From a virus, in the IMG/VR virus record IMGVR_UViG_3300041583_000345, positions 32,001 to 96,000 of that record: 64,000 nt of DNA; one strand, written 5' to 3'. A program made the translations under genes and the position numbers. The notes below the pieces were generated by a model that was not told the DNA's origin, made no database searches, and saw only the letters and a program-made list of their open reading frames with translations. Numbering within the stretch: the first letter of the stretch is position 1; each line of letters begins with the position of its first letter. Below are positions 1 through 64,000 of this stretch, in pieces.

Positions 1-125
1 TAGGTCTTAGCTTCTGCCTCTGTTCCTGTTAAAGCATCTACTAGGTATACTTCTTTAATTTTTTGAATTCTACCTCTGTCATTTTCTCTTTCGAATTGAG
101 CGGTTACTTGCCAATACTGTGTCAT
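1..125 (-). CDS. DUF4494-like protein, 5' part (runs off left edge)
   Basis: Own translation MTQYWQVTAQFERENDRGRIQKIKEVYLVDALTGTEAEAKT; YLVDA..TEAEA motif typical of Bacteroidota DUF4494. Confidence 0.6.
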   Translation of the reverse strand, partial: MTQYWQVTAQFERENDRGRIQKIKEVYLVDALTGTEAEAKT

Positions 126-134
126 TTCTGTTTT

Positions 135-839
135 TTATTTAATTGATAATTCTATGTTTTTGTAAAACTCTGCTTTGGCCGAGTCTTCATGTAAAAATGC
201 ACCGGACAGTTTAGCTGTCTGCATAGCGGCTCCTTGATGTTTTACTCCTCTACAGGATACACAAGCATGAGTTGCATTAATCATAACAGCTACTCCTTGA
301 TTTCCTTCACAAATCTTATTAACTGCATTCCAGATTGCTACTGTTAATTGCTCTTGTATAGCACCTCTTCTGCTGAATTGTTCAACAATCCTATTAAGTT
401 TAGATAACCCCACTACTTTTCCGTCTTCTGAAGCAATATAAGCAATACTCACTTCTCCTCTGATTTGCTGGTGATGGTGAGAACACATTGATGTTACAGG
501 TATTCTACTTTCTTGAACGATTCCATCATATCCATCCGAAGGGAAAGCAGTAACCCTATCTAAAGGGGAGTATCTTCCTGCCCATAAATCATTTACGTAC
601 GCTTTAGCTACTCTCATTGGAGTATCGGAAGAATTAGGATCTGCTTTATAATCTACCCCTAAAGCTGTAAGGAAATCTGCAAATGCTGTAGATGCATTTA
701 CAATAATAGTACTTTTTTCAATTTCGGTAAGGGTAGCTTCTGGGCCGTCTTTTAGTTGTTTAGCTGCTAACTGTGTTGAGATTCCGTTTGCAAATCCTGC
801 TTGAACTAATTCAGTTCCGGTAATAAACTTTTTTGACAT
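135..839 (-). CDS. folE: GTP cyclohydrolase I
   Basis: TPMRVAKAY, CSHHH, VVGLSKLNRIV, IQEQLT, HACVSCRGV motifs. Confidence 0.95.
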   Translation of the reverse strand: MSKKFITGTELVQAGFANGISTQLAAKQLKDGPEATLTEIEKSTIIVNASTAFADFLTALGVDYKADPNSSDTPMRVAKAYVNDLWAGRYSPLDRVTAFPSDGYDGIVQESRIPVTSMCSHHHQQIRGEVSIAYIASEDGKVVGLSKLNRIVEQFSRRGAIQEQLTVAIWNAVNKICEGNQGVAVMINATHACVSCRGVKHQGAAMQTAKLSGAFLHEDSAKAEFYKNIELSIK

Positions 840-861
840 TCTTATAACTTTTGTTTATATT

Positions 862-892
862 TAAATATATGAATTACTTTTCTATATAACAA
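862..892 (-). promoter_or_regulatory. Bacteroidota-type sigma70 promoter (TTG-N20-TATATTTA) upstream of folE
   Basis: Minus strand TTG-N20-TATATTTA; same architecture recurs at >=8 sites. Confidence 0.6.
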
Positions 893-1301
893 GATAATCT
901 TGTACTGTTTTTGAATTTTTTTCTTCCCACGGGTACACCAGCCAGTCTCCATGTTCAATATGCTCACCAAAATAATCAGGGGCTATTGAGGACATGTCTC
1001 TGTATGCCAGTGTTGCGGTAATGAAAGATAGGGGAAGTATTTCCTCTAATGTCTTTCCGGTATCTGCTATATCGTCTAAGACTATAATTTTCTTACGAGA
1101 AACTCTCGGTAAATTTTTTGCTTGGCTAAAATCCATGTACGGTATTCCGTATCGATGTGAGAACATTATTGCAGGGATTAGTCCTCCTCTAGGTATTCCA
1201 GTAACTGCATAAATATCTAGGTTATCACCCTGTAACTTGTCTGCGATTGTATTGAGTTGATGAGACACCCATTCCCAATCTAAAAAAACCTTTTCTGCCA
1301 T
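882..1301 (-). CDS. type I phosphoribosyltransferase (purine PRT-like)
   Basis: GIPRGGLIPA, PRPP-binding IIVLDDIADTGKTL, C-terminal WLVYPWE. Confidence 0.85.
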   Translation of the reverse strand: MAEKVFLDWEWVSHQLNTIADKLQGDNLDIYAVTGIPRGGLIPAIMFSHRYGIPYMDFSQAKNLPRVSRKKIIVLDDIADTGKTLEEILPLSFITATLAYRDMSSIAPDYFGEHIEHGDWLVYPWEEKNSKTVQDYLVI

Positions 1302-1309
1302 AACTTAAT

Positions 1310-1675
1310 TTAAGTTTTAAATATTTGTTTTTTACCACCTTCGTATACGTAAGCGTGGTTATTTTCTATAAGAAGATTATTCAAGGAACTATTTTCTCCT
1401 TCGATAAAAATCTCAGCTAGCACCCTACCGAACTTTCCTTTCCCATAAGATTGAAGAGTAAATTTTCCGTCATTCTTTTCCATGTATTTTTTTGTAAAGG
1501 CTGTTGCTGCTTTTCCTTTTTTCTTTTCTTCTAGATCTCTTGTTCTGCTTTCCCAAGTATCAACGCCTTTAAGCCGTAATCTTGCTTTTACCCAGGTATC
1601 AAATCCTAAATCGATCATACAGTCTACTGTATCTCCGTCTACTACCCTTATTAATTTTGCTCCGTACTTATACAT
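1310..1675 (-). CDS. thermonuclease (SNase-like) family protein
   Basis: RVVDGDTVD, RLKGVDTWE, GKFGRVLA; start moved to MYKY to avoid overlap with upstream gene. Confidence 0.8.
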   Translation of the reverse strand: MYKYGAKLIRVVDGDTVDCMIDLGFDTWVKARLRLKGVDTWESRTRDLEEKKKGKAATAFTKKYMEKNDGKFTLQSYGKGKFGRVLAEIFIEGENSSLNNLLIENNHAYVYEGGKKQIFKT

Positions 1676-1692
1676 TGTATCCCTCTTAATCC

Positions 1693-1986
1693 TTAAAAAT
1701 GTGATAATTCTAAAACTCCTGTTTTCCAAGTTAATGTAGTTAAAGGCTGTTGATCTGCTTCTGTTGCAAATTCAATTGTTTTATGTCTTTGCGCTACAGT
1801 ATTACAGAAATCTAATAATTCCTGTATAGTTACATACTCTTCTTTAGCTCCTTCCCAAGGATCTTCTGATATAAGGTAAATGTAGGGGTAGTTTCCTTCT
1901 TTATAGTCCCATACTGGACTTCCGTTAATGGTAATTACGTTTGACATTTTGTCAATACTTTGATTTAAAATCTGGTCTAGTGTCAT
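1693..1986 (-). CDS. hypothetical protein
   Basis: 97-aa ORF tightly packed in operon. Confidence 0.55.
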   Translation of the reverse strand: MTLDQILNQSIDKMSNVITINGSPVWDYKEGNYPYIYLISEDPWEGAKEEYVTIQELLDFCNTVAQRHKTIEFATEADQQPLTTLTWKTGVLELSHF

Positions 1987-1988
1987 TT

Positions 1989-2300
1989 TTAATTTATAAA
2001 TTTAAGTCCAAAAAACTCGTAGTTCCTATGAACATACTCTTCTTCCCCGGCTTCTATTGCTTCTTCTTCTGTATCAAATATTGCAGAAACTGGGCATTCA
2101 GGTAAACATGCCCCACAGTCTATACATTCATCTGGGTTGATGTATAACATTTTTCCTTGTAGTTCGTCTTTAGACATTCCAAATACCTCTGCTCCGGCTC
2201 CAGTAATGTCTATTGGACCGTGAATACAGTCTACTGGGCATACATTAACGCAGGCAGTATCGCATGTACTAACACAAGGGCTACCTATTATATAGCTCAT
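1989..2300 (-). CDS. dicluster (7Fe/8Fe) ferredoxin, FdxA-like
   Basis: [18 protein letters not shown] and [16 protein letters not shown] cluster motifs. Confidence 0.9.
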
Positions 2301-2325
2301 TATCTTTAAATTAAATTTTTACTAC

Positions 2326-3105
2326 TTAGACGCAACGTTCTGATTCAAAAGCGATTATGTGCGGTCTCCAAGTCATTCTGTATCCATTATCTCTCACCCA
2401 GTCAAATAATAGGGGATATGATATAAATAGAGCTTCCCTACTGTCACCAGCCGGCATAAACCAAACTTTATCCTGGGGTATTTCTAATGTTTTAATGCAA
2501 TCTAATATTTCTTCCAATGCTTCTTGGTCTTTTCCGTCCCAGACCGGTTTTAAGTGGTAGCTTTTATGAAATAATATACTTTTTTTTATTGCATCATAGT
2601 TAAGCCTAAACTTATTATGCTGTTTAATCATTCTCTCATCAGTCACTTTACCTTCTGGGGTGAGTACACCGAGGACAGGGACAGAGTTGCTAAACTTAGG
2701 AGATATCGAAAGTAGATCGATAGGGTAATCAGTTTCCAGGTAATGGGACCCTTCGTTTTCCATTGTTATAAAAATACCCCTTTCATGTGCAAAGTGGGTT
2801 AATTCGTTTACTAACTTTGGATGCATTGTAGGGGCTCCCCCCGTCAACATCATTTCAGTAATATGAGGGTTATTCTTATACGCTTGAATTATATCATTAA
2901 AGTTGAATTTTCCTTTCTCTGGGTGTATAGAACTATACCAGCTATCACACCAGCCTCCTTCTCCGAAATAACATCTATGGGTACACCCTGTAGTTCTAAT
3001 AACTACTGTTGGATACCCTGCTCTTGAACCTTCTGACTGTACTGCTGTATACAGTTCTATGATAGGTAAAATTCTAGTATAATCTTCTATTCTACCTAAG
3101 CTCAT
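2326..3105 (-). CDS. queE: 7-carboxy-7-deazaguanine synthase (radical SAM)
   Basis: VQSEGSRAG, RTTGCTHRC...WCDSW, LTGGAP, ENEGS; adjacent to queD; start at MSLGRIE. Confidence 0.92.
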   Translation of the reverse strand: MSLGRIEDYTRILPIIELYTAVQSEGSRAGYPTVVIRTTGCTHRCYFGEGGWCDSWYSSIHPEKGKFNFNDIIQAYKNNPHITEMMLTGGAPTMHPKLVNELTHFAHERGIFITMENEGSHYLETDYPIDLLSISPKFSNSVPVLGVLTPEGKVTDERMIKQHNKFRLNYDAIKKSILFHKSYHLKPVWDGKDQEALEEILDCIKTLEIPQDKVWFMPAGDSREALFISYPLLFDWVRDNGYRMTWRPHIIAFESERCV

Positions 3106-3559
3106 ACGATGCTGCGTTTTTAGCGTGTTCTCTAAATTCAACTTTTGTTACTTTAACTCTTCCTTCGGTCTCTTCTAAGATAAACGGGGATACTTTATCA
3201 AATATAAATTTTGCAAAGCTTTCTGCTCCTGTTGCCGGTACAACTCTTACTTGAGATACACCTGCTTGTTCCATTTTTAAAAAAGAGTCTTTAAAGGGAT
3301 CATCTTCTGCTACTATATGAGTATGATCAAACATATAATCCATCCAATCTTTAGGGGACATACCGTCTATAGTTCCTTTAGCTCTTTTCATTCCGCCAAA
3401 ATCCCAAACCCAATTACGTTCATCTAATTCCCCTTCAAACCATAGTTGAAATGAAATTCCATAGCCATGTAAAAAACGGCAATGAGTTGTTTCTGCTCTC
3501 CATTGACGAAATACAGTAGAGTACCCGTCAAATACTTTTGTTGATGTAAATTTACCCAT
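3092..3559 (-). CDS. queD: 6-carboxy-5,6,7,8-tetrahydropterin synthase
   Basis: CRFLHGY, WVWDFGGMK, FDHT, AESFA, EFREH motifs. Confidence 0.92.
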   Translation of the reverse strand: MGKFTSTKVFDGYSTVFRQWRAETTHCRFLHGYGISFQLWFEGELDERNWVWDFGGMKRAKGTIDGMSPKDWMDYMFDHTHIVAEDDPFKDSFLKMEQAGVSQVRVVPATGAESFAKFIFDKVSPFILEETEGRVKVTKVEFREHAKNAASYELR

Positions 3560-3568
3560 TTCTTTTAT

Positions 3569-3871
3569 TTAAACTAATTCTTCGTATACTCCTACTGTTT
3601 CTGATATTACTAGCACTATTGCTGCTGCTCCAAAATCAAAAGGTATCAATATATAACCTAATATACGAATACCTGATTTAATAAATGACACTATCTGATG
3701 TTTTTTTGCATCAGGGTGGTTCATTGGGTTTAAGTGTGGTAATAGTGGGGTTTGTAGATTGTAAGGGTACTCTTCCTGTTCCGCCTTCAAAAATGAATGT
3801 CTCAGGTCTGCTTTGTAAAGTTCCTGTTCTAGGACTTCTTTTTCTACTTGGTTTTGTCTAAGGTTTGCCAT
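3569..3871 (-). CDS. hypothetical membrane protein
   Basis: C-terminal hydrophobic segment after HPDAKKHQIVSFIKSGIRILGY. Confidence 0.6.
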   Translation of the reverse strand: MANLRQNQVEKEVLEQELYKADLRHSFLKAEQEEYPYNLQTPLLPHLNPMNHPDAKKHQIVSFIKSGIRILGYILIPFDFGAAAIVLVISETVGVYEELV

Positions 3872-3914
3872 TTTTTGTTTTTAGAGTGGGGCTACGACAC
3901 TTGTGTCTTATAAT

Positions 3915-3945
3915 TCAATATAAGAAATATATTTTACTTATGCAA
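3915..3945 (-). promoter_or_regulatory. Bacteroidota-type promoter (TTG-N20-TATATTGA) for the que operon
   Basis: Exact spacing match in intergenic region. Confidence 0.55.
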
Positions 3946-4064
3946 CTATTTTTAAAAGTTTTTATAAGTAAAAGGGTCTCTTTTTTTAAGTTCAGCTATT
4001 TTCTTTCTATACTCTCTTTCTTTTCTCCAATTCCAAATTTTAGCTTTAATCCAATTTATTACTT

Positions 4065-5732
4065 TCATATCTTCTTGATTAAAAAATTATTTATTACCAG
4101 GTAGTTTATTTCTGAATCTATAAATCTCTCTATGGCTTGTTTAGGTGACATAGTGATTGTCTGGTCCTTTAAATTAAAAGAAGTATTTAACAGTACTCCT
4201 GCTCCTGTTACTCTTTTCATTTCCGATAGTAGATTATAATATTTTTCATTTTGCTTTTTACTTACTGTCTGTACTCTGCAAGTTTTATTTATATGGGTGG
4301 CAGCGGGGAAGGGGATTACATTGTGTGATGTTCTAGCAAAAGAGACTACGTTCATATAAGGGACTGGTTCTGTTGTCCCGAACCATTTATTTCCGTCTTC
4401 CTCTAATACTGAAGGTGCAAATGGTCTAAAACCTTCTCTTTTTTTAATTACATAATTAAGCTTTTCTCTCATTTTAGGATTTGCAGGAGAAGCTAATATA
4501 GATCTATTTCCTAATGCTCTTGCTCCAAATTCCATTTGACCTTGAAACCATGCTACTATATTTTGTGCAATTAAAAGTTCAGCTGTTTTTTTAATAATTT
4601 TTTCATCCGTAAGATGAAATGAAAGTACCCTATCTTCATATTTTCTAAGTTCTCTCTTTACCTCCGTGTCTGTGTACTCTGGGCCTAAGTAAGGGGATGA
4701 GTTCTCTTGGCTCTTTCCTTCATATTGGTAGAGACACGCTCCTATGGCTGAACCTGCATCAGAGGGTGCAAATGGTATATGTAAATGTTTAAAGTATTTA
4801 TATGCTTTAAAGTTTGCTACTCCATTATAAGCACATCCTCCTCCTATACATAAATTTTCAGATCCTGTGATAAGTTTAGCTTTTTCTACTAATACAAGAA
4901 ATCTCTCTTCATATACCTCTTGCAAAGCTGCTGCTAAGTTTTGATGTTCATGGGTTATAGGTTCTTCCGGCAGACGGGGGGGAATGCCCAGTAACCGGCA
5001 TAGATTTTTATTAAACATTATTTTATCTGAGTATTCCCATGTAAAATACTTCTGATCTATCCAGAATTTATTATCTGTAGTGAAAAAGATACTTTTAAGC
5101 TTGTCTTTAAATTGACTTGAATCTCCATATGGTGCAAGACCCATTACCTTATACTCTCCTTCATTAGGTTTGAATCCCAAGTAGGCTGTAAAGGTTGAGT
5201 AAAACATTCCTAGAGAATTAGGGAAATTAATTGATAAATGGTTGTAAATTCTATCCCCTCTACCTTCAGCGATTGTTGCTGTAGCCCATTCCCCTACTCC
5301 GTCTATTGTTAATATTGCAGAGGTTTGAAAATTTGAGGTATAATAGGTGAAAGCTGCATGGGAGAGGTGATGATCGGTATATGAAATTTTACCGGTATAT
5401 CCGATATTCTGTAAAAGGGTTTTTGGTGAATTGGCTTCTTGTTCTTTAAGAAATTTACGTTTTTGAAAAAATGTACTAATTGGTCTTTTTTTAAACGTAG
5501 TAACTACCCTATTTTTCTTTTTATCTGGGTTTTCATACCAACAAACTTCATCTATGTCTGTTAGTTTTATTCCTGATTCTTTAAGTAACCATTTAATTGA
5601 GTTAATCGGGAAGGAAGCATCATGTTTTATTTCTGTAAACCTTTCTTCTTCTACAGCATATAGAACTTTACCGTCTTTAACCAGACAGGCTGCTGAATCG
5701 TGATAAAAAGCAGATATACCTAGTTGTACCAT
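4065..5732 (-). CDS. NodU/CmcH-family carbamoyltransferase
   Basis: LGISAFYHDSAA, HHLSHA, TIDGVGEW, EYKVMGLAPYG, GGCAYN, DAGSAIGA, EFGARALGNRSILA, KKREGFRPFAP, LLNTSFN. Confidence 0.93.
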   Translation of the reverse strand: MVQLGISAFYHDSAACLVKDGKVLYAVEEERFTEIKHDASFPINSIKWLLKESGIKLTDIDEVCWYENPDKKKNRVVTTFKKRPISTFFQKRKFLKEQEANSPKTLLQNIGYTGKISYTDHHLSHAAFTYYTSNFQTSAILTIDGVGEWATATIAEGRGDRIYNHLSINFPNSLGMFYSTFTAYLGFKPNEGEYKVMGLAPYGDSSQFKDKLKSIFFTTDNKFWIDQKYFTWEYSDKIMFNKNLCRLLGIPPRLPEEPITHEHQNLAAALQEVYEERFLVLVEKAKLITGSENLCIGGGCAYNGVANFKAYKYFKHLHIPFAPSDAGSAIGACLYQYEGKSQENSSPYLGPEYTDTEVKRELRKYEDRVLSFHLTDEKIIKKTAELLIAQNIVAWFQGQMEFGARALGNRSILASPANPKMREKLNYVIKKREGFRPFAPSVLEEDGNKWFGTTEPVPYMNVVSFARTSHNVIPFPAATHINKTCRVQTVSKKQNEKYYNLLSEMKRVTGAGVLLNTSFNLKDQTITMSPKQAIERFIDSEINYLVINNFLIKKI

Positions 5733-5776
5733 AACTTTTATTTTTACTTTTATAGAAAATAGTGTTTATTTCTATA

Positions 5777-6079
5777 TTAAACTATTTTTATTGATTTACT
5801 TTCAACTAATATCTTAATTTTAGTTGATACCATTTCTATGTCCTTAGCAGTTACCTTGTAAGTCTTAAAAATGGTTTTTTGTTCTCTGTAATCTATCCCG
5901 TTTAAAGTAAGAATAACCTTAATTAGTTTTTCTTTTTCTTTTTTGGTAAGAGAAGATGCAGGTGATGAGCTGTTACCTCCTTTTTTTATCTTCTCTAGTA
6001 TATAGTATACGTCTTGCCATATGAAATCAATATTATTCCATATAAAATCAGCATTACCCCATGTATAAGGTATCTTCAT
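5777..6079 (-). CDS. hypothetical protein
   Basis: 100-aa ORF in operon. Confidence 0.55.
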   Translation of the reverse strand: MKIPYTWGNADFIWNNIDFIWQDVYYILEKIKKGGNSSSPASSLTKKEKEKLIKVILTLNGIDYREQKTIFKTYKVTAKDIEMVSTKIKILVESKSIKIV

Positions 6080-6089
6080 ATGCTATACT

Positions 6090-8171
6090 TTAGACCATTG
6101 AAATATATCCAATACCTGCTCCTGTGATTGCACTAATAGCTGTAGTATTAAATTCTAGGTTGCTAAAAGCACCAATGTGGGTTCTACCAATCTGGTCACC
6201 AATTGCTGCTGTACCAACCATACTTAATTGTATACTTTCTGGGGAACGGTACCTAATTGGGGTTTCAATAGCTCCAATACCTTGTTGTCTGTAAGTTACC
6301 ATAAGTATTTTCGCTGGTACACCGCTTCCAAATGAAACCCAATTCCCAGCTGTTGGGGTTGTTGATGATAATAATAATGTTTGAATTGATTTCAAGTAAG
6401 TAACCGCTGATGTAGAACCTGCTAATGCTGCAACTGCTACTGTAGATGTAAATATAGCTGCTTTGGCTATTGAACTACCAAACAGAGATCCTAGTAAAGT
6501 ATTGTTAGAAACATAGCTTGCCATTGCTGGTGCTGAATTTACTATTAATCCAATTGCTACTGCGTTTCCTATTGCTATATTAATATTAGAGTGTCCTCCA
6601 AGTGCTATAAGTGCTGCTGTATTAGCAACAAATCCTGTCATAATAAGACTATTTCCCGCCACTATACTAAAGTTTGCACTTGTAGCAAGGGTAAGCATCG
6701 CATCTGAATTAGTTGCTAGTACTTCTGATGCTCCTGCGTTTGCATTTACTAGTGTTAAAGCTGATGCTTTAGCTATGATTTGAGCAAAGGTTGACATTAT
6801 TAAAGTTATTCCTGCAAGATTATAAGTTATTGCAAAAGCATTGTCTTCATAATAAGGGCTTCCTTTAAATTCTCCCCATCTTGTAGCGTTTGCATTAATA
6901 GCATTAATTGAAGTTGTTTTATTGGATACCGATGTCATTGCATTTTCGGAATTAAAAATAATATCTCTTATTCCTACTGTGGAGGTTGCACCAACTAAAA
7001 TTCCAACTGATATTGTATTAGACGATAATATAGGCATTCCTACAGAGTCGTTAATAGCAAGTGTTAAATTAGCGTGAGTAGATAATGCTGTTACACCTGC
7101 TGAATTTCCAGCAAGAGCAGTCATTATTACTGAATTGCTTTTTATAAGTGTAAAGTTTGTACCTGTAGCTATATTAACCATTGCAGTATTATTGCTTGCC
7201 AATGCAGCCATAATAACAGTATTACCTGTTACGATAGAAAGATTAGCGCTTGCACCCAATGTTAGCATTGCAGCACTACTTGAGGCTAATGCTTCTGATG
7301 CACCTTCATTTGCGTTAACTGCCCCTATTGCAACAGCGTCATTTATAATATCGTCAATTGTTGCAAAAGATAAAGGGTTAATTCCTGCTAGGTTTGCTAT
7401 TGTATTTTTTAAATTTGCCGCAAAGAAGTTACTTTCTTTATATGAAGCTCTTGCAAGACTATTAGCATATATCGTATCTACTGCTATCTTACTATTGGAA
7501 ATAGCAGCTACAGCCAATGACTTTGAAGACATTTCAAACATAGCTATTTCACTATTAGCAATAGCTGTCATACTTCTTTGGGAGTTTGTAATATAACCCA
7601 AAGCGGCTGCATTTGTTGCTACTAGTTCCATACCTATACTATTAACTGATGTTCTTAAAACTAAATCATCATCTTCTATGATAGCTCTAATTGCATTAGT
7701 ACTAGCTATGATTTGTGCCATTGCAACAGGGTCGGCAAATACATAAGTTCTATCAGGATATGCTACTAAATCTAATCCTGCAAAAACAGCAGCAGCATAG
7801 CCAAGATTATCTACAGCATAAGGACTTTGTAAGTATATGTCCCACGCTACCTGATTGTTTATGATTTTAGTTAGGGTTGGCAAGTTAAGTGTTACATTTA
7901 GCATTGTTACAGGATTTGCAGACATTGCTTGTGCGGCTGTAGAGTTATTTATGCTAGCTGCTCCAAAAACAGAATCCGTTGCTATTGGGCTTGCAATAAT
8001 AGCAGTGATTGCTAATTGGTTTGCCGCTAAACTCTTTGTTTCACTTCGCATCGAAAGAGCTTCTTCAAAACCTACCCTTGTTCCTGCATTAGATAACCTT
8101 GTATCTAATTCTGCACCCAATACCGTGCCTGATTTTATTGCTGTTAACAGTCTTCTTGTTGATAATTGCAT
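6090..8171 (-). CDS. Ala/Ser/Asn-rich repeat protein, putative tail fibre/virion appendage
   Basis: 693 aa with degenerate AMxAIAxS-type repeats; follows fibre-adaptor-like ORFs. Confidence 0.6.
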   Translation of the reverse strand: MQLSTRRLLTAIKSGTVLGAELDTRLSNAGTRVGFEEALSMRSETKSLAANQLAITAIIASPIATDSVFGAASINNSTAAQAMSANPVTMLNVTLNLPTLTKIINNQVAWDIYLQSPYAVDNLGYAAAVFAGLDLVAYPDRTYVFADPVAMAQIIASTNAIRAIIEDDDLVLRTSVNSIGMELVATNAAALGYITNSQRSMTAIANSEIAMFEMSSKSLAVAAISNSKIAVDTIYANSLARASYKESNFFAANLKNTIANLAGINPLSFATIDDIINDAVAIGAVNANEGASEALASSSAAMLTLGASANLSIVTGNTVIMAALASNNTAMVNIATGTNFTLIKSNSVIMTALAGNSAGVTALSTHANLTLAINDSVGMPILSSNTISVGILVGATSTVGIRDIIFNSENAMTSVSNKTTSINAINANATRWGEFKGSPYYEDNAFAITYNLAGITLIMSTFAQIIAKASALTLVNANAGASEVLATNSDAMLTLATSANFSIVAGNSLIMTGFVANTAALIALGGHSNINIAIGNAVAIGLIVNSAPAMASYVSNNTLLGSLFGSSIAKAAIFTSTVAVAALAGSTSAVTYLKSIQTLLLSSTTPTAGNWVSFGSGVPAKILMVTYRQQGIGAIETPIRYRSPESIQLSMVGTAAIGDQIGRTHIGAFSNLEFNTTAISAITGAGIGYISMV

Positions 8172-8195
8172 AAATTTTATTTTAATTTGATTTTT

Positions 8196-8813
8196 CTACT
8201 TTGTTACAAAAAAAGGTGTTAATCTACTTGTTTCATCTTCATCAAGTTCATCTCTAAAATTTCTATCGTCGGTTGCCCATGCCGATTGTAAATCAGGAGC
8301 TGCTACATTTAAAAGCCACTGTCCGAATGGGATGGATGTTACTGGATCTACTGCGGTAAAGCAGGTTTCGTCATCATCAGGTTCTAATGTTGTGCCTACA
8401 AATATTAAAAGCCCAATACCTTCTATAACTACTGAATCATCGGAGCTGGGTAAGGGTGTAGAGGGTGTTCTTAAATTTCCTCTATTTTCATATATTAAAG
8501 TTTCAAGCTCTGTTTTACTTCTCTCTATTACTAAGGGAGTTCCACCTAAAAGTGAAACACCATTTACTGTACTTATGTTAACACCGTCTACAAGTGTTGC
8601 TTGTTTTGTAGCTGATTCTGTAATCGCTGCATCACTTAATGGTTTATCAGCATCTGATGTGTTATCTACTAAATTTACTTCCGTATTAACCTTGTTAATA
8701 ATATCTGCAAAATTTGCTACGGATGAAGATACATTTAATTGTTGTTGTGCTACAGCGTTTGTTAATGCTGTAGTGGCGGACGTCAACCCAGCTACTTCTG
8801 TTTCTAAAGACAT
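8196..8813 (-). CDS. putative tail-fibre-associated protein
   Basis: Coiled-coil N-terminus MSLETEVAGLTSATTALT; ADKPLS and ISTVNGVSLLG segments typical of fibre shafts. Confidence 0.55.
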   Translation of the reverse strand: MSLETEVAGLTSATTALTNAVAQQQLNVSSSVANFADIINKVNTEVNLVDNTSDADKPLSDAAITESATKQATLVDGVNISTVNGVSLLGGTPLVIERSKTELETLIYENRGNLRTPSTPLPSSDDSVVIEGIGLLIFVGTTLEPDDDETCFTAVDPVTSIPFGQWLLNVAAPDLQSAWATDDRNFRDELDEDETSRLTPFFVTK

Positions 8814-8817
8814 TTTG

Positions 8818-9021
8818 TTATTGGGTTATATAGTTTATAAAAATGGTTTGGGTATCTATAAGATTTGTTGCTACAGTAACCAGTGGTATTAAAGCAGCGT
8901 TTTGTGAGGCAGAAACGGCGGTTTCTATACGTCCATCTAAAGTAGAACTGATATCCCCAACTGTATCTAATAAATTTGTGGTTTGGGTGGTTAGGTTTAT
9001 AATTGATTCCTCTGTAGTCAT
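8818..9021 (-). CDS. hypothetical (fibre-module) protein
   Basis: 67 aa; C-terminus ATNLIDTQTIF resembles the neighbouring ORF. Confidence 0.55.
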   Translation of the reverse strand: MTTEESIINLTTQTTNLLDTVGDISSTLDGRIETAVSASQNAALIPLVTVATNLIDTQTIFINYITQ

Positions 9022-9218
9022 AACTGTTGTTTTAATATATACTTAGCGTATATATTCTGTGTTTGAATTAAATTAGCTGCTTCACTTATTCTAAGTGGGA
9101 GTGTAATCGAGCTTATTGTTAATAAATTTCCTAAACCATCATATAATACATCGTCTACTATCTGCACTAATCTAGGGTAGGTATCTTGTATTAATGTGTC
9201 TGTAAGGTTATTACTCAT
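9018..9218 (-). CDS. hypothetical (fibre-module) protein
   Basis: 66 aa; C-terminus AANLIQTQNIY; overlaps the next start. Confidence 0.55.
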   Translation of the reverse strand: MSNNLTDTLIQDTYPRLVQIVDDVLYDGLGNLLTISSITLPLRISEAANLIQTQNIYAKYILKQQL

Positions 9219-9227
9219 TTATATACT

Positions 9228-16031: not shown

Positions 16032-16184
16032 TCAACTTATACTATTCCCGGATATGTATCTCGGCTGCTTATATTCATTATTGGCTAACATAAAATCTGT
16101 AATATCGCCACATACTGAACTCGCCCATATAATGGACTGTATCACTGTTTGTAAGAGTGAGTGTATGTTTGTAATAGTTTTCAT
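16032..16184 (-). CDS. 50-aa leader-like ORF between a promoter and a terminator
   Basis: MKTITNIHSLLQTVIQSIIWASSVCGDITDFMLANNEYKQPRYISGNSIS; below ORF-track cutoff. Confidence 0.4.
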   Translation of the reverse strand: MKTITNIHSLLQTVIQSIIWASSVCGDITDFMLANNEYKQPRYISGNSIS

Positions 16185-16203
16185 TGTTTCTTTTTATCTT
16201 TAA

Positions 16204-16234
16204 TAAATATACGAACTTTATCTTTTCAGTCCAA
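16204..16234 (-). promoter_or_regulatory. Bacteroidota-type promoter (TTG-N20-TATATTTA)
   Basis: Exact spacing match. Confidence 0.6.
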
Positions 16235-16252
16235 CTTTATTTTAAATGTTTT

Positions 16253-16780
16253 TTATATAGTAATTTTACCTTTCACACCAGGTACCATTTGTTTAATTTG
16301 TTCTTTAGAGTATTTTTTAGAAATGGGGGTGTTTTTTAAATAAAGATCACCTACTACTGTTAAATCTTGGGGGAGGGAGGTTATTGGGGTATTATTTAAA
16401 TAAAGATAACCTACTACTGTTAAACCTTGGGGGAGGGAGGTTATTGGAGTATTTTCTAAATCAAGAGAACCCCCTACTGTTAAGTCTTTAGGTAATGCGG
16501 TGATAGGAGTATATGATAAATAAAGATAACCTCCTACTGTTAAACCTTGAGGTAGCGAGGTGATTTTGCTCCCATATAAATCAAGATTACCTTTTACTTT
16601 TAAATCTTGAGGTAGGGAGGTTATTGGTGTACCTGCTAAATCAAGATCATTTTTACCCCCATCCTTCATATATTGTTGGATTTTCTTTTGCGTAGCAATT
16701 AAAAAGTTCTTAGTACGTTCTTCAGGGGAACGTCTAGGGACTAATATTTTATTTTCTAATATGTCTATTAATTTTATCAT
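16253..16780 (-). CDS. 20-aa LRR protein, paralog 4 (5 full + 1 partial repeats)
   Basis: Unit LxLxxTPITSLPQxLxVxGx; shared N- and C-caps. Confidence 0.85.
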   Translation of the reverse strand: MIKLIDILENKILVPRRSPEERTKNFLIATQKKIQQYMKDGGKNDLDLAGTPITSLPQDLKVKGNLDLYGSKITSLPQGLTVGGYLYLSYTPITALPKDLTVGGSLDLENTPITSLPQGLTVVGYLYLNNTPITSLPQDLTVVGDLYLKNTPISKKYSKEQIKQMVPGVKGKITI

Positions 16781-17247
16781 TATATAATAATTTCACCTTT
16801 CACACCAGGTACCATTTGTCTAATTTGTTCTTCATTATATTTTTTAGAGATGGGGGTATTTCTTAAATAAAGATTACGTCCTACTGTTAAACCTTGGGGG
16901 AGGGAGGTTATTTTAGTATTTCTTAAATCAAGATCATCTCCTACTGTTAAACCTTGTGGTAGGGAGGTTATTGGGGTACTATTTAAATTAAGATAACCCC
17001 CTACTGTTAAACCTTGAGGTAGGGAGGTTATTTTGCTCCCATATAAATAAAGAGAACCTCCTACTGTTAATCCTTGGGGGAGGGTGGTTATTGGTGTTCT
17101 TCCTAAATTAAGATCACCTTTACTTCCATCCTTCATGTATTGTTGGATCTTCTTTTGGGTAGCAATTATATAATTCTTAGAGCGTTCCTCAGGGGAGCGT
17201 CTAGGGACTAGTATTTTATTTTCTAATAGATCTATTAGTTTTATCAT
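16780..17247 (-). CDS. 20-aa LRR protein, paralog 3 (4 full + 1 partial)
   Basis: Same repeat unit and caps. Confidence 0.85.
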   Translation of the reverse strand: MIKLIDLLENKILVPRRSPEERSKNYIIATQKKIQQYMKDGSKGDLNLGRTPITTLPQGLTVGGSLYLYGSKITSLPQGLTVGGYLNLNSTPITSLPQGLTVGDDLDLRNTKITSLPQGLTVGRNLYLRNTPISKKYNEEQIRQMVPGVKGEIII

Positions 17248-17954
17248 TGTATATAAATTTCACCTTTTACTCCCGGTACCATTTGTTTAATTTGTTCTTT
17301 AGAGTATTTTTTAGAGATGGGGGTATCTCTTAAATCAAGATTACGTCCTACTTTTAAATTTTGAGGTAGGGTGGTTATTGGGGTATTAGTTAAATAAATA
17401 TTACTTCCTACTGTTAAACCTCGGGGTAATGAGGTTATTGGAGTATTCTGTAAATCAAGATAACCTCCTACTGTAAAACCTTGGGGTAGGGAGGTTATTA
17501 GAGTATACCTTAAACTAAGAGAACCTCCTACTGTTAAACCCTGTGGTAGGGAGGTTATTGGGGTACTATTTAAATTAAGATAACCTCCTACTGTTAAACC
17601 TTGGGGGAGGGAGGTTATTGGGGTATCTCTTAAATCAAGAGAACCTCCTACTTTTAAACCTTGAGGTAGGGAGGTTATTTTAGTCCCATGTAAATCAAGA
17701 AAACCTCCTACTGTTAAACCTTGAGGTAGGGAGGTTATTTTAGTATAAGATAAATCAAGATAACTTCCTACTGTTAAGCCTTGGGGTAGGGAGGTTATTG
17801 GGGTATTTTTTAAATCAAGATCACCTTTACTCCCATCCTTCATGTATTGTTGGATCTTCTTTTGGGTAGCAATTATATAATTCTTAGAACGTTCTTCTTT
17901 GGAACGTCTAGGGACTAGGATTTTATTTTCTAATATGTCTAATAGTTTAATCAT
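17244..17954 (-). CDS. 20-aa LRR protein, paralog 2 (8 full + 1 partial)
   Basis: Same repeat unit and caps. Confidence 0.85.
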   Translation of the reverse strand: MIKLLDILENKILVPRRSKEERSKNYIIATQKKIQQYMKDGSKGDLDLKNTPITSLPQGLTVGSYLDLSYTKITSLPQGLTVGGFLDLHGTKITSLPQGLKVGGSLDLRDTPITSLPQGLTVGGYLNLNSTPITSLPQGLTVGGSLSLRYTLITSLPQGFTVGGYLDLQNTPITSLPRGLTVGSNIYLTNTPITTLPQNLKVGRNLDLRDTPISKKYSKEQIKQMVPGVKGEIYIQ

Positions 17955-18703
17955 TATGAAATTCCTATTATATTAGTATATTCTTTTATATCGTTAGATG
18001 AAATTTGTTTATCTAACCCATCATACCCATCAATTTTCCCATTATCTAATACCGCCAAAGCAACAACTACTAAATTCTTCCAAGTTTTTGGAAATTTATC
18101 TTTAAGTTGATTTATCATTTGCTGTGACTTTACTTTAACATAGTAAAAAGTTACATTATTTGTATAGTAATAATCATTAAAGTGATCGGGGGCTTTGTAT
18201 GTTGTACACCATGAAGAATCTTTTCCACCATCCCCACAGTCTCTAAATGCAAATTGGGATAATCCAAGTTTACGAGATGCTTCGTGGGTGTGGGGGGACA
18301 TTATTAATAGGTCTGAATTCTCTAATACAGTATCGTAGTCGGATTCTAGATCTCTGGTAGATATATTTTCTCCTGAGTTGTTAATTTGGTCAACTTCATC
18401 TTGAAGGGCTTTAAAGGATTTAATTTGGTAAATATCTTTGGTTTTTGTTTTACCTTTTTCTGAGAGTGTATTGAACTCTTCAATGGTGTTTCTTAAATCA
18501 TCTATATCTGTAATTTGTTTTTCTGCCCATTGTTTTGCCATCCACCCTACATACTTACGTGTTGGGGAAGGGTCTATATCAGTTAATATTTTTAACTCCT
18601 CTTGGGTTAGTTTACCGGATTCAACATATTGTTTTGCCTGTCTTATGTTTTCTAATATTGAATGTTTATTTTCAATTAAGAGTTTTGAATAATTAAATTT
18701 CAT
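17954..18703 (-). CDS. hypothetical phage protein (DPS..KY..W / HEAS..LG..WCT motifs)
   Basis: 249-aa ORF inserted among LRR paralogs, translationally coupled. Confidence 0.7.
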   Translation of the reverse strand: MKFNYSKLLIENKHSILENIRQAKQYVESGKLTQEELKILTDIDPSPTRKYVGWMAKQWAEKQITDIDDLRNTIEEFNTLSEKGKTKTKDIYQIKSFKALQDEVDQINNSGENISTRDLESDYDTVLENSDLLIMSPHTHEASRKLGLSQFAFRDCGDGGKDSSWCTTYKAPDHFNDYYYTNNVTFYYVKVKSQQMINQLKDKFPKTWKNLVVVALAVLDNGKIDGYDGLDKQISSNDIKEYTNIIGIS

Positions 18704-18714
18704 ATTGTTGTGTT

Positions 18715-19362
18715 TTATATATAAATATTACCTTTAACATCAGGTACCATTTGTTTGATTTGTTCTTTACTATATTTTTTAGAGATGGGGGTCTTACTTA
18801 AATAAAGATAACCTCCTACTTTTAAATCTTGAGGTAGGGTGGTTATTGAGATATTTCTTAAATAAAGATCATCTCCTACTGTTAAACCTTGGGGTAGGGA
18901 GGTTATTAGAGTATTTTCTAAATCAAGAGAACCTCCTACTGTTAAACCTTGGGGTAGTGAGGTTATTGGAGTGTTTTTTAAATAAAGACTATCTCCTACT
19001 GTTAAACCTTGGGGGAGGGAGGTTATTTTAATCCCATGTAAATCAAGATAACCCCCTACTTTTAAATCTTGAGGGAGGGAGGTTATTGGGGTATCTCTTA
19101 AATTAAGGGCACCTCCTACTGTTAAGCCTTGGGGTAGGGAGGTTATTTTAGTATTTCTTAAATCAAGATAACCTCCTACTGTTAAACCTTGAGGGAGGGA
19201 GGTTATTGGGGTATTATCTAAATAAAGATTACCTTTACTCCCATCCTTCATATATTGTTGAATTTTCTTTTGCGTAGCAATTAAAAAGTTCTTAGAGCGT
19301 TCTTCTTTGGAACGTCTAGGGACTAAAATTTTATTTTCTAAGAGATCTATTAGTTTTATCAT
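18715..19362 (-). CDS. 20-aa LRR protein, paralog 1 (7 full + 1 partial)
   Basis: Same repeat unit and caps. Confidence 0.85.
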   Translation of the reverse strand: MIKLIDLLENKILVPRRSKEERSKNFLIATQKKIQQYMKDGSKGNLYLDNTPITSLPQGLTVGGYLDLRNTKITSLPQGLTVGGALNLRDTPITSLPQDLKVGGYLDLHGIKITSLPQGLTVGDSLYLKNTPITSLPQGLTVGGSLDLENTLITSLPQGLTVGDDLYLRNISITTLPQDLKVGGYLYLSKTPISKKYSKEQIKQMVPDVKGNIYI

Positions 19363-19531
19363 TAAATTGTTAATGCCCTCTACTTTTTATATGTAAGTTG
19401 ATTGAGGTGGTCCATATATAAATATGACTATTAGTTTTTATCTTGATATAGTAGCTGTACGATCAACCGTACAATTAAGTCACCATGTTAGACACTACTG
19501 TAAAAGATAATATGTGTAGGTAATTTCTCTA

Positions 19532-20389
19532 CTACTTACCGTGTTGAGCAAGGATTTGTTTTACGTGTGCTTCTGCTACTTCATATGCAACTACCCCACT
19601 TTCATCTTCATAAGTTACAGGGTCAGGTCTACCTAAAGCTATAAATGCTTCAATACGTTCTACTGAAGAAGCTGATTTGTAGTCGCTATTACCACTTGGG
19701 TAGGGTTTGTAAGAGGTGTTTGTGCGTTTGTAAACTTCATCAAATTCTAGTCCTAGTTCTTTACATAATAATTCTCCGTCTTGTAAAATTGTAAATTTAT
19801 TTCCTTTTAAATAAGGAGTAAAATAACCTACTCGTTCAGCATCCCAATTACCTTCTCTGAAGGCTTTGTCATCTGCATCTCTAAACTCCTGTCTGCAGTC
19901 TGGATAAACTGAAAAGTCTCCCGCATGAATTCCTAAAGCAATATCACAGTTTTCTCCTGTACGGTTTGCTATCGATAATGCCACTGCTTGGGTAATAGAA
20001 GCAAATATTTTATTACGGTTAGGAACAACAGTTTCTTTCATGTTGCTATTTTCATAATGTCCCTCCGGTACATCTTTACCTCCTTCTACTAAAGCTGAAT
20101 CTAGTAAGTCTGCTAATCCGTCTAGTTTAATTTGACGGTAATTAATTGTATTGTAGTTTAACCCCACAATTGTGATTGTCCCTAATTGATCCTGTTCTAT
20201 TCTTTCTACATTACCATTTAGATAGTTAACTAATGATTGAGCTCTTTCTAACTCTACTCTGTGTTTTTGACCGTAGTCGAATGAAATACCTGTTACAGTA
20301 TCATATTCTTTTAATGCTCTAAGTAGTAAAGTGCTACTATCCATTCCTCCTGAAAGGCTAACCACGCAATGTTTTTTTGTTTTACTCAT
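19532..20389 (-). CDS. queC: 7-cyano-7-deazaguanine (preQ0) synthase, Zn-site Cys replaced
   Basis: SLSGGMDSST, FDYGQKH, VVPNRN, GIHAGD..YPDCR. Confidence 0.92.
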   Translation of the reverse strand: MSKTKKHCVVSLSGGMDSSTLLLRALKEYDTVTGISFDYGQKHRVELERAQSLVNYLNGNVERIEQDQLGTITIVGLNYNTINYRQIKLDGLADLLDSALVEGGKDVPEGHYENSNMKETVVPNRNKIFASITQAVALSIANRTGENCDIALGIHAGDFSVYPDCRQEFRDADDKAFREGNWDAERVGYFTPYLKGNKFTILQDGELLCKELGLEFDEVYKRTNTSYKPYPSGNSDYKSASSVERIEAFIALGRPDPVTYEDESGVVAYEVAEAHVKQILAQHGK

Positions 20390-20450
20390 TTTATTTAAAT
20401 TTATAACTGCCAGGTATTATTAAACGTATAGGCGAACGCTTCTTTATTTT

Positions 20451-20759
20451 CTATCCCTCAATGGTTGTCATTGACAACATCTCTTTTTGAATATCTTCCC
20501 AACGATCTGTATACTCTTTAAGAGTATAGCTTTTACTTTCCCCATTATTTAGTTTTTCGTTAGCCACTACTTTTAAAGCATGGTTAAAATTAGACGGATA
20601 ACATACGGTTTTAATATACTCTGTACTTTTTTCTCCTTTAGTAACTCTTTCGTATACTGTATAACCTCCTGATTGAGATTTAGCAATAAAGAAAGGTTCC
20701 ATTACTAGGTCTTGAATAAGTGTATCCCCGGCAGGGATTGAATTAGGTTTTCTTAACAT
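20451..20759 (-). CDS. hypothetical protein
   Basis: 102-aa ORF in operon. Confidence 0.65.
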   Translation of the reverse strand: MLRKPNSIPAGDTLIQDLVMEPFFIAKSQSGGYTVYERVTKGEKSTEYIKTVCYPSNFNHALKVVANEKLNNGESKSYTLKEYTDRWEDIQKEMLSMTTIEG

Positions 20760-20795
20760 ATCTATAGTTTTTATTTATATTATTGTACGGATTTT

Positions 20796-21056
20796 TTAGC
20801 TGAGTATTAATTCTTTTAGGTCTTCTTTTGATAGAACCCCCACTTTTGTTAGTCTTGTTCCGTCCTCTCTAATCAATACGGTATGGGGTATGTTTCTAAC
20901 TCTATATTTGGCTGCTAAACCATTAGTATCTGTTTCAATATCTACGGTTGTAAATTTTACTTGTCCTTTATATTCTTTTGCAACACTGTCAAAGATTGGT
21001 GCGTATGTTTTACAGGGTGCACACCAGGTGGCCCAGAACTTAATTATTTCCTTCAT
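20796..21056 (-). CDS. trxA: thioredoxin
   Basis: FWATWCAPCK active site, cis-Pro NIPH. Confidence 0.9.
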   Translation of the reverse strand: MKEIIKFWATWCAPCKTYAPIFDSVAKEYKGQVKFTTVDIETDTNGLAAKYRVRNIPHTVLIREDGTRLTKVGVLSKEDLKELILS

Positions 21057-21196
21057 TATCTCTTAACTTTATTATAGGTGTCTGCTTTTGAAAATCTTTG
21101 AATAGAAGGTGTTACTGTTGAGTAGGTAGTTTTTTGTTTCCTAACTTCTAACCATTCCATTAACTGTGTGTATGTCTGTTTTGATGAGTTTGCCAT
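21056..21196 (-). CDS. 46-aa hypothetical protein
   Basis: MANSSKQTYTQLMEWL...; TAATG-coupled to trx and preceded by promoter at 21222-21252. Confidence 0.5.
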   Translation of the reverse strand: MANSSKQTYTQLMEWLEVRKQKTTYSTVTPSIQRFSKADTYNKVKR

Positions 21197-21630
21197 ATTC
21201 TGTAGGTTATTTTTATATATTTTAAGATACGAACTATTACGTGTATTTACAACTGTTTTACTCTGTACTTCTTTAGAGAATTTTATTTATTTCGTAAAAA
21301 TAGTAATCCTCTCTAAACAGTATATTTTAATTTAAATCCTCAATACCCAAGTATATAAAATCTAACTCACACCCCTCTCCTACTTGTTTATTAATTTCTT
21401 CCCAATTTTTGGACCAGTCTAAGTTAAGTGAGAAGGTTTTTGATTTGTGGGTCCTCCACTCTTTATCGGATTCTAGAGTGGTGGGTGGATTTATGCCTTT
21501 CACAATATTGGGGTGTAGTATTCTATTGGAAAAATCAATACCTGCATTTATATGTTTTTTTCTTGGCTTTACAAGATATAATGGCTAGTCTTTTCATTCT
21601 ATTTATAATAATCTTTCACTCATAACTATA

Positions 21631-22494
21631 TTAAATTAAAGGAAAAATGTCGTAGCCGTATTCTTCTATCCAATCGTATATACTACGTTTATTACCTAAT
21701 TGATACTTATGCTCTAAAAACGTTGAATTTTGTTTATGTAGCTTACTTAATATACGTTCCCTAGTATCGATATCAAAATTAAATGTGGGTTGTTTTATAG
21801 ATTTTCTCTGTGAATGGTCATACAGATGATATATGGGAGTATCCTTATAATTTACTACATCATATCCGTTTGTGTAGGAGCGTAATGTCATATCTAATTC
21901 TTCGAATTGCCAACCGGCATATGGATCGTAACCTACATTTGCTAACCAGTATATGTCGCTGATGTGATACCCACCGGCACCTAATGATCTATAGTAATCG
22001 CCTTTGTTTTCGATTGCTTCAGCGGTGAATCTAAATTTATAATTACAATGAATGTCACTTTTTAAAACGTTTACCATATGTTGGTTGTGCTTGCTATAAG
22101 TATCTACACCATCTTTTGAAGTATACACTTTAGGGTAACAGGTAATTAAGCAATCCCCATCGTAATTATCAACAGCGTCTACCATTATTTTATCCCACCC
22201 CTTATCAAACCTAGTATGAGCATCTATACATAAGTAGTATTTGTGGGATGGTTTTATATATAAATGAGCGTGTGCCCTAACTTGAGTTACGTTTCGTGTT
22301 TTATCTTCTCTTACGTTTATTAATGTTACATTATCTGGGAATTGTGATTGTTGCCACATATCTTCTTCGAAGTCCTGATTATATATTACTATGTCTAAAT
22401 TATTTGGTTCGTTGGCTTTGTCTAATAAATCGTTTACCGTATTAAGTAAGTCATTGTCTAATCGACAAGCTATAAAAACTAATATTGTTTCCAT
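21631..22494 (-). CDS. GT60/Gnt1-like GlcNAc transferase
   Basis: YYLCIDAHTRFDKGWD, LITCYP, FEELDMTLRSYTNGYDV, IYHLY. Confidence 0.75.
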   Translation of the reverse strand: METILVFIACRLDNDLLNTVNDLLDKANEPNNLDIVIYNQDFEEDMWQQSQFPDNVTLINVREDKTRNVTQVRAHAHLYIKPSHKYYLCIDAHTRFDKGWDKIMVDAVDNYDGDCLITCYPKVYTSKDGVDTYSKHNQHMVNVLKSDIHCNYKFRFTAEAIENKGDYYRSLGAGGYHISDIYWLANVGYDPYAGWQFEELDMTLRSYTNGYDVVNYKDTPIYHLYDHSQRKSIKQPTFNFDIDTRERILSKLHKQNSTFLEHKYQLGNKRSIYDWIEEYGYDIFPLI

Positions 22495-23291
22495 TCTGTA
22501 ATTGACTTGTAAAATTTGTTATTAGGAAAATTATCCCATTTTATTTCGTGAAATTTATTTTTATTGAATAGGGGGTCGCAACTATAATGTGCTATGTGGT
22601 GTGATTCTTTTAATTCATTTATGTTTGGGTAATAACAATTTTTACCGTCTACCATTTTAATTTTACTATTGTGACATGCCACGTTAAGCCCATACATTAA
22701 AGCCCACCAGCTATGGCTAGTATTAGGATATTCGTCACTGACTTTGATTGATGTTTCTACTGCTTCGTGGTAGATTTTGTCAAATACTTTTTTCTTTAGT
22801 ATGACATTAAAACCTCCATTCATGTACTGATAATCATTGTGGTGTAAGTATTTGTGAATAATATTTCTATTGTCGCTGTTTACTTTTAAATGCCAATTTT
22901 CGTATGTAGCGTCTACAACTACTTCGTTATCACTAGGAAGGTAACCATCATATTTTTTTAAATGAAATAAATCAGCATCTATTATTTCTAGGTATTCTTC
23001 ATCATCTACATCTCTTGTAACTTGGTAAGCTGCTGTGAATACATTATTAACTATATATCGAGGTTCAGTAAAGTTAAGCATATCTAAAACGCTATCTACT
23101 AGTTTATGTGGTAGGCGTAGCCCCCAATCTAATTCCGTTGTTATTGCGTCGCTTTTATAATTGCGATTTACGATAGGAATTATAGCTTTACTATGAGCAT
23201 CTTCTCCGTACACTTTAAAATGGTTAAATTCGAATAAACTTATTTGCCACTTAAAATGATTTGTTGCTACAGCACAAGGAATACTAATCAT
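22479..23291 (-). CDS. glycosyltransferase, HPAT/SERGT (GT95/96)-like
   Basis: IIDADLFHLK (DxD), WWALMYGLNVAC, HIAHYS. Confidence 0.55.
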   Translation of the reverse strand: MISIPCAVATNHFKWQISLFEFNHFKVYGEDAHSKAIIPIVNRNYKSDAITTELDWGLRLPHKLVDSVLDMLNFTEPRYIVNNVFTAAYQVTRDVDDEEYLEIIDADLFHLKKYDGYLPSDNEVVVDATYENWHLKVNSDNRNIIHKYLHHNDYQYMNGGFNVILKKKVFDKIYHEAVETSIKVSDEYPNTSHSWWALMYGLNVACHNSKIKMVDGKNCYYPNINELKESHHIAHYSCDPLFNKNKFHEIKWDNFPNNKFYKSITEWKQY

Positions 23292-24483
23292 TAATGTAAG
23301 AGTAGTTTTTTAACTTGTAGTGGACATAAAAATTAACATAGTCTTTACCTTCAAATGGTTTTATTCTACCATGCTCACATACTGCTGATTCGTAAAATAC
23401 CATATCTTGTGGTTCGAAGAATATTTCATTTGTTTCGCCGTCATGTCCTTTTATTTGTAGTGCCCAGTCATCACCGAATTCTTTATAGCCGCATCCGCAA
23501 CGTAAATCTTTTGACATCATTATTATAGCACTAATTTGGTGTGTTTCAATTCTATCAGTATGTAAGATTAAACTACTATTTTTATGGTAATTTCTAAACC
23601 CATATATGAATGTTTTTTCTAATTCTTCACCACACCAAGCTTCTAATTTAGGTAATAAGTAATCGTGTATCTTATTTGTTAAATTAGGTATTTCCCATAT
23701 GGGATAAATTGTTGATGAACCGGGTTGAGTATTATCTTTACCGGCATATTCCTCTTTATAACTTTTATCGGCTACACTTATTATTCCTTCAACACAGTCA
23801 TTAAATAGTTTATCATCAAATTTAAATACTTCGAAACCATTTTTTGTTAATTTAGGGAAATCTAATGCTGATGAAAATGTGTGGGATTTTTTAACCATAT
23901 GTTCTTGTGCTAATCTATTGTCTTCTGCGCCGTTCCAATCATTTTCTCTAATCCAAGCAGTAATAATATATTTTTTTCCTTTTATTATGGGTTTACCGGC
24001 ATGTAATACATCATTATTTACTTTACCGTCTATCATGTTATTCCATAGTAAAGCTTTACCTTTAGTAGGTTTAAACGATTGTTTTAAAATAGAAAATTCT
24101 GTTTCACCACCTTCCAAACCATCATTTAAGTAAATCATTAGTGTTTGCGTTCGATTACCTGATGATAAGCAGTGCTGATTATAATGTTCGCCTAAAAAGA
24201 AGTCATAGTGGGGTTTAAATTCCTGCCCTACTTTATATAATTGTCCTTGTAATGCTTCTATTTTGGCTGTTCTAATTCCTAAAGTATTTGCTATTTTTTT
24301 ACTTAGTCTTAACACTACATCATTATCAGCAGGTAAATTACAAGTGGTTGAAGTTCTTGAACTATCAACTACAGCTTTTTTTGTAGCATCAGCTACAGTG
24401 GAAGGTTGATTATTTGCCTTTATTAATTTAATTAAAGCATCACAATCTTGTGTATTTAAAAAATCGTTTAATTCTATAATCAT
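23284..24483 (-). CDS. prolyl 4-hydroxylase-like 2OG-Fe(II) oxygenase, two tandem domains
   Basis: Domain 1: YKVGQEFKPHYD, RTQTLMIYLN, GGETEF, HAGKP, KYIITAWIR; domain 2: LHTD...EHGR. Confidence 0.85.
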   Translation of the reverse strand: MIIELNDFLNTQDCDALIKLIKANNQPSTVADATKKAVVDSSRTSTTCNLPADNDVVLRLSKKIANTLGIRTAKIEALQGQLYKVGQEFKPHYDFFLGEHYNQHCLSSGNRTQTLMIYLNDGLEGGETEFSILKQSFKPTKGKALLWNNMIDGKVNNDVLHAGKPIIKGKKYIITAWIRENDWNGAEDNRLAQEHMVKKSHTFSSALDFPKLTKNGFEVFKFDDKLFNDCVEGIISVADKSYKEEYAGKDNTQPGSSTIYPIWEIPNLTNKIHDYLLPKLEAWCGEELEKTFIYGFRNYHKNSSLILHTDRIETHQISAIIMMSKDLRCGCGYKEFGDDWALQIKGHDGETNEIFFEPQDMVFYESAVCEHGRIKPFEGKDYVNFYVHYKLKNYSYIND

Positions 24484-24544
24484 TTAGTAAGATTTATGTA
24501 TTACTGTAGGGTAGTCTATGCTTTAAAAATTTCTTCTATTTTAT

Positions 24545-24640
24545 TCATAACTTCTTTAAAATCCACCTATCACATGATAAACAGTCTTCTGATGTTCTTG
24601 ATCCTATATCTATTCCTGTTACTGTAATAATTTTTGGCAT
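24545..24640 (-). other. 31-codon ORF containing a duplicate of the NrdA C-terminal CxxC tail
   Basis: MPKIITVTGI-DIGSRTSEDCLSCD-RWILKKL; 24569-24610 matches 25103-25144 with only synonymous changes. Confidence 0.6.
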
Positions 24641-24652
24641 AGGTATAACTAG

Positions 24653-25081
24653 TTACTTAACTGTGTTTGCTTTTACTCTAACTTCATGCCACTTTACTCT
24701 ACCGTCTTCTACCGCTTTTTTTATGTTTTTTTGATGGCCATTCAAAAAAGCTGTCCCACTTTTTACCTCAATGAGATGAACAGTAGTTGTTTCTGGTTTA
24801 TCCAAATCTGTAAAGCCTAAAAAATCAATAGGTTTACCTAAATGATGAGTATTTTCCGGAGGTATAGGGAAAACATCCATAAAGGGTACAAAATTCTCAA
24901 TAGTTAATCCCCACTGCACAGAACCTGATCTTTTTTTAGCATCAGCAGATATTTTGCTTTTCTGTTTATCAAACGATACTTGCTGCTGTATTAATTCTCT
25001 CTTAAGTTTTTTTACTTGTATTATAAGGAATACTACTACACCTAATAGTGCAGCAGATACCAGTATATATAGTATATACAT
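24653..25081 (-). CDS. Holliday-junction-resolvase-like PD-(D/E)XK endonuclease with N-terminal TM helix
   Basis: ENFVPF, GKPIDFLGF, LIEVKSG, AVEDGRVKW. Confidence 0.75.
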   Translation of the reverse strand: MYILYILVSAALLGVVVFLIIQVKKLKRELIQQQVSFDKQKSKISADAKKRSGSVQWGLTIENFVPFMDVFPIPPENTHHLGKPIDFLGFTDLDKPETTTVHLIEVKSGTAFLNGHQKNIKKAVEDGRVKWHEVRVKANTVK

Positions 25082-25096
25082 ACTAATTAATTTAGT

Positions 25097-26812
25097 TTAC
25101 CCATCACAGCTTAAACAATCTTCAGATGTTCTTGATCCTATATCTCCGTTTATTACTGAGTCTGTTCTTAGGTAATATAGTGTTTTTATTCCTAACTTCC
25201 AAGCTTGTTGGTGAACTAGGTTGATAAATCTTGGACTATCTGTTGGATCAAAGGCTAAGTTTAAAGATTGTGTTTGATCAATGTATTTTTGTCTAACTGC
25301 TGCTTGTTCTACCAGAGCAAGTTGGTTTATTTCAGCAAATGTTAAGAATACCTCTTTATCCTCTACTGTCATAATATCTTCAGGTAGATTAGCTACAGAA
25401 CCTCTATCTTTCATGATTTGATCCCAAACTTCTTCTGTATTATGCCCTTTTACGTCTAAATATGACTCTAATGCTGGATTTTTTCTAATAAAAGTTCCTT
25501 TTGCTGAGTTAAAGGTATAAACGTTTGCTGGTACTGGTTCAATTCCTGCTGAAACTCCTCCTGATATAGTGGAATTTGATACTGTTGGTGCGATAGCCAG
25601 TAAGTGACTATTTCTCATTCCAGTTCCTTTGCACCATAACGGCTCTCCATACTCATCTGCTAGTTTTCTTGAAGCTGCTTCTGCTTTATTTTTAATATCC
25701 GAGAATATTTGATGTGTGTACGATGTTGCTGCTATCGAATTGAAAGGTATTCTTTCGTTTTGTAAAAATGTATGCCATCCTAATACTCCTAATCCAAGTG
25801 CTCTTCCTTTTTTAGCAGATCTTGCTGATCTTATCAAAGAATCTCTTCCAGAGGTCTTTGCTAGAAATTCCTCTAGTACTCCATCTAAGAAATAAATTGC
25901 TGTTTCTATCAAATCTGTATTTTTCCATTCGTGCCATTTCGTTAAATTTACTGAGGATAAACAACAAATAAAGGAATGTTCTTCGTCGGTAAATAATGTA
26001 ATTTCCGAACAGATATTTGTCATCGTAACTTCAAGGTTATTTCTCGTATATGCAGGAGGATTGTCATTATTAACGTTATCCTTAAACATAATATAGGGTT
26101 CTCCTGTTTCTACTCTAGACTTAAGTATCTCTACCCATGTCTCCATTGCCTCCGGTACTCTCCTGTCGAGTTTCTCCATAAAGCTATCATCCACTACAAC
26201 GCATTGGTGTAGGTTTAGACACTGTCTATTAGGGTCCCCTTTAGGTCTTCTAATTTGTAAAAATTCTTTAATATCTGGATGATTTATATCTAGGTTAACT
26301 GATGCTGCTCCTCTACGAACTGCGCCTTGGTTAGTTGCTATGATAGTAGAATCGTAAATCTTAGCCCAAGGTATTACACCTTCTGACTGTCCCATTTCTA
26401 AGGTTCCGATTTTTTGACCTCTACCTCTAACTTTAGATAATCCAATACCAACTCCACCTCCTAAGGAAGTCAATCTCATGAGTTCAGCATTGGTCAAGCC
26501 AATACCTCGAATTGAGTCGGGGGTATCAATTCCGAAACATGAGATTGGTAATCCTTTATCAGTTCCTGTATTTGATAGAACAGGTGAGGCTAAATTTAAC
26601 CACCCTTTCCACATATACCTGAAGAATTTTGGTGCTAAATCTGGTCGATCTAGTCTTTTTGCTACCGTATCAGCTACTCTCTTGTATGCTAATTTTGGTG
26701 TTTCATTTGGTAGTAAATACCCTTTTGATATTGTTGCTATTGAAACTTCGTTCATCCATTCCGGATAGTCTTTTCCTGCTTCCCAATTGTAAGTATCTAC
26801 TGGTGTATTCAT
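25097..26812 (-). CDS. nrdA: ribonucleotide reductase class Ia alpha (no ATP cone)
   Basis: ASPVLSN, ISCF, GGGVG, TNICSEI, CCLSS, AIAPT, KTLYYLR, C-terminal CLSC. Confidence 0.95.
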   Translation of the reverse strand: MNTPVDTYNWEAGKDYPEWMNEVSIATISKGYLLPNETPKLAYKRVADTVAKRLDRPDLAPKFFRYMWKGWLNLASPVLSNTGTDKGLPISCFGIDTPDSIRGIGLTNAELMRLTSLGGGVGIGLSKVRGRGQKIGTLEMGQSEGVIPWAKIYDSTIIATNQGAVRRGAASVNLDINHPDIKEFLQIRRPKGDPNRQCLNLHQCVVVDDSFMEKLDRRVPEAMETWVEILKSRVETGEPYIMFKDNVNNDNPPAYTRNNLEVTMTNICSEITLFTDEEHSFICCLSSVNLTKWHEWKNTDLIETAIYFLDGVLEEFLAKTSGRDSLIRSARSAKKGRALGLGVLGWHTFLQNERIPFNSIAATSYTHQIFSDIKNKAEAASRKLADEYGEPLWCKGTGMRNSHLLAIAPTVSNSTISGGVSAGIEPVPANVYTFNSAKGTFIRKNPALESYLDVKGHNTEEVWDQIMKDRGSVANLPEDIMTVEDKEVFLTFAEINQLALVEQAAVRQKYIDQTQSLNLAFDPTDSPRFINLVHQQAWKLGIKTLYYLRTDSVINGDIGSRTSEDCLSCDG

Positions 26813-27621
26813 TTAATTTTGTTTTTGTTGTTTCCGTAATTTATATTCTCTACGTAGTTAATTATAGACCCTTTTAATTTACCTCCTTTTACTGTAGTTC
26901 CTGTGTTTCTATTTCTCTTTAATGTTCCTTCATCGTACTTTTCTAAAGCTTCCATTAAGCTATGTAGTAGTTCTTTGCTCTTGTCTGGGTGTATAATTGT
27001 ATAGGTTCCTTTCGATTTTCCGTAATTACCTGCTAACTCTCCTGGTCGTTTTACTCCCCACTGTGAGCTCTTCTCTCCTGTGTGGTTTTTTATGAACTTT
27101 TCAAAATACTCCTTCCGTGTCATACTGCCTTTAGTCTGCTTACAGGAATACACTCTTTTTTCTATAGCTTCTCGTGACTGTTGGTTTCCGGAGTTACATA
27201 ATTCTCGTATCCTTGCAAGTCCTTTTTCTGAGTGGTATTTCCCGTTGTACTTAGCTTTTTTTGTTTCTTTTGCCTTATCTACGGTTTCAGTATTGAACAT
27301 TGGATTTTTCTCTAGAAAAAGCTTTCTCCGTTTTTCTACAGGGTAGGCTATTAAGCACAATTTTTTTCTTTGTAACTCCCCCTCTTCTGTTTTACCTGAT
27401 AGTAGCAACCATGCTACTTTATCTTGCATTTTCCCTAACCACTTGTACCGTATCCAATGTGCTGTTGCATGGTTTTTTATTGATAGTCTTACTAAGTTAG
27501 ATTCTTCGTTGGTTCCTTGTTCATATCTTGGAATAATGTGATGTTTATGTGTACCCCCTATTACTTTATTACTTTTTCTCTCCTCTAGGAATTTTTTATA
27601 AATTTCTTGCCAGTTTACCAT
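26809..27621 (-). mobile_element. free-standing HNH homing endonuclease between nrdB and nrdA
   Basis: HKHHIIPRYEQGTNEESNLVRLSIKNHATAH; basic C-terminal DNA-binding region. Confidence 0.8.
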
Positions 27622-27674
27622 AGTATTTGTTTAGAATAAATAGGTAAGAAAAAGATTTTATTGCAACTCGAATC

Positions 27675-28649
27675 TTAAAAAGCGGTGTCCCAATCCATAT
27701 GTCCTTTACTATAATTTGTTACGCGCACAGCGAAGAAATCTGAAAATTGTTTACCTGCAATTACTGCGTCAAACCATTTCATTGTCTTTAATGCTCCTTT
27801 GTCAATTTCTGTTGAGGGTATTAATGGTTTTAGTCCTAAGTCCCCCATTTTGGTGTTTACTCTATGTTTAATAAAATTCTTAAGCTCTTCTTTGGTAAGA
27901 TTCTCTAAATCTCCCATTTCAAAGACTTTGTCTATAAAGTCATATTCAAGTTTTATAGCAGCTGTTGCTGCTTCTCTTATATCCTGCTCTAATTTAGCTG
28001 TTTTAAATTCTGGGTGTTCTTTCATTAATGTTCTAAATAACCAACAGCCTGCTTCTGAGTGTAGAGATTCATCTCTTACTGACCATTCTACTATCTGTCC
28101 AACACCTTTTAGTTTGTTTCTCATCTTAAATGAAAGTAACACTGCAAAGGAACTAAATAAGTTAACTCCTTCTGTGAAAGCAGAGAAGATAGCGAGAGAG
28201 ACAGCTCTTTGGTGCCAATCCGGAGATTCGTGTGAATCTCTAACATCCATTAGATGTTGAATTTTTGCCATTGTAGCTTCATCCTCCATAAACTCCGCAA
28301 AATTATCCAAACCCAGCTGTTCGTTTAATAATGAATAAGCTTCTGCGTGTATTGTTTCAAAAGATCCAAAAGTGACCGCCATTGCAATGACTTCTGGTTT
28401 TCTAAACCATTTTGTAACTAAATTAGTCCAGTAGTCATTTACTACTGTTTCGGTTTGTGCGAATCCTTTTAAGATTCCCCCAATAAGGTTCTTTTCATGA
28501 TCCTTTAGGTTAGAATTCCAGTCTGTTACATCTTGTGACATTGGTATTTCTGTATGTAGCCAGTGGGCTTGTTGCTGTCGGAGCCAGTAGTCGAATGCTT
28601 GTGGATATTCAAAGGGCTTGTAAACAATTCGTTCCTGTAAAAGACTCAT
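27675..28649 (-). CDS. nrdB: ribonucleotide reductase class Ia beta
   Basis: YKPFEYP, ETIHAEAY, EGVNLFSSF, RDESLH, DFFA. Confidence 0.95.
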   Translation of the reverse strand: MSLLQERIVYKPFEYPQAFDYWLRQQQAHWLHTEIPMSQDVTDWNSNLKDHEKNLIGGILKGFAQTETVVNDYWTNLVTKWFRKPEVIAMAVTFGSFETIHAEAYSLLNEQLGLDNFAEFMEDEATMAKIQHLMDVRDSHESPDWHQRAVSLAIFSAFTEGVNLFSSFAVLLSFKMRNKLKGVGQIVEWSVRDESLHSEAGCWLFRTLMKEHPEFKTAKLEQDIREAATAAIKLEYDFIDKVFEMGDLENLTKEELKNFIKHRVNTKMGDLGLKPLIPSTEIDKGALKTMKWFDAVIAGKQFSDFFAVRVTNYSKGHMDWDTAF

Positions 28650-28765
28650 ATGTATTTATATATTTGAAGTTAAATTAGATGGGAATATCCTCTTGGTTAT
28701 CTCTCGGGGACGTTTTAATAAATAGAATATATATTCTACTTTTGTCTGGTTTTTTAAGAACTTTA

Positions 28766-30103
28766 TTATAGTAATTTCTGTAGCGTTTCTGATGTTAAGT
28801 TATACTTAGGTTTAGCGGCTTCTGCTAATAGATCATCTAAGTCTGTTTTACCTTTAAATGATATATGTCCGTTATTGGTATCCATGTTTATGTCGTAAGT
28901 CATTCCGTCCATACCGTATCTGTTTTTCATAATATGAATTCGACCAGTTCCTAAAACTTTATCTTCTTTCATCCTAGATAAGGATAAACATACATCGGCT
29001 ACCATCATCTTATCATACGATCCTGCAGCTTTATCTCCTTCTATTATTGAATCTTTAGCTCCCATACGGTTAACCTGTGAAGGTGTTAAGATTGGTATTT
29101 TTAATTCTTTGGCTAATCCTTTAGTTGCGATAAAAACATCATCGATTTCATCTTTTCTTTCGGCGAATTTACCTCTTGAAGGTGCTCTTAGGTAATCAAC
29201 ATAATCAATGATTACTAAGTCTGGTTTATGCCCCATATCGGTACATTTCTGTATATGAGACTTAATAGTATTTACTGTTGCTCCCTTTGGTGGGTATTCT
29301 TTAACAATTAACTTCCCCTTTAGTGCGTCTACTGTCTTCTGAACTTCTTTTCTATGTTTGTTTACTTCATCTATAGAATATCCGGTAAAATAACAGTCAA
29401 ATCGTTTCCCAACATAGTCTTCTCCTAATTCTAAGGTGTAATATATAACATTATACCCTAGTTTTACAGCGTGGGCTCCAGCTGCTACCATAGTCCATGA
29501 TTTTCCACCTCCTGGGTTACCAAACATGATAATTAAATCTCCTGGTCCGAATCCTCCCTGTATAGCATCATTCATTATAGGCCAAGGTGTTGGGATAGTA
29601 GGCCTGTAGTCAACTCTGTATCGAGTCTCTACATCTTTATTGTATTCATGGCCAATGTTTTTATCCATCCCAGCTTTCATTGCCTTTTCAACTTGATTTC
29701 TAATCCCGTCGAAATCTCCATCTTTTAAAAGGTCTGCTGATGCTAAAATTGCAGCTTTCATCTCTTGGTTCTTACAAAAGCCTAAAAACTCTTCTTGAAT
29801 ATACTCTAAATCCTCTTGAGATGCTGCGTAAGAGTTTCTAAGCTCTTCTTTTAACGCTACGACTAGTACTTCATTCTCTACCTTCTGAAGTTCTACTTTC
29901 AGAACATCCATTGTTACTACTGTATGGTATTTATCAAAGTACCTGATAATTTCATTTATAATCCACTTATGTGAATCCGCATCGAAATAGACATCTGTCA
30001 ATACATCTCTGGTATTCTGTAGGAATGTTTTGTCTGTTAGTAGTGATCCTAGTACTTTTAATTGGAAGCCTTTTCCGTATTGCTGAAGTGATTTAAGTGT
30101 CAT
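28766..30103 (-). CDS. dnaB: DnaB/gp41-like replicative helicase
   Basis: Walker A GNPGGGKS, YTLEL, VIIDYVD, TPSQVNR, MKNRYG. Confidence 0.9.
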   Translation of the reverse strand: MTLKSLQQYGKGFQLKVLGSLLTDKTFLQNTRDVLTDVYFDADSHKWIINEIIRYFDKYHTVVTMDVLKVELQKVENEVLVVALKEELRNSYAASQEDLEYIQEEFLGFCKNQEMKAAILASADLLKDGDFDGIRNQVEKAMKAGMDKNIGHEYNKDVETRYRVDYRPTIPTPWPIMNDAIQGGFGPGDLIIMFGNPGGGKSWTMVAAGAHAVKLGYNVIYYTLELGEDYVGKRFDCYFTGYSIDEVNKHRKEVQKTVDALKGKLIVKEYPPKGATVNTIKSHIQKCTDMGHKPDLVIIDYVDYLRAPSRGKFAERKDEIDDVFIATKGLAKELKIPILTPSQVNRMGAKDSIIEGDKAAGSYDKMMVADVCLSLSRMKEDKVLGTGRIHIMKNRYGMDGMTYDINMDTNNGHISFKGKTDLDDLLAEAAKPKYNLTSETLQKLL

Positions 30104-30111
30104 TGTATAAC

Positions 30112-31140
30112 CTATTTAAATATTGTTAATCCTCTAAAATTTTCCAACCAACCTTCTGTATTTTTGGTGATCCCTTCAATCTTATCTGTGTCCAGTAAGT
30201 GTAGGAATCCTCCTACCTGTAGTGACGGTATTGGGCTCTTTATTACTTCTAATATATGGTCTTTTTCTTTCTGATCCAACGCTGTAATGTGTAAATCCAT
30301 TAATTTAAAATTAGTTTCCACACGATCCCATTCGCTTATAATTTTAGGAAAGATTTTTTTTACTTTGGGGTCTGTTAACTTAGCTGCGCAGACATCGTAC
30401 ACATACTCTAATGTTGTGCCGGGTACATTTACCAGGTCAGGGAACTGTGAGATTATAGTCTTTATCCCCAAACCTTTTACTCCTGCTAAATTATCAGAGT
30501 TGTCCCCTAAAAGGGCTTTTACAACATTATAGTTTTCAGGAAGAACTTGTAATTCTCCTTGAATGTTAGCAGCTGTTAATAGAAGTTTTTTAACCGGAGC
30601 ATAAACCTCTACGTTTTCATCTACAAGCTGTAAAAAATCTTTATCTGATGAAATTATGGTAAGTTTCTTATTAGTAGACGATGCTGTTTTTGCTAAATAT
30701 GCTATAATATCATCTGCTTCAAGTTTTTCCATCATAACCTGCTGAACTGGTAAACATTCTATATAGTCCTGTGTTCTATACAGTTGTGCTATTAATGCTT
30801 CCTGTTCTTCGGCTTTTGTATCATATAGTCCCCAGTGCGTAATTCGAGATGTTGCTCGATTGGCTTTATAATTCTGGTCTATATTCTTTCTATTAGCAGA
30901 ACCTCCTTTTCCGTCCCATATTATAAGTACCCTTGTCGGGTCAAAAGTACGGGTTACAAATCCTAATGATCGCAGGAAACCAATTAGACCGCCTACATGG
31001 TGGCCTAAAGGGTTCATTGCCTTAAGGAGTGAAAAGCTTCGAATTAGCATATTCATAGCATCTATAACTAAAATATGGTCGTTTAACTCTCGGGGTGGGG
31101 ACTGTTTTAAATTTTTCAGAAGATCTGAATAGTCCGTCAT
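30112..31140 (-). CDS. 5'-3' exonuclease / RNase H (Pol I N-terminal type)
   Basis: VIDAMN, WDGKGG, EADDIIA, SSDKDFLQL, GDNSDNLAGVKGLG. Confidence 0.9.
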   Translation of the reverse strand: MTDYSDLLKNLKQSPPRELNDHILVIDAMNMLIRSFSLLKAMNPLGHHVGGLIGFLRSLGFVTRTFDPTRVLIIWDGKGGSANRKNIDQNYKANRATSRITHWGLYDTKAEEQEALIAQLYRTQDYIECLPVQQVMMEKLEADDIIAYLAKTASSTNKKLTIISSDKDFLQLVDENVEVYAPVKKLLLTAANIQGELQVLPENYNVVKALLGDNSDNLAGVKGLGIKTIISQFPDLVNVPGTTLEYVYDVCAAKLTDPKVKKIFPKIISEWDRVETNFKLMDLHITALDQKEKDHILEVIKSPIPSLQVGGFLHLLDTDKIEGITKNTEGWLENFRGLTIFK

Positions 31141-32210
31141 TAGTCTAGTAGGTTTGGTGTAATTGTTTCTTCTTCTAAATCTCCTTCTTCAATTAAGTCG
31201 AAATCTATTGATCCAACAAGTTTTAACCAGTGCTCTTTATGGGCGTCTCTGTACTTATCGATAGCTTTTTTATCATCTTCAATAAATCCATGAGAGGTCA
31301 TTACTACTTTCCCTCTAGATTGTACTCCCCCTATGTGGTTCTTTTCAATCTGGATGTTTGTACGTTTGGCAAACTCTACCTGTAAACCATCTTTAACTGC
31401 TTTAATCTTAGAAGTGCCCGGGTTTGTAATATTACCGAAGGTAACTACTAAGGTAGCGTCGTACCACATAGACATTCCTCCTTTATTCTGCAGCTTAGGT
31501 TGTCCCATTGGATGCTCAGGTTTCATAGTCCATACTTTATTAATAGCTACAAGAGTATTGGTGTAGGGAAAGTTTTCTTTTCTTGATAATAAAATCTTTT
31601 GATTTAAATTATTACCAAACTGTGTGGACATCGCTCCCGCATTCCATTCATTGTTATTCTTATTAGAACGAACTGATAAGTCACATGGTATAGAACCGAT
31701 AGAATCCCAAAAGAAACATAAATCGAAAGGTAAGTTACCTTTAGCCTGCTCATCCATTAAGTCAGCCATATGTACAGCTACTTCTTCAATGGTATTTAAA
31801 GATCCTCGGTCTGCATATAGAAAATGTCCTTCAAAATCTACTACTTTACCGTTTTCATCTTTAACTTCATTAAATTGAAGCCCCATCTCCCTTGCATGCT
31901 CCCATGACCATTTCATCTCCGAGATAATAAATACCGGTAAGATACCCATTTTCTGTGCACTTACTGCTGCTTCTAATAAAGCAGTAGTTTTTCCTGTGTC
32001 AGAATGCCCTCGTAGTAAGGTGATGTGACCGGTTGGAATACCGGGTAAGGAAGTAATATCTTGAAAAGCTTTAGATAGGGGTATCCAACCCTGCTCTTTA
32101 AATTTTACAGATGCTTCTGCAAAGCCTTTCTTTTTTTTAAAATTACCAAGATTAAAATTCTTCTTGATGGCCGCAGATGCGGCCTCCTGTACTTCCTGTT
32201 TCTTCGCCAT
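31140..32210 (-). CDS. recA: RecA/UvsX-like recombinase
   Basis: Walker A GHSDTGKTT, WDSIGS, INKVW, KGG. Confidence 0.82.
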   Translation of the reverse strand: MAKKQEVQEAASAAIKKNFNLGNFKKKKGFAEASVKFKEQGWIPLSKAFQDITSLPGIPTGHITLLRGHSDTGKTTALLEAAVSAQKMGILPVFIISEMKWSWEHAREMGLQFNEVKDENGKVVDFEGHFLYADRGSLNTIEEVAVHMADLMDEQAKGNLPFDLCFFWDSIGSIPCDLSVRSNKNNNEWNAGAMSTQFGNNLNQKILLSRKENFPYTNTLVAINKVWTMKPEHPMGQPKLQNKGGMSMWYDATLVVTFGNITNPGTSKIKAVKDGLQVEFAKRTNIQIEKNHIGGVQSRGKVVMTSHGFIEDDKKAIDKYRDAHKEHWLKLVGSIDFDLIEEGDLEEETITPNLLD

Positions 32211-32212
32211 AA

Positions 32213-33034
32213 TTACTCGTTAAATAAGTCGTCAAATTTGCTAACTGTATCCTGTTTTCCAGCAGTAGCAGTCTCTAGACTAAAGTCAGACTTTTTTTGT
32301 CCTAGGCTTTCTGGTAATGATGTATCAATATTACTATCTACCGGTTTTGTAACTGTAGTAGTTGTCTCTTCTGTAATCGAAGAAGGGTCTAAGTATCCTT
32401 GAAGTTGTTTCTTAATGTAGTCGTAATCATATTGGGTATGTACATCTACTGGGTTTGGTTGAGTCTTCAGCCACAAATCTACTTCTTCATTTTTATCTGA
32501 TAGAGTAGTTTGTTTAGGTTTAATACGTACAGTAGTTTCAGGGTAAGGGTTACCAGCTGATTGTTCTACCACCATATCCCATCCTTGCATAACATCTGTG
32601 AAGTCCCCAATATCTTCATCCTCTGCTAAAGCAAGTAATGCTTTGTATATTGTTACACCGAATCCCCATAAACGTACTCCTTTGTCTTCTTCTCCTCTTA
32701 CTATAACAGGAGCGAAAACACGAGTTTTAGGGTTTAATTTACCTGATAAGGACCAGTTGTCTTTATCTGATGTCTTCCTAAGTTCTTTTACAAACTCTTC
32801 GATTGGGTCTTGTTTACCAAAGTTTGATAAAGCTACCATTGGATACTTTCCAATTCCGTAATGGAATTTTAATTCTTTAAATGGGAACGCAGGGTCATAA
32901 GCAGACGGGACAATACGAATTGTCTGTTTACCTAATGAGGGTTTCCAAAAAATAGTTGAATAGTCAGTTTTTTCTGTGTCCTGACTAGTAGAGTTCAAAG
33001 CTTCTAGCTTTGCTTTAATTGCATTAATGTCCAT
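32213..33034 (-). CDS. gp32-like single-stranded DNA-binding protein
   Basis: FWKP, IRIVP, VIVRGEE..GV..W.FG, acidic C-tail FDDLFNE. Confidence 0.82.
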   Translation of the reverse strand: MDINAIKAKLEALNSTSQDTEKTDYSTIFWKPSLGKQTIRIVPSAYDPAFPFKELKFHYGIGKYPMVALSNFGKQDPIEEFVKELRKTSDKDNWSLSGKLNPKTRVFAPVIVRGEEDKGVRLWGFGVTIYKALLALAEDEDIGDFTDVMQGWDMVVEQSAGNPYPETTVRIKPKQTTLSDKNEEVDLWLKTQPNPVDVHTQYDYDYIKKQLQGYLDPSSITEETTTTVTKPVDSNIDTSLPESLGQKKSDFSLETATAGKQDTVSKFDDLFNE

Positions 33035-33063
33035 ATAACTGATTTTAAAATTATAACGTTTAT

Positions 33064-33094
33064 CTAATATAAGAATAATATCTTAAACTACCAA
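33064..33094 (-). promoter_or_regulatory. Bacteroidota-type promoter (TTG-N20-TATATTAG) upstream of SSB
   Basis: Exact spacing match. Confidence 0.55.
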
Positions 33095-33547
33095 CTAGAT
33101 TTCAATAATCTTGTGTAATTTTGTATTTACTCTTTTTAGTTCCGGTCCTTTGGTTAAAAGTACGCAGTTTTTGTAGTCCGCCCAATTAATACGGAAGTTA
33201 GAATCTAACTCTCCATCGTTTAATTGTTTGATTAGTGTATTAAGTGCATTAATAGTGTAAAGAGTATTGGACTCTTTTTTGCGATGCACTAAGATAGTAT
33301 TATCTAGGAATGTACCGACGTTACCGAAGTCCACGTTATAGGTACATATGTATTCGTCTTGGCTCTTTGAGTATAGAACGAATATTTTATTATATATAAT
33401 CTTATACCTCTCTTGTACTGTCGACAATACTTCGTCTAAAGTATCTTCAGAAGCGAAGGTACAGAATAGTTTGTTACTCATATCTTCATTTAAATAAAAT
33501 GGTTCAATATCGTAGTCGAACCGGGACGTCATAACATCTGTTATCAT
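33095..33547 (-). CDS. hypothetical protein
   Basis: 150-aa ORF between polymerase and SSB. Confidence 0.7.
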   Translation of the reverse strand: MITDVMTSRFDYDIEPFYLNEDMSNKLFCTFASEDTLDEVLSTVQERYKIIYNKIFVLYSKSQDEYICTYNVDFGNVGTFLDNTILVHRKKESNTLYTINALNTLIKQLNDGELDSNFRINWADYKNCVLLTKGPELKRVNTKLHKIIEI

Positions 33548-33566
33548 ATATAAATATCTTTGTTGT

Positions 33567-34892
33567 CTATAAAACTAAATTCTTACTAAATTTAAACTTT
33601 ACCGGGTAATTGCCACCCGATTCCATTATTCTTTTAATATCTTCTAATGTTTCCTTACCGTCCGCTTTATGAAAGTCAAATAAAAATGCGTCGTAGGTAT
33701 ACAAGACTATCTTGGTTTTCTTATCTTTTAGGTACCTTAATACATCTTTTAATGTAAGTATATTTCTTGCGGTTTCCAACGATTGCATCATATAGTTCAT
33801 TAATTTGGCTGGATGCATTTCTTTTAGCTCTTTGGTAAAAGGTTTGTTTGATATCGGGTTGTACACCACCCCGTCATTTTGGTAGGATTTCCACATATCA
33901 TCTATGTACTGCTGTACTTTCCGAAATATAGGTAAGTCTTTATGTTCTTCCGGTATTTTACCGTAAATTGCTTGGAAGTTGATTTGTTTTGCCTGTATAT
34001 ACTGCTCTTCTGATATATCTTCAGTCCCAAAGTAGGTTTTTGCTAATTCTCTGTGGGCAGAATCTCCTTTTAATAGGTAATGAATCTGATCACACAATAA
34101 ACGAAGGTGATACCCATCAAAATCGAGTTCAACAAAATAATCCCCTTGCGGGAAGAAACAGTTCCTGTGCTCTGCACTCTTAGGAATAGCAGCGAAATTA
34201 ACAGAGTTAAAAGCATTAGTAGGTCTAGATGTGACATTATACAAATTGTATTGGGTTAAAACTATGTTATTTTCCACGTTATATTTAGGGTCTCGTGGTG
34301 TAAACAGTTGATTAAATGCATCGTAGTGTATTCCTATTCCGGGCTGTTCTAATAAATAGAATACATTTACTGCGGTTTTGTTATAAAAGTCAAAGCCTAG
34401 TGGGATATTTAACTCAATTACGTGTTTAACTTGATTATATATTTTTTCACATGATTCATATAATTTAGATATAGGGATCAACTGATTAATGTTTGAAAAA
34501 CCTCTAAATTTATTATAAAAAAAGTTTAACGTCTCGTTTTCTTTTGAATACTCTAACCTATCAAACTTTACCATGGAGTAAACTAACGATAAATCTATAG
34601 CTTCCTGTAGATTAAAGTGGTAGAGTAGGGTTTTCTTATCTAATGTATACAGTTTACTTGAAGACGAAAGCAGTTCATAGAGACGGTCTTTTGCAATGTT
34701 TATACCTTCATCATGATTAATAGGTACTATAAAGCCGTGCTGACTTAAAAGAGGTCTTATGTAGACCGCTACAGTCGTAGTAAGTTTTGGATGGTATAGA
34801 TCATTGGTGGAGATTACATCTACGTAAACTCCTTCTTTGGCCAACATCTCTAAGTTAAGTAACTTATCTTCTTCTTCTACTATATAAAACAT
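33567..34892 (-). CDS. polA: compact family A DNA polymerase
   Basis: Motif A ELDFDGYHLRL, motif B AKQINFQAIYG, motif C LYTYDAFLFD. Confidence 0.8.
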   Translation of the reverse strand: MFYIVEEEDKLLNLEMLAKEGVYVDVISTNDLYHPKLTTTVAVYIRPLLSQHGFIVPINHDEGINIAKDRLYELLSSSSKLYTLDKKTLLYHFNLQEAIDLSLVYSMVKFDRLEYSKENETLNFFYNKFRGFSNINQLIPISKLYESCEKIYNQVKHVIELNIPLGFDFYNKTAVNVFYLLEQPGIGIHYDAFNQLFTPRDPKYNVENNIVLTQYNLYNVTSRPTNAFNSVNFAAIPKSAEHRNCFFPQGDYFVELDFDGYHLRLLCDQIHYLLKGDSAHRELAKTYFGTEDISEEQYIQAKQINFQAIYGKIPEEHKDLPIFRKVQQYIDDMWKSYQNDGVVYNPISNKPFTKELKEMHPAKLMNYMMQSLETARNILTLKDVLRYLKDKKTKIVLYTYDAFLFDFHKADGKETLEDIKRIMESGGNYPVKFKFSKNLVL

Positions 34893-34911
34893 TTTTAATA
34901 TAACCTTTTAT

Positions 34912-34941
34912 ACAATATAAGATAAATTTTCTATTCTACAA
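34912..34941 (-). promoter_or_regulatory. Bacteroidota-type promoter (TTG-N19-TATATTGT) upstream of polymerase
   Basis: Exact spacing match. Confidence 0.55.
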
Positions 34942-35440
34942 ACTTCCCATAGTCTTTTATGTACTCTTTTAATCCTTTTATAAGATTATCTTGTATTTCT
35001 ATGGTTTGTTTATTTTTTGTTTCAGCTCCTTGGTAAATATACGGAGGTTTAACCAAGTCCTTGGCTGGTCCTTTAATAACCCAGTTTAATTCTATGCCTT
35101 TAATATGAGTTTCTTTTATAAGGTAATAGTACTTGTCTTGTTGTACTTCTATTATCTTTAAATTTCTCCTATCTTGCAGTACATACCTTGTAAAGTATCC
35201 ACGTACATAATCTCCTTGTTTTGGAGCAATTATATCCAGTGTAAAAGTAAATTCTCTAGTGTAAGGTTCTTCACTAACAATGGTAAGTTCCTTTGTAGTA
35301 TTAGAGGGTACCTTCCCTGTCAGGTACCTATCATTATAAGTCTTTATATACCACCCCACATACGGGGTACCGTCTTTTTTAAAAAGAAAGTCTCCTCTTG
35401 AATGTTTAGGTTCACTATATTTTGATTTGGGTATATACAT
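34931..35440 (-). CDS. hypothetical protein (end of baseplate operon)
   Basis: 169-aa ORF. Confidence 0.65.
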   Translation of the reverse strand: MYIPKSKYSEPKHSRGDFLFKKDGTPYVGWYIKTYNDRYLTGKVPSNTTKELTIVSEEPYTREFTFTLDIIAPKQGDYVRGYFTRYVLQDRRNLKIIEVQQDKYYYLIKETHIKGIELNWVIKGPAKDLVKPPYIYQGAETKNKQTIEIQDNLIKGLKEYIKDYGKFVE

Positions 35441-35460
35441 ATTTAAAGTCCTATTATTGT

Positions 35461-38340
35461 TTAAAAACCTAAAGCATTTTTTTGAACAAAATTATTAGTA
35501 GTCTCTCCAACTTCATCCCAGATTATTTTAGAAGGGTCACCTATCCCATTACCTTTGGAAATTTTCATATGTAAATGGTCTAACATTCTAGTTGATTGAT
35601 AAGATTCCGATACTGATCCCATTCTTCCTATAACAGTGGATGCTTGTATTACGGTTTTTCCATTAAATCTTTGTTCACCGGCAAATTTTGTTACATACCC
35701 AAGTGTCATAATAATGCCCTTATATTCCCCGGTTCCGGTGATTTCAAAGCGTCCTATGGTTGTTGTATCTATTTTCTGTCCTTTTGAATATGGTGCGTTC
35801 CAGGTGATTGTTCCCGGGAATGGGCAGTAGACTAAATCTCCTTTTGTTACTAGTACATCCCAGGCTTTATGTAAGTAGTCTTCCCCTGTTTTCTTATTTT
35901 TTCTTGGACTTGTCCAAACTCCTTTTCCTTCGAGATCATTTCGGGTATCTAAATCTTTTTTACCTAATGGGTTTATATATTTAAGCTTAGGCATGGGGAC
36001 TGCAGCGTACCCTCCTAAGATTTTTACTGTAAAAGCTTCGTCTGAAAAGGCTGTTAGGTCTAACTCTTCCTTTGTTCCTGTCACGGTGGCGGTGGTAATC
36101 ATCTGAGTTTTTATATCCGTAACCCATCTTCCGCTTTTGATGCTATTTGAAACCCCTGTCACTAGAAAAGCAATTCTATCTTTGTACTTTTTAGGAATTA
36201 CTTCGTTAGGTACAAGAAAGGATTGTCCAATTTTAATTCCAGCGATTCCTTTTATCGTGAAGCTTAATTCAAAAGGTATAATACCTGCAGGATTAGTGTT
36301 TTGTTCTTTCGTTGTATATTCTACAAAGGAGGTTGTAAAGCTAGTATGGTGAGGAATTATAGCTTTAAGGGCATTAGTATCAAATATTAAAGCATTCAAG
36401 TTATTAAATTGATCGTTTGCGCGATGTAAATGCAAAACTAGTTGTTCACCATCTTTTACGTTTACTATAGTTGTTTTTTCAGGGATTCCCTCTGTTTTAA
36501 TTGGAGAGCCTATATTCTTAGTAACAAGGTGTCTATCCTGTATGCCCTTATTCCAGTTAAGAAGTGCGCCGGTGTCTGTGCCTAAATCTGTGGATCCGTA
36601 CTGTGCTGATATAGCCATCATTGTGGTAATATTACTACTCAACTTAGAGGTGAAAGATAAATTTTCTAACATAGAATTTAAACCTACTAGGTCTATACTT
36701 GACCCACTATTCTTAAGGGCGTCTCCTCCGGGAACTACTTTTCTATCCACTATATAATAAGTAAATTCATCTTCATCATAATGAAAATCAAACTCATTAA
36801 TCCCCCCCATTGTTTTTTGTATAGTAGCTAATAGTTCTTTAACAAATTTGAATACAGTTGATTGGGTTGGGTGGGGTGTTGTTATAGTCTCATCTAATAT
36901 CGATAGTATATGATCTATTCCCACGTATATATTAAGTATATCGTTTGAGAATTTACTTTCAACTTTACATTTAGATGCTACTGCATAATTATATTCTGTA
37001 TTCTGATCTCCTTTAGGTAATACTGCAATGGTAGGGTCTAAAGCGAAATGCTGAAAGTATGTTAAAAACTGGGTTTTTATTTTTTCTTCTTTATTTCCTG
37101 TGTAAAATTTAATAATATTTTCTCCCTCTTGGTCGGTAACCATATAAATTAAATTAACTAATTCTAAAAGGTGATGTAAGGGGATTAACTTTACCCTACT
37201 TTCACCGATTGATGTTCCTTTACTGTCAATACTATTCACATCAAATTCTATAAAGTCAAAAGCTTGTTTATTGTTTTCTAAATTACTTTTTATTTTATTA
37301 TAGTACGTAGGTACATATTTTGTAAGGGCTGCTGCTGCATCTGTCTTTTCCGTATAACTTTTTATAGTAATTAAGTATCGATGAAGGATACTTTTCTTAA
37401 TCTCCCCATCGTAGAAATCAGTAGGATCGTCGGGGAATTGTTCGGGGAATTCTACTAGCGGTTCAGACGGATTGTATTTAGGTACGGGGGAACTATCAGT
37501 ATAGACAATAGAGGGGTAAGTGTTTGACGGTGATCCGGTGTTGGGGGATATAATAGTTTGAATAGATTCTATTAACTCACCGGGAGATATTATATCTACA
37601 CTACAATTATATGTTCCATCTACGTTAAAACTCCAAGAAAAGTTTTTAATAAATCCAAACATTGCATCGTAATTATAGCTTGAATTTTTCTTAAGAGTCT
37701 GTATTTTAGATTGTATAACTGATTTGGATTGACCTGTAAAGTAGTCCGAAAATGAGGAGATTAGTGTACCTATCTCGTTACTGTTACTTACGTATATAGA
37801 ATGTCCCCATTCTAGTAGGATTGTATACCCTGGTCTTAGGTATATTTGCTCTAAATCATCTAACTGCTCTATAGAGTTAGCTTTAAACTCTACTTTTCCT
37901 TCTCTTAGTGTACCAAATTGATTTTTACTTGAAACAGTCATAGAAGTAATTCCTGGCATAGGTCGTGCTCCGTAGAGATTCGATTTTTTATATGCACCGG
38001 TAGAAGGATCAAAACCAGCCTGAAGTTCCTTGCCTTCGTATAACGTTCCACCTAAAAGTACATTGTTTTTAGCTAATTCTGAGCTATATTTTGGTACTTC
38101 TGTGGGTGAAATTACTTCCCCTGTTTTAATAACTTTGGGGATTTCTATGTTAATAGATGAGGAGAGTTTTACCCATCCGGTATTACTATTTAGGTATAGT
38201 ATATCATCTTTAGTCCTTGTATGTCTCTTACTAATAATATTTTTTCTAGCAGTAAGCTGGTTAATTACTCCTCGGTCTAGCGGTCCACCTATAATAGCAC
38301 TGTCTATATCAATATTTAGGGGATTAGATATTTTGCTCAT
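35461..38340 (-). CDS. baseplate hub-like protein with C-terminal M23-type peptidase domain
   Basis: Hub-like GIKIGQSF..P, WVTDIKT; C-terminal HKAWD...HLH zinc motifs; position after tape measure. Confidence 0.65.
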   Translation of the reverse strand: MSKISNPLNIDIDSAIIGGPLDRGVINQLTARKNIISKRHTRTKDDILYLNSNTGWVKLSSSINIEIPKVIKTGEVISPTEVPKYSSELAKNNVLLGGTLYEGKELQAGFDPSTGAYKKSNLYGARPMPGITSMTVSSKNQFGTLREGKVEFKANSIEQLDDLEQIYLRPGYTILLEWGHSIYVSNSNEIGTLISSFSDYFTGQSKSVIQSKIQTLKKNSSYNYDAMFGFIKNFSWSFNVDGTYNCSVDIISPGELIESIQTIISPNTGSPSNTYPSIVYTDSSPVPKYNPSEPLVEFPEQFPDDPTDFYDGEIKKSILHRYLITIKSYTEKTDAAAALTKYVPTYYNKIKSNLENNKQAFDFIEFDVNSIDSKGTSIGESRVKLIPLHHLLELVNLIYMVTDQEGENIIKFYTGNKEEKIKTQFLTYFQHFALDPTIAVLPKGDQNTEYNYAVASKCKVESKFSNDILNIYVGIDHILSILDETITTPHPTQSTVFKFVKELLATIQKTMGGINEFDFHYDEDEFTYYIVDRKVVPGGDALKNSGSSIDLVGLNSMLENLSFTSKLSSNITTMMAISAQYGSTDLGTDTGALLNWNKGIQDRHLVTKNIGSPIKTEGIPEKTTIVNVKDGEQLVLHLHRANDQFNNLNALIFDTNALKAIIPHHTSFTTSFVEYTTKEQNTNPAGIIPFELSFTIKGIAGIKIGQSFLVPNEVIPKKYKDRIAFLVTGVSNSIKSGRWVTDIKTQMITTATVTGTKEELDLTAFSDEAFTVKILGGYAAVPMPKLKYINPLGKKDLDTRNDLEGKGVWTSPRKNKKTGEDYLHKAWDVLVTKGDLVYCPFPGTITWNAPYSKGQKIDTTTIGRFEITGTGEYKGIIMTLGYVTKFAGEQRFNGKTVIQASTVIGRMGSVSESYQSTRMLDHLHMKISKGNGIGDPSKIIWDEVGETTNNFVQKNALGF

Positions 38341-38341
38341 T

Positions 38342-38644
38342 TTACCTTATTGTATTTTCTCTATTAAATAACTCAACTGCTTGTGATTTACTTGCAGGAA
38401 TTCTTAATTGTACCCCTGGCTGTACTATTAGGGAGGCTCTTTCTGAGTTATTAGCTGATGCTATTATCCACCACAGTGAAGCATCATTGTAGAACTGTAG
38501 GGATAATGTATCATATCTATCCTCTATAGTAGTTATAATATAGATATCATCTTCGGATACAGGAATAGCTGGGTATATAGTAGTTCTTTTATACTGTCTA
38601 CCTTCTTGAGTTTCTATATTATCTATATCTGTATATCTATTCAT
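38342..38644 (-). CDS. LysM/tail-X-like baseplate protein
   Basis: DRYDTLSLQFYNDASLWWIIASAN...QLRIP. Confidence 0.75.
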   Translation of the reverse strand: MNRYTDIDNIETQEGRQYKRTTIYPAIPVSEDDIYIITTIEDRYDTLSLQFYNDASLWWIIASANNSERASLIVQPGVQLRIPASKSQAVELFNRENTIR

Positions 38645-38656
38645 TTTATAACTTTA

Positions 38657-40132
38657 TTATGTTTTAGTTGCCTCTGGAACTTCTGTTCCACCGAATTTAG
38701 ATGTAGTCTTATCAAAAAATTTTGCTCCGTTGTTGAGTTTATTGTTGGAGGTAATATAATGATAAAGACCTGTCTGTGGGACAAATTCATGTATAGGTCT
38801 AAAATTAACCTGACAGTTTAATAACATAGGGAGTTCTTGTTGATGAAAATCTGCTTCATTCTCTCCTTCTTTTGCTTGCGGGGTATTCATAGCTATCTCC
38901 CATGGGTAGTTTTGGTCCCAAGAGTAGTTAACACTTTCTATAATCCCGTACTGTTTGTCTACATAATCCCCTACTGTCAACTTAGCAATTGTTCCTCTCA
39001 TATACCCCTGTTCAGTATATGTAGGAGCGGTTGCAGATGCTAAAGCTACTATTTTTTGATAAAGAGGTCGCATTTCATGTCTTGTATTTGCTGATATAGT
39101 AAACCCTACCGAAATAGTTCTATTAAAACCCTGGTAGGTAAAAAAGTCTTCTCCTCTACCGACGTAATTAAAACTGTTCCAATTTCCTGCATAATTATCA
39201 GTAAAGGAAGTTAAGTACGCTCTAAAGAATAGTACTTTTTCTACGTCTGGGGTGATTATATTAAATCTAAATTTAATTATATCCCTTCCTAATTCTGCTG
39301 TTGTAGCGGCTTTAAAATCGTCTTTATCTACTATACCTTTAATGTTAACTTTATCTATAGCTGCATTTTCAGAGGGGCTCCAGTATTCAGTACTGTTGGC
39401 CTTTGTGCGTTTAAAAGAATGATCACTTACACCTATTCTGGATTCTTTTCTTACTATATTTCCTACTCTGGGTTCTACGTCAATTCCTGCATATTTGTTT
39501 AATTTTACCCGTGCCTGTAGTTCTGATGTTCCTAATGCTGCTATTGCTGCTTGTTTAGAAAGTTTTACTGTTTCTTTTGGAGGGCTTACTTTTATACCAG
39601 TAGCCTTTTCAAGTCTATTAGCATATCCGTCTACCTCCTGATACTGTGTTTTTTCGCCTTTTAAACCAGAGTTTTCTAGTTTTGCGCCCCCTATTGTTCT
39701 TTCTAAGTATCCTTTATTTCCGGCGAATCCTTTTACAAAATGGGTACCGGTTCCGTTTAAAGGTACTTGGGCTAGGGTGGAACCTATAATTTTAACGCTA
39801 TTGAAAAGATTTGCTCCAACTGTAGCAAGTACACTTCCTACTCCTGTTCTATCAGTACCGTCGGGTTTTGGCTTTATTTCTACACTTGCTTTATTTAATA
39901 GGGTTTCATTTGCTATCCACTTAAGGCCTGGTTTTTGAGTAAGTAAAGTACCTATTCTCTTTAAATCATCAATACGTCTTGATACTTCGTTAGAGGAAGG
40001 TCCGTTTTCTCTTAGGCCAGTAGGAATCTTTTTAGTAACTATTGGAACATTGCCTATAGATGCTATTTCCCCAAACTTAAGTTTATTAAGTTGGGTTTGA
40101 GTTCCGTTAGCAAATGATTCTATTAAGGCCAT
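38657..40132 (-). CDS. baseplate / tube-initiator-like protein
   Basis: FRAYLTSFTDNY.GNW..NYVGRGE.FFTYQGFNRTIS; position downstream of TMP. Confidence 0.6.
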   Translation of the reverse strand: MALIESFANGTQTQLNKLKFGEIASIGNVPIVTKKIPTGLRENGPSSNEVSRRIDDLKRIGTLLTQKPGLKWIANETLLNKASVEIKPKPDGTDRTGVGSVLATVGANLFNSVKIIGSTLAQVPLNGTGTHFVKGFAGNKGYLERTIGGAKLENSGLKGEKTQYQEVDGYANRLEKATGIKVSPPKETVKLSKQAAIAALGTSELQARVKLNKYAGIDVEPRVGNIVRKESRIGVSDHSFKRTKANSTEYWSPSENAAIDKVNIKGIVDKDDFKAATTAELGRDIIKFRFNIITPDVEKVLFFRAYLTSFTDNYAGNWNSFNYVGRGEDFFTYQGFNRTISVGFTISANTRHEMRPLYQKIVALASATAPTYTEQGYMRGTIAKLTVGDYVDKQYGIIESVNYSWDQNYPWEIAMNTPQAKEGENEADFHQQELPMLLNCQVNFRPIHEFVPQTGLYHYITSNNKLNNGAKFFDKTTSKFGGTEVPEATKT

Positions 40133-40135
40133 GTA

Positions 40136-40315
40136 TTACCTAGGTAAGTTGTTTACGTATTTTTGTGGTGTTTTTCCGTCTAAATCCAAATCAGATTGAT
40201 CGGGAAATGAATCGGGGTTGTGTATTGGAGAAGATTTTAATGCTCCTGCTCTCAGGGGTGGTGCTTGACCTTTTAGCCCTAAGTTTGAATTTGGTAATGA
40301 ATCTAGTAATCCCAT
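40136..40315 (-). CDS. 59-aa hypothetical virion protein
   Basis: MGLLDSLPNSNLGLKGQAPP...LDLDGKTPQKYVNNLPR; own TATTTATA motif. Confidence 0.55.
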   Translation of the reverse strand: MGLLDSLPNSNLGLKGQAPPLRAGALKSSPIHNPDSFPDQSDLDLDGKTPQKYVNNLPR

Positions 40316-40340
40316 ATTAGTTTATTTTATTATAAATAGT

Positions 40341-42656
40341 TTAACTTAACTTATAGGATGATAGCACAAGGGCTTCTCCTACTTTATTTCCGTCCATATA
40401 AACATTTCCTCCTTTTTCTACTGCTGCAATAAGTTTCTCTAGTTTTGCAAGTATAGCGCTTTCTCCTTTTTGGTTACTACTGCTACCGTTAAGATTTGTT
40501 CCTGCTATTATACTATCCTGTTTGTTTAACTGTATAGATCCTTTTTGCCCGGATACTACTAGTCCTCCTTGGGGGTCTATAATACCGTCGTCTATCCTAT
40601 CGTCACTTACTGTAGTGGGGGTGCCTGATTCTTCCTCTTCCGAGCTAGAACCCATATTTTTTGATGTCATCACCCCAGCTGCAAGACCTGCACCGACGAC
40701 TGCTAAACCCCCTGCTATTGCGAAAGCGGCGGTACCTCCGGTTAAGGCTAGCGCGGTCACTACTGAACTAGCAGCTACTAGTGCCATGGTTACTGCAAGA
40801 GATGTTAAAATTCCAACTAGAAGAGGTAGGTTATCTATAAGGGAAGCAAATATATCTTTTGCTTTATCTAGTGCCCCATTAAACCTATCCTGCAGCTTAG
40901 CTCTCTCTAATGCTGCTTTAGCGTCTTTTTCGGATGCTGCTTGGTTTAGTATTCTATTTGCTCCTTCAATGTCGCCTGCTTTTGTTAATAGGTCAACTCT
41001 GTCTAGTAACTGTTTTTTTGTGTTTTCTCCTAAACTATTTAAGTTTTGTTGCTGTAATAAAACAGTAGCTAATTCATCAGCGGTCATGTTTACTGCTTTA
41101 GCTAAAGAATCTTGTGCAAGAATATTCATATCTTGGAAATCTTTTAAAGATCCAAAATTCTTAGCTAATTCTACGGCTGCTTCTGCTGATTTTCCTTGAA
41201 GAGCTAAGTATCTTGCTTTTTCAAGGTTTAATTCTTTACCTGTTAGTAATTCCGCTTCTAATTCGTTGGATATACTTGATTCAAAGTCCAACAAACCTTT
41301 GGAGGCTGCTGCTGCTTGTTCTAAGGTCAAACCTAATCGTCTAGCTTGTACTACCGCTGCTCCTATTAATACAGGGTTATTTTTATAGTTAGCAGCTAAT
41401 CTTCCGGATGTATTTGCTACTTCTTCGAGTATTTCCCTATTATCTAATGATACACCGTTTTGAAACTTTAAAGCTTGTGTCTGCTTAATAACACCCTTTA
41501 GGGTGTCATCCATTGAAATTTTTGATACTCTGGCTAATGTTCCAAGTTTTGCTCCGGCTTCTGCAGCAATTCCTACATATTTGGTTAATTTTACCTGTGC
41601 CTGTAGTTCTGATGTTTTAAATCCTGCTGTTACTCCTGCTTGTTTAGAAAGTGCTGTTTGTGCGTCTACAAGGCTTTGTGTGGTCTCTAGTATTCTCCCG
41701 CTACCTCTAGCTGCGTCCGAGAGTTCTTCTCTAAATGCTGCAGCCTCTTTATAGGATTTACCTTGAGATTTGGAAATTTCTGTTATCTGTGTATCTACTT
41801 TAAATGCTAAATTTAATATACCTTTAAAAGCGGTGGCTAAAAGTGCAAGCTGTCCCATTGGACTTGCAAACATTCGTGTTATACCCCCAACGATGGAGTT
41901 CATCCCTGCTGCGTTTGCTTCAGCTAAATTCTTTGTCTTTTTATATGCGGCTGCTGCAGCTTCTTCGGCTTCTTTAAATGCGGGGGCTAGTTTTCTAAGA
42001 CCTGGTATTGCTCCTATTATATCTGCCATTGCGGCAAATTTAGCTGTAGCTTTATTTATATCTTTCTGAAGTGCTAGACGTTCTCCAGCTTTGTTTATTA
42101 TTGCTTCTTCTATCGCTAACTTTTGAGTCGAGTATTTTAAAAGCTCGTATTCCTCCTCCGTTATAGCCTTACTTACTTTTAATTCGTCTAGTTTAGTTTT
42201 ATAAGCTTCCCCCTCCAAGCCAGATAGCTGATATTGATTTTTAAGTAAGTCTGTACTTGTCTCAAGTATACCTTTTTGAATTTCAAGAGAGGCTAGGTGT
42301 TTTATTAGTTGTTTCTCTGAAAGATTTACTAACCCATTTTCATCGTTTACTAGTTCCTGCGATATATTTCTAAATTCTTTTCTACTTTTAAGGGCGTTAT
42401 TGGTAAAGGATTCTGTTTTGGAAAGTTCCGCTAAATTTGCTCGTAGAATACTAGTAAGGTCTGCAAAGGTTTCATTTGAAAAAGCAGCAATATTAGATAA
42501 TTCTGTAACTTTTAAAGCCATAAGTCCTAATTGGACCTGTGCTGCTGTTACATTATTTTTTACGGCTTCAAAAGCAGCAACCATTGCTTCTACTTCTTTG
42601 GTAGATGCACCTAATTTATTAAGTTGCCCTACTATTTTTGCTAATTCCTTATCCAC
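40341..42656 (-). CDS. tape measure protein
   Basis: 771 aa helical Ala/Leu-rich protein after tail chaperones; GTG start. Confidence 0.75.
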   Translation of the reverse strand: MDKELAKIVGQLNKLGASTKEVEAMVAAFEAVKNNVTAAQVQLGLMALKVTELSNIAAFSNETFADLTSILRANLAELSKTESFTNNALKSRKEFRNISQELVNDENGLVNLSEKQLIKHLASLEIQKGILETSTDLLKNQYQLSGLEGEAYKTKLDELKVSKAITEEEYELLKYSTQKLAIEEAIINKAGERLALQKDINKATAKFAAMADIIGAIPGLRKLAPAFKEAEEAAAAAYKKTKNLAEANAAGMNSIVGGITRMFASPMGQLALLATAFKGILNLAFKVDTQITEISKSQGKSYKEAAAFREELSDAARGSGRILETTQSLVDAQTALSKQAGVTAGFKTSELQAQVKLTKYVGIAAEAGAKLGTLARVSKISMDDTLKGVIKQTQALKFQNGVSLDNREILEEVANTSGRLAANYKNNPVLIGAAVVQARRLGLTLEQAAAASKGLLDFESSISNELEAELLTGKELNLEKARYLALQGKSAEAAVELAKNFGSLKDFQDMNILAQDSLAKAVNMTADELATVLLQQQNLNSLGENTKKQLLDRVDLLTKAGDIEGANRILNQAASEKDAKAALERAKLQDRFNGALDKAKDIFASLIDNLPLLVGILTSLAVTMALVAASSVVTALALTGGTAAFAIAGGLAVVGAGLAAGVMTSKNMGSSSEEEESGTPTTVSDDRIDDGIIDPQGGLVVSGQKGSIQLNKQDSIIAGTNLNGSSSNQKGESAILAKLEKLIAAVEKGGNVYMDGNKVGEALVLSSYKLS

Positions 42657-42692
42657 TTAAAAGTTATTTATTATAAATAGTAAAGGCCTCTA

Positions 42693-42938
42693 TTATTTAG
42701 AAGCCTTTGTGCTGTATGCTGGTTTTATATTAGGTCGTGCGATAGCTGTCGATGGTTTAGTTGGTGGTTGTGTATCTTCATTCTGTTTATCGTACCATTC
42801 TTTTAATTTATTAAATGTAAACTTTCTTAACCATATTGGCATGTTGTATACATCTGCCCATGAATACCCTCCATTACCATGGAAGACTATATCATGTATT
42901 TGAGAATAGAACGATGTTCTATAGTTTTGCGTCAGGCC
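42693..42938 (-). CDS. tail assembly chaperone frameshift extension (GT-like)
   Basis: Open +1 frame GLTQNYRTSFYSQIHDIVFHGNGGYSWADVYNMPIWLRKF...; no own upstream start; joined at T7 run 42939-42945. Confidence 0.65.
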   Translation of the reverse strand, partial: GLTQNYRTSFYSQIHDIVFHGNGGYSWADVYNMPIWLRKFTFNKLKEWYDKQNEDTQPPTKPSTAIARPNIKPAYSTKASK

Positions 42939-43659
42939 AAAAAAAGTTTAGAGTAATCGGAAGATCGACGCCCTCCTCAACGCCGTCTACATAAACTATT
43001 AAGTCTATGTCTGGGTTTATTCTAGAGTATTCATCTCTAAGGGCTCTAGCATCAAGGGCTAATAGTCCGTTATCGACAAAGTCTCTAATGTCTTTTTTCT
43101 CTGTACTTCCGTTTACTGATAAAATTATATGCTTTAGTCGGGTGGTGCTTGTAGTCGAACTATCTTTATTAATTTTTTTCAGACCTTTCATTTCTCTTTC
43201 TATAGATGCTTCATCCGAATGAGTTAAAAGTTTAAATGTTACAACATTATCTGTGTTTGGTAGTTGAAATAAAAATTCATTCTTTCTTTCCTTATACAAG
43301 TCCTGGTTGATTTCTTTTTCTTTTATCTGGGATAAATCAATAGTTTCCTGTTTTCCTTTCACTGTGGTGGTATACTCTTTTCCATACGCAAGTATACGTG
43401 CTGCTATCATTATAGCATTTTTATCACCAGTTAGTAAATCTCCATAAACAATCCCTTCTGTTACGATAAGGGACTGTAACAGTTTATCTATTACTGTACC
43501 ATTTGTTATATAATTACCGTTGGTTAGTATATCTTCTTCCCTAGCGGTCATATACTTCATTTCAATCTTACCGGTGGCTAGTGGTGATCCTTCGGGGTAA
43601 AGTAACCCTTTTGAAGGCAAATCTACCGTTTCGGTAGGTAAATTAAATTTTGATTCCAT
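42919..43659 (-). CDS. tail/baseplate-hub assembly chaperone (gp26-like)
   Basis: LPSKGLLYP, YMTAREEDIL, DLLTGDKNAI..AARILAYG, ends NFFWPDAKL. Confidence 0.75.
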   Translation of the reverse strand: MESKFNLPTETVDLPSKGLLYPEGSPLATGKIEMKYMTAREEDILTNGNYITNGTVIDKLLQSLIVTEGIVYGDLLTGDKNAIMIAARILAYGKEYTTTVKGKQETIDLSQIKEKEINQDLYKERKNEFLFQLPNTDNVVTFKLLTHSDEASIEREMKGLKKINKDSSTTSTTRLKHIILSVNGSTEKKDIRDFVDNGLLALDARALRDEYSRINPDIDLIVYVDGVEEGVDLPITLNFFWPDAKL

Positions 43660-43765
43660 AAATTTTATTAGTTATAACTTGTCTATATATAAATATACGA
43701 AGAATATATTTCTAAAACAACAACTAGTTACTCTATTTTACAGCTTTTAGTTAACTATATTCCAT

Positions 43766-43800
43766 AAAAAAATGCCTATCTAATTTAATCTAAATAGGCA
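43766..43800 (-). terminator. intrinsic terminator after tail tube gene
   Basis: TGCCTAT...ATAGGCA followed by T-run. Confidence 0.55.
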
Positions 43801-43854
43801 CTATTTTATAAAAGTAGTAGTTTAATATACGTTCTTTAGTATTTCAACACAACA

Positions 43855-44340
43855 TTAATAATTTAGGATACAATAATCCATTGATACAGTAATTGCTAAA
43901 TCTACCACTGCATCTGAAGTCCAATCATATTGACCGAAATCTCCTGTTTGTAAGAATGCTCCTTTAATAATCCATTCTCCTACTATATCCCCTACTGGTC
44001 CTAAGATGTTAAGGGTAAGGTCTTTTTTGTAAAAGTCTGAATATCCAGCTCTACCTGTTACTGATTCGTAAGATAGACGTGCCCATTCCATTACCGACTG
44101 TGCTCCTGATGGAGTGATTGGGTCGTAAAGAGTCATTGACATATCTTGCCATTCTCTCTTTCCTCTAATTTTTCGGTAAGAGTTAATATGATCAAGTTTA
44201 ATCACGTTATCTGTAAATGATGGTGCTTTCACATTCTTTACTAAGAAAGAAGGTATTCCGTCCATGTACATTACAAATCTGTTTTGTACTTTAGGCTCGA
44301 AAGCTCTAAACATTATCTCATTGGGATCTAATACTGCCAT
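43855..44340 (-). CDS. tail tube protein (gp19-like)
   Basis: FEPKVQNRF, W..M...LYDPITPS, YKKDLTL, GPVGDIVGEW. Confidence 0.88.
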   Translation of the reverse strand: MAVLDPNEIMFRAFEPKVQNRFVMYMDGIPSFLVKNVKAPSFTDNVIKLDHINSYRKIRGKREWQDMSMTLYDPITPSGAQSVMEWARLSYESVTGRAGYSDFYKKDLTLNILGPVGDIVGEWIIKGAFLQTGDFGQYDWTSDAVVDLAITVSMDYCILNY

Positions 44341-44356
44341 GTTGTATTTGCTTTAT

Positions 44357-44364
44357 TATAAATA
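44357..44364 (-). promoter_or_regulatory. putative late promoter TATTTATA (representative)
   Basis: Found just upstream of many virion genes, e.g. 40331, 42672, 46128, 48137, 50118, 50841, 55101, 56210, 62361. Confidence 0.55.
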
Positions 44365-44377
44365 TCTTAAATTTTAA

Positions 44378-46099
44378 TTATGCTCCGAAAGTAGCTCCTG
44401 ATGGTTCTACTACGAAATCTAGTACTATAAATTCTGCTGTCTTAGCTGGTTGAATAAATATTTGTCCAACCAATTGGTTTCTATCAATTACATCAGCAGT
44501 GTTATTAGTATCATCCATTACTACTCTGTATGCATAAAGACCTTGTCTCTGTGTTACTGATTCTAAGTAAGGGTTAACTGTAGATAAGAATTTATTTCTT
44601 GTAGTGATTGTATTTTGTTCAAATACTAGTCCTTGAGAAACTCCTCCGATAAACTTCTTAAGATCAATTAATAATCTCCTAACGTTTACTCTATCTAAAG
44701 CAGAAGCTTTAGTTTGTAATGTTTTTTGTCCAAATACTGCTAAACCTGTTCCAGGGAAAGTAGCGATTGGATTAACCTTACCGTTATATAGAGTGTCTCT
44801 ATCTGTTCTAGTTAATTTTCTCTCTGCTTGTATCACCCCAACTAATCCTCCTCTAACTAATCCAGCTGGTGCGAACCATGGTGCTGAAGCTCCGTCAGTA
44901 AAAGCATAAATTCCTGGAATAACAACTGAAGCTGGTACCCATACATTTTTACCTGTAGCAGATTGAACTTGTAACCAAGGCCAGTAAGTAGCCCCATAGG
45001 AACTATTCATTACTGTTGCTTGTGTTTTAGCTGCTCCCACTGTAGAACCGTATTCTACTGTGTCTACTACTGCGATTGCATCTCCTCTATTCTCTGCTAG
45101 AGATAAGATACTATCTATCTGTGCAGAATGAAGGCTTTTAATTAATCCTGGTGCTGAAATAATATTAAATTGATAATCATCGGCATTACTTAATAATGTG
45201 ATAACTTTAGTATAGTCCGTGGCTGCAAGACCTTGTGTGTTTACATTACTAATGTTACCGTATAATTTAGCTGTGGTTAAAATCTCTCCAACTCCGCCGT
45301 AGAATGATCCTTTTCCTGCTGATGGTAGTTTATCTGCATTTTCAGATGTATAAGTTACTCCGTCATTTGCTAAGTAATTAAGTATCTTGTGCGGTACAGA
45401 AGCTACTCTTATGAAGTTGGATTGATTAATATATTCTCCTACTTGAAGTATAGCTGTTCCGTCTGCTGTTATTGCAGAAGATTGGTTACCAATTACTTTC
45501 TCGATGTAGTTAGTTGAATTAGCATCTAAAGATAAGTTGTTGAATGTCTCTAATACTATTTTACTGTTTGTATTATCATCTCCTCTACGGACAGATAGTG
45601 TGAATGTTCCTTGTGTTGGTTCTACGTTTGAGATTTCCCATCTTAGGTTATCTGCTGAACCTAACGTTAATGATCCGTCTGCAAGTTCATCGCCCGCTTG
45701 TAAAGAAGCAGATGAAGCATTATAAATTGCACCTTTACCTAAAGTACTTAGAGTAAAAGGTTCTGTTCCTGCTGAGGAAGAGATAAATGTAGATGATGCA
45801 TTAGTCCAGTTTGTAGCTATTGATACTACTCTTGTTACAAGACAGGTATTCCCCCCTTGTTCAAAGTAGCTTTTAACAGCTAATGAGGTTAAGAACTCTT
45901 CTTTAGAGGATTCTAATTCGAATGTTACTCCAAACTTTCTTGTAAAGTCATTATAAGATGTAACAATAGTGGGTACTTCTACCGGTCCTTTTACTGTAGG
46001 GCCAAGGATTACTGCTCCGGCTTCTATTGAAGCTGGTTGGATAAATGAAATATCATTTTCTCTTTGGAATACACCTGGGGAGATTATTGATTCTGCCAT
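44378..46099 (-). CDS. tail sheath protein (gp18-like)
   Basis: SPGVFQREND, APWFAPAG..RG, NPIATFPG, FGQKTL, RVNVRRL. Confidence 0.93.
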   Translation of the reverse strand: MAESIISPGVFQRENDISFIQPASIEAGAVILGPTVKGPVEVPTIVTSYNDFTRKFGVTFELESSKEEFLTSLAVKSYFEQGGNTCLVTRVVSIATNWTNASSTFISSSAGTEPFTLSTLGKGAIYNASSASLQAGDELADGSLTLGSADNLRWEISNVEPTQGTFTLSVRRGDDNTNSKIVLETFNNLSLDANSTNYIEKVIGNQSSAITADGTAILQVGEYINQSNFIRVASVPHKILNYLANDGVTYTSENADKLPSAGKGSFYGGVGEILTTAKLYGNISNVNTQGLAATDYTKVITLLSNADDYQFNIISAPGLIKSLHSAQIDSILSLAENRGDAIAVVDTVEYGSTVGAAKTQATVMNSSYGATYWPWLQVQSATGKNVWVPASVVIPGIYAFTDGASAPWFAPAGLVRGGLVGVIQAERKLTRTDRDTLYNGKVNPIATFPGTGLAVFGQKTLQTKASALDRVNVRRLLIDLKKFIGGVSQGLVFEQNTITTRNKFLSTVNPYLESVTQRQGLYAYRVVMDDTNNTADVIDRNQLVGQIFIQPAKTAEFIVLDFVVEPSGATFGA

Positions 46100-46215
46100 G
46101 TTAGGTTAAGTTTGTTTTTGTGTCTATTATAAATATAAGTAGAAAATCGAAACCAAGTTTAAATTAAACGGGCTTCAACTACATATATAAATAGACTAAA
46201 ACTTATTAAACATCT

Positions 46216-46470
46216 TTACTGAAGAGGAGTAAACTCACCTGTATCTATATTAACATTTCCTTTACCGTAAGTCTGTTCCAGTACTTTGGCTATCTCTTTT
46301 TCTTTATTAATATTTTCTGAGTAGAATACTTCTATTTGGGTTTCTCTTAGTTTAATATTGAGCTTAATTTGTCCTACAGCAGCTAACTCCTCTTTTAAGA
46401 GTGCTTGCCTCTGTTGGAGTTCATTTAAGAGTTCTAGGTGTTCCTGTGTTAATTTTACTGTTTTTGCCAT
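46216..46470 (-). CDS. small coiled-coil protein (fibre-chaperone-like)
   Basis: 84 aa ending YGKGNVNIDTGEF. Confidence 0.6.
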   Translation of the reverse strand: MAKTVKLTQEHLELLNELQQRQALLKEELAAVGQIKLNIKLRETQIEVFYSENINKEKEIAKVLEQTYGKGNVNIDTGEFTPLQ

Positions 46471-46475
46471 AACTT

Positions 46476-46946
46476 TTATTTATTTATACGTGTATCCACT
46501 CCCTCTCTAACTTCTATTTTAGTTCCTATCTCTACTTTCTTCTTTATGCTGACTGTTTTATAGAGGGTTATAGCTTCTCCTTCTTCATTAAAGCTTGTAT
46601 AAGCGGCTTCCTTTTTAACTTCTCTTTCTTGAAAAATGGGTAATTCTACTTCTTTTTGTGTTGAAACGGATGTTTTAAAAAAGTGCGGGACTAAAACTTC
46701 TATCCCCTCACTATCTGTATTATCAAAGTAGAGTAACCTTTCCTGTACTAGCCCGGTTGCATTTTTTGGTTCTTCGTCTAAATACTTCCTATTAAACTTC
46801 AGAGCGTAACTTTGATCGAACCATTACGTTAACTGTACTGCTATATCGTTTGCAACTTTATTATAGGTAAGACTCTCTATTCTTACATATACCTCGTGCG
46901 AGGGACCTTCACTTGTCTCCAAGTCAACATTTAATATAAAACCCAT
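46476..46946 (-). pseudogene. 157-codon ORF interrupted by one in-frame TAA at 46824-46826
   Basis: MGFILNVDLETSEGP...AVQLT*WFDQSY...DTRINK reads open on both sides of the stop. Confidence 0.65.
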
Positions 46947-46947
46947 T

Positions 46948-47013
46948 TTAATTTTTTATTCTGTTAATTGATCTACTTGAAGTTACTCTCGTATTTGAAT
47001 ACCTATTTGCCAT
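46948..47013 (-). pseudogene. 21-aa remnant ORF, TAATG-coupled to upstream tail-terminator gene
   Basis: MANRYSNTRVTSSRSINRIKN*; coupled start but abrupt end. Confidence 0.4.
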
Positions 47014-47861
47014 TATATTAAGTTTTTTATATCTACTACTGACTCTACCCCAAATATAACCGCAGCTTTATTAAAAAACTTACTAACTCCCTGTGGAAGG
47101 GTGTTTATTCCGTCCGGAATTATATGACCAAGAAGTTTTATCTGAAATGTTGTTTTAACTGTTCTATCTTGTCCTTGGTTTAACTCTGTAGAAGTTGTAT
47201 AATTATCAATCATAGCCCTAAAATTAAACTTATCTGGGTCTCCCCAGTAGGCATCTGAAGCATAATTTATACTTTCTACTAATTTATTCATCTGTTCTAT
47301 ATATTCTGTGAAGATTGTGCATGAATATGTGATATTTACATAGTCAGGCATAACAACTCCTTGATATTCTTTAACAATTGATCTTGTATTTAGTATAGAA
47401 AACTTATCGTATTTGTTTTTACTAGAGTATTTTTTTTCAAATATACCGAAATGATTTGGATTGTTAGCATCCATTTTATTTCCCACCTGTCTGTTCTTTT
47501 CTATACTGTCTCTCTTAATCATTATAAGAGGAACTTGTATCTTTCCGTTTTTATCCCTGTAGAATCCGTCTTTTTGTACTGCAGCCCAGCGTTCTGGTGA
47601 ACCATATAGTACGGGGACTGTTTTGGTTATGCTATTTTGTACAACAGAGGGTCTAATTACTTCATTAAAGTAAAAGAATATTGCTTCATCTATTTCTCTA
47701 AGACCAATACTAAGTCGTTTTACATCATCTCCTTTAACTGTACGCTGGTTAGCTCTTGTTTTTGTGTTAACATCAGGGGTTTTGCCGTCTGGGAGTAAAG
47801 ATGTTACTGTTTTCTGTGAGAGTTCTACTTGAGATTTCGGAAGTATTGTTTTACCTGCCAT
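47013..47861 (-). CDS. tail terminator / sheath stabiliser (gp15-like)
   Basis: VPVLYGSPERW, VPLIMIKR, PDYVNITY; position in neck cluster. Confidence 0.65.
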   Translation of the reverse strand: MAGKTILPKSQVELSQKTVTSLLPDGKTPDVNTKTRANQRTVKGDDVKRLSIGLREIDEAIFFYFNEVIRPSVVQNSITKTVPVLYGSPERWAAVQKDGFYRDKNGKIQVPLIMIKRDSIEKNRQVGNKMDANNPNHFGIFEKKYSSKNKYDKFSILNTRSIVKEYQGVVMPDYVNITYSCTIFTEYIEQMNKLVESINYASDAYWGDPDKFNFRAMIDNYTTSTELNQGQDRTVKTTFQIKLLGHIIPDGINTLPQGVSKFFNKAAVIFGVESVVDIKNLI

Positions 47862-48132
47862 ATTTCCTATTTACGTGTTGTCTAAATGCTTTTTTAAACG
47901 ATGCAAAGACGTTAAACAGCTGTTCTAGCTTCTGATCTTCAGGGTATTTCTTTAATACATCTTTATAATTATCATATGCGGACTGAATAGCAGTATCTAC
48001 TCTTTTTAACGGGGTATATTTAATATCCCAAGACACTGTACCTGTTACCGGATCAGTGCCAGTTTTTTTTGATTTAAAAGTAGTGCTATCCTGTCTCCAG
48101 TCGTCTTCGTTAAGTATATCCTTTATCTTCAT
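47851..48132 (-). CDS. hypothetical protein with MKIKDILNE leader
   Basis: 93-aa ORF. Confidence 0.65.
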   Translation of the reverse strand: MKIKDILNEDDWRQDSTTFKSKKTGTDPVTGTVSWDIKYTPLKRVDTAIQSAYDNYKDVLKKYPEDQKLEQLFNVFASFKKAFRQHVNRKYGR

Positions 48133-48146
48133 CTTATATAAATAGT

Positions 48147-48641
48147 TTAGTAACTAGTACCTTCAAATTCAATCCCTGTCTTCTCTCTTCTTGTTAAATG
48201 ACAGTCAACTATTATAGAAACTGATGTTCCAAACTGTTCTCCGTAGCTAGTTAAATTGTAATTCCTATCTCTACCTACAAATAATTGGTTTTCTCTTACT
48301 GTATCTACTTCATAGTAATCTTCTTGCCAATTTAGTATGTCCCCTACCTCAGGTACCGTACCTATATCTACTAGATCCTCTCTTATGAATGCAAATGATA
48401 CATCTCTTGTAAGATCTGGTCCAAAATCATCAACATTTATTATTTGATCCCCTCTAGTTATTAAACAATTCAATTTTACCGGGGTCCAGTAGTTTTTAGT
48501 TAGAGCTTCTCCGTAGAGATTAGCTTGTGTCTCCTCTAAGCTTAGTTTATAGTACAGTACCTCCTGTTCTACTATGTCTTTTAGTAGTTCTCGGCTAATA
48601 CCGGTTAGTAAATTAAAATCTCTGTTAGATCCAAATAACAT
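48147..48641 (-). CDS. head closure / neck protein (gp14-like)
   Basis: NLYGEA, PEVGDIL.W..DYYEVD. Confidence 0.7.
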   Translation of the reverse strand: MLFGSNRDFNLLTGISRELLKDIVEQEVLYYKLSLEETQANLYGEALTKNYWTPVKLNCLITRGDQIINVDDFGPDLTRDVSFAFIREDLVDIGTVPEVGDILNWQEDYYEVDTVRENQLFVGRDRNYNLTSYGEQFGTSVSIIVDCHLTRREKTGIEFEGTSY

Positions 48642-48642
48642 A

Positions 48643-48960
48643 TTAATAGTCTCCTGGTAATTTCATTCGTTCGATTGTCTTATTTGCTATTTTTACTACT
48701 TTAACATCCGGGTATCTCTCTAAAGCGGACTTTTTGAAAGCTTCAAAAGCTTCTGCCCCGTTTTTTTGTGTTATTAATTTTACTTTAAACACATACGTCT
48801 TAGTTAATTCATTGCTTCCGGCTGCTGTTACTGTTGTAACCCCTGGCAATGCCCTTAAAAGTTCTGCTAGTCGCGTAGTAGATTCTCCAGTACTAATAAC
48901 CTGTACCATAGCTCTGTAGGGTATAAAGTTTACTTCCAGTAATATGTCTGATAGTTTCAT
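48643..48960 (-). CDS. hypothetical protein with MKLSDILLE leader
   Basis: 105-aa ORF, LRALPGVTTV. Confidence 0.65.
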   Translation of the reverse strand: MKLSDILLEVNFIPYRAMVQVISTGESTTRLAELLRALPGVTTVTAAGSNELTKTYVFKVKLITQKNGAEAFEAFKKSALERYPDVKVVKIANKTIERMKLPGDY

Positions 48961-50102
48961 TATCCGATATAAATTGTCATTGGAATTTCTTTTAAAGTTC
49001 TGTTAAGGTTTTCTGATTCAGAAGCTCTTCTTTCTAACTGTGATTGACGTGATGTTTGTTCTAACATCTCTCTTAAACTAGTTAGCAATTCTAATTTTTC
49101 ACTTCTTGCATCTGCTAATAAGTCTGCTTGATTTAGTGTAACTTCTGAACCGGGAACTGGTACGTTTTGGTATTTCCCGCGTACATATGCTAGTAATTCT
49201 TTGGATAAAGCCAGTGTGTATCTAAATATCCACTGTCTTCCTATACTGTTTATTGAAAGATAAGAAGGATTATTGTAGGGGACTTCTGCTACATTGGTTA
49301 TTAACCCTGCTCCATCTTGAATAGATGCTGCTTTCTTTTCATTTACTTTAAAATATTCAAATCTCATCTTACCTGCTGCTTTTGGAAGAGGTAAAACAGT
49401 AAGTGTATTATTTATTAATTGAAAAGTATAAGCTGATCTACGTATCTGATCGTTAAATTCTATGGCTTGGGTTTTTAACATATCAAAAGATGCTGGCATC
49501 ATTAAGAAGTTGACACCTGGACTGTAAGATCCAAAGTCAAAAGCGTCCATTAGAGATTGTATACCTGTTCCGGTTCCTGCATATGGGTCAAAGTATCGCT
49601 GAATGGCCGGTGGAGCTTCGTAAAATACTCTTCTTATTTCAATACTGCCTGTTATCCCCTGCTCTACCGCCCATTGATCAAGATTGTACTCTTGAATTGA
49701 GGAAGAAATATTTAATGTCCCGGTATACCTTGTTACATTTCCTCCTACATCTGCTTCCGTACCGTAATTTTTACCTATTTGAATTAACCTATCTAAAGAG
49801 GGGTTAATAAGTTTGTTATTTATACTGTTAGTACTATTGGAGCCTTCTAGTGATATATAGTTCTCTCTTATTTTGTACTGAAATACTTCATTACCGTATG
49901 TAGAAACTGCTTCTTCAAAGCAGGCAAAGAAATTTTCATCCTGCAATTCTACTTCCATAAGCGGATACCCAAGACGGGTACCGCAAAACTTAGCTACCTT
50001 GTTAGCGTCTGTTTGAAAATCTGTATCTGTGTCGTAGAATCCGAAAGGAGTAGAGCCGACAGTGAAATTAGCACTACCGTTCCATGTAGTTGTATTAGCC
50101 AT
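48960..50102 (-). CDS. head-tail adaptor / neck protein (gp13-like)
   Basis: LGYPLMEVEL, WIFRYTLALSKE.L..VRGKY, PGSEVTLN. Confidence 0.8.
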   Translation of the reverse strand: MANTTTWNGSANFTVGSTPFGFYDTDTDFQTDANKVAKFCGTRLGYPLMEVELQDENFFACFEEAVSTYGNEVFQYKIRENYISLEGSNSTNSINNKLINPSLDRLIQIGKNYGTEADVGGNVTRYTGTLNISSSIQEYNLDQWAVEQGITGSIEIRRVFYEAPPAIQRYFDPYAGTGTGIQSLMDAFDFGSYSPGVNFLMMPASFDMLKTQAIEFNDQIRRSAYTFQLINNTLTVLPLPKAAGKMRFEYFKVNEKKAASIQDGAGLITNVAEVPYNNPSYLSINSIGRQWIFRYTLALSKELLAYVRGKYQNVPVPGSEVTLNQADLLADARSEKLELLTSLREMLEQTSRQSQLERRASESENLNRTLKEIPMTIYIG

Positions 50103-50129
50103 AAAATACGGTTTACATATAAATAGTAG

Positions 50130-50816
50130 TTAATCTCTGAACTTCTGGTATACTTTTAGTATAGGGGATACTATTTCGTGTCGGTGATTTTTTTCTAAAT
50201 TTACTGTTCTAAATCCTGGTACGTGTTCTTCTATTCGAGATAAAAAAGAAAATCCAGTTTCTCTCCTATCTTTTAGGTCTATTTGAGCTAGGTCCCCGCA
50301 GATCACCATTTTTGAACCTTTTCCAAGGCGACCGATGACAGTCTCCATTTGAGAGTGGGTGACATTTTGTGCTTCATCTACTATTACAAAGGCATTGACG
50401 AAAGTTCTTCCTCGCATGAAAGCAAATGGTACAATTTCAATACGTCCTTCCTCTAACTCCTTCTTTACTTTCTCTTCATTATAAAGTATATATAGATTGT
50501 GGTAGATTGGTGCTAACCAAGGGTCCATTTTTGCCTGTAGATCGCCTGGTAGAAATCCTATATCTTCTTTAGATACGGTCGGTCTTGTTATAACAATCTT
50601 CTCTACTTGTTTGGTAAAGAGCATATCTAATGCTACCTGTGTTGCAACGAGCGTCTTACCTGAACCGGCCATTCCTCTTATGGCTGTAATTGGGGATTCT
50701 ATTATTACTTGCTTTGCGTGTTTTTGTTCTTCATTTAGTTGAACATTAAATTTAATTGGGTTCTTAGGTCTTCTCTTTTGAACGAATACATCGTCCGTGT
50801 GATGGTGTGAACTCAT
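50130..50816 (-). CDS. phoH: PhoH-family protein
   Basis: GMAGSGKT, ITRP, IGFLPG, FMRGRTF, VDEAQN, GDLAQID. Confidence 0.93.
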   Translation of the reverse strand: MSSHHHTDDVFVQKRRPKNPIKFNVQLNEEQKHAKQVIIESPITAIRGMAGSGKTLVATQVALDMLFTKQVEKIVITRPTVSKEDIGFLPGDLQAKMDPWLAPIYHNLYILYNEEKVKKELEEGRIEIVPFAFMRGRTFVNAFVIVDEAQNVTHSQMETVIGRLGKGSKMVICGDLAQIDLKDRRETGFSFLSRIEEHVPGFRTVNLEKNHRHEIVSPILKVYQKFRD

Positions 50817-50930
50817 TTATAATAACTTTTAATTTGTTCTTATAAATATCCGAAATTCTATTTTAATATACTACTTCTTAAACAAAAAAAAGAGATTGCT
50901 ACTTGGCAGTCTTCTTTTTAAATGTTACTG

Positions 50931-52337
50931 TTAATGGGTCTTTCCTTTTAGTGTATTCTCTATTCTTGTCCACTCGTATTTATAATTTCCGCAGTCCCAT
51001 ACCCTATGGTAACCCCTATCTAACATTATTTCATATTCAGACATATTTGGATCTCCTCCTTGCTGTACAAGTTTATGTTTTTGAAACTGAAATCTTGAAT
51101 AACGTATTTTGGACTTAACATAGAAGTACCCGGGCACTGTTGGTTTCAGTTCGGACATTCCTAATGTACTATATAATGCACCGTTACTCCAATCTCGGTT
51201 AGCATACGAAATTATACGTTCCGGTGTATACGTCTTTATAAAGTAGGAGTATAGTTTTGATGCTCCTCCTATTACTGCAGTGTTTAACTTATTACAGAAT
51301 CTAAGTAGTTCGTACTCTCCTTTCTTAGCTACTTGTCCTGTAGCTGCTCTTAATGAAGAAAATGTCATGACACTTACTAGTTCTTCCCCTGTAAAAAGTC
51401 CTATACGTATTTTAGAGATTCCGCTACCCTGTAAATGGTTATTTCCTAGAAACGTATTCGCTTCCTTATAGGTGATTTCACGTACCTCTGTCTTCCTTGC
51501 ATAGATTCTATCTGCTGTCTTACCTAATACGTTAGCTATCACCGATCTTACTATTGCTTCTTTCTGAATCCAATCTGCTTCCCATATGTGTATTAATCTA
51601 TACCCTTTATCTGCTGCTGCTAATTGCTTACTTAGGTGGTACTTTCTATCTTTAAATAAATCACTATGCCAGTAACTCCCGTTGTACTCTATAGCTACTT
51701 TTTCTGACTCTACTACTATATCCAGCTCTAATCCACTCAATATACCCCTATTGCTCTGCTCTACTTCAAAACCTAAACCCTCTACCATCTTACACACTTC
51801 TGCTTCTCCCCTACTTGGACCTGAGCTGTGCCATGTTCCCCTGCCTTCCTGCATTCTCTTTATAGCAGCTGCTCTCATGGTCTCTCTCTGTTCCTTACTG
51901 TTCTCCCTGTATCCTGGTCTGTGCTGATGATGCCCTGCTAACATAGTTCTTGAATAAGCTACCTCCCCTTTTTCATTCTTACCATGTCTTATCAATCTAA
52001 CATCTTCTCCACAGCCACAGGAGCAGGTTGGAGGTGTTCCATTAAAGAAGTACTTTATAAAATAGTCTTGCCAACTTATACCATGTGTATGTATATGATG
52101 AAGTAACTGCTTATGTGATATTTGAGACTCTTTACAGATTTCACACTCTATTCCGCTCCCTTCCCGAAGTTTTTGTGCGGTCAAGTGTTTCTTTCTAAAT
52201 TCTCCAAATGTTTTCGAATATTCTTCTGAGGACATTTTGTCATGCTTATGGTAGAGGTGGCTCCCCATCCCGGAAGCTGTTAAACTTATTTTACATATTT
52301 TACAGGTAATCGGTGTACTATCTTTTTCTCTACTCAT
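50931..52337 (-). mobile_element. Hef-like homing endonuclease with Zn-finger N-terminus
   Basis: CKIC/CEIC/CSCGC motifs; ELDI...AIEYNGSYWH, IHIWEADW, RVWDCG. Confidence 0.75.
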
Positions 52338-52402
52338 ACTTACTTAAAACGCTAAATAGTTATTTATACTTATAAATAGGCTAGTTTTTACATAACAGAC
52401 AT

Positions 52403-52430
52403 AAAAAAAGAGCCCCGAAGGGCTCTCTCT
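52403..52430 (-). terminator. intrinsic terminator after major capsid gene
   Basis: GAGCCC-TTCG-GGGCTC-TTTTTTT. Confidence 0.85.
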
Positions 52431-52453
52431 TAGTATTAAATCTAAAGTTAATC

Positions 52454-54025
52454 TTAGATTTGATTTAAATCAGATACGAAGATCTTACCATAAAATTCTG
52501 GTCTGATCATTTTCTTAGCATAACGAGTCATTAAACCTTTTCTTGGAGTGAAAGTTTCTGGATCGTATACTAATGGAGTCATCATCAATGGAACATAAGG
52601 AGCATAAACTGCACCTGTTTCTAAGAACTGAGAACCTCTATATCCCATAAGGATTGTGTTTTCAGTCATGTAAGGGTTCTTGTAGACCTTGAATCGGTTA
52701 GATAAAGCTCCTACTTTTTGAACTCCCATATTAAATTCCATTGCATCACCATCTGTTGCTGCTGCAAATCCTGGTATAGACTCTAATACAGTTGCTACTG
52801 TTGGAGATACTACTACGAAGTTTGCACCACCTCTAAGAGTTTTTTGGTGAATCTTGTTAGATACTTTTTGGATTTTAGTTCCTAAAGTTTGGAACCATTG
52901 TCCTTGAGTATTGTAGAAATCTGAAGTAGATACTGACCAGTTAGATCCGTCCCATACTTTGTTGTTTTCAGCTGACCAGAAATCAGTTGTTACAGCACCT
53001 GCAATTAACATATCTAATATTTCCATGTCAATCTCCATAGAGATGTACTCAGATAATAAAGAAGTTAATTCAGCTTCTGCATCAATTGAATGGTAAGCGT
53101 TAAGATCCTGTGCAAATTCTGGAGTCCATTGTGCTTTTAACTTTCTAGTCTTAGCAACAATTGATTCAGAAGCAAGTTTAACATCAATAGACGGAATAGA
53201 GATTGAAGTATCTACTGCAGCATTTGAATCTGCTTCGAAATCTCCTCTATCGTTGTCTACTGGTTGTTTGTGCCATAATACAACTTTAGTTCCATTTGAT
53301 CCTGCATCACCTGTAGCTACAACAAATACTAGGTTAGCTCCAACTACCTTAGTATATTGTGCTAATACTGCAATACCTGTAAGTCTAAATGCTCTAATAC
53401 CTGTACTGTCGTATCCTGCTAAGTCTGATGTTGCAAAAGATACTGTATCGTAAGATGCAGGTGCTAATCCAACTTCGTAATCTAAAGAAGATGAAGTTGC
53501 TGTTGCAACTGTACCTGTAGCTGAAGTAGAGTTTTGGTTGATTGAGTAACCGAATTGACCGGCGCCGTAAAGACCTCCTGATACTTCTTCGTTTACTGCC
53601 ATTTTGTCATTAGCTGTAGATACGTTTCCGTACATGTTGTCAGCTGCGGCTCTTCCGTTTGTTGAAGATCCATATTTAAAGTCAAGATAGAATACAAGAC
53701 CTGATGGTAGGTTCATTGGTTGAACTGATACGAAGTCTTGAGCTACGATTTGAGAAAATACTTTTCTTACTAACGGTAAAGCTACTCCTGCCCACTGCTC
53801 ACCTGCTCCTGCAGAGAAAGAACCACCACCAACGTTAGTTGAGTTTGCTTCAGCAACGATTTGTTTTGCTTGATTCTCAAGGATCATAGCCATGTTGTTA
53901 GCATGACGCTCGTCTTTGATGCCTTCTAATAATCCCGATTGAGACCATTTGTTTGCTAATTTAGTAGCGTCAGCCTGCATACTTTTGTATGAGTTTGAGC
54001 TTTCTAATAATGTGTTTATTTCCAT
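52454..54025 (-). CDS. major capsid protein (T4 gp23-like)
   Basis: VSVQPMNLPSGLVFYLDF, AKTRKLKAQWTPEFAQDLNAYHSIDAEAEL, YAPYVPL, GLMTRYA. Confidence 0.95.
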   Translation of the reverse strand: MEINTLLESSNSYKSMQADATKLANKWSQSGLLEGIKDERHANNMAMILENQAKQIVAEANSTNVGGGSFSAGAGEQWAGVALPLVRKVFSQIVAQDFVSVQPMNLPSGLVFYLDFKYGSSTNGRAAADNMYGNVSTANDKMAVNEEVSGGLYGAGQFGYSINQNSTSATGTVATATSSSLDYEVGLAPASYDTVSFATSDLAGYDSTGIRAFRLTGIAVLAQYTKVVGANLVFVVATGDAGSNGTKVVLWHKQPVDNDRGDFEADSNAAVDTSISIPSIDVKLASESIVAKTRKLKAQWTPEFAQDLNAYHSIDAEAELTSLLSEYISMEIDMEILDMLIAGAVTTDFWSAENNKVWDGSNWSVSTSDFYNTQGQWFQTLGTKIQKVSNKIHQKTLRGGANFVVVSPTVATVLESIPGFAAATDGDAMEFNMGVQKVGALSNRFKVYKNPYMTENTILMGYRGSQFLETGAVYAPYVPLMMTPLVYDPETFTPRKGLMTRYAKKMIRPEFYGKIFVSDLNQI

Positions 54026-54048
54026 TTTTTTAATTTAATGTTTTTTGG

Positions 54049-55005
54049 TTATTTAATAATTCCAGCTAGTTTCTGCATTCTACGGACTGCATCAGATACT
54101 TCCGAAATAATCTCCGGTTTAGAAGCTGTTGTTCCTGTAGCTTTAGACGCCATACCTTTAAATTTTGATTCTGTAACATTTTCTTTTCTTGTATTAACTA
54201 CATTTTCAGAAACTGTTTCAAAAACTAGTTTTACTTCTTTTACTGTTTCAGCTTTGTCGAAAGCAGCTATGATGTTAACTTTTTGTGATTCTGTAAGGCT
54301 GTTTGCCTTAAAGATTTTGTTTACATATAACAATTTTGAATTAAGAAGGTTTACTTCTTGAAGATCTTTTTTAAGATATTTAATAGTATTTAAAGCTTCT
54401 TTAAGCTCTTCTTCCATTTTATCTTCTTTATCAGACTTTTTAGATTTATGGTACTTCTCGCTTACTTGTTCTTCGTTTCCGTATTCTAATTCTCTTAAAA
54501 GTTCATCTAAATCGATTTCCTCTTCGTCTTCTACTTCCATTCCTGGTTCTTCCATTGCCGGTTCGTCTCCCATTCCTTCGATATCACCAGCATCCATATC
54601 ATCTCCCATCTCAGCGTCGCTGCTTCCGATTTCTTGAGCAATAATATCTCTGATCATGTCTTTGAATTGGTCTACTGAAAGATCACTAAGATCTTGGTCG
54701 CCTTCTAATTCCTCTTCTTCTGATTCCTCAGCTTCGTATCCTGGTGCTTCTTCTTCAGCTTCGTCTTCAGATTCTTCTGAATCATCCTCTGCCTCTTTTA
54801 CTGCAATAAATCCTGATGCGTTTTCCTCTACTCCTTCTTCTTCTTCATTAGATGAATCTTCCATCTCTTGAAGTTTAGCAGCTAACATATCTTTTAGATG
54901 AGGGGTTAAAGTCTCTTCTAGAGCTTGTTTAGCGTTAGCAATAGCGGCTTCACGTACGGATTTAGCTTCAGCAATAGCTTGCTTAAATAAATCTTTGTTT
55001 GCCAT
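54049..55005 (-). CDS. prohead scaffolding/core protein
   Basis: Acidic coiled coil directly upstream of MCP, between protease and capsid. Confidence 0.75.
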   Translation of the reverse strand: MANKDLFKQAIAEAKSVREAAIANAKQALEETLTPHLKDMLAAKLQEMEDSSNEEEEGVEENASGFIAVKEAEDDSEESEDEAEEEAPGYEAEESEEEELEGDQDLSDLSVDQFKDMIRDIIAQEIGSSDAEMGDDMDAGDIEGMGDEPAMEEPGMEVEDEEEIDLDELLRELEYGNEEQVSEKYHKSKKSDKEDKMEEELKEALNTIKYLKKDLQEVNLLNSKLLYVNKIFKANSLTESQKVNIIAAFDKAETVKEVKLVFETVSENVVNTRKENVTESKFKGMASKATGTTASKPEIISEVSDAVRRMQKLAGIIK

Positions 55006-55158
55006 TTTAATTTAATGTGTTGAGTTTCGTATAGCTATTATAAGCTATAATGTGAAGTTATAAATTTTTTCAATACCGTATAGAGACGGTATATTATGTC
55101 TATAAATATAGGCATTTTTATAAAACAAGAAACCCCTACATTGCTGTAAGGGAATCGA

Positions 55159-55193
55159 CACCTGCCTTCGGTACCTTCCGAGGGAATTATTTT
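55159..55193 (-). repeat. 35-nt direct repeat copy A, followed by terminator hairpin 55133-55152
   Basis: 33/35 identical to 56258-56292. Confidence 0.85.
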
Positions 55194-55228
55194 TAAGAGT
55201 TTAATATATTCTTTATTTTATTTTTATG

Positions 55229-55996
55229 TTATGAATCTAATTTAGAAAATCCATTGGGTACAACTCCTTCACATATAAGTGTTGCTACAATTGGTGATAC
55301 TACTGAACCTACAAATATACCTACACCTGCTGGTGTTGATAATGCTGCTGTTGCGTATATTGGATTTGCTTTACCTACTACATTAGTAAGTACTCTTGTT
55401 AGTAATGGTTTATCACATTTTCCGTTAACACCTGGTATTAAAAATATACCTTCAGCTAACAATTTACCAATTACAGTTGATACTGTCATCATTGCCACTT
55501 TTTGTCCTACTGTTGCCATTGCCGCTAACATAGTTGCACTAATTGTAGTTGATGTTACAGTACCGGGGTCAGCGGGTGCGGGTTTTGGTGTGAAGTATAT
55601 AACACATCCGGTTGTTAGTGCCATATTCAATCCAATGTAACAAGCATTTTCATCTAACCAATCAATAGCAGCTGTTACTCCTTCTTCAACTACTTCCAAT
55701 CCTTCTTTAGAAAATTCAATTGCCTGTGCACTACCTTCTTTCCATACTGTAGATGTCACATCAATACCTTGTTTGGCCGCTTCAGTTGTATTCTTAGCAA
55801 CGACATCTGTTGTATGTACTACGGCTTTTGTTGCATCCTTATATATATTCTCAGTAGTTTTAACCACATTATCAACTTCATCCTTAATTATATCAATGGG
55901 GTTAGGTATTTTAGGAATTGGGTTAGGTATGTTTGGTATTGGGTTAGGTATTTTAGGTATTTTAGGTACTTTTATTTTGTTTAATGGATTCTTCAT
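55229..55996 (-). CDS. hypothetical protein: Pro-rich repeats, amphipathic repeats, hydrophobic C-half
   Basis: KIPKIPNPIPNIPNPIPKIPNP; several predicted TM segments. Confidence 0.65.
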   Translation of the reverse strand: MKNPLNKIKVPKIPKIPNPIPNIPNPIPKIPNPIDIIKDEVDNVVKTTENIYKDATKAVVHTTDVVAKNTTEAAKQGIDVTSTVWKEGSAQAIEFSKEGLEVVEEGVTAAIDWLDENACYIGLNMALTTGCVIYFTPKPAPADPGTVTSTTISATMLAAMATVGQKVAMMTVSTVIGKLLAEGIFLIPGVNGKCDKPLLTRVLTNVVGKANPIYATAALSTPAGVGIFVGSVVSPIVATLICEGVVPNGFSKLDS

Positions 55997-56001
55997 AATT
56001 A

Positions 56002-56205
56002 TTATTTATTTCTTTTATTATTGTTCATACCGAAATAAGTGCCCACTATAGCCACTAATCCAGTAATTGTCACTTGTAAAAGGTGTATTATGTTTTCGTC
56101 TATAGGTCTACTATCTTCTAATGCAATGTAGAAATCTCCTATTACTATAATTACTAGTAATATCATTATACCTGTAACCAATATTAATACAACTTTTTCT
56201 TTCAT
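56002..56205 (-). CDS. small two-TM membrane protein
   Basis: 67 aa, two hydrophobic helices, basic C-terminus. Confidence 0.65.
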   Translation of the reverse strand: MKEKVVLILVTGIMILLVIIVIGDFYIALEDSRPIDENIIHLLQVTITGLVAIVGTYFGMNNNKRNK

Positions 56206-56257
56206 TTCCTATAAATATCGTAAAAAAGAAAACCTCATATTTCTATGAGGTCATCCC

Positions 56258-56292
56258 CACCTGCCTTCGGTAGCGTCCGAGGGAATTATTTT
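56258..56292 (-). repeat. 35-nt direct repeat copy B, followed by terminator hairpin 56231-56251
   Basis: AAAATAATTCCCTCGGACGCTACCGAAGGCAGGTG on minus strand. Confidence 0.85.
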
Positions 56293-56954
56293 AATGATTT
56301 AAGAACTGCTTCTTTAAGCGTCTTTTCTCTTTTAGTTAAACCCTCCATTATACTCTGTATAGCCATGTCATTTACTTCATCAGCCATTTCATCTGTTAGT
56401 TTATCTAACTCATCATCTGTTAATGGAGTTCCGTCTTCATATTCTGCATAACTTATAAAAGCATCAGCAAAGTCTGGGTAGTCTCTAGAGTCAACGCCAT
56501 CTACTTCTATGGTTGATCTATCTATAGGTTTTGTTAAAGCACTAGGAGGATTCCCTCTACGTGCAGACCTAGCTAACATAGCATCAATACTTGCATTTGA
56601 ACCTTTTTTTGGTTCATTCTCTAAAGAAACTTCGTTTTTCCTTTCTCTCATTGACATTTCCTCCGAATTGGAGGCGAAGTCAATTACATCGTCTTTTAAA
56701 GCTGCTAAATCTTGTAGCAAATCTGTATCTATTCCTCCCTGGTCATTCCATGCATTTATATAATCATCTACTGTAGGAAGACTTGTTATATGTTTAGGAG
56801 CATATTTATTCATTATTCGATCAAAGTTGATTCTCTCTAAAGCTACTCTTAAGGCTTCTTCCTCACCTTCTATTGCTTGTTCTTTAATTATTTTACTTGT
56901 TTGTGAAAGTTTATTTTCTAATATAAACCCTCGTAGGTTAAAGTTGTTGCTCAT
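56286..56954 (-). CDS. putative internal head polyprotein
   Basis: Contains KYAPK..DDYI.AW..GG.D domain shared with 57536-59338 and a DGVDSRDYPDFADA module. Confidence 0.65.
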   Translation of the reverse strand: MSNNFNLRGFILENKLSQTSKIIKEQAIEGEEEALRVALERINFDRIMNKYAPKHITSLPTVDDYINAWNDQGGIDTDLLQDLAALKDDVIDFASNSEEMSMRERKNEVSLENEPKKGSNASIDAMLARSARRGNPPSALTKPIDRSTIEVDGVDSRDYPDFADAFISYAEYEDGTPLTDDELDKLTDEMADEVNDMAIQSIMEGLTKREKTLKEAVLKSLK

Positions 56955-57532
56955 AATGCTCTTAATATATCGTTTATAATTAATTCTAGTTTACTATATA
57001 TATTATCAGTTGTTTTTCCTTCATTTAACGCTACTGGGTTCATAAAAGCTCCCTGTGTAGATGGATTAGATACGAAGTCCCAACATACTAGCTCAAAATC
57101 AGTTTGTACTTCTAAAGTACCTTCGTTTGTTTGCTGTACTGAACCGGTTCCTCTAGAGGAAATACCTATTGTATGCCCTGCTTTGCATATTTCTTTAACA
57201 ATATTACCTGAAGGTGTATTTAATAGCTCTATACGTCCCATAAGGGCGTCTCCCTCCCACCATAGTTCTTTTACTACATGTGAAGCGTTCTTTAGAGAGA
57301 CTATAGGAGACTCAGGGTGATCAAGTTCTCCAAAGGCATTTCCAACCTTAACAAACTCTTCTATATATCTTTGAGATTCTCTAAGAAGAATTTCTTTACT
57401 GTATGTGCGTCCGTTTTGATTCTTGGCTACTGCTCTCTGCAGAATACCTTCTACTTCGTAGACTCCAGGTTTTGTTTTGGATTCTGTAAGTAGGGATCTA
57501 AAAGGGGTGACATCTACTAATAGCTGTGACAT
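56951..57532 (-). CDS. prohead protease (gp21-like)
   Basis: NQNGRTY, FGELDHP, NASH, GISSRGTGS, WDFVSNPST. Confidence 0.92.
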   Translation of the reverse strand: MSQLLVDVTPFRSLLTESKTKPGVYEVEGILQRAVAKNQNGRTYSKEILLRESQRYIEEFVKVGNAFGELDHPESPIVSLKNASHVVKELWWEGDALMGRIELLNTPSGNIVKEICKAGHTIGISSRGTGSVQQTNEGTLEVQTDFELVCWDFVSNPSTQGAFMNPVALNEGKTTDNIYSKLELIINDILRAL

Positions 57533-57535
57533 AGT

Positions 57536-59338
57536 TTATTTTTTTTTAGATTCATATACCGGGGTAAACATCGTTTGTTTATCCATACCTTCTTCTCCTA
57601 ATGGTCTCTCTCCTGAATTATGAGCTTCTATGTCTTTTGAAGATATTGTTTTTACTTTAGGGAGATCTAATCCCTTAATAAATCCTTTTGCTATTACTGG
57701 TCTAAGATCTTTCATGAACGCTGATTCTATGGCTGGTGCTAAGAAGCCTCCAACTTTTAATCCCTCTTCGTTTGTAATATTACCTAAATCTCCGTATACT
57801 TTTTGAATCTTCTCTCTTACTTTAGAATAATACGCTTCTACATCTGTTACAATATTTTCTAGTTGATTGATAGCATTCTGCATTCCTTGAAATCCATCAT
57901 ACTCGTCTGCAATATGGGAAAGGTTTCCTGTAGCTGCTTCGTTAATAGACTCTTCTGTTAATACTTTTCTAATAATAGATTTAACAGCTTCTTTTAATTT
58001 AGCATTACTTTCCGCCATATTCTGATTATCTAGGTTTTTAGCGTAATGAATTACGTCCTGTTGAAGGAGTTTTGGGTCTAAATAATCTGGATCTAATCCT
58101 CCTGAGTCTTGCCATGCTTTAATATAATCATCTTCGTCTGGTAAGTTATTTACATTTCTAGGAGTATATTTATCAATTAGTACTTTAAAATTAATTTTAA
58201 ATAGGGCTTCTCTAAATTTTGTTTCTAAATCTGAATCTTCATTTTCTGCCATATTCTGATTATCCAGTTTTCTAGCGTAATCAATAATGTCTTGCTGAAG
58301 CATTCTTATATCAAGGAAGTCTGGGTCTAATCCTCCTTCGTTCTCCCATGCTTTAATATAATCATCTTCTGTAGGTAGATTATTTAATCCCTTAGGTGCG
58401 TATTTATCTACTATCCCCCTAAAATTTACTTTTGCTAAATTATTTCTAAATTCAGCTTCAAGATTTTCAGAATCTCCTTCTGTTTTCATAGCTCTTTTAA
58501 TAGCTTTAGTTCTAGCTCCTCTATGTTCTTTTTCACCTGTTTCAATTTTACCGTTTCCGTCATAATCTTTATCGGCTAATTCTTTTTCGTTTAGTGAATC
58601 ATAGTTAACACTAATAAATTCATCAAACTCACTTACAGGGTCCATATCTGGATTGTTCATTAAACCGGTAGCTTTTGTGTGTAAGAAATCTTTTATTATA
58701 GCGTTAAGACCGGGTATTTCCTGATATTCTGCTGTAATAGCGTTTATAGCTGCTGCTAAAATTTCTTTTTTACTACTAGTAGGTTCTTCTGTGGTTAGTC
58801 CTTTTCTCTCTTTAATTTTAGCTATAGCGGTACTAATTTGATTTTCTGTATATCCGCTTTCTTTTAGTGTTGCTTTCTTCATACCGTTAAACACGTCTAC
58901 TTCTGCTTTACCTCTTTTTGTTTCAACTTCTCTATCATGTTTATTAACTTTAGAAGATTCCCCGGACACTAAGTCCAGGTAATGTGTTGGATTTTTTTCT
59001 AAGTTATCTTTAGCTTTTTTTTCAGCTTTCTTAAAATCTTCTGCAGATACTGTTTCTCCTTCCTGTTTTCCTAAAGCTTTTATTTCAGCTCTAATGCCTC
59101 TATCTAAAGATCCTAAGGAATAGTTTAATACTGGTCTTTCATCATAGACTACTTCTTCTACTTTTTTAGTTTCAAATAAGAGACCTCTATTTTTTAAGAT
59201 CTGTACTGAGTCGTCAAATCCGTTAAATTGAGTTACATGCATAGGGTACTGTTGTCTCATTTGACGGACAAATTCCTTTTTTGTCATAGTGCCTTCGTTT
59301 ACGGCTCTATATCTCTCTGTTACTGATTTTATCTTCAT
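57536..59338 (-). CDS. putative internal head polyprotein with 78-aa tandem repeat
   Basis: 234-bp period (58014/58248); modules separated by LxE/MxE sites. Confidence 0.65.
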   Translation of the reverse strand: MKIKSVTERYRAVNEGTMTKKEFVRQMRQQYPMHVTQFNGFDDSVQILKNRGLLFETKKVEEVVYDERPVLNYSLGSLDRGIRAEIKALGKQEGETVSAEDFKKAEKKAKDNLEKNPTHYLDLVSGESSKVNKHDREVETKRGKAEVDVFNGMKKATLKESGYTENQISTAIAKIKERKGLTTEEPTSSKKEILAAAINAITAEYQEIPGLNAIIKDFLHTKATGLMNNPDMDPVSEFDEFISVNYDSLNEKELADKDYDGNGKIETGEKEHRGARTKAIKRAMKTEGDSENLEAEFRNNLAKVNFRGIVDKYAPKGLNNLPTEDDYIKAWENEGGLDPDFLDIRMLQQDIIDYARKLDNQNMAENEDSDLETKFREALFKINFKVLIDKYTPRNVNNLPDEDDYIKAWQDSGGLDPDYLDPKLLQQDVIHYAKNLDNQNMAESNAKLKEAVKSIIRKVLTEESINEAATGNLSHIADEYDGFQGMQNAINQLENIVTDVEAYYSKVREKIQKVYGDLGNITNEEGLKVGGFLAPAIESAFMKDLRPVIAKGFIKGLDLPKVKTISSKDIEAHNSGERPLGEEGMDKQTMFTPVYESKKK

Positions 59339-59341
59339 AAT

Positions 59342-59566
59342 CTATATATAATCAAATCCTTTTGTATGTGATGGCCGTGTAGGACGGCTAACCTGTTTGT
59401 ATCCTAATTTTGTTAATGTTTTCTTAGCTTTATTACCTTTTCCGAAAGCTTTTGGTGTCGCATATTGTGCTCCATCTCCTGGTGAAAAAGATCCTCCTCC
59501 GGTACTGGTAATATTTGCTTCGTCAAGCATTTCCTTTATTAACTTAGTTAAGTCTGATCTTTTCAC
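59342..59566 (-). CDS. hypothetical head-module protein
   Basis: LIKEMLDEANIT, GAQYATPKAF. Confidence 0.65.
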   Translation of the reverse strand: MKRSDLTKLIKEMLDEANITSTGGGSFSPGDGAQYATPKAFGKGNKAKKTLTKLGYKQVSRPTRPSHTKGFDYI

Positions 59567-60420
59567 TATACTATTTTTAACTCATTAACTAATTCGTAGT
59601 ATTGCATAAGGTTAACTAAGTGGCTATCGGTTACTTTTTCCTTGTTGGTTAAAGGCTTAATAGCTTTAGATACTTCATCTAATTTAATTTTAACTACCTC
59701 GTCTTTTACCTTTAAAGATAATTGTCTAACCTGTTCAGCTATTTTAACTAACTCTTCATTTACAATTGTATGTAAACGTTTATTTGAGTTTACTGACGTA
59801 ATAAACTCTCTTAATATGTTTTTCTGTTCTGGAAGTAAGTCTTTGTAGTTGTCGTTAAACTTCTCTAATAGTATTTTAAATGTAAGAAGACGTAAATCTT
59901 TATCGTACTTAGAGTACTCTTCAATTAATGTGTCCTTTACATCTGCTTCTTTCTGTGGTGATGATGTTAGGTGTTCTAAAATTGTGGTTTTATTATCCAC
60001 AAGAAAAGAAGGGCTTACTAAATCAGCATTATTCTGTGCTTCTAATAAACAGTACAGAGCGGCAAGGGCTTTATAATCCCTTACTTGAATGCCGAAAAAT
60101 TCATCTACATTATACGCTTCTTTAATATCAGATATTAATCCGTATTTTTGCTCTTTTAAAGCTTTTTGATCTAGCTTACGAGATACTTCCGTAATAGTAG
60201 AAACAATGGCTTCTGCTTTAGACTGGGATACATTCTTATTTTTAACAATGAATTCATATAATTTGAATTCCCTTGCCAGGGCTGTTCTACCGGTAAAATA
60301 TTTTTTTACAATATTAACAGCAGCGGAATCTTTATTATTTAGAGTGTCCGAAGCTATTTGTTTTACTAGTAGCTCAAAAATAAGACCTGTATTTCTAAAT
60401 TTCGAGTGTTTTACTTTCAT
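59566..60420 (-). CDS. conserved head-module protein
   Basis: MKVKHSKFRNTGLIFELL; directly downstream of portal. Confidence 0.75.
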   Translation of the reverse strand: MKVKHSKFRNTGLIFELLVKQIASDTLNNKDSAAVNIVKKYFTGRTALAREFKLYEFIVKNKNVSQSKAEAIVSTITEVSRKLDQKALKEQKYGLISDIKEAYNVDEFFGIQVRDYKALAALYCLLEAQNNADLVSPSFLVDNKTTILEHLTSSPQKEADVKDTLIEEYSKYDKDLRLLTFKILLEKFNDNYKDLLPEQKNILREFITSVNSNKRLHTIVNEELVKIAEQVRQLSLKVKDEVVKIKLDEVSKAIKPLTNKEKVTDSHLVNLMQYYELVNELKIV

Positions 60421-60448
60421 TGTATACGTTTACTATAATAAATATGGA

Positions 60449-62344
60449 CTAATTACCTAAATCTTTAATGTTATCTTCATTCATCATATCTGGTTCAGAT
60501 ATAGTTTCTTTAGAAAACACTATATTTTTTAGTGCTGCTTTATTTTTATGGTAAACTCCTTTAGTGACCATGTTCTCCATTACATTCTCGTTGTCTGATG
60601 GGTATCCGCCGTGCATCCCGTGGGTGCCTAAAGGGTCTCTTCCTCCTAAACCGGCTGTTGTTCCGTATACTGAGGCTTTTTCAGTCGGTCTTCCTCCTTC
60701 TGGGCCTGGTTCTCCCCAATCCGGGGTTTCTTCTTCATATCCTGCTGGTACTTCTCCCGGGCCTCCACCTTTTGGTGTTGAAGTAGATCTTCTACCGTAC
60801 ATTGAAGCTAAGTCATGAGGGGTTCCGTAAGTTGTTCCTGATTTAGCAGGATCATTACCTTCATTCTCAATTTGTGCTATTCTAAATAGGCGTTTGGAAT
60901 CTTCCCTAACTAAATCTCTCATTTCCATATACTCATCTTCTGATAAGTTAAATAGGTTTTCATATATGTAATCTGATGAGAATAATTTAGAGTCTTTCAT
61001 TTGATTTGCAAGATCAATTTTCTCTTTCATAAGAGCGACTTTTTCTTGTTCAAATATAATAGAAGGGGTAGTAAGTTTAATTTCAAAATTGGTTAAACTC
61101 TCTCCGGTAAATCCCTGTGTGTATAAATGTACTAGTGCAATCTTAGTTAATTCAGATTCCAGTATCTTTTGAATTCTCTCTACAGTTCTAGCAAATCTAA
61201 TGTCTTCTGCTGCTAATGTTGCCTTACCTGATAAATCTCCTTCGTACCCGAAATAAGCTTTTGGTATCTTTAATGCTGCAAACATCTTAGCTTGTAGGTA
61301 TATAACGTCTGTTACACCGTCATACTCTAATCCTTTAGTAGTTTCAATTCTAGTAGAAGTATCACCTCCTCTTACAGGCATGTAGAAATCTTCCATCATG
61401 TTCTGCATATTAAACTTTAAGTTATATTGTCCATCATCTCCAATATAAGGAGTTTTTTTCATTCCATTGATAGTCTTTTGCATGAACTGTTCTACCTCTG
61501 TAGGTGGTACGTTTCCTACATTTATATAGAACATTCTCTTTTCTGGAGCTCTCATGATTCTATGAATCAACATTGCATCCTCCATTAAAGTTACCTGTTT
61601 AAAGATTTTTCTGGCTGGCTCTAAATAAGAACGGCCGTAAGGTAGGTAATTTGTATCTGAGATTAGTCTAAAGTGAGCAATTTCGTAATTGTCAAACTCT
61701 ACTACTCTTTGGTCTGATTTTCTCTTGGGTAAGTAGTTTGGATTCTGTGAAGATGCTAATCCGTCTGGGTCTAGTTGGAATGAAACTTTGGAAGGGTTTT
61801 CTGGGTCTATGCCCTCTCTTCTCACCATATGGTAAACTGTATATGGAAGTACATTATAAACTCCAAACTTCTCAGCTATCTCTAATTTTAAAAAGAAATC
61901 ACCGTATTTACACATATTACGAGTCCATGACCATAAGTTAAACTCGATGTTTAATACATCGTAAAATAAATTATAAAGAACTTTTTGAATGTTTTCGTCT
62001 GATGATTTAATCGCTAAGATTTCGTTTTGATCGTTCTTAGTGCATGCTTCATCGGCAATAATATCTAATGCTGAAGCTATAATAGGATCGGTGTCCATCG
62101 CTTCATAATCAGAATATAATTGAATCCTTAATGTTTGATAATTCAAGTTAGGATTAAATATATTTTTATTGTTGTAAATATATAGACGGCTAAACCTGTC
62201 TATAAGTGAGTTTGTCTGGTATTTACCAGTCTGCTGTATTTGATTAACATCGGCAATCTTTAACTCATTACCTCCTACGTTTCTGATTACAATATCAGAA
62301 GCAAAGAGTGTTTTAAGTCTGCCAAATAGTGAAGTATCCGCCAT
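60449..62344 (-). CDS. portal protein (gp20-like)
   Basis: DYEAMD.DPII.SALDI.ADE, PYGRSYLE, MEDAMLIHRIMRAPEKR.FYI.VGN, MMEDF. Confidence 0.95.
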   Translation of the reverse strand: MADTSLFGRLKTLFASDIVIRNVGGNELKIADVNQIQQTGKYQTNSLIDRFSRLYIYNNKNIFNPNLNYQTLRIQLYSDYEAMDTDPIIASALDIIADEACTKNDQNEILAIKSSDENIQKVLYNLFYDVLNIEFNLWSWTRNMCKYGDFFLKLEIAEKFGVYNVLPYTVYHMVRREGIDPENPSKVSFQLDPDGLASSQNPNYLPKRKSDQRVVEFDNYEIAHFRLISDTNYLPYGRSYLEPARKIFKQVTLMEDAMLIHRIMRAPEKRMFYINVGNVPPTEVEQFMQKTINGMKKTPYIGDDGQYNLKFNMQNMMEDFYMPVRGGDTSTRIETTKGLEYDGVTDVIYLQAKMFAALKIPKAYFGYEGDLSGKATLAAEDIRFARTVERIQKILESELTKIALVHLYTQGFTGESLTNFEIKLTTPSIIFEQEKVALMKEKIDLANQMKDSKLFSSDYIYENLFNLSEDEYMEMRDLVREDSKRLFRIAQIENEGNDPAKSGTTYGTPHDLASMYGRRSTSTPKGGGPGEVPAGYEEETPDWGEPGPEGGRPTEKASVYGTTAGLGGRDPLGTHGMHGGYPSDNENVMENMVTKGVYHKNKAALKNIVFSKETISEPDMMNEDNIKDLGN

Positions 62345-62374
62345 TGAAATAATATTTATATATAAATAGTTGGT

Positions 62375-63535
62375 TTATAGAAGCCAGGTGATATCCTCAT
62401 CCCCGTAGGCTGTCTTTATAATATATGGATTTTCTCTCTGATTTCCAACTGAAGACATAACTACTCTATTCTGAGTGTTTAGATTACTAAAAGAGGACAT
62501 TTGTGCTCTGGTTAGGTCCATTCCCTGTTGTCTTAGTCTTAATGCAGTATCTCGTACATACAATGCAGTAGCACATGATATAATTAAATCGTCATTGTAA
62601 TTTGTTTGTGCTTGGGGCTTTCCGTTTTTCCAAACAAATACTCTCATCTCCCCCATTGTACGTTTAGATTGTATTATTACAGATCTCTCCCTAATGTACT
62701 CAGTCATCTTAGCGATCACTAAAGGTCGTGTTTTCATAGACATTGTAAAGCCTGGTACTAATTTATCTCTTTCATATTTAGACATATACGATTCTACTGT
62801 CTCCATATTACCTGTTGAACTGTAATATAAGTTTCTATATTCACGTTCCATTACCTGTTCTATAGTAGCCCACCCAATATTGGCATTCTCTATTACAAGA
62901 AGTGCTTCATTATATTCTGTTGCTATACCTACAAGAACATTACCAAAATCTTTGGGTGATACTTTGCCCTTGTATTCCCCTACTTGGGTACAAGTTTCTA
63001 CATCAAATATGTGAAATGCAGAATAATCGGCAGAGTCTCCTCTAGAGACATCCGCTACAACTATATAGTCTTTAGTGTAGTCTGGTGATTCCCAAATCCA
63101 TAAATTACTATCTACCCCTCTTTTTTCGACAGGGTCTCTTTGATAAGTCTGTTCGTAAAATAAAAGATCATCTGGTTCAAATACTGTATCTCCAGAAGCT
63201 AAGAAATCACAGTTATGGGATACGAGTTTGTCAGCAATGAATAGATGCTTAGTGCCTACGTCTACTGGGTCGTATAATATGAAGTCTCCTTCTATCTTTT
63301 CAATGGATACTACTGTTACATCTTTCTGTAGAATATCCCCCGGTTTTATGTCTTTAGCAAGAACTTCTAGTCCGTCAACTATAAACCTATGTTCTAAAGA
63401 AGACTGTATCTCTACACTGTTGGAAAGTATAAAATGTATAACTTCTGATTTAGATGTTTTCCTAATAGCAGAGAAAGGTTTATAGCCGTCTGGGGTCATT
63501 AGCTCGTACCTTGTGTTCTTTCTAATTTCTATCAT
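62375..63535 (-). CDS. terL: large terminase C-terminal fragment (nuclease domain) fused to IntC of a split intein
   Basis: 108-aa Hint C-part ending VSHN|CDFL, then ADVSRG..DYSAF, IENANIG, NDDLI. Confidence 0.9.
   Translation of the reverse strand: MIEIRKNTRYELMTPDGYKPFSAIRKTSKSEVIHFILSNSVEIQSSLEHRFIVDGLEVLAKDIKPGDILQKDVTVVSIEKIEGDFILYDPVDVGTKHLFIADKLVSHNCDFLASGDTVFEPDDLLFYEQTYQRDPVEKRGVDSNLWIWESPDYTKDYIVVADVSRGDSADYSAFHIFDVETCTQVGEYKGKVSPKDFGNVLVGIATEYNEALLVIENANIGWATIEQVMEREYRNLYYSSTGNMETVESYMSKYERDKLVPGFTMSMKTRPLVIAKMTEYIRERSVIIQSKRTMGEMRVFVWKNGKPQAQTNYNDDLIISCATALYVRDTALRLRQQGMDLTRAQMSSFSNLNTQNRVVMSSVGNQRENPYIIKTAYGDEDITWLL
63212..63535 (-). mobile_element. C-fragment (108 aa) of atypically split intein
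   Basis: TPDG.K.F, HRF, LYD, HN|C splice junction; no N-terminal Cys1 in this ORF. Confidence 0.85.
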
Positions 63536-64000
63536 ACTTCACCCTTATAAATGTACATCCTAATTTCTTTTCTATTTGCTTCTGTCTAGTAGTATCTTTA
63601 CTACATAATTCACCGGTCTTATCAAAGTGGTGTTTTTCATCTACTTCTAAAGCTACATTACTTATAGGGTCGTATCCGTCTAAAAAGTATCCAAGGTGCT
63701 CTACAAAGAATTCTCCTCCATTTTCAGCATGCATAAACTTATACCCGTTCTTTCTTCCGTACTCCTCTATTACCTTAATAGAGTCTATATTATACCTAGG
63801 AGCTAATTGACCTTTACATTTTGTTAAGTACGCTAAAGTAGATACTCTCATCTTCCGTTTAGTTTCTTCAGTATGTGGTTTACCTAATTGATTTCTCTTA
63901 GGGTCTGGGCATTTTCTACAGTACTGCGACCAATTATACTTTCTACCACACTCACATTTTAATTTACTAATATCTCTATCTAGCTCTGTGATAAACTTAA
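63522..64000 (-). mobile_element. Vsr/DUF559-like homing endonuclease splitting terL (5' end beyond window)
   Basis: Frame open to window edge: CECG..YCRKC, GKPHTEETKRKM, YFLDGYD..ALEVDEKHH; stop overlaps IntC start. Confidence 0.8.

Follow-up and report, generated by a model that had tools for sequence, protein, structure and literature searches.

A prolyl hydroxylase and two glycosyltransferases in overlapping genes of an uncultured phage: a probable cytoplasmic pathway for hydroxyproline-linked glycosylation of proline-repeat proteins

Glycans linked to hydroxyproline are considered a speciality of eukaryotes, in which they are present on plant cell-wall proteins, on peptide hormones and on the protist protein Skp1. 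In the extensin and arabinogalactan-protein (AGP) pathway of plants and green algae, a prolyl 4-hydroxylase (P4H, Pfam family PF13640) acts first and is followed by HPAT (GT95, PF23452), a GT-A enzyme with a DxD-type motif; plant HPAT has a type II Golgi membrane anchor, and uses UDP-L-arabinofuranose as donor and hydroxyproline (Hyp) as acceptor. In the protist pathway, the cytoplasmic PHD-type hydroxylase PhyA modifies Skp1, and Gnt1, of family GT60, then adds GlcNAc to Hyp143. The characterised members of GT60 and GT95 are polypeptide-modifying enzymes, and both families normally initiate glycans. Besides Skp1, prolyl hydroxylation of a single protein has precedents in EF-Tu (by Pseudomonas PPHD) and in ribosomal uS12 (by OGFOD1). 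The glycomodules of AGPs are non-contiguous Pro-Ser/Thr/Ala/Val repeats (PMC8012813, PMC4908140). Among viruses, chlorovirus PBCV-1 encodes a P4H (vCPH, PDB 5c5t), which is described in PMC7019647, citing Eriksson et al. 1999, as active on (Pro-Ala-Pro-Lys)n peptides, and proline-repeat ORFs in the viral genome are its presumed substrates. Glycosyltransferase genes of mycobacteriophages sit with structural genes, and are thought to decorate virion proteins (PMC11256854). Finally, phage clusters in which a dioxygenase and glycosyltransferases glycosylate DNA are well documented; their published GT-A enzymes are JGT-like, with the motifs R...DDD...EDY/F, and are encoded alongside a C5-methyltransferase/5mYOX or a ThyS homologue (PMC8256090; bioRxiv 10.1101/2023.12.21.572611).

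We analysed a window of 64,000 nucleotides (positions 32,001 to 96,000 of IMG/VR record IMGVR_UViG_3300041583_000345; coordinates are those of the window) from an uncultured Flavobacterium-type phage, whose record is 122 kb long and 74% complete. A preliminary description, made from the letters of the window, had proposed three overlapping genes for a two-domain P4H-like oxygenase, a GT95/96-like transferase and a GT60/Gnt1-like GlcNAc transferase. The three minus-strand ORFs are real. Gene 1 (P0003, 23284..24483; PF13640, phrog_61) encodes a two-domain Fe(II)/2-oxoglutarate (2OG) dioxygenase of 399 aa; gene 2 (P0002, 22479..23291), a soluble HPAT-like GT-A glycosyltransferase of the GT95 superfamily, 270 aa long; and gene 3 (P0001, 21631..22494), a GT60-type glycosyltransferase of 287 aa. 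Stop and start overlap by 8 nt between genes 1 and 2 (ATGATTAG) and by 16 nt between genes 2 and 3. No membrane anchor is evident in the three protein sequences, nor is a signal peptide in that of gene 1, and an NCBIfam search returned no model for any of them. The cassette lies between nrdA and thioredoxin/QueC, surrounded by early-type genes of nucleotide metabolism and not by a structural module.

The N-terminal domain of the gene 1 product (residues 1-182, 23938..24483, minus strand) is a bona fide member of the P4H family, with predicted activity on peptidyl-proline. Residues 79-179 match PF13640 with 57.4 bits against a cut-off of 27, and in a phmmer search of the PDB the best solved relatives of the domain were all protein prolyl 4-hydroxylases, namely those of B. 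anthracis, human (C-P4H alpha-2), Chlamydomonas and PBCV-1 (5iax/3itq/5hv0, E ~2e-26; 7zsc, 2e-18; 2jig, 9e-17; 5c5t of PBCV-1, 4e-16). The HxD...H...K signature is complete: in the alignment, H92-Y-D94, H161 and K171 fall on the metal- and 2OG-binding positions of the B. anthracis P4H, and the 2OG-binding K171 is ten residues past H161, the second histidine of the Fe(II) triad. The C-terminal domain (residues 200-399, 23287..23886, minus strand) is a second double-stranded beta-helix oxygenase, as judged from alignments, an AF2 model and Foldseek; in it H308-x-D310 ... H371 is invariant and K390 nearly so (alignments A2/A3). The model (pLDDT 93.3) has PHD2, Trichoplax PHD, Dictyostelium PhyA, Pseudomonas PPHD and OGFOD1 as its top Foldseek matches (E 8e-8 to 1e-6, TM ~0.64), and nearly all of the top 30 are PHD2, PhyA, PPHD (in its complex with EF-Tu) or OGFOD1; the small-molecule oxygenases HalB, SnoK and EvdO2 are also among its top fold matches, by VIA-align. 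This program gave a Z of 15.4 to PPHD and Trichoplax PHD and of 12-15.6 to other oxygenases (HalB 14.5, ALKBH7 12.8). The modelled fold appears PHD-like, with scores only slightly above those of non-prolyl oxygenases. Residues 200-399 match no Pfam family at E<0.01, and a profile of 22 sequences found no solved relative in a PDB sequence search; consequently, we do not file the domain as a PHD/EGLN-type member. Oxygenases of the C-domain type also stand alone, as in a 194-aa gene in front of HPAT-like genes, and oxygenases preceding HPAT-like genes in other phages share 41-47% identity with P0003 from end to end. The assignment of gene 1 to a two-domain P4H-like oxygenase holds, with PF13640 in the N-terminal half and an HxD...H in each half, and the preference expressed earlier for protein P4Hs over TET/JBP enzymes is borne out by the PDB and fold matches, no TET/JBP enzyme being among the top 50 fold matches.

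By itself, the gene 2 product has no Pfam match at all, and no match to PF23452 at E<=1, and it is through its relatives that its family becomes visible. PF23452 is matched by 19 of 32 homologues (best E 5e-13), a search of 1.8 billion representatives with a profile of the gene 2 family (A1) recovers, at E 1e-9, an HPAT protein of 546 bits, and hhalign aligns the family with HPAT members over 229 columns (probability 99.1%, E 5.6e-19). The motifs W-x-x-E/M-M-Y-G and H-Y...F-D-K are common to both. On this profile evidence we class the gene 2 family as a remote offshoot of plant HPAT (GT95), and the GT95/96-like label of the preliminary description stands as homology to GT95, with P0002 itself below the Pfam threshold. 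Its D105-x-D107 is invariant in homologues, and the AF2 model (pLDDT 95.8) has a GT-A fold, with retaining GT6/GT8 enzymes as nearest solved structures; searches of BFVD and PDB with this model gave generic GT-A matches only. The protein begins at its first beta-strand, and no hydrophobic segment can be seen at the N-terminus. The gene 3 product was easier to place: it matches PF11397 'GlcNAc' (GT60) with 91.4 bits against a cut-off of 21 (E 1e-25), all 20 of its homologues carry the same annotation, and its DxH motif, D91-x-H93, is invariant in 16 sequences (alignment A5). The GT60/Gnt1-like assignment is upheld, and transfer of GlcNAc to Hyp or Thr of a polypeptide is predicted. A PDB sequence search gave no significant match for either transferase.

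The locus shares with the plant pathway a PF13640 hydroxylase and an HPAT-type enzyme with its DxD-type motif, and the likely phage substrates described below resemble the AGP glycomodules. Unlike the plant enzymes, those of the phage are soluble proteins of ~270 aa, have no evident Golgi anchor and must act in bacterial cytoplasm; the HPAT-like enzyme resembles HPAT only distantly (16% identity), the hydroxylase is a fusion of two domains, and the genes are adjacent, overlapping or fused. With the Skp1 pathway it shares a soluble, cytoplasmic, PHD-like hydroxylase domain and a PF11397/GT60 enzyme with a DxH motif. However, Skp1 is a regulatory target modified at a single site and is absent from bacteria, whereas the phage-linked proteins are long proline repeats, and the phage adds a collagen-type P4H domain and an HPAT-like transferase. 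The P4H of PBCV-1 is likewise virus-encoded and of the same Pfam family, but its host is a eukaryotic alga and no dedicated Hyp-glycosyltransferases are linked to it. Mycobacteriophages similarly place glycosyltransferase genes with structural genes, but their system has no hydroxylase step, other transferase families and no proline-repeat acceptor.

The pair of oxygenase and HPAT-like gene is present in at least 137 IMG/VR contigs. Of 137 relatives, 80 IMG/VR loci were kept, and in most of these the oxygenase is directly upstream of the HPAT-like gene, usually overlapping it. Since this order recurs in many unrelated contigs, the arrangement is not due to chance; single-linkage clustering of flanking genes, used to count independent contexts, merged 59 loci into one component and so yielded no usable count. 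Natural single-chain fusions join GT60 with HPAT-like domains (P0099, P0103, P0108, P0116), an HPAT-like domain with a JmjC/Cupin_8 hydroxylase, and GDSL with an HPAT-like domain. Variants of the cassette add sugar-nucleotide enzymes (NDP-sugar epimerase/dehydratase; DegT with GNAT) or an SGNH esterase. In crAss-like phages the cassette is inside the tail module, and for its third gene (~272 aa) no resemblance to GT60 or a Pfam family could be detected. In an L002-type phage it lies in a DNA-metabolism region, beside GTP cyclohydrolase I, dCTP deaminase and DNA polymerase. Distant HPAT-like genes that lack an oxygenase partner are found in glycan-type neighbourhoods with GH130 and GT2. Among cultured phages, a near-DNA search gave no DNA match, and tblastn found no homologue of either transferase, its matches being single-domain oxygenases only.

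The synteny survey called for in the preliminary description also showed that the cassette often stands beside (Pro-X)n proteins, here taken to be those in which 25 residues include 12 or more Pro. Of 88 cassette loci, 39 encode such proteins, in 29 cases by the gene directly upstream; their repeats are (Pro-Thr/Val/Ser/Ala)n, in runs of up to 158 residues, and some of the proteins have the C-domain of the crAss muzzle or belong to virion-structural PHROGs. As a control we used 77 crAss-like tail modules fetched by the muzzle protein alone, in which repeats were present in 14 of the 15 modules with the cassette and in 0 of the 62 without it (Fisher p 2e-14); no relatives stand closer to the query than the cassette-bearing modules (64-86% identity), so that the positives resemble one clade and independent events may be few. 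When HPAT-like loci were limited to those with 3 kb or more of sequence upstream, repeats accompanied 30 of 50 with an oxygenase and none of 17 without. The usual substrate of the family looks like a repeat protein because the two-domain enzyme and the HPAT-like gene adjoin proline-repeat virion proteins in many phages. Such conserved neighbourhoods suggest that phages probably equip their own proteins with proline rods that are coated with sugars as in plants. This association of the cassette with (Pro-X)n virion proteins in related phages is new here, and our literature searches on phage HPAT, phage Hyp-glycosylation and crAss-like prolyl hydroxylase found no relevant paper.

For the source phage itself, two substrates had been named earlier, and neither was borne out. 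The first is the IPNP/IPK stretch (PKIPKIPNPIPNIPNPIPKIPNP, 55892..55966, minus strand) at the N-terminus of a 255-aa protein (55229-55996); nothing else in the 122-kb record is as dense in proline or contains a (P-x/xx)5+ run. Homologues of this protein are split between proline-rich and (TVAKETTxAAN)n N-termini. A proline-rich one is found in relative G004 (record 138.7 kb, 85% complete), its gene beside a GH19 endolysin and a holin, although G004 has no oxygenase, no PF13640 gene and no HPAT-like gene, and other genes occupy its intact nrdA-QueC interval; in G006, PF13640 genes are present and the homologue has no proline repeat. We therefore keep the IPNP/IPK protein as a weak, unsupported candidate. 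The second, the SLPQ motif of the LRR paralogues, was rejected: LRRs are present in G004, without the cassette, and absent from the G001 fragment, with the cassette, and so there is no correlation. Beyond the IPNP stretch, neither (Pro-X)6 nor collagen-like Gly-X-Y repeats occur in the source record and near-identical records, no (Pro-X)6 repeat occurs in the available records of the source phage and the L002-type phage, and an examination of candidate peptide substrates found no proline-rich small ORF around the cassette. The idea that proteins are hydroxylated and glycosylated on proline emerges strengthened by the gene fusions and the link to (Pro-X)n virion proteins, and without the two substrates proposed for this phage.

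From the families, intact motifs, coupling, fusions and synteny we infer which reactions take place and in what order, which sugars are used and what the biological role is. We consider it likely that proline-repeat proteins of the phages are hydroxylated on proline in the cytoplasm and then O-glycosylated, and as part of this reading the three genes would probably form one translationally coupled protein-modification module acting in the host cytoplasm. The 399-aa dioxygenase would use O2 and 2-oxoglutarate to convert peptidyl-proline to hydroxyproline, its collagen-P4H-like and PHD-like catalytic domains probably serving different sequence contexts or ring positions. The 270-aa HPAT-like enzyme would then add a first sugar to the new hydroxyl or to a neighbouring Ser/Thr, and the GT60-type enzyme would put a HexNAc-type sugar on Hyp/Thr or extend the first sugar; this split of labour between the two transferases is a guess. 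In many relatives the adjacent gene encodes a tail or muzzle protein whose long (Pro-Thr/Val/Ser/Ala)n segment would be the target, and the product would be an extensin- or mucin-like glycosylated polyproline-II rod or linker on the virion, which might provide stiffness, protease resistance, adhesion or shielding. A point that counts against this reading is that, according to an entry in a review's reference list, no hydroxyproline was reportedly detected in PBCV-1 virions.

The same chemistry might instead be directed at a host protein, or at a phage protein without repeats, and modify one or a few of its prolines as a switch for takeover or regulation, an alternative that we regard as unlikely. 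It would agree with the early-type surroundings of the source cassette between nrdA and thioredoxin/QueC, with the lack of a (Pro-X)n protein in the 74% complete record, with the PPHD/EF-Tu complex, Dictyostelium PhyA and OGFOD1/Tpa1 among the fold matches of the C-domain, and with the pairing of a PHD-type hydroxylase and a GT60 enzyme in the characterised PhyA/Gnt1 pathway. Yet we can point to no host target, a two-domain enzyme of 46% identity and the HPAT-like gene adjoin proline-repeat virion proteins in many phages, and, since the source record is incomplete, a repeat protein may lie in its missing 26%. Still less probable, in our view, are non-protein acceptors, with the transferases remodelling host surface polysaccharide or lipid-linked glycans or building a small glycoconjugate, and the oxygenase acting on free proline, sugar or lipid. 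The GH130 and GT2 neighbours of oxygenase-less HPAT-like genes, the sugar-nucleotide enzymes of some cassettes and the presence of HalB, SnoK and EvdO2 among the C-domain matches are compatible with such acceptors, on which a GT-A fold is uninformative; but the N-domain matches peptidyl-prolyl 4-hydroxylases (E about 2e-26), characterised GT60 and GT95 enzymes modify polypeptides, the three proteins have no evident membrane anchors, and the tight link to proline-repeat proteins would be left unexplained. Remodelling of host glycans would mean seroconversion or superinfection exclusion. Hypermodification of DNA or nucleotides, in which the dioxygenase would oxidise a base and both transferases glycosylate it as in 5mYOX/TET + GT systems and base J, is very improbable: known clusters of this kind (JGT-like GT-A or GT-B) do set a 2OG dioxygenase beside glycosyltransferases, and ribonucleotide reductase, thioredoxin and QueC in the source phage, like the neighbours of the L002 cassette, would suit it, but the oxygenase here is of P4H/PHD and not TET/JBP type, the transferases are PF11397 and HPAT-like with DxH and DxD in place of R...DDD...EDY/F, the crAss-like cassettes are inside tail modules, and the 74% complete source record contains neither the required methyltransferase or ThyS partner, nor a ThyA-like gene (PF00303; search controls positive), nor a TGT/DpdA gene, nor a match to Tet_JBP (PF12851), a search whose positive controls were equally silent.

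Prolyl hydroxylation and glycosylation of repeat proteins, if confirmed, would constitute the first hydroxyproline-linked glycosylation system outside eukaryotes and a new class of virion decoration, and would mean that Hyp-glycan chemistry also runs in bacterial cytoplasm. We hold it an even chance that tailed phages of marine and freshwater bacteria carry a self-contained cytoplasmic toolkit of P4H/PHD, GT95-like and GT60-like enzymes, which makes (Pro-X)n segments of tail and muzzle proteins into Hyp-O-glycosylated rods. This would give a function to part of the large set of '2OG-Fe(II) oxygenase' genes that stand unexplained in aquatic phages, and a reason for the long runs of Pro-Thr or Pro-Val in the tail proteins of these phages. 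The plant GT95 enzymes would gain the phage HPAT-like family as a candidate relative or source. Enzyme genes beside repeat-protein genes offer ready-made enzyme-substrate pairs for experiments. The three-gene system would provide minimal enzymes for Hyp-glycopeptide production in E. coli, and the effect of virion glycan coats on adsorption, stability and grazing in the sea would become testable.

The 121.9-kb IMG/VR virus record from which the window comes (bases 32001-96000) is estimated to be 74% complete, with a G+C content of about 35%, 25 tRNA genes and nearly all of its genes on the minus strand. Its nearest cultured relative is Flavobacterium phage vB_FspM_immuto (68% identity in the major capsid protein), in which we found no counterpart of the cassette. 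As claimed in the preliminary description, the cassette consists of three overlapping minus-strand ORFs: gene 1, a two-domain oxygenase (23284-24483, 399 aa); gene 2, a glycosyltransferase (GT) resembling hydroxyproline O-arabinosyltransferase (HPAT; 22479-23291, 270 aa); and gene 3, a GT60-type GT (21631-22494, 287 aa). They share 8 nt (ATGATTAG) at one junction and 16 nt at the other; such overlap of stop and start codons is typical of translationally coupled genes, as these three appear to be. Upstream lie a Holliday-junction-resolvase-like endonuclease and then ribonucleotide reductase, and downstream a thioredoxin, a small gene, QueC and four LRR paralogues; the cassette is found among nucleotide-metabolism genes here and likewise in a freshwater phage of the L002 type.

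Two features of this neighborhood deserve separate mention. The QueC homologue (19532-20389, minus strand) is not accompanied by a TGT/DpdA-family gene anywhere in the 122-kb record, so that 7-deazaguanine DNA modification is not evident, and QueC may be tied to the large tRNA set of the phage. The nrdA gene is intact in the window, where it is preceded by an HNH homing endonuclease gene (26809-27621) and followed by the resolvase-like endonuclease (24653-25081); in the related phage G004 it is broken into two ORFs (loci L187/L188, G004:108664-111893), and the interval between the pieces includes a 214-aa ORF resembling the window gene at 12986-13666. The nrdA region is a hotspot for mobile endonucleases. 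A 468-aa homing-endonuclease-like gene (50931-52337, minus strand; phrog_3339/559, with a weak Mom-like match) also lies directly downstream of the major capsid gene.

Residues 79-179 of the oxygenase match PF13640 (57.4 bits, cut-off 27), and a comparison of residues 1-182 with every solved structure gave significant matches to peptidyl-prolyl 4-hydroxylases (P4H) alone: those of Bacillus anthracis (E 2e-26), human C-P4H alpha-2 (E 2e-18), Chlamydomonas (E 9e-17) and the virus PBCV-1 (E 4e-16). Residues H92-x-D94, H161 and K171 align with the metal and 2-oxoglutarate (2OG) ligands. Residues 200-399 form a second oxygenase domain, in which 20-22 homologues all conserve H308, D310 and H371, and almost always K390. 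Sequence searches of Pfam and PDB with this C-domain gave no match; its predicted model (pLDDT 93.3) is most like PHD-type prolyl hydroxylases. Foldseek retrieved PHD2, Trichoplax PHD, Dictyostelium PhyA, Pseudomonas PPHD and OGFOD1 (E 8e-8 to 1e-6, TM about 0.64), and an independent aligner gave Z 15.4 to PPHD and Trichoplax PHD. Because that aligner also gave Z 15.6 to an uncharacterised oxygenase and Z 12-14.5 to several small-molecule and AlkB-type enzymes, the modelled fold favors a prolyl hydroxylase short of proof, and we keep the C-domain out of the PHD family. The proposed two-domain prolyl-4-hydroxylase-like oxygenase is upheld, by the PF13640 and P4H matches of the N-domain and by the invariant HxD...H residues of the C-domain.

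The preliminary description had called gene 2 a GT95/96-like transferase, an assignment that stands for the family, although the protein by itself had no match in Pfam, PHROGs, NCBIfam or PDB. For its family, 67 clusters at 90% identity were found, and 19 of 32 aligned members matched PF23452, the hydroxyproline O-arabinosyltransferase family (best E 5e-13). Profile-profile comparison with HPAT proteins gave a probability of 99.1% (E 5.6e-19, 229 columns), with the acidic, W..MYG and HY...FDK motifs aligned. Searched against 1.84 billion representative proteins, the family profile recovered only 90 clusters, among them a 410-aa protein scoring 546 bits on PF23452. The predicted model (pLDDT 95.8) has a GT-A fold nearest to retaining GT6/GT8 enzymes, D105-x-D107 is invariant in the family, and the 270-aa product amounts to a soluble catalytic domain in which no membrane anchor is evident. 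Viruses account for the overwhelming share of the family: it occurs in at least 137 IMG/VR contigs and at only 11 loci in a prokaryote survey of 185,579 species (one genome each), and its nearest clusters in a protein atlas belong to Uroviricota. Gene 3 matches PF11397 (91.4 bits, cut-off 21), as do all of its homologues, and D91-x-H93 is invariant, which agrees with its earlier description as a GT60/Gnt1-like transferase; PF11397 we take to be CAZy family GT60. The GT60 enzymes characterised are Gnt1, which modifies Hyp143 of Skp1 with GlcNAc, and the polypeptide alpha-GlcNAc transferase of trypanosomes, which acts on Thr.

Gene order, fusions and accessory genes all indicate, at the level of sequence, that the cassette genes work together. 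The two-domain oxygenase immediately precedes the HPAT-like gene in most of 80 loci examined, and the oxygenases in this position elsewhere share 41-47% full-length identity with the window enzyme; one subgroup has the C-domain alone, as a 194-aa gene, and other loci a P4H-type gene alone. A GT60 gene follows in about 15 of the 80. GT60 and HPAT-like domains form a single polypeptide in four clusters, and further fusions join the HPAT-like domain to a JmjC/Cupin_8 hydroxylase or a GDSL esterase. Variant cassettes carry extra genes for sugar nucleotides and sugar tailoring: DegT, an aminotransferase, together with a GNAT acetyltransferase; SGNH esterases; or an NDP-sugar epimerase/dehydratase that separates the oxygenase gene from the HPAT-like one.

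Some related arrangements were also seen. The third overlapping gene of cassettes lacking GT60 encodes a conserved protein of about 270 aa (L005:6813-7640, L013:6807-7613, L024:6807-7616) with no Pfam match and no GT60 similarity, which may be a further transferase. Cultured Synechococcus phage S-SCSM1 (L090, MK867354.2:102203-104620) has a C-domain homologue and another 2OG oxygenase on either side of a gene annotated 'GDP-fucose protein O-fucosyltransferase', perhaps another oxygenase and protein-GT module. The related phage G006 carries two small oxygenase genes of PF13640 type in tandem (173 and 183 aa; L203/L204, G006:58033-58790), together with a third, weaker one, and has no HPAT-like gene.

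Every ORF in the fetched loci was scanned for proline density, with a threshold of at least 12 Pro per 25 residues, and a cassette-strand protein reaching it was present in 39 of 88 loci, the proline-repeat gene being immediately upstream of the cassette in 29. The tracts alternate strictly (PTPTPT, PVPVPV, PSPTPSPT, PSPVPSPV), in runs of up to 158 residues within proteins of 130 to 1170 residues, several of which have the C-terminal domain of a crAss-like muzzle or fall into virion-structural PHROGs; the muzzle/tail module is also where the cassette is found on crAss-like contigs. As a control, 77 further crAss-like tail modules were fetched solely by homology to a muzzle-domain protein. The repeat was present in 14 of the 15 with an oxygenase, HPAT-like or GT60 gene, the single exception being a contig that ends at the oxygenase start, and in none of the 62 without these genes, of which two reached exactly 10 Pro (Fisher p = 2e-14, with the reservation that the positive modules, being closest to the query at 64-86% identity against at most 63% for the negatives, may be one clade). 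In a second control, HPAT-like loci whose upstream sequence extended for 3 kb or more carried repeats in 30 of 50 cases with an oxygenase and 0 of 17 without; clustered at 70% identity, eight had both, nine the oxygenase only, seven neither and none repeats only. A few bacterial HPAT-like loci also have proline-repeat ORFs (PKPPSPS, PARPPV units) within a few kb, a weaker observation because those genomes are G+C-rich. These cellular genes are on Pyrinomonadaceae and Gammaproteobacteria MAG contigs (L193-L195, L198, L196/L197/L199/L201), and ORFs 2-5 kb away from some of them contain PARPPV, GKPPVGRPPV or PKPPSPS repeats; others encode fusion proteins of 650-680 aa that probably share the HPAT-like and JmjC architecture of protein P0102.

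A non-protein acceptor, such as a surface glycan or a small molecule, is improbable, as it would leave the link to proline-repeat proteins unexplained. Still less probable is hypermodification of DNA, the most serious published analogue, since phage dioxygenase and GT clusters that glycosylate cytosines are already known (PMC8256090; bioRxiv 10.1101/2023.12.21.572611). Those clusters, however, combine a TET/JBP-type oxygenase with a C5-methyltransferase or ThyS homologue and JGT-like GT-A or T4-like GT-B transferases, whereas the oxygenase here is of P4H and PHD type by sequence and structure comparison, in keeping with the earlier judgment that its motifs fit P4Hs better than TET/JBP. Neither ThyA-like nor TGT/DpdA genes were found in the 74% complete record, and the cassette is embedded in tail modules of other phages. 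A Tet_JBP search of the record was empty, in a run where no positive control responded.

Protein glycosylation on hydroxyproline (Hyp) is the reading we consider probable, although the substrates first put forward for this phage gain no support. No (Pro-X)6 repeat was found in this record or in three near-identical ones, and within the 122 kb proline recurs periodically only at the N-terminus (PKIPKIPNPIPNIPNPIPKIPNP) of the 255-aa protein at 55229-55996, whose homologues begin with a proline-rich or a (TVAKETTxAAN)n sequence. This IPNP/IPK protein had been proposed as a substrate, together with the SLPQ-containing LRR proteins, and the comparison supports neither. The proline-rich form and the LRR paralogues both occur in G004 (138.7 kb, 85% complete), where a search found no HPAT-like gene, oxygenase homologue or PF13640 gene; the nrdA-QueC interval of G004 is intact and holds the homologue of the 255-aa protein beside a GH19 endolysin and a holin. 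G006 has a proline-free form, yet PF13640 genes are present. The substrate may be encoded in the quarter of the genome that the record lacks, or it may be a protein of the host.

In the 255-aa protein (minus strand) the N-terminus is variable and of low complexity, while the C-half is hydrophobic and contains Cys; its gene moves as a unit with a small upstream gene (56002-56205, minus strand). The prohead protease and capsid genes flank the pair in this phage, whereas it is downstream of nrdA in G004 (L189, G004:99000-114000), where the adjoining endolysin and holin suggest a lysis- or membrane-associated role.

A full-text literature search found no paper on a phage HPAT-like enzyme, on Hyp-linked glycans in phages or bacteria, or on a prolyl hydroxylase in crAss-like phages. 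Homologous parts are known from the plant P4H/HPAT pathway, the protist PhyA/Gnt1 pathway and chlorovirus P4H. Unlike all three, the phage cassette has a double hydroxylase and soluble minimal transferases, its genes are adjacent, overlapping or fused, its setting is the bacterial cytoplasm, and it is physically linked to repeat-bearing virion proteins. Cassette and repeat protein together provide candidate enzyme-substrate pairs that are open to direct testing.
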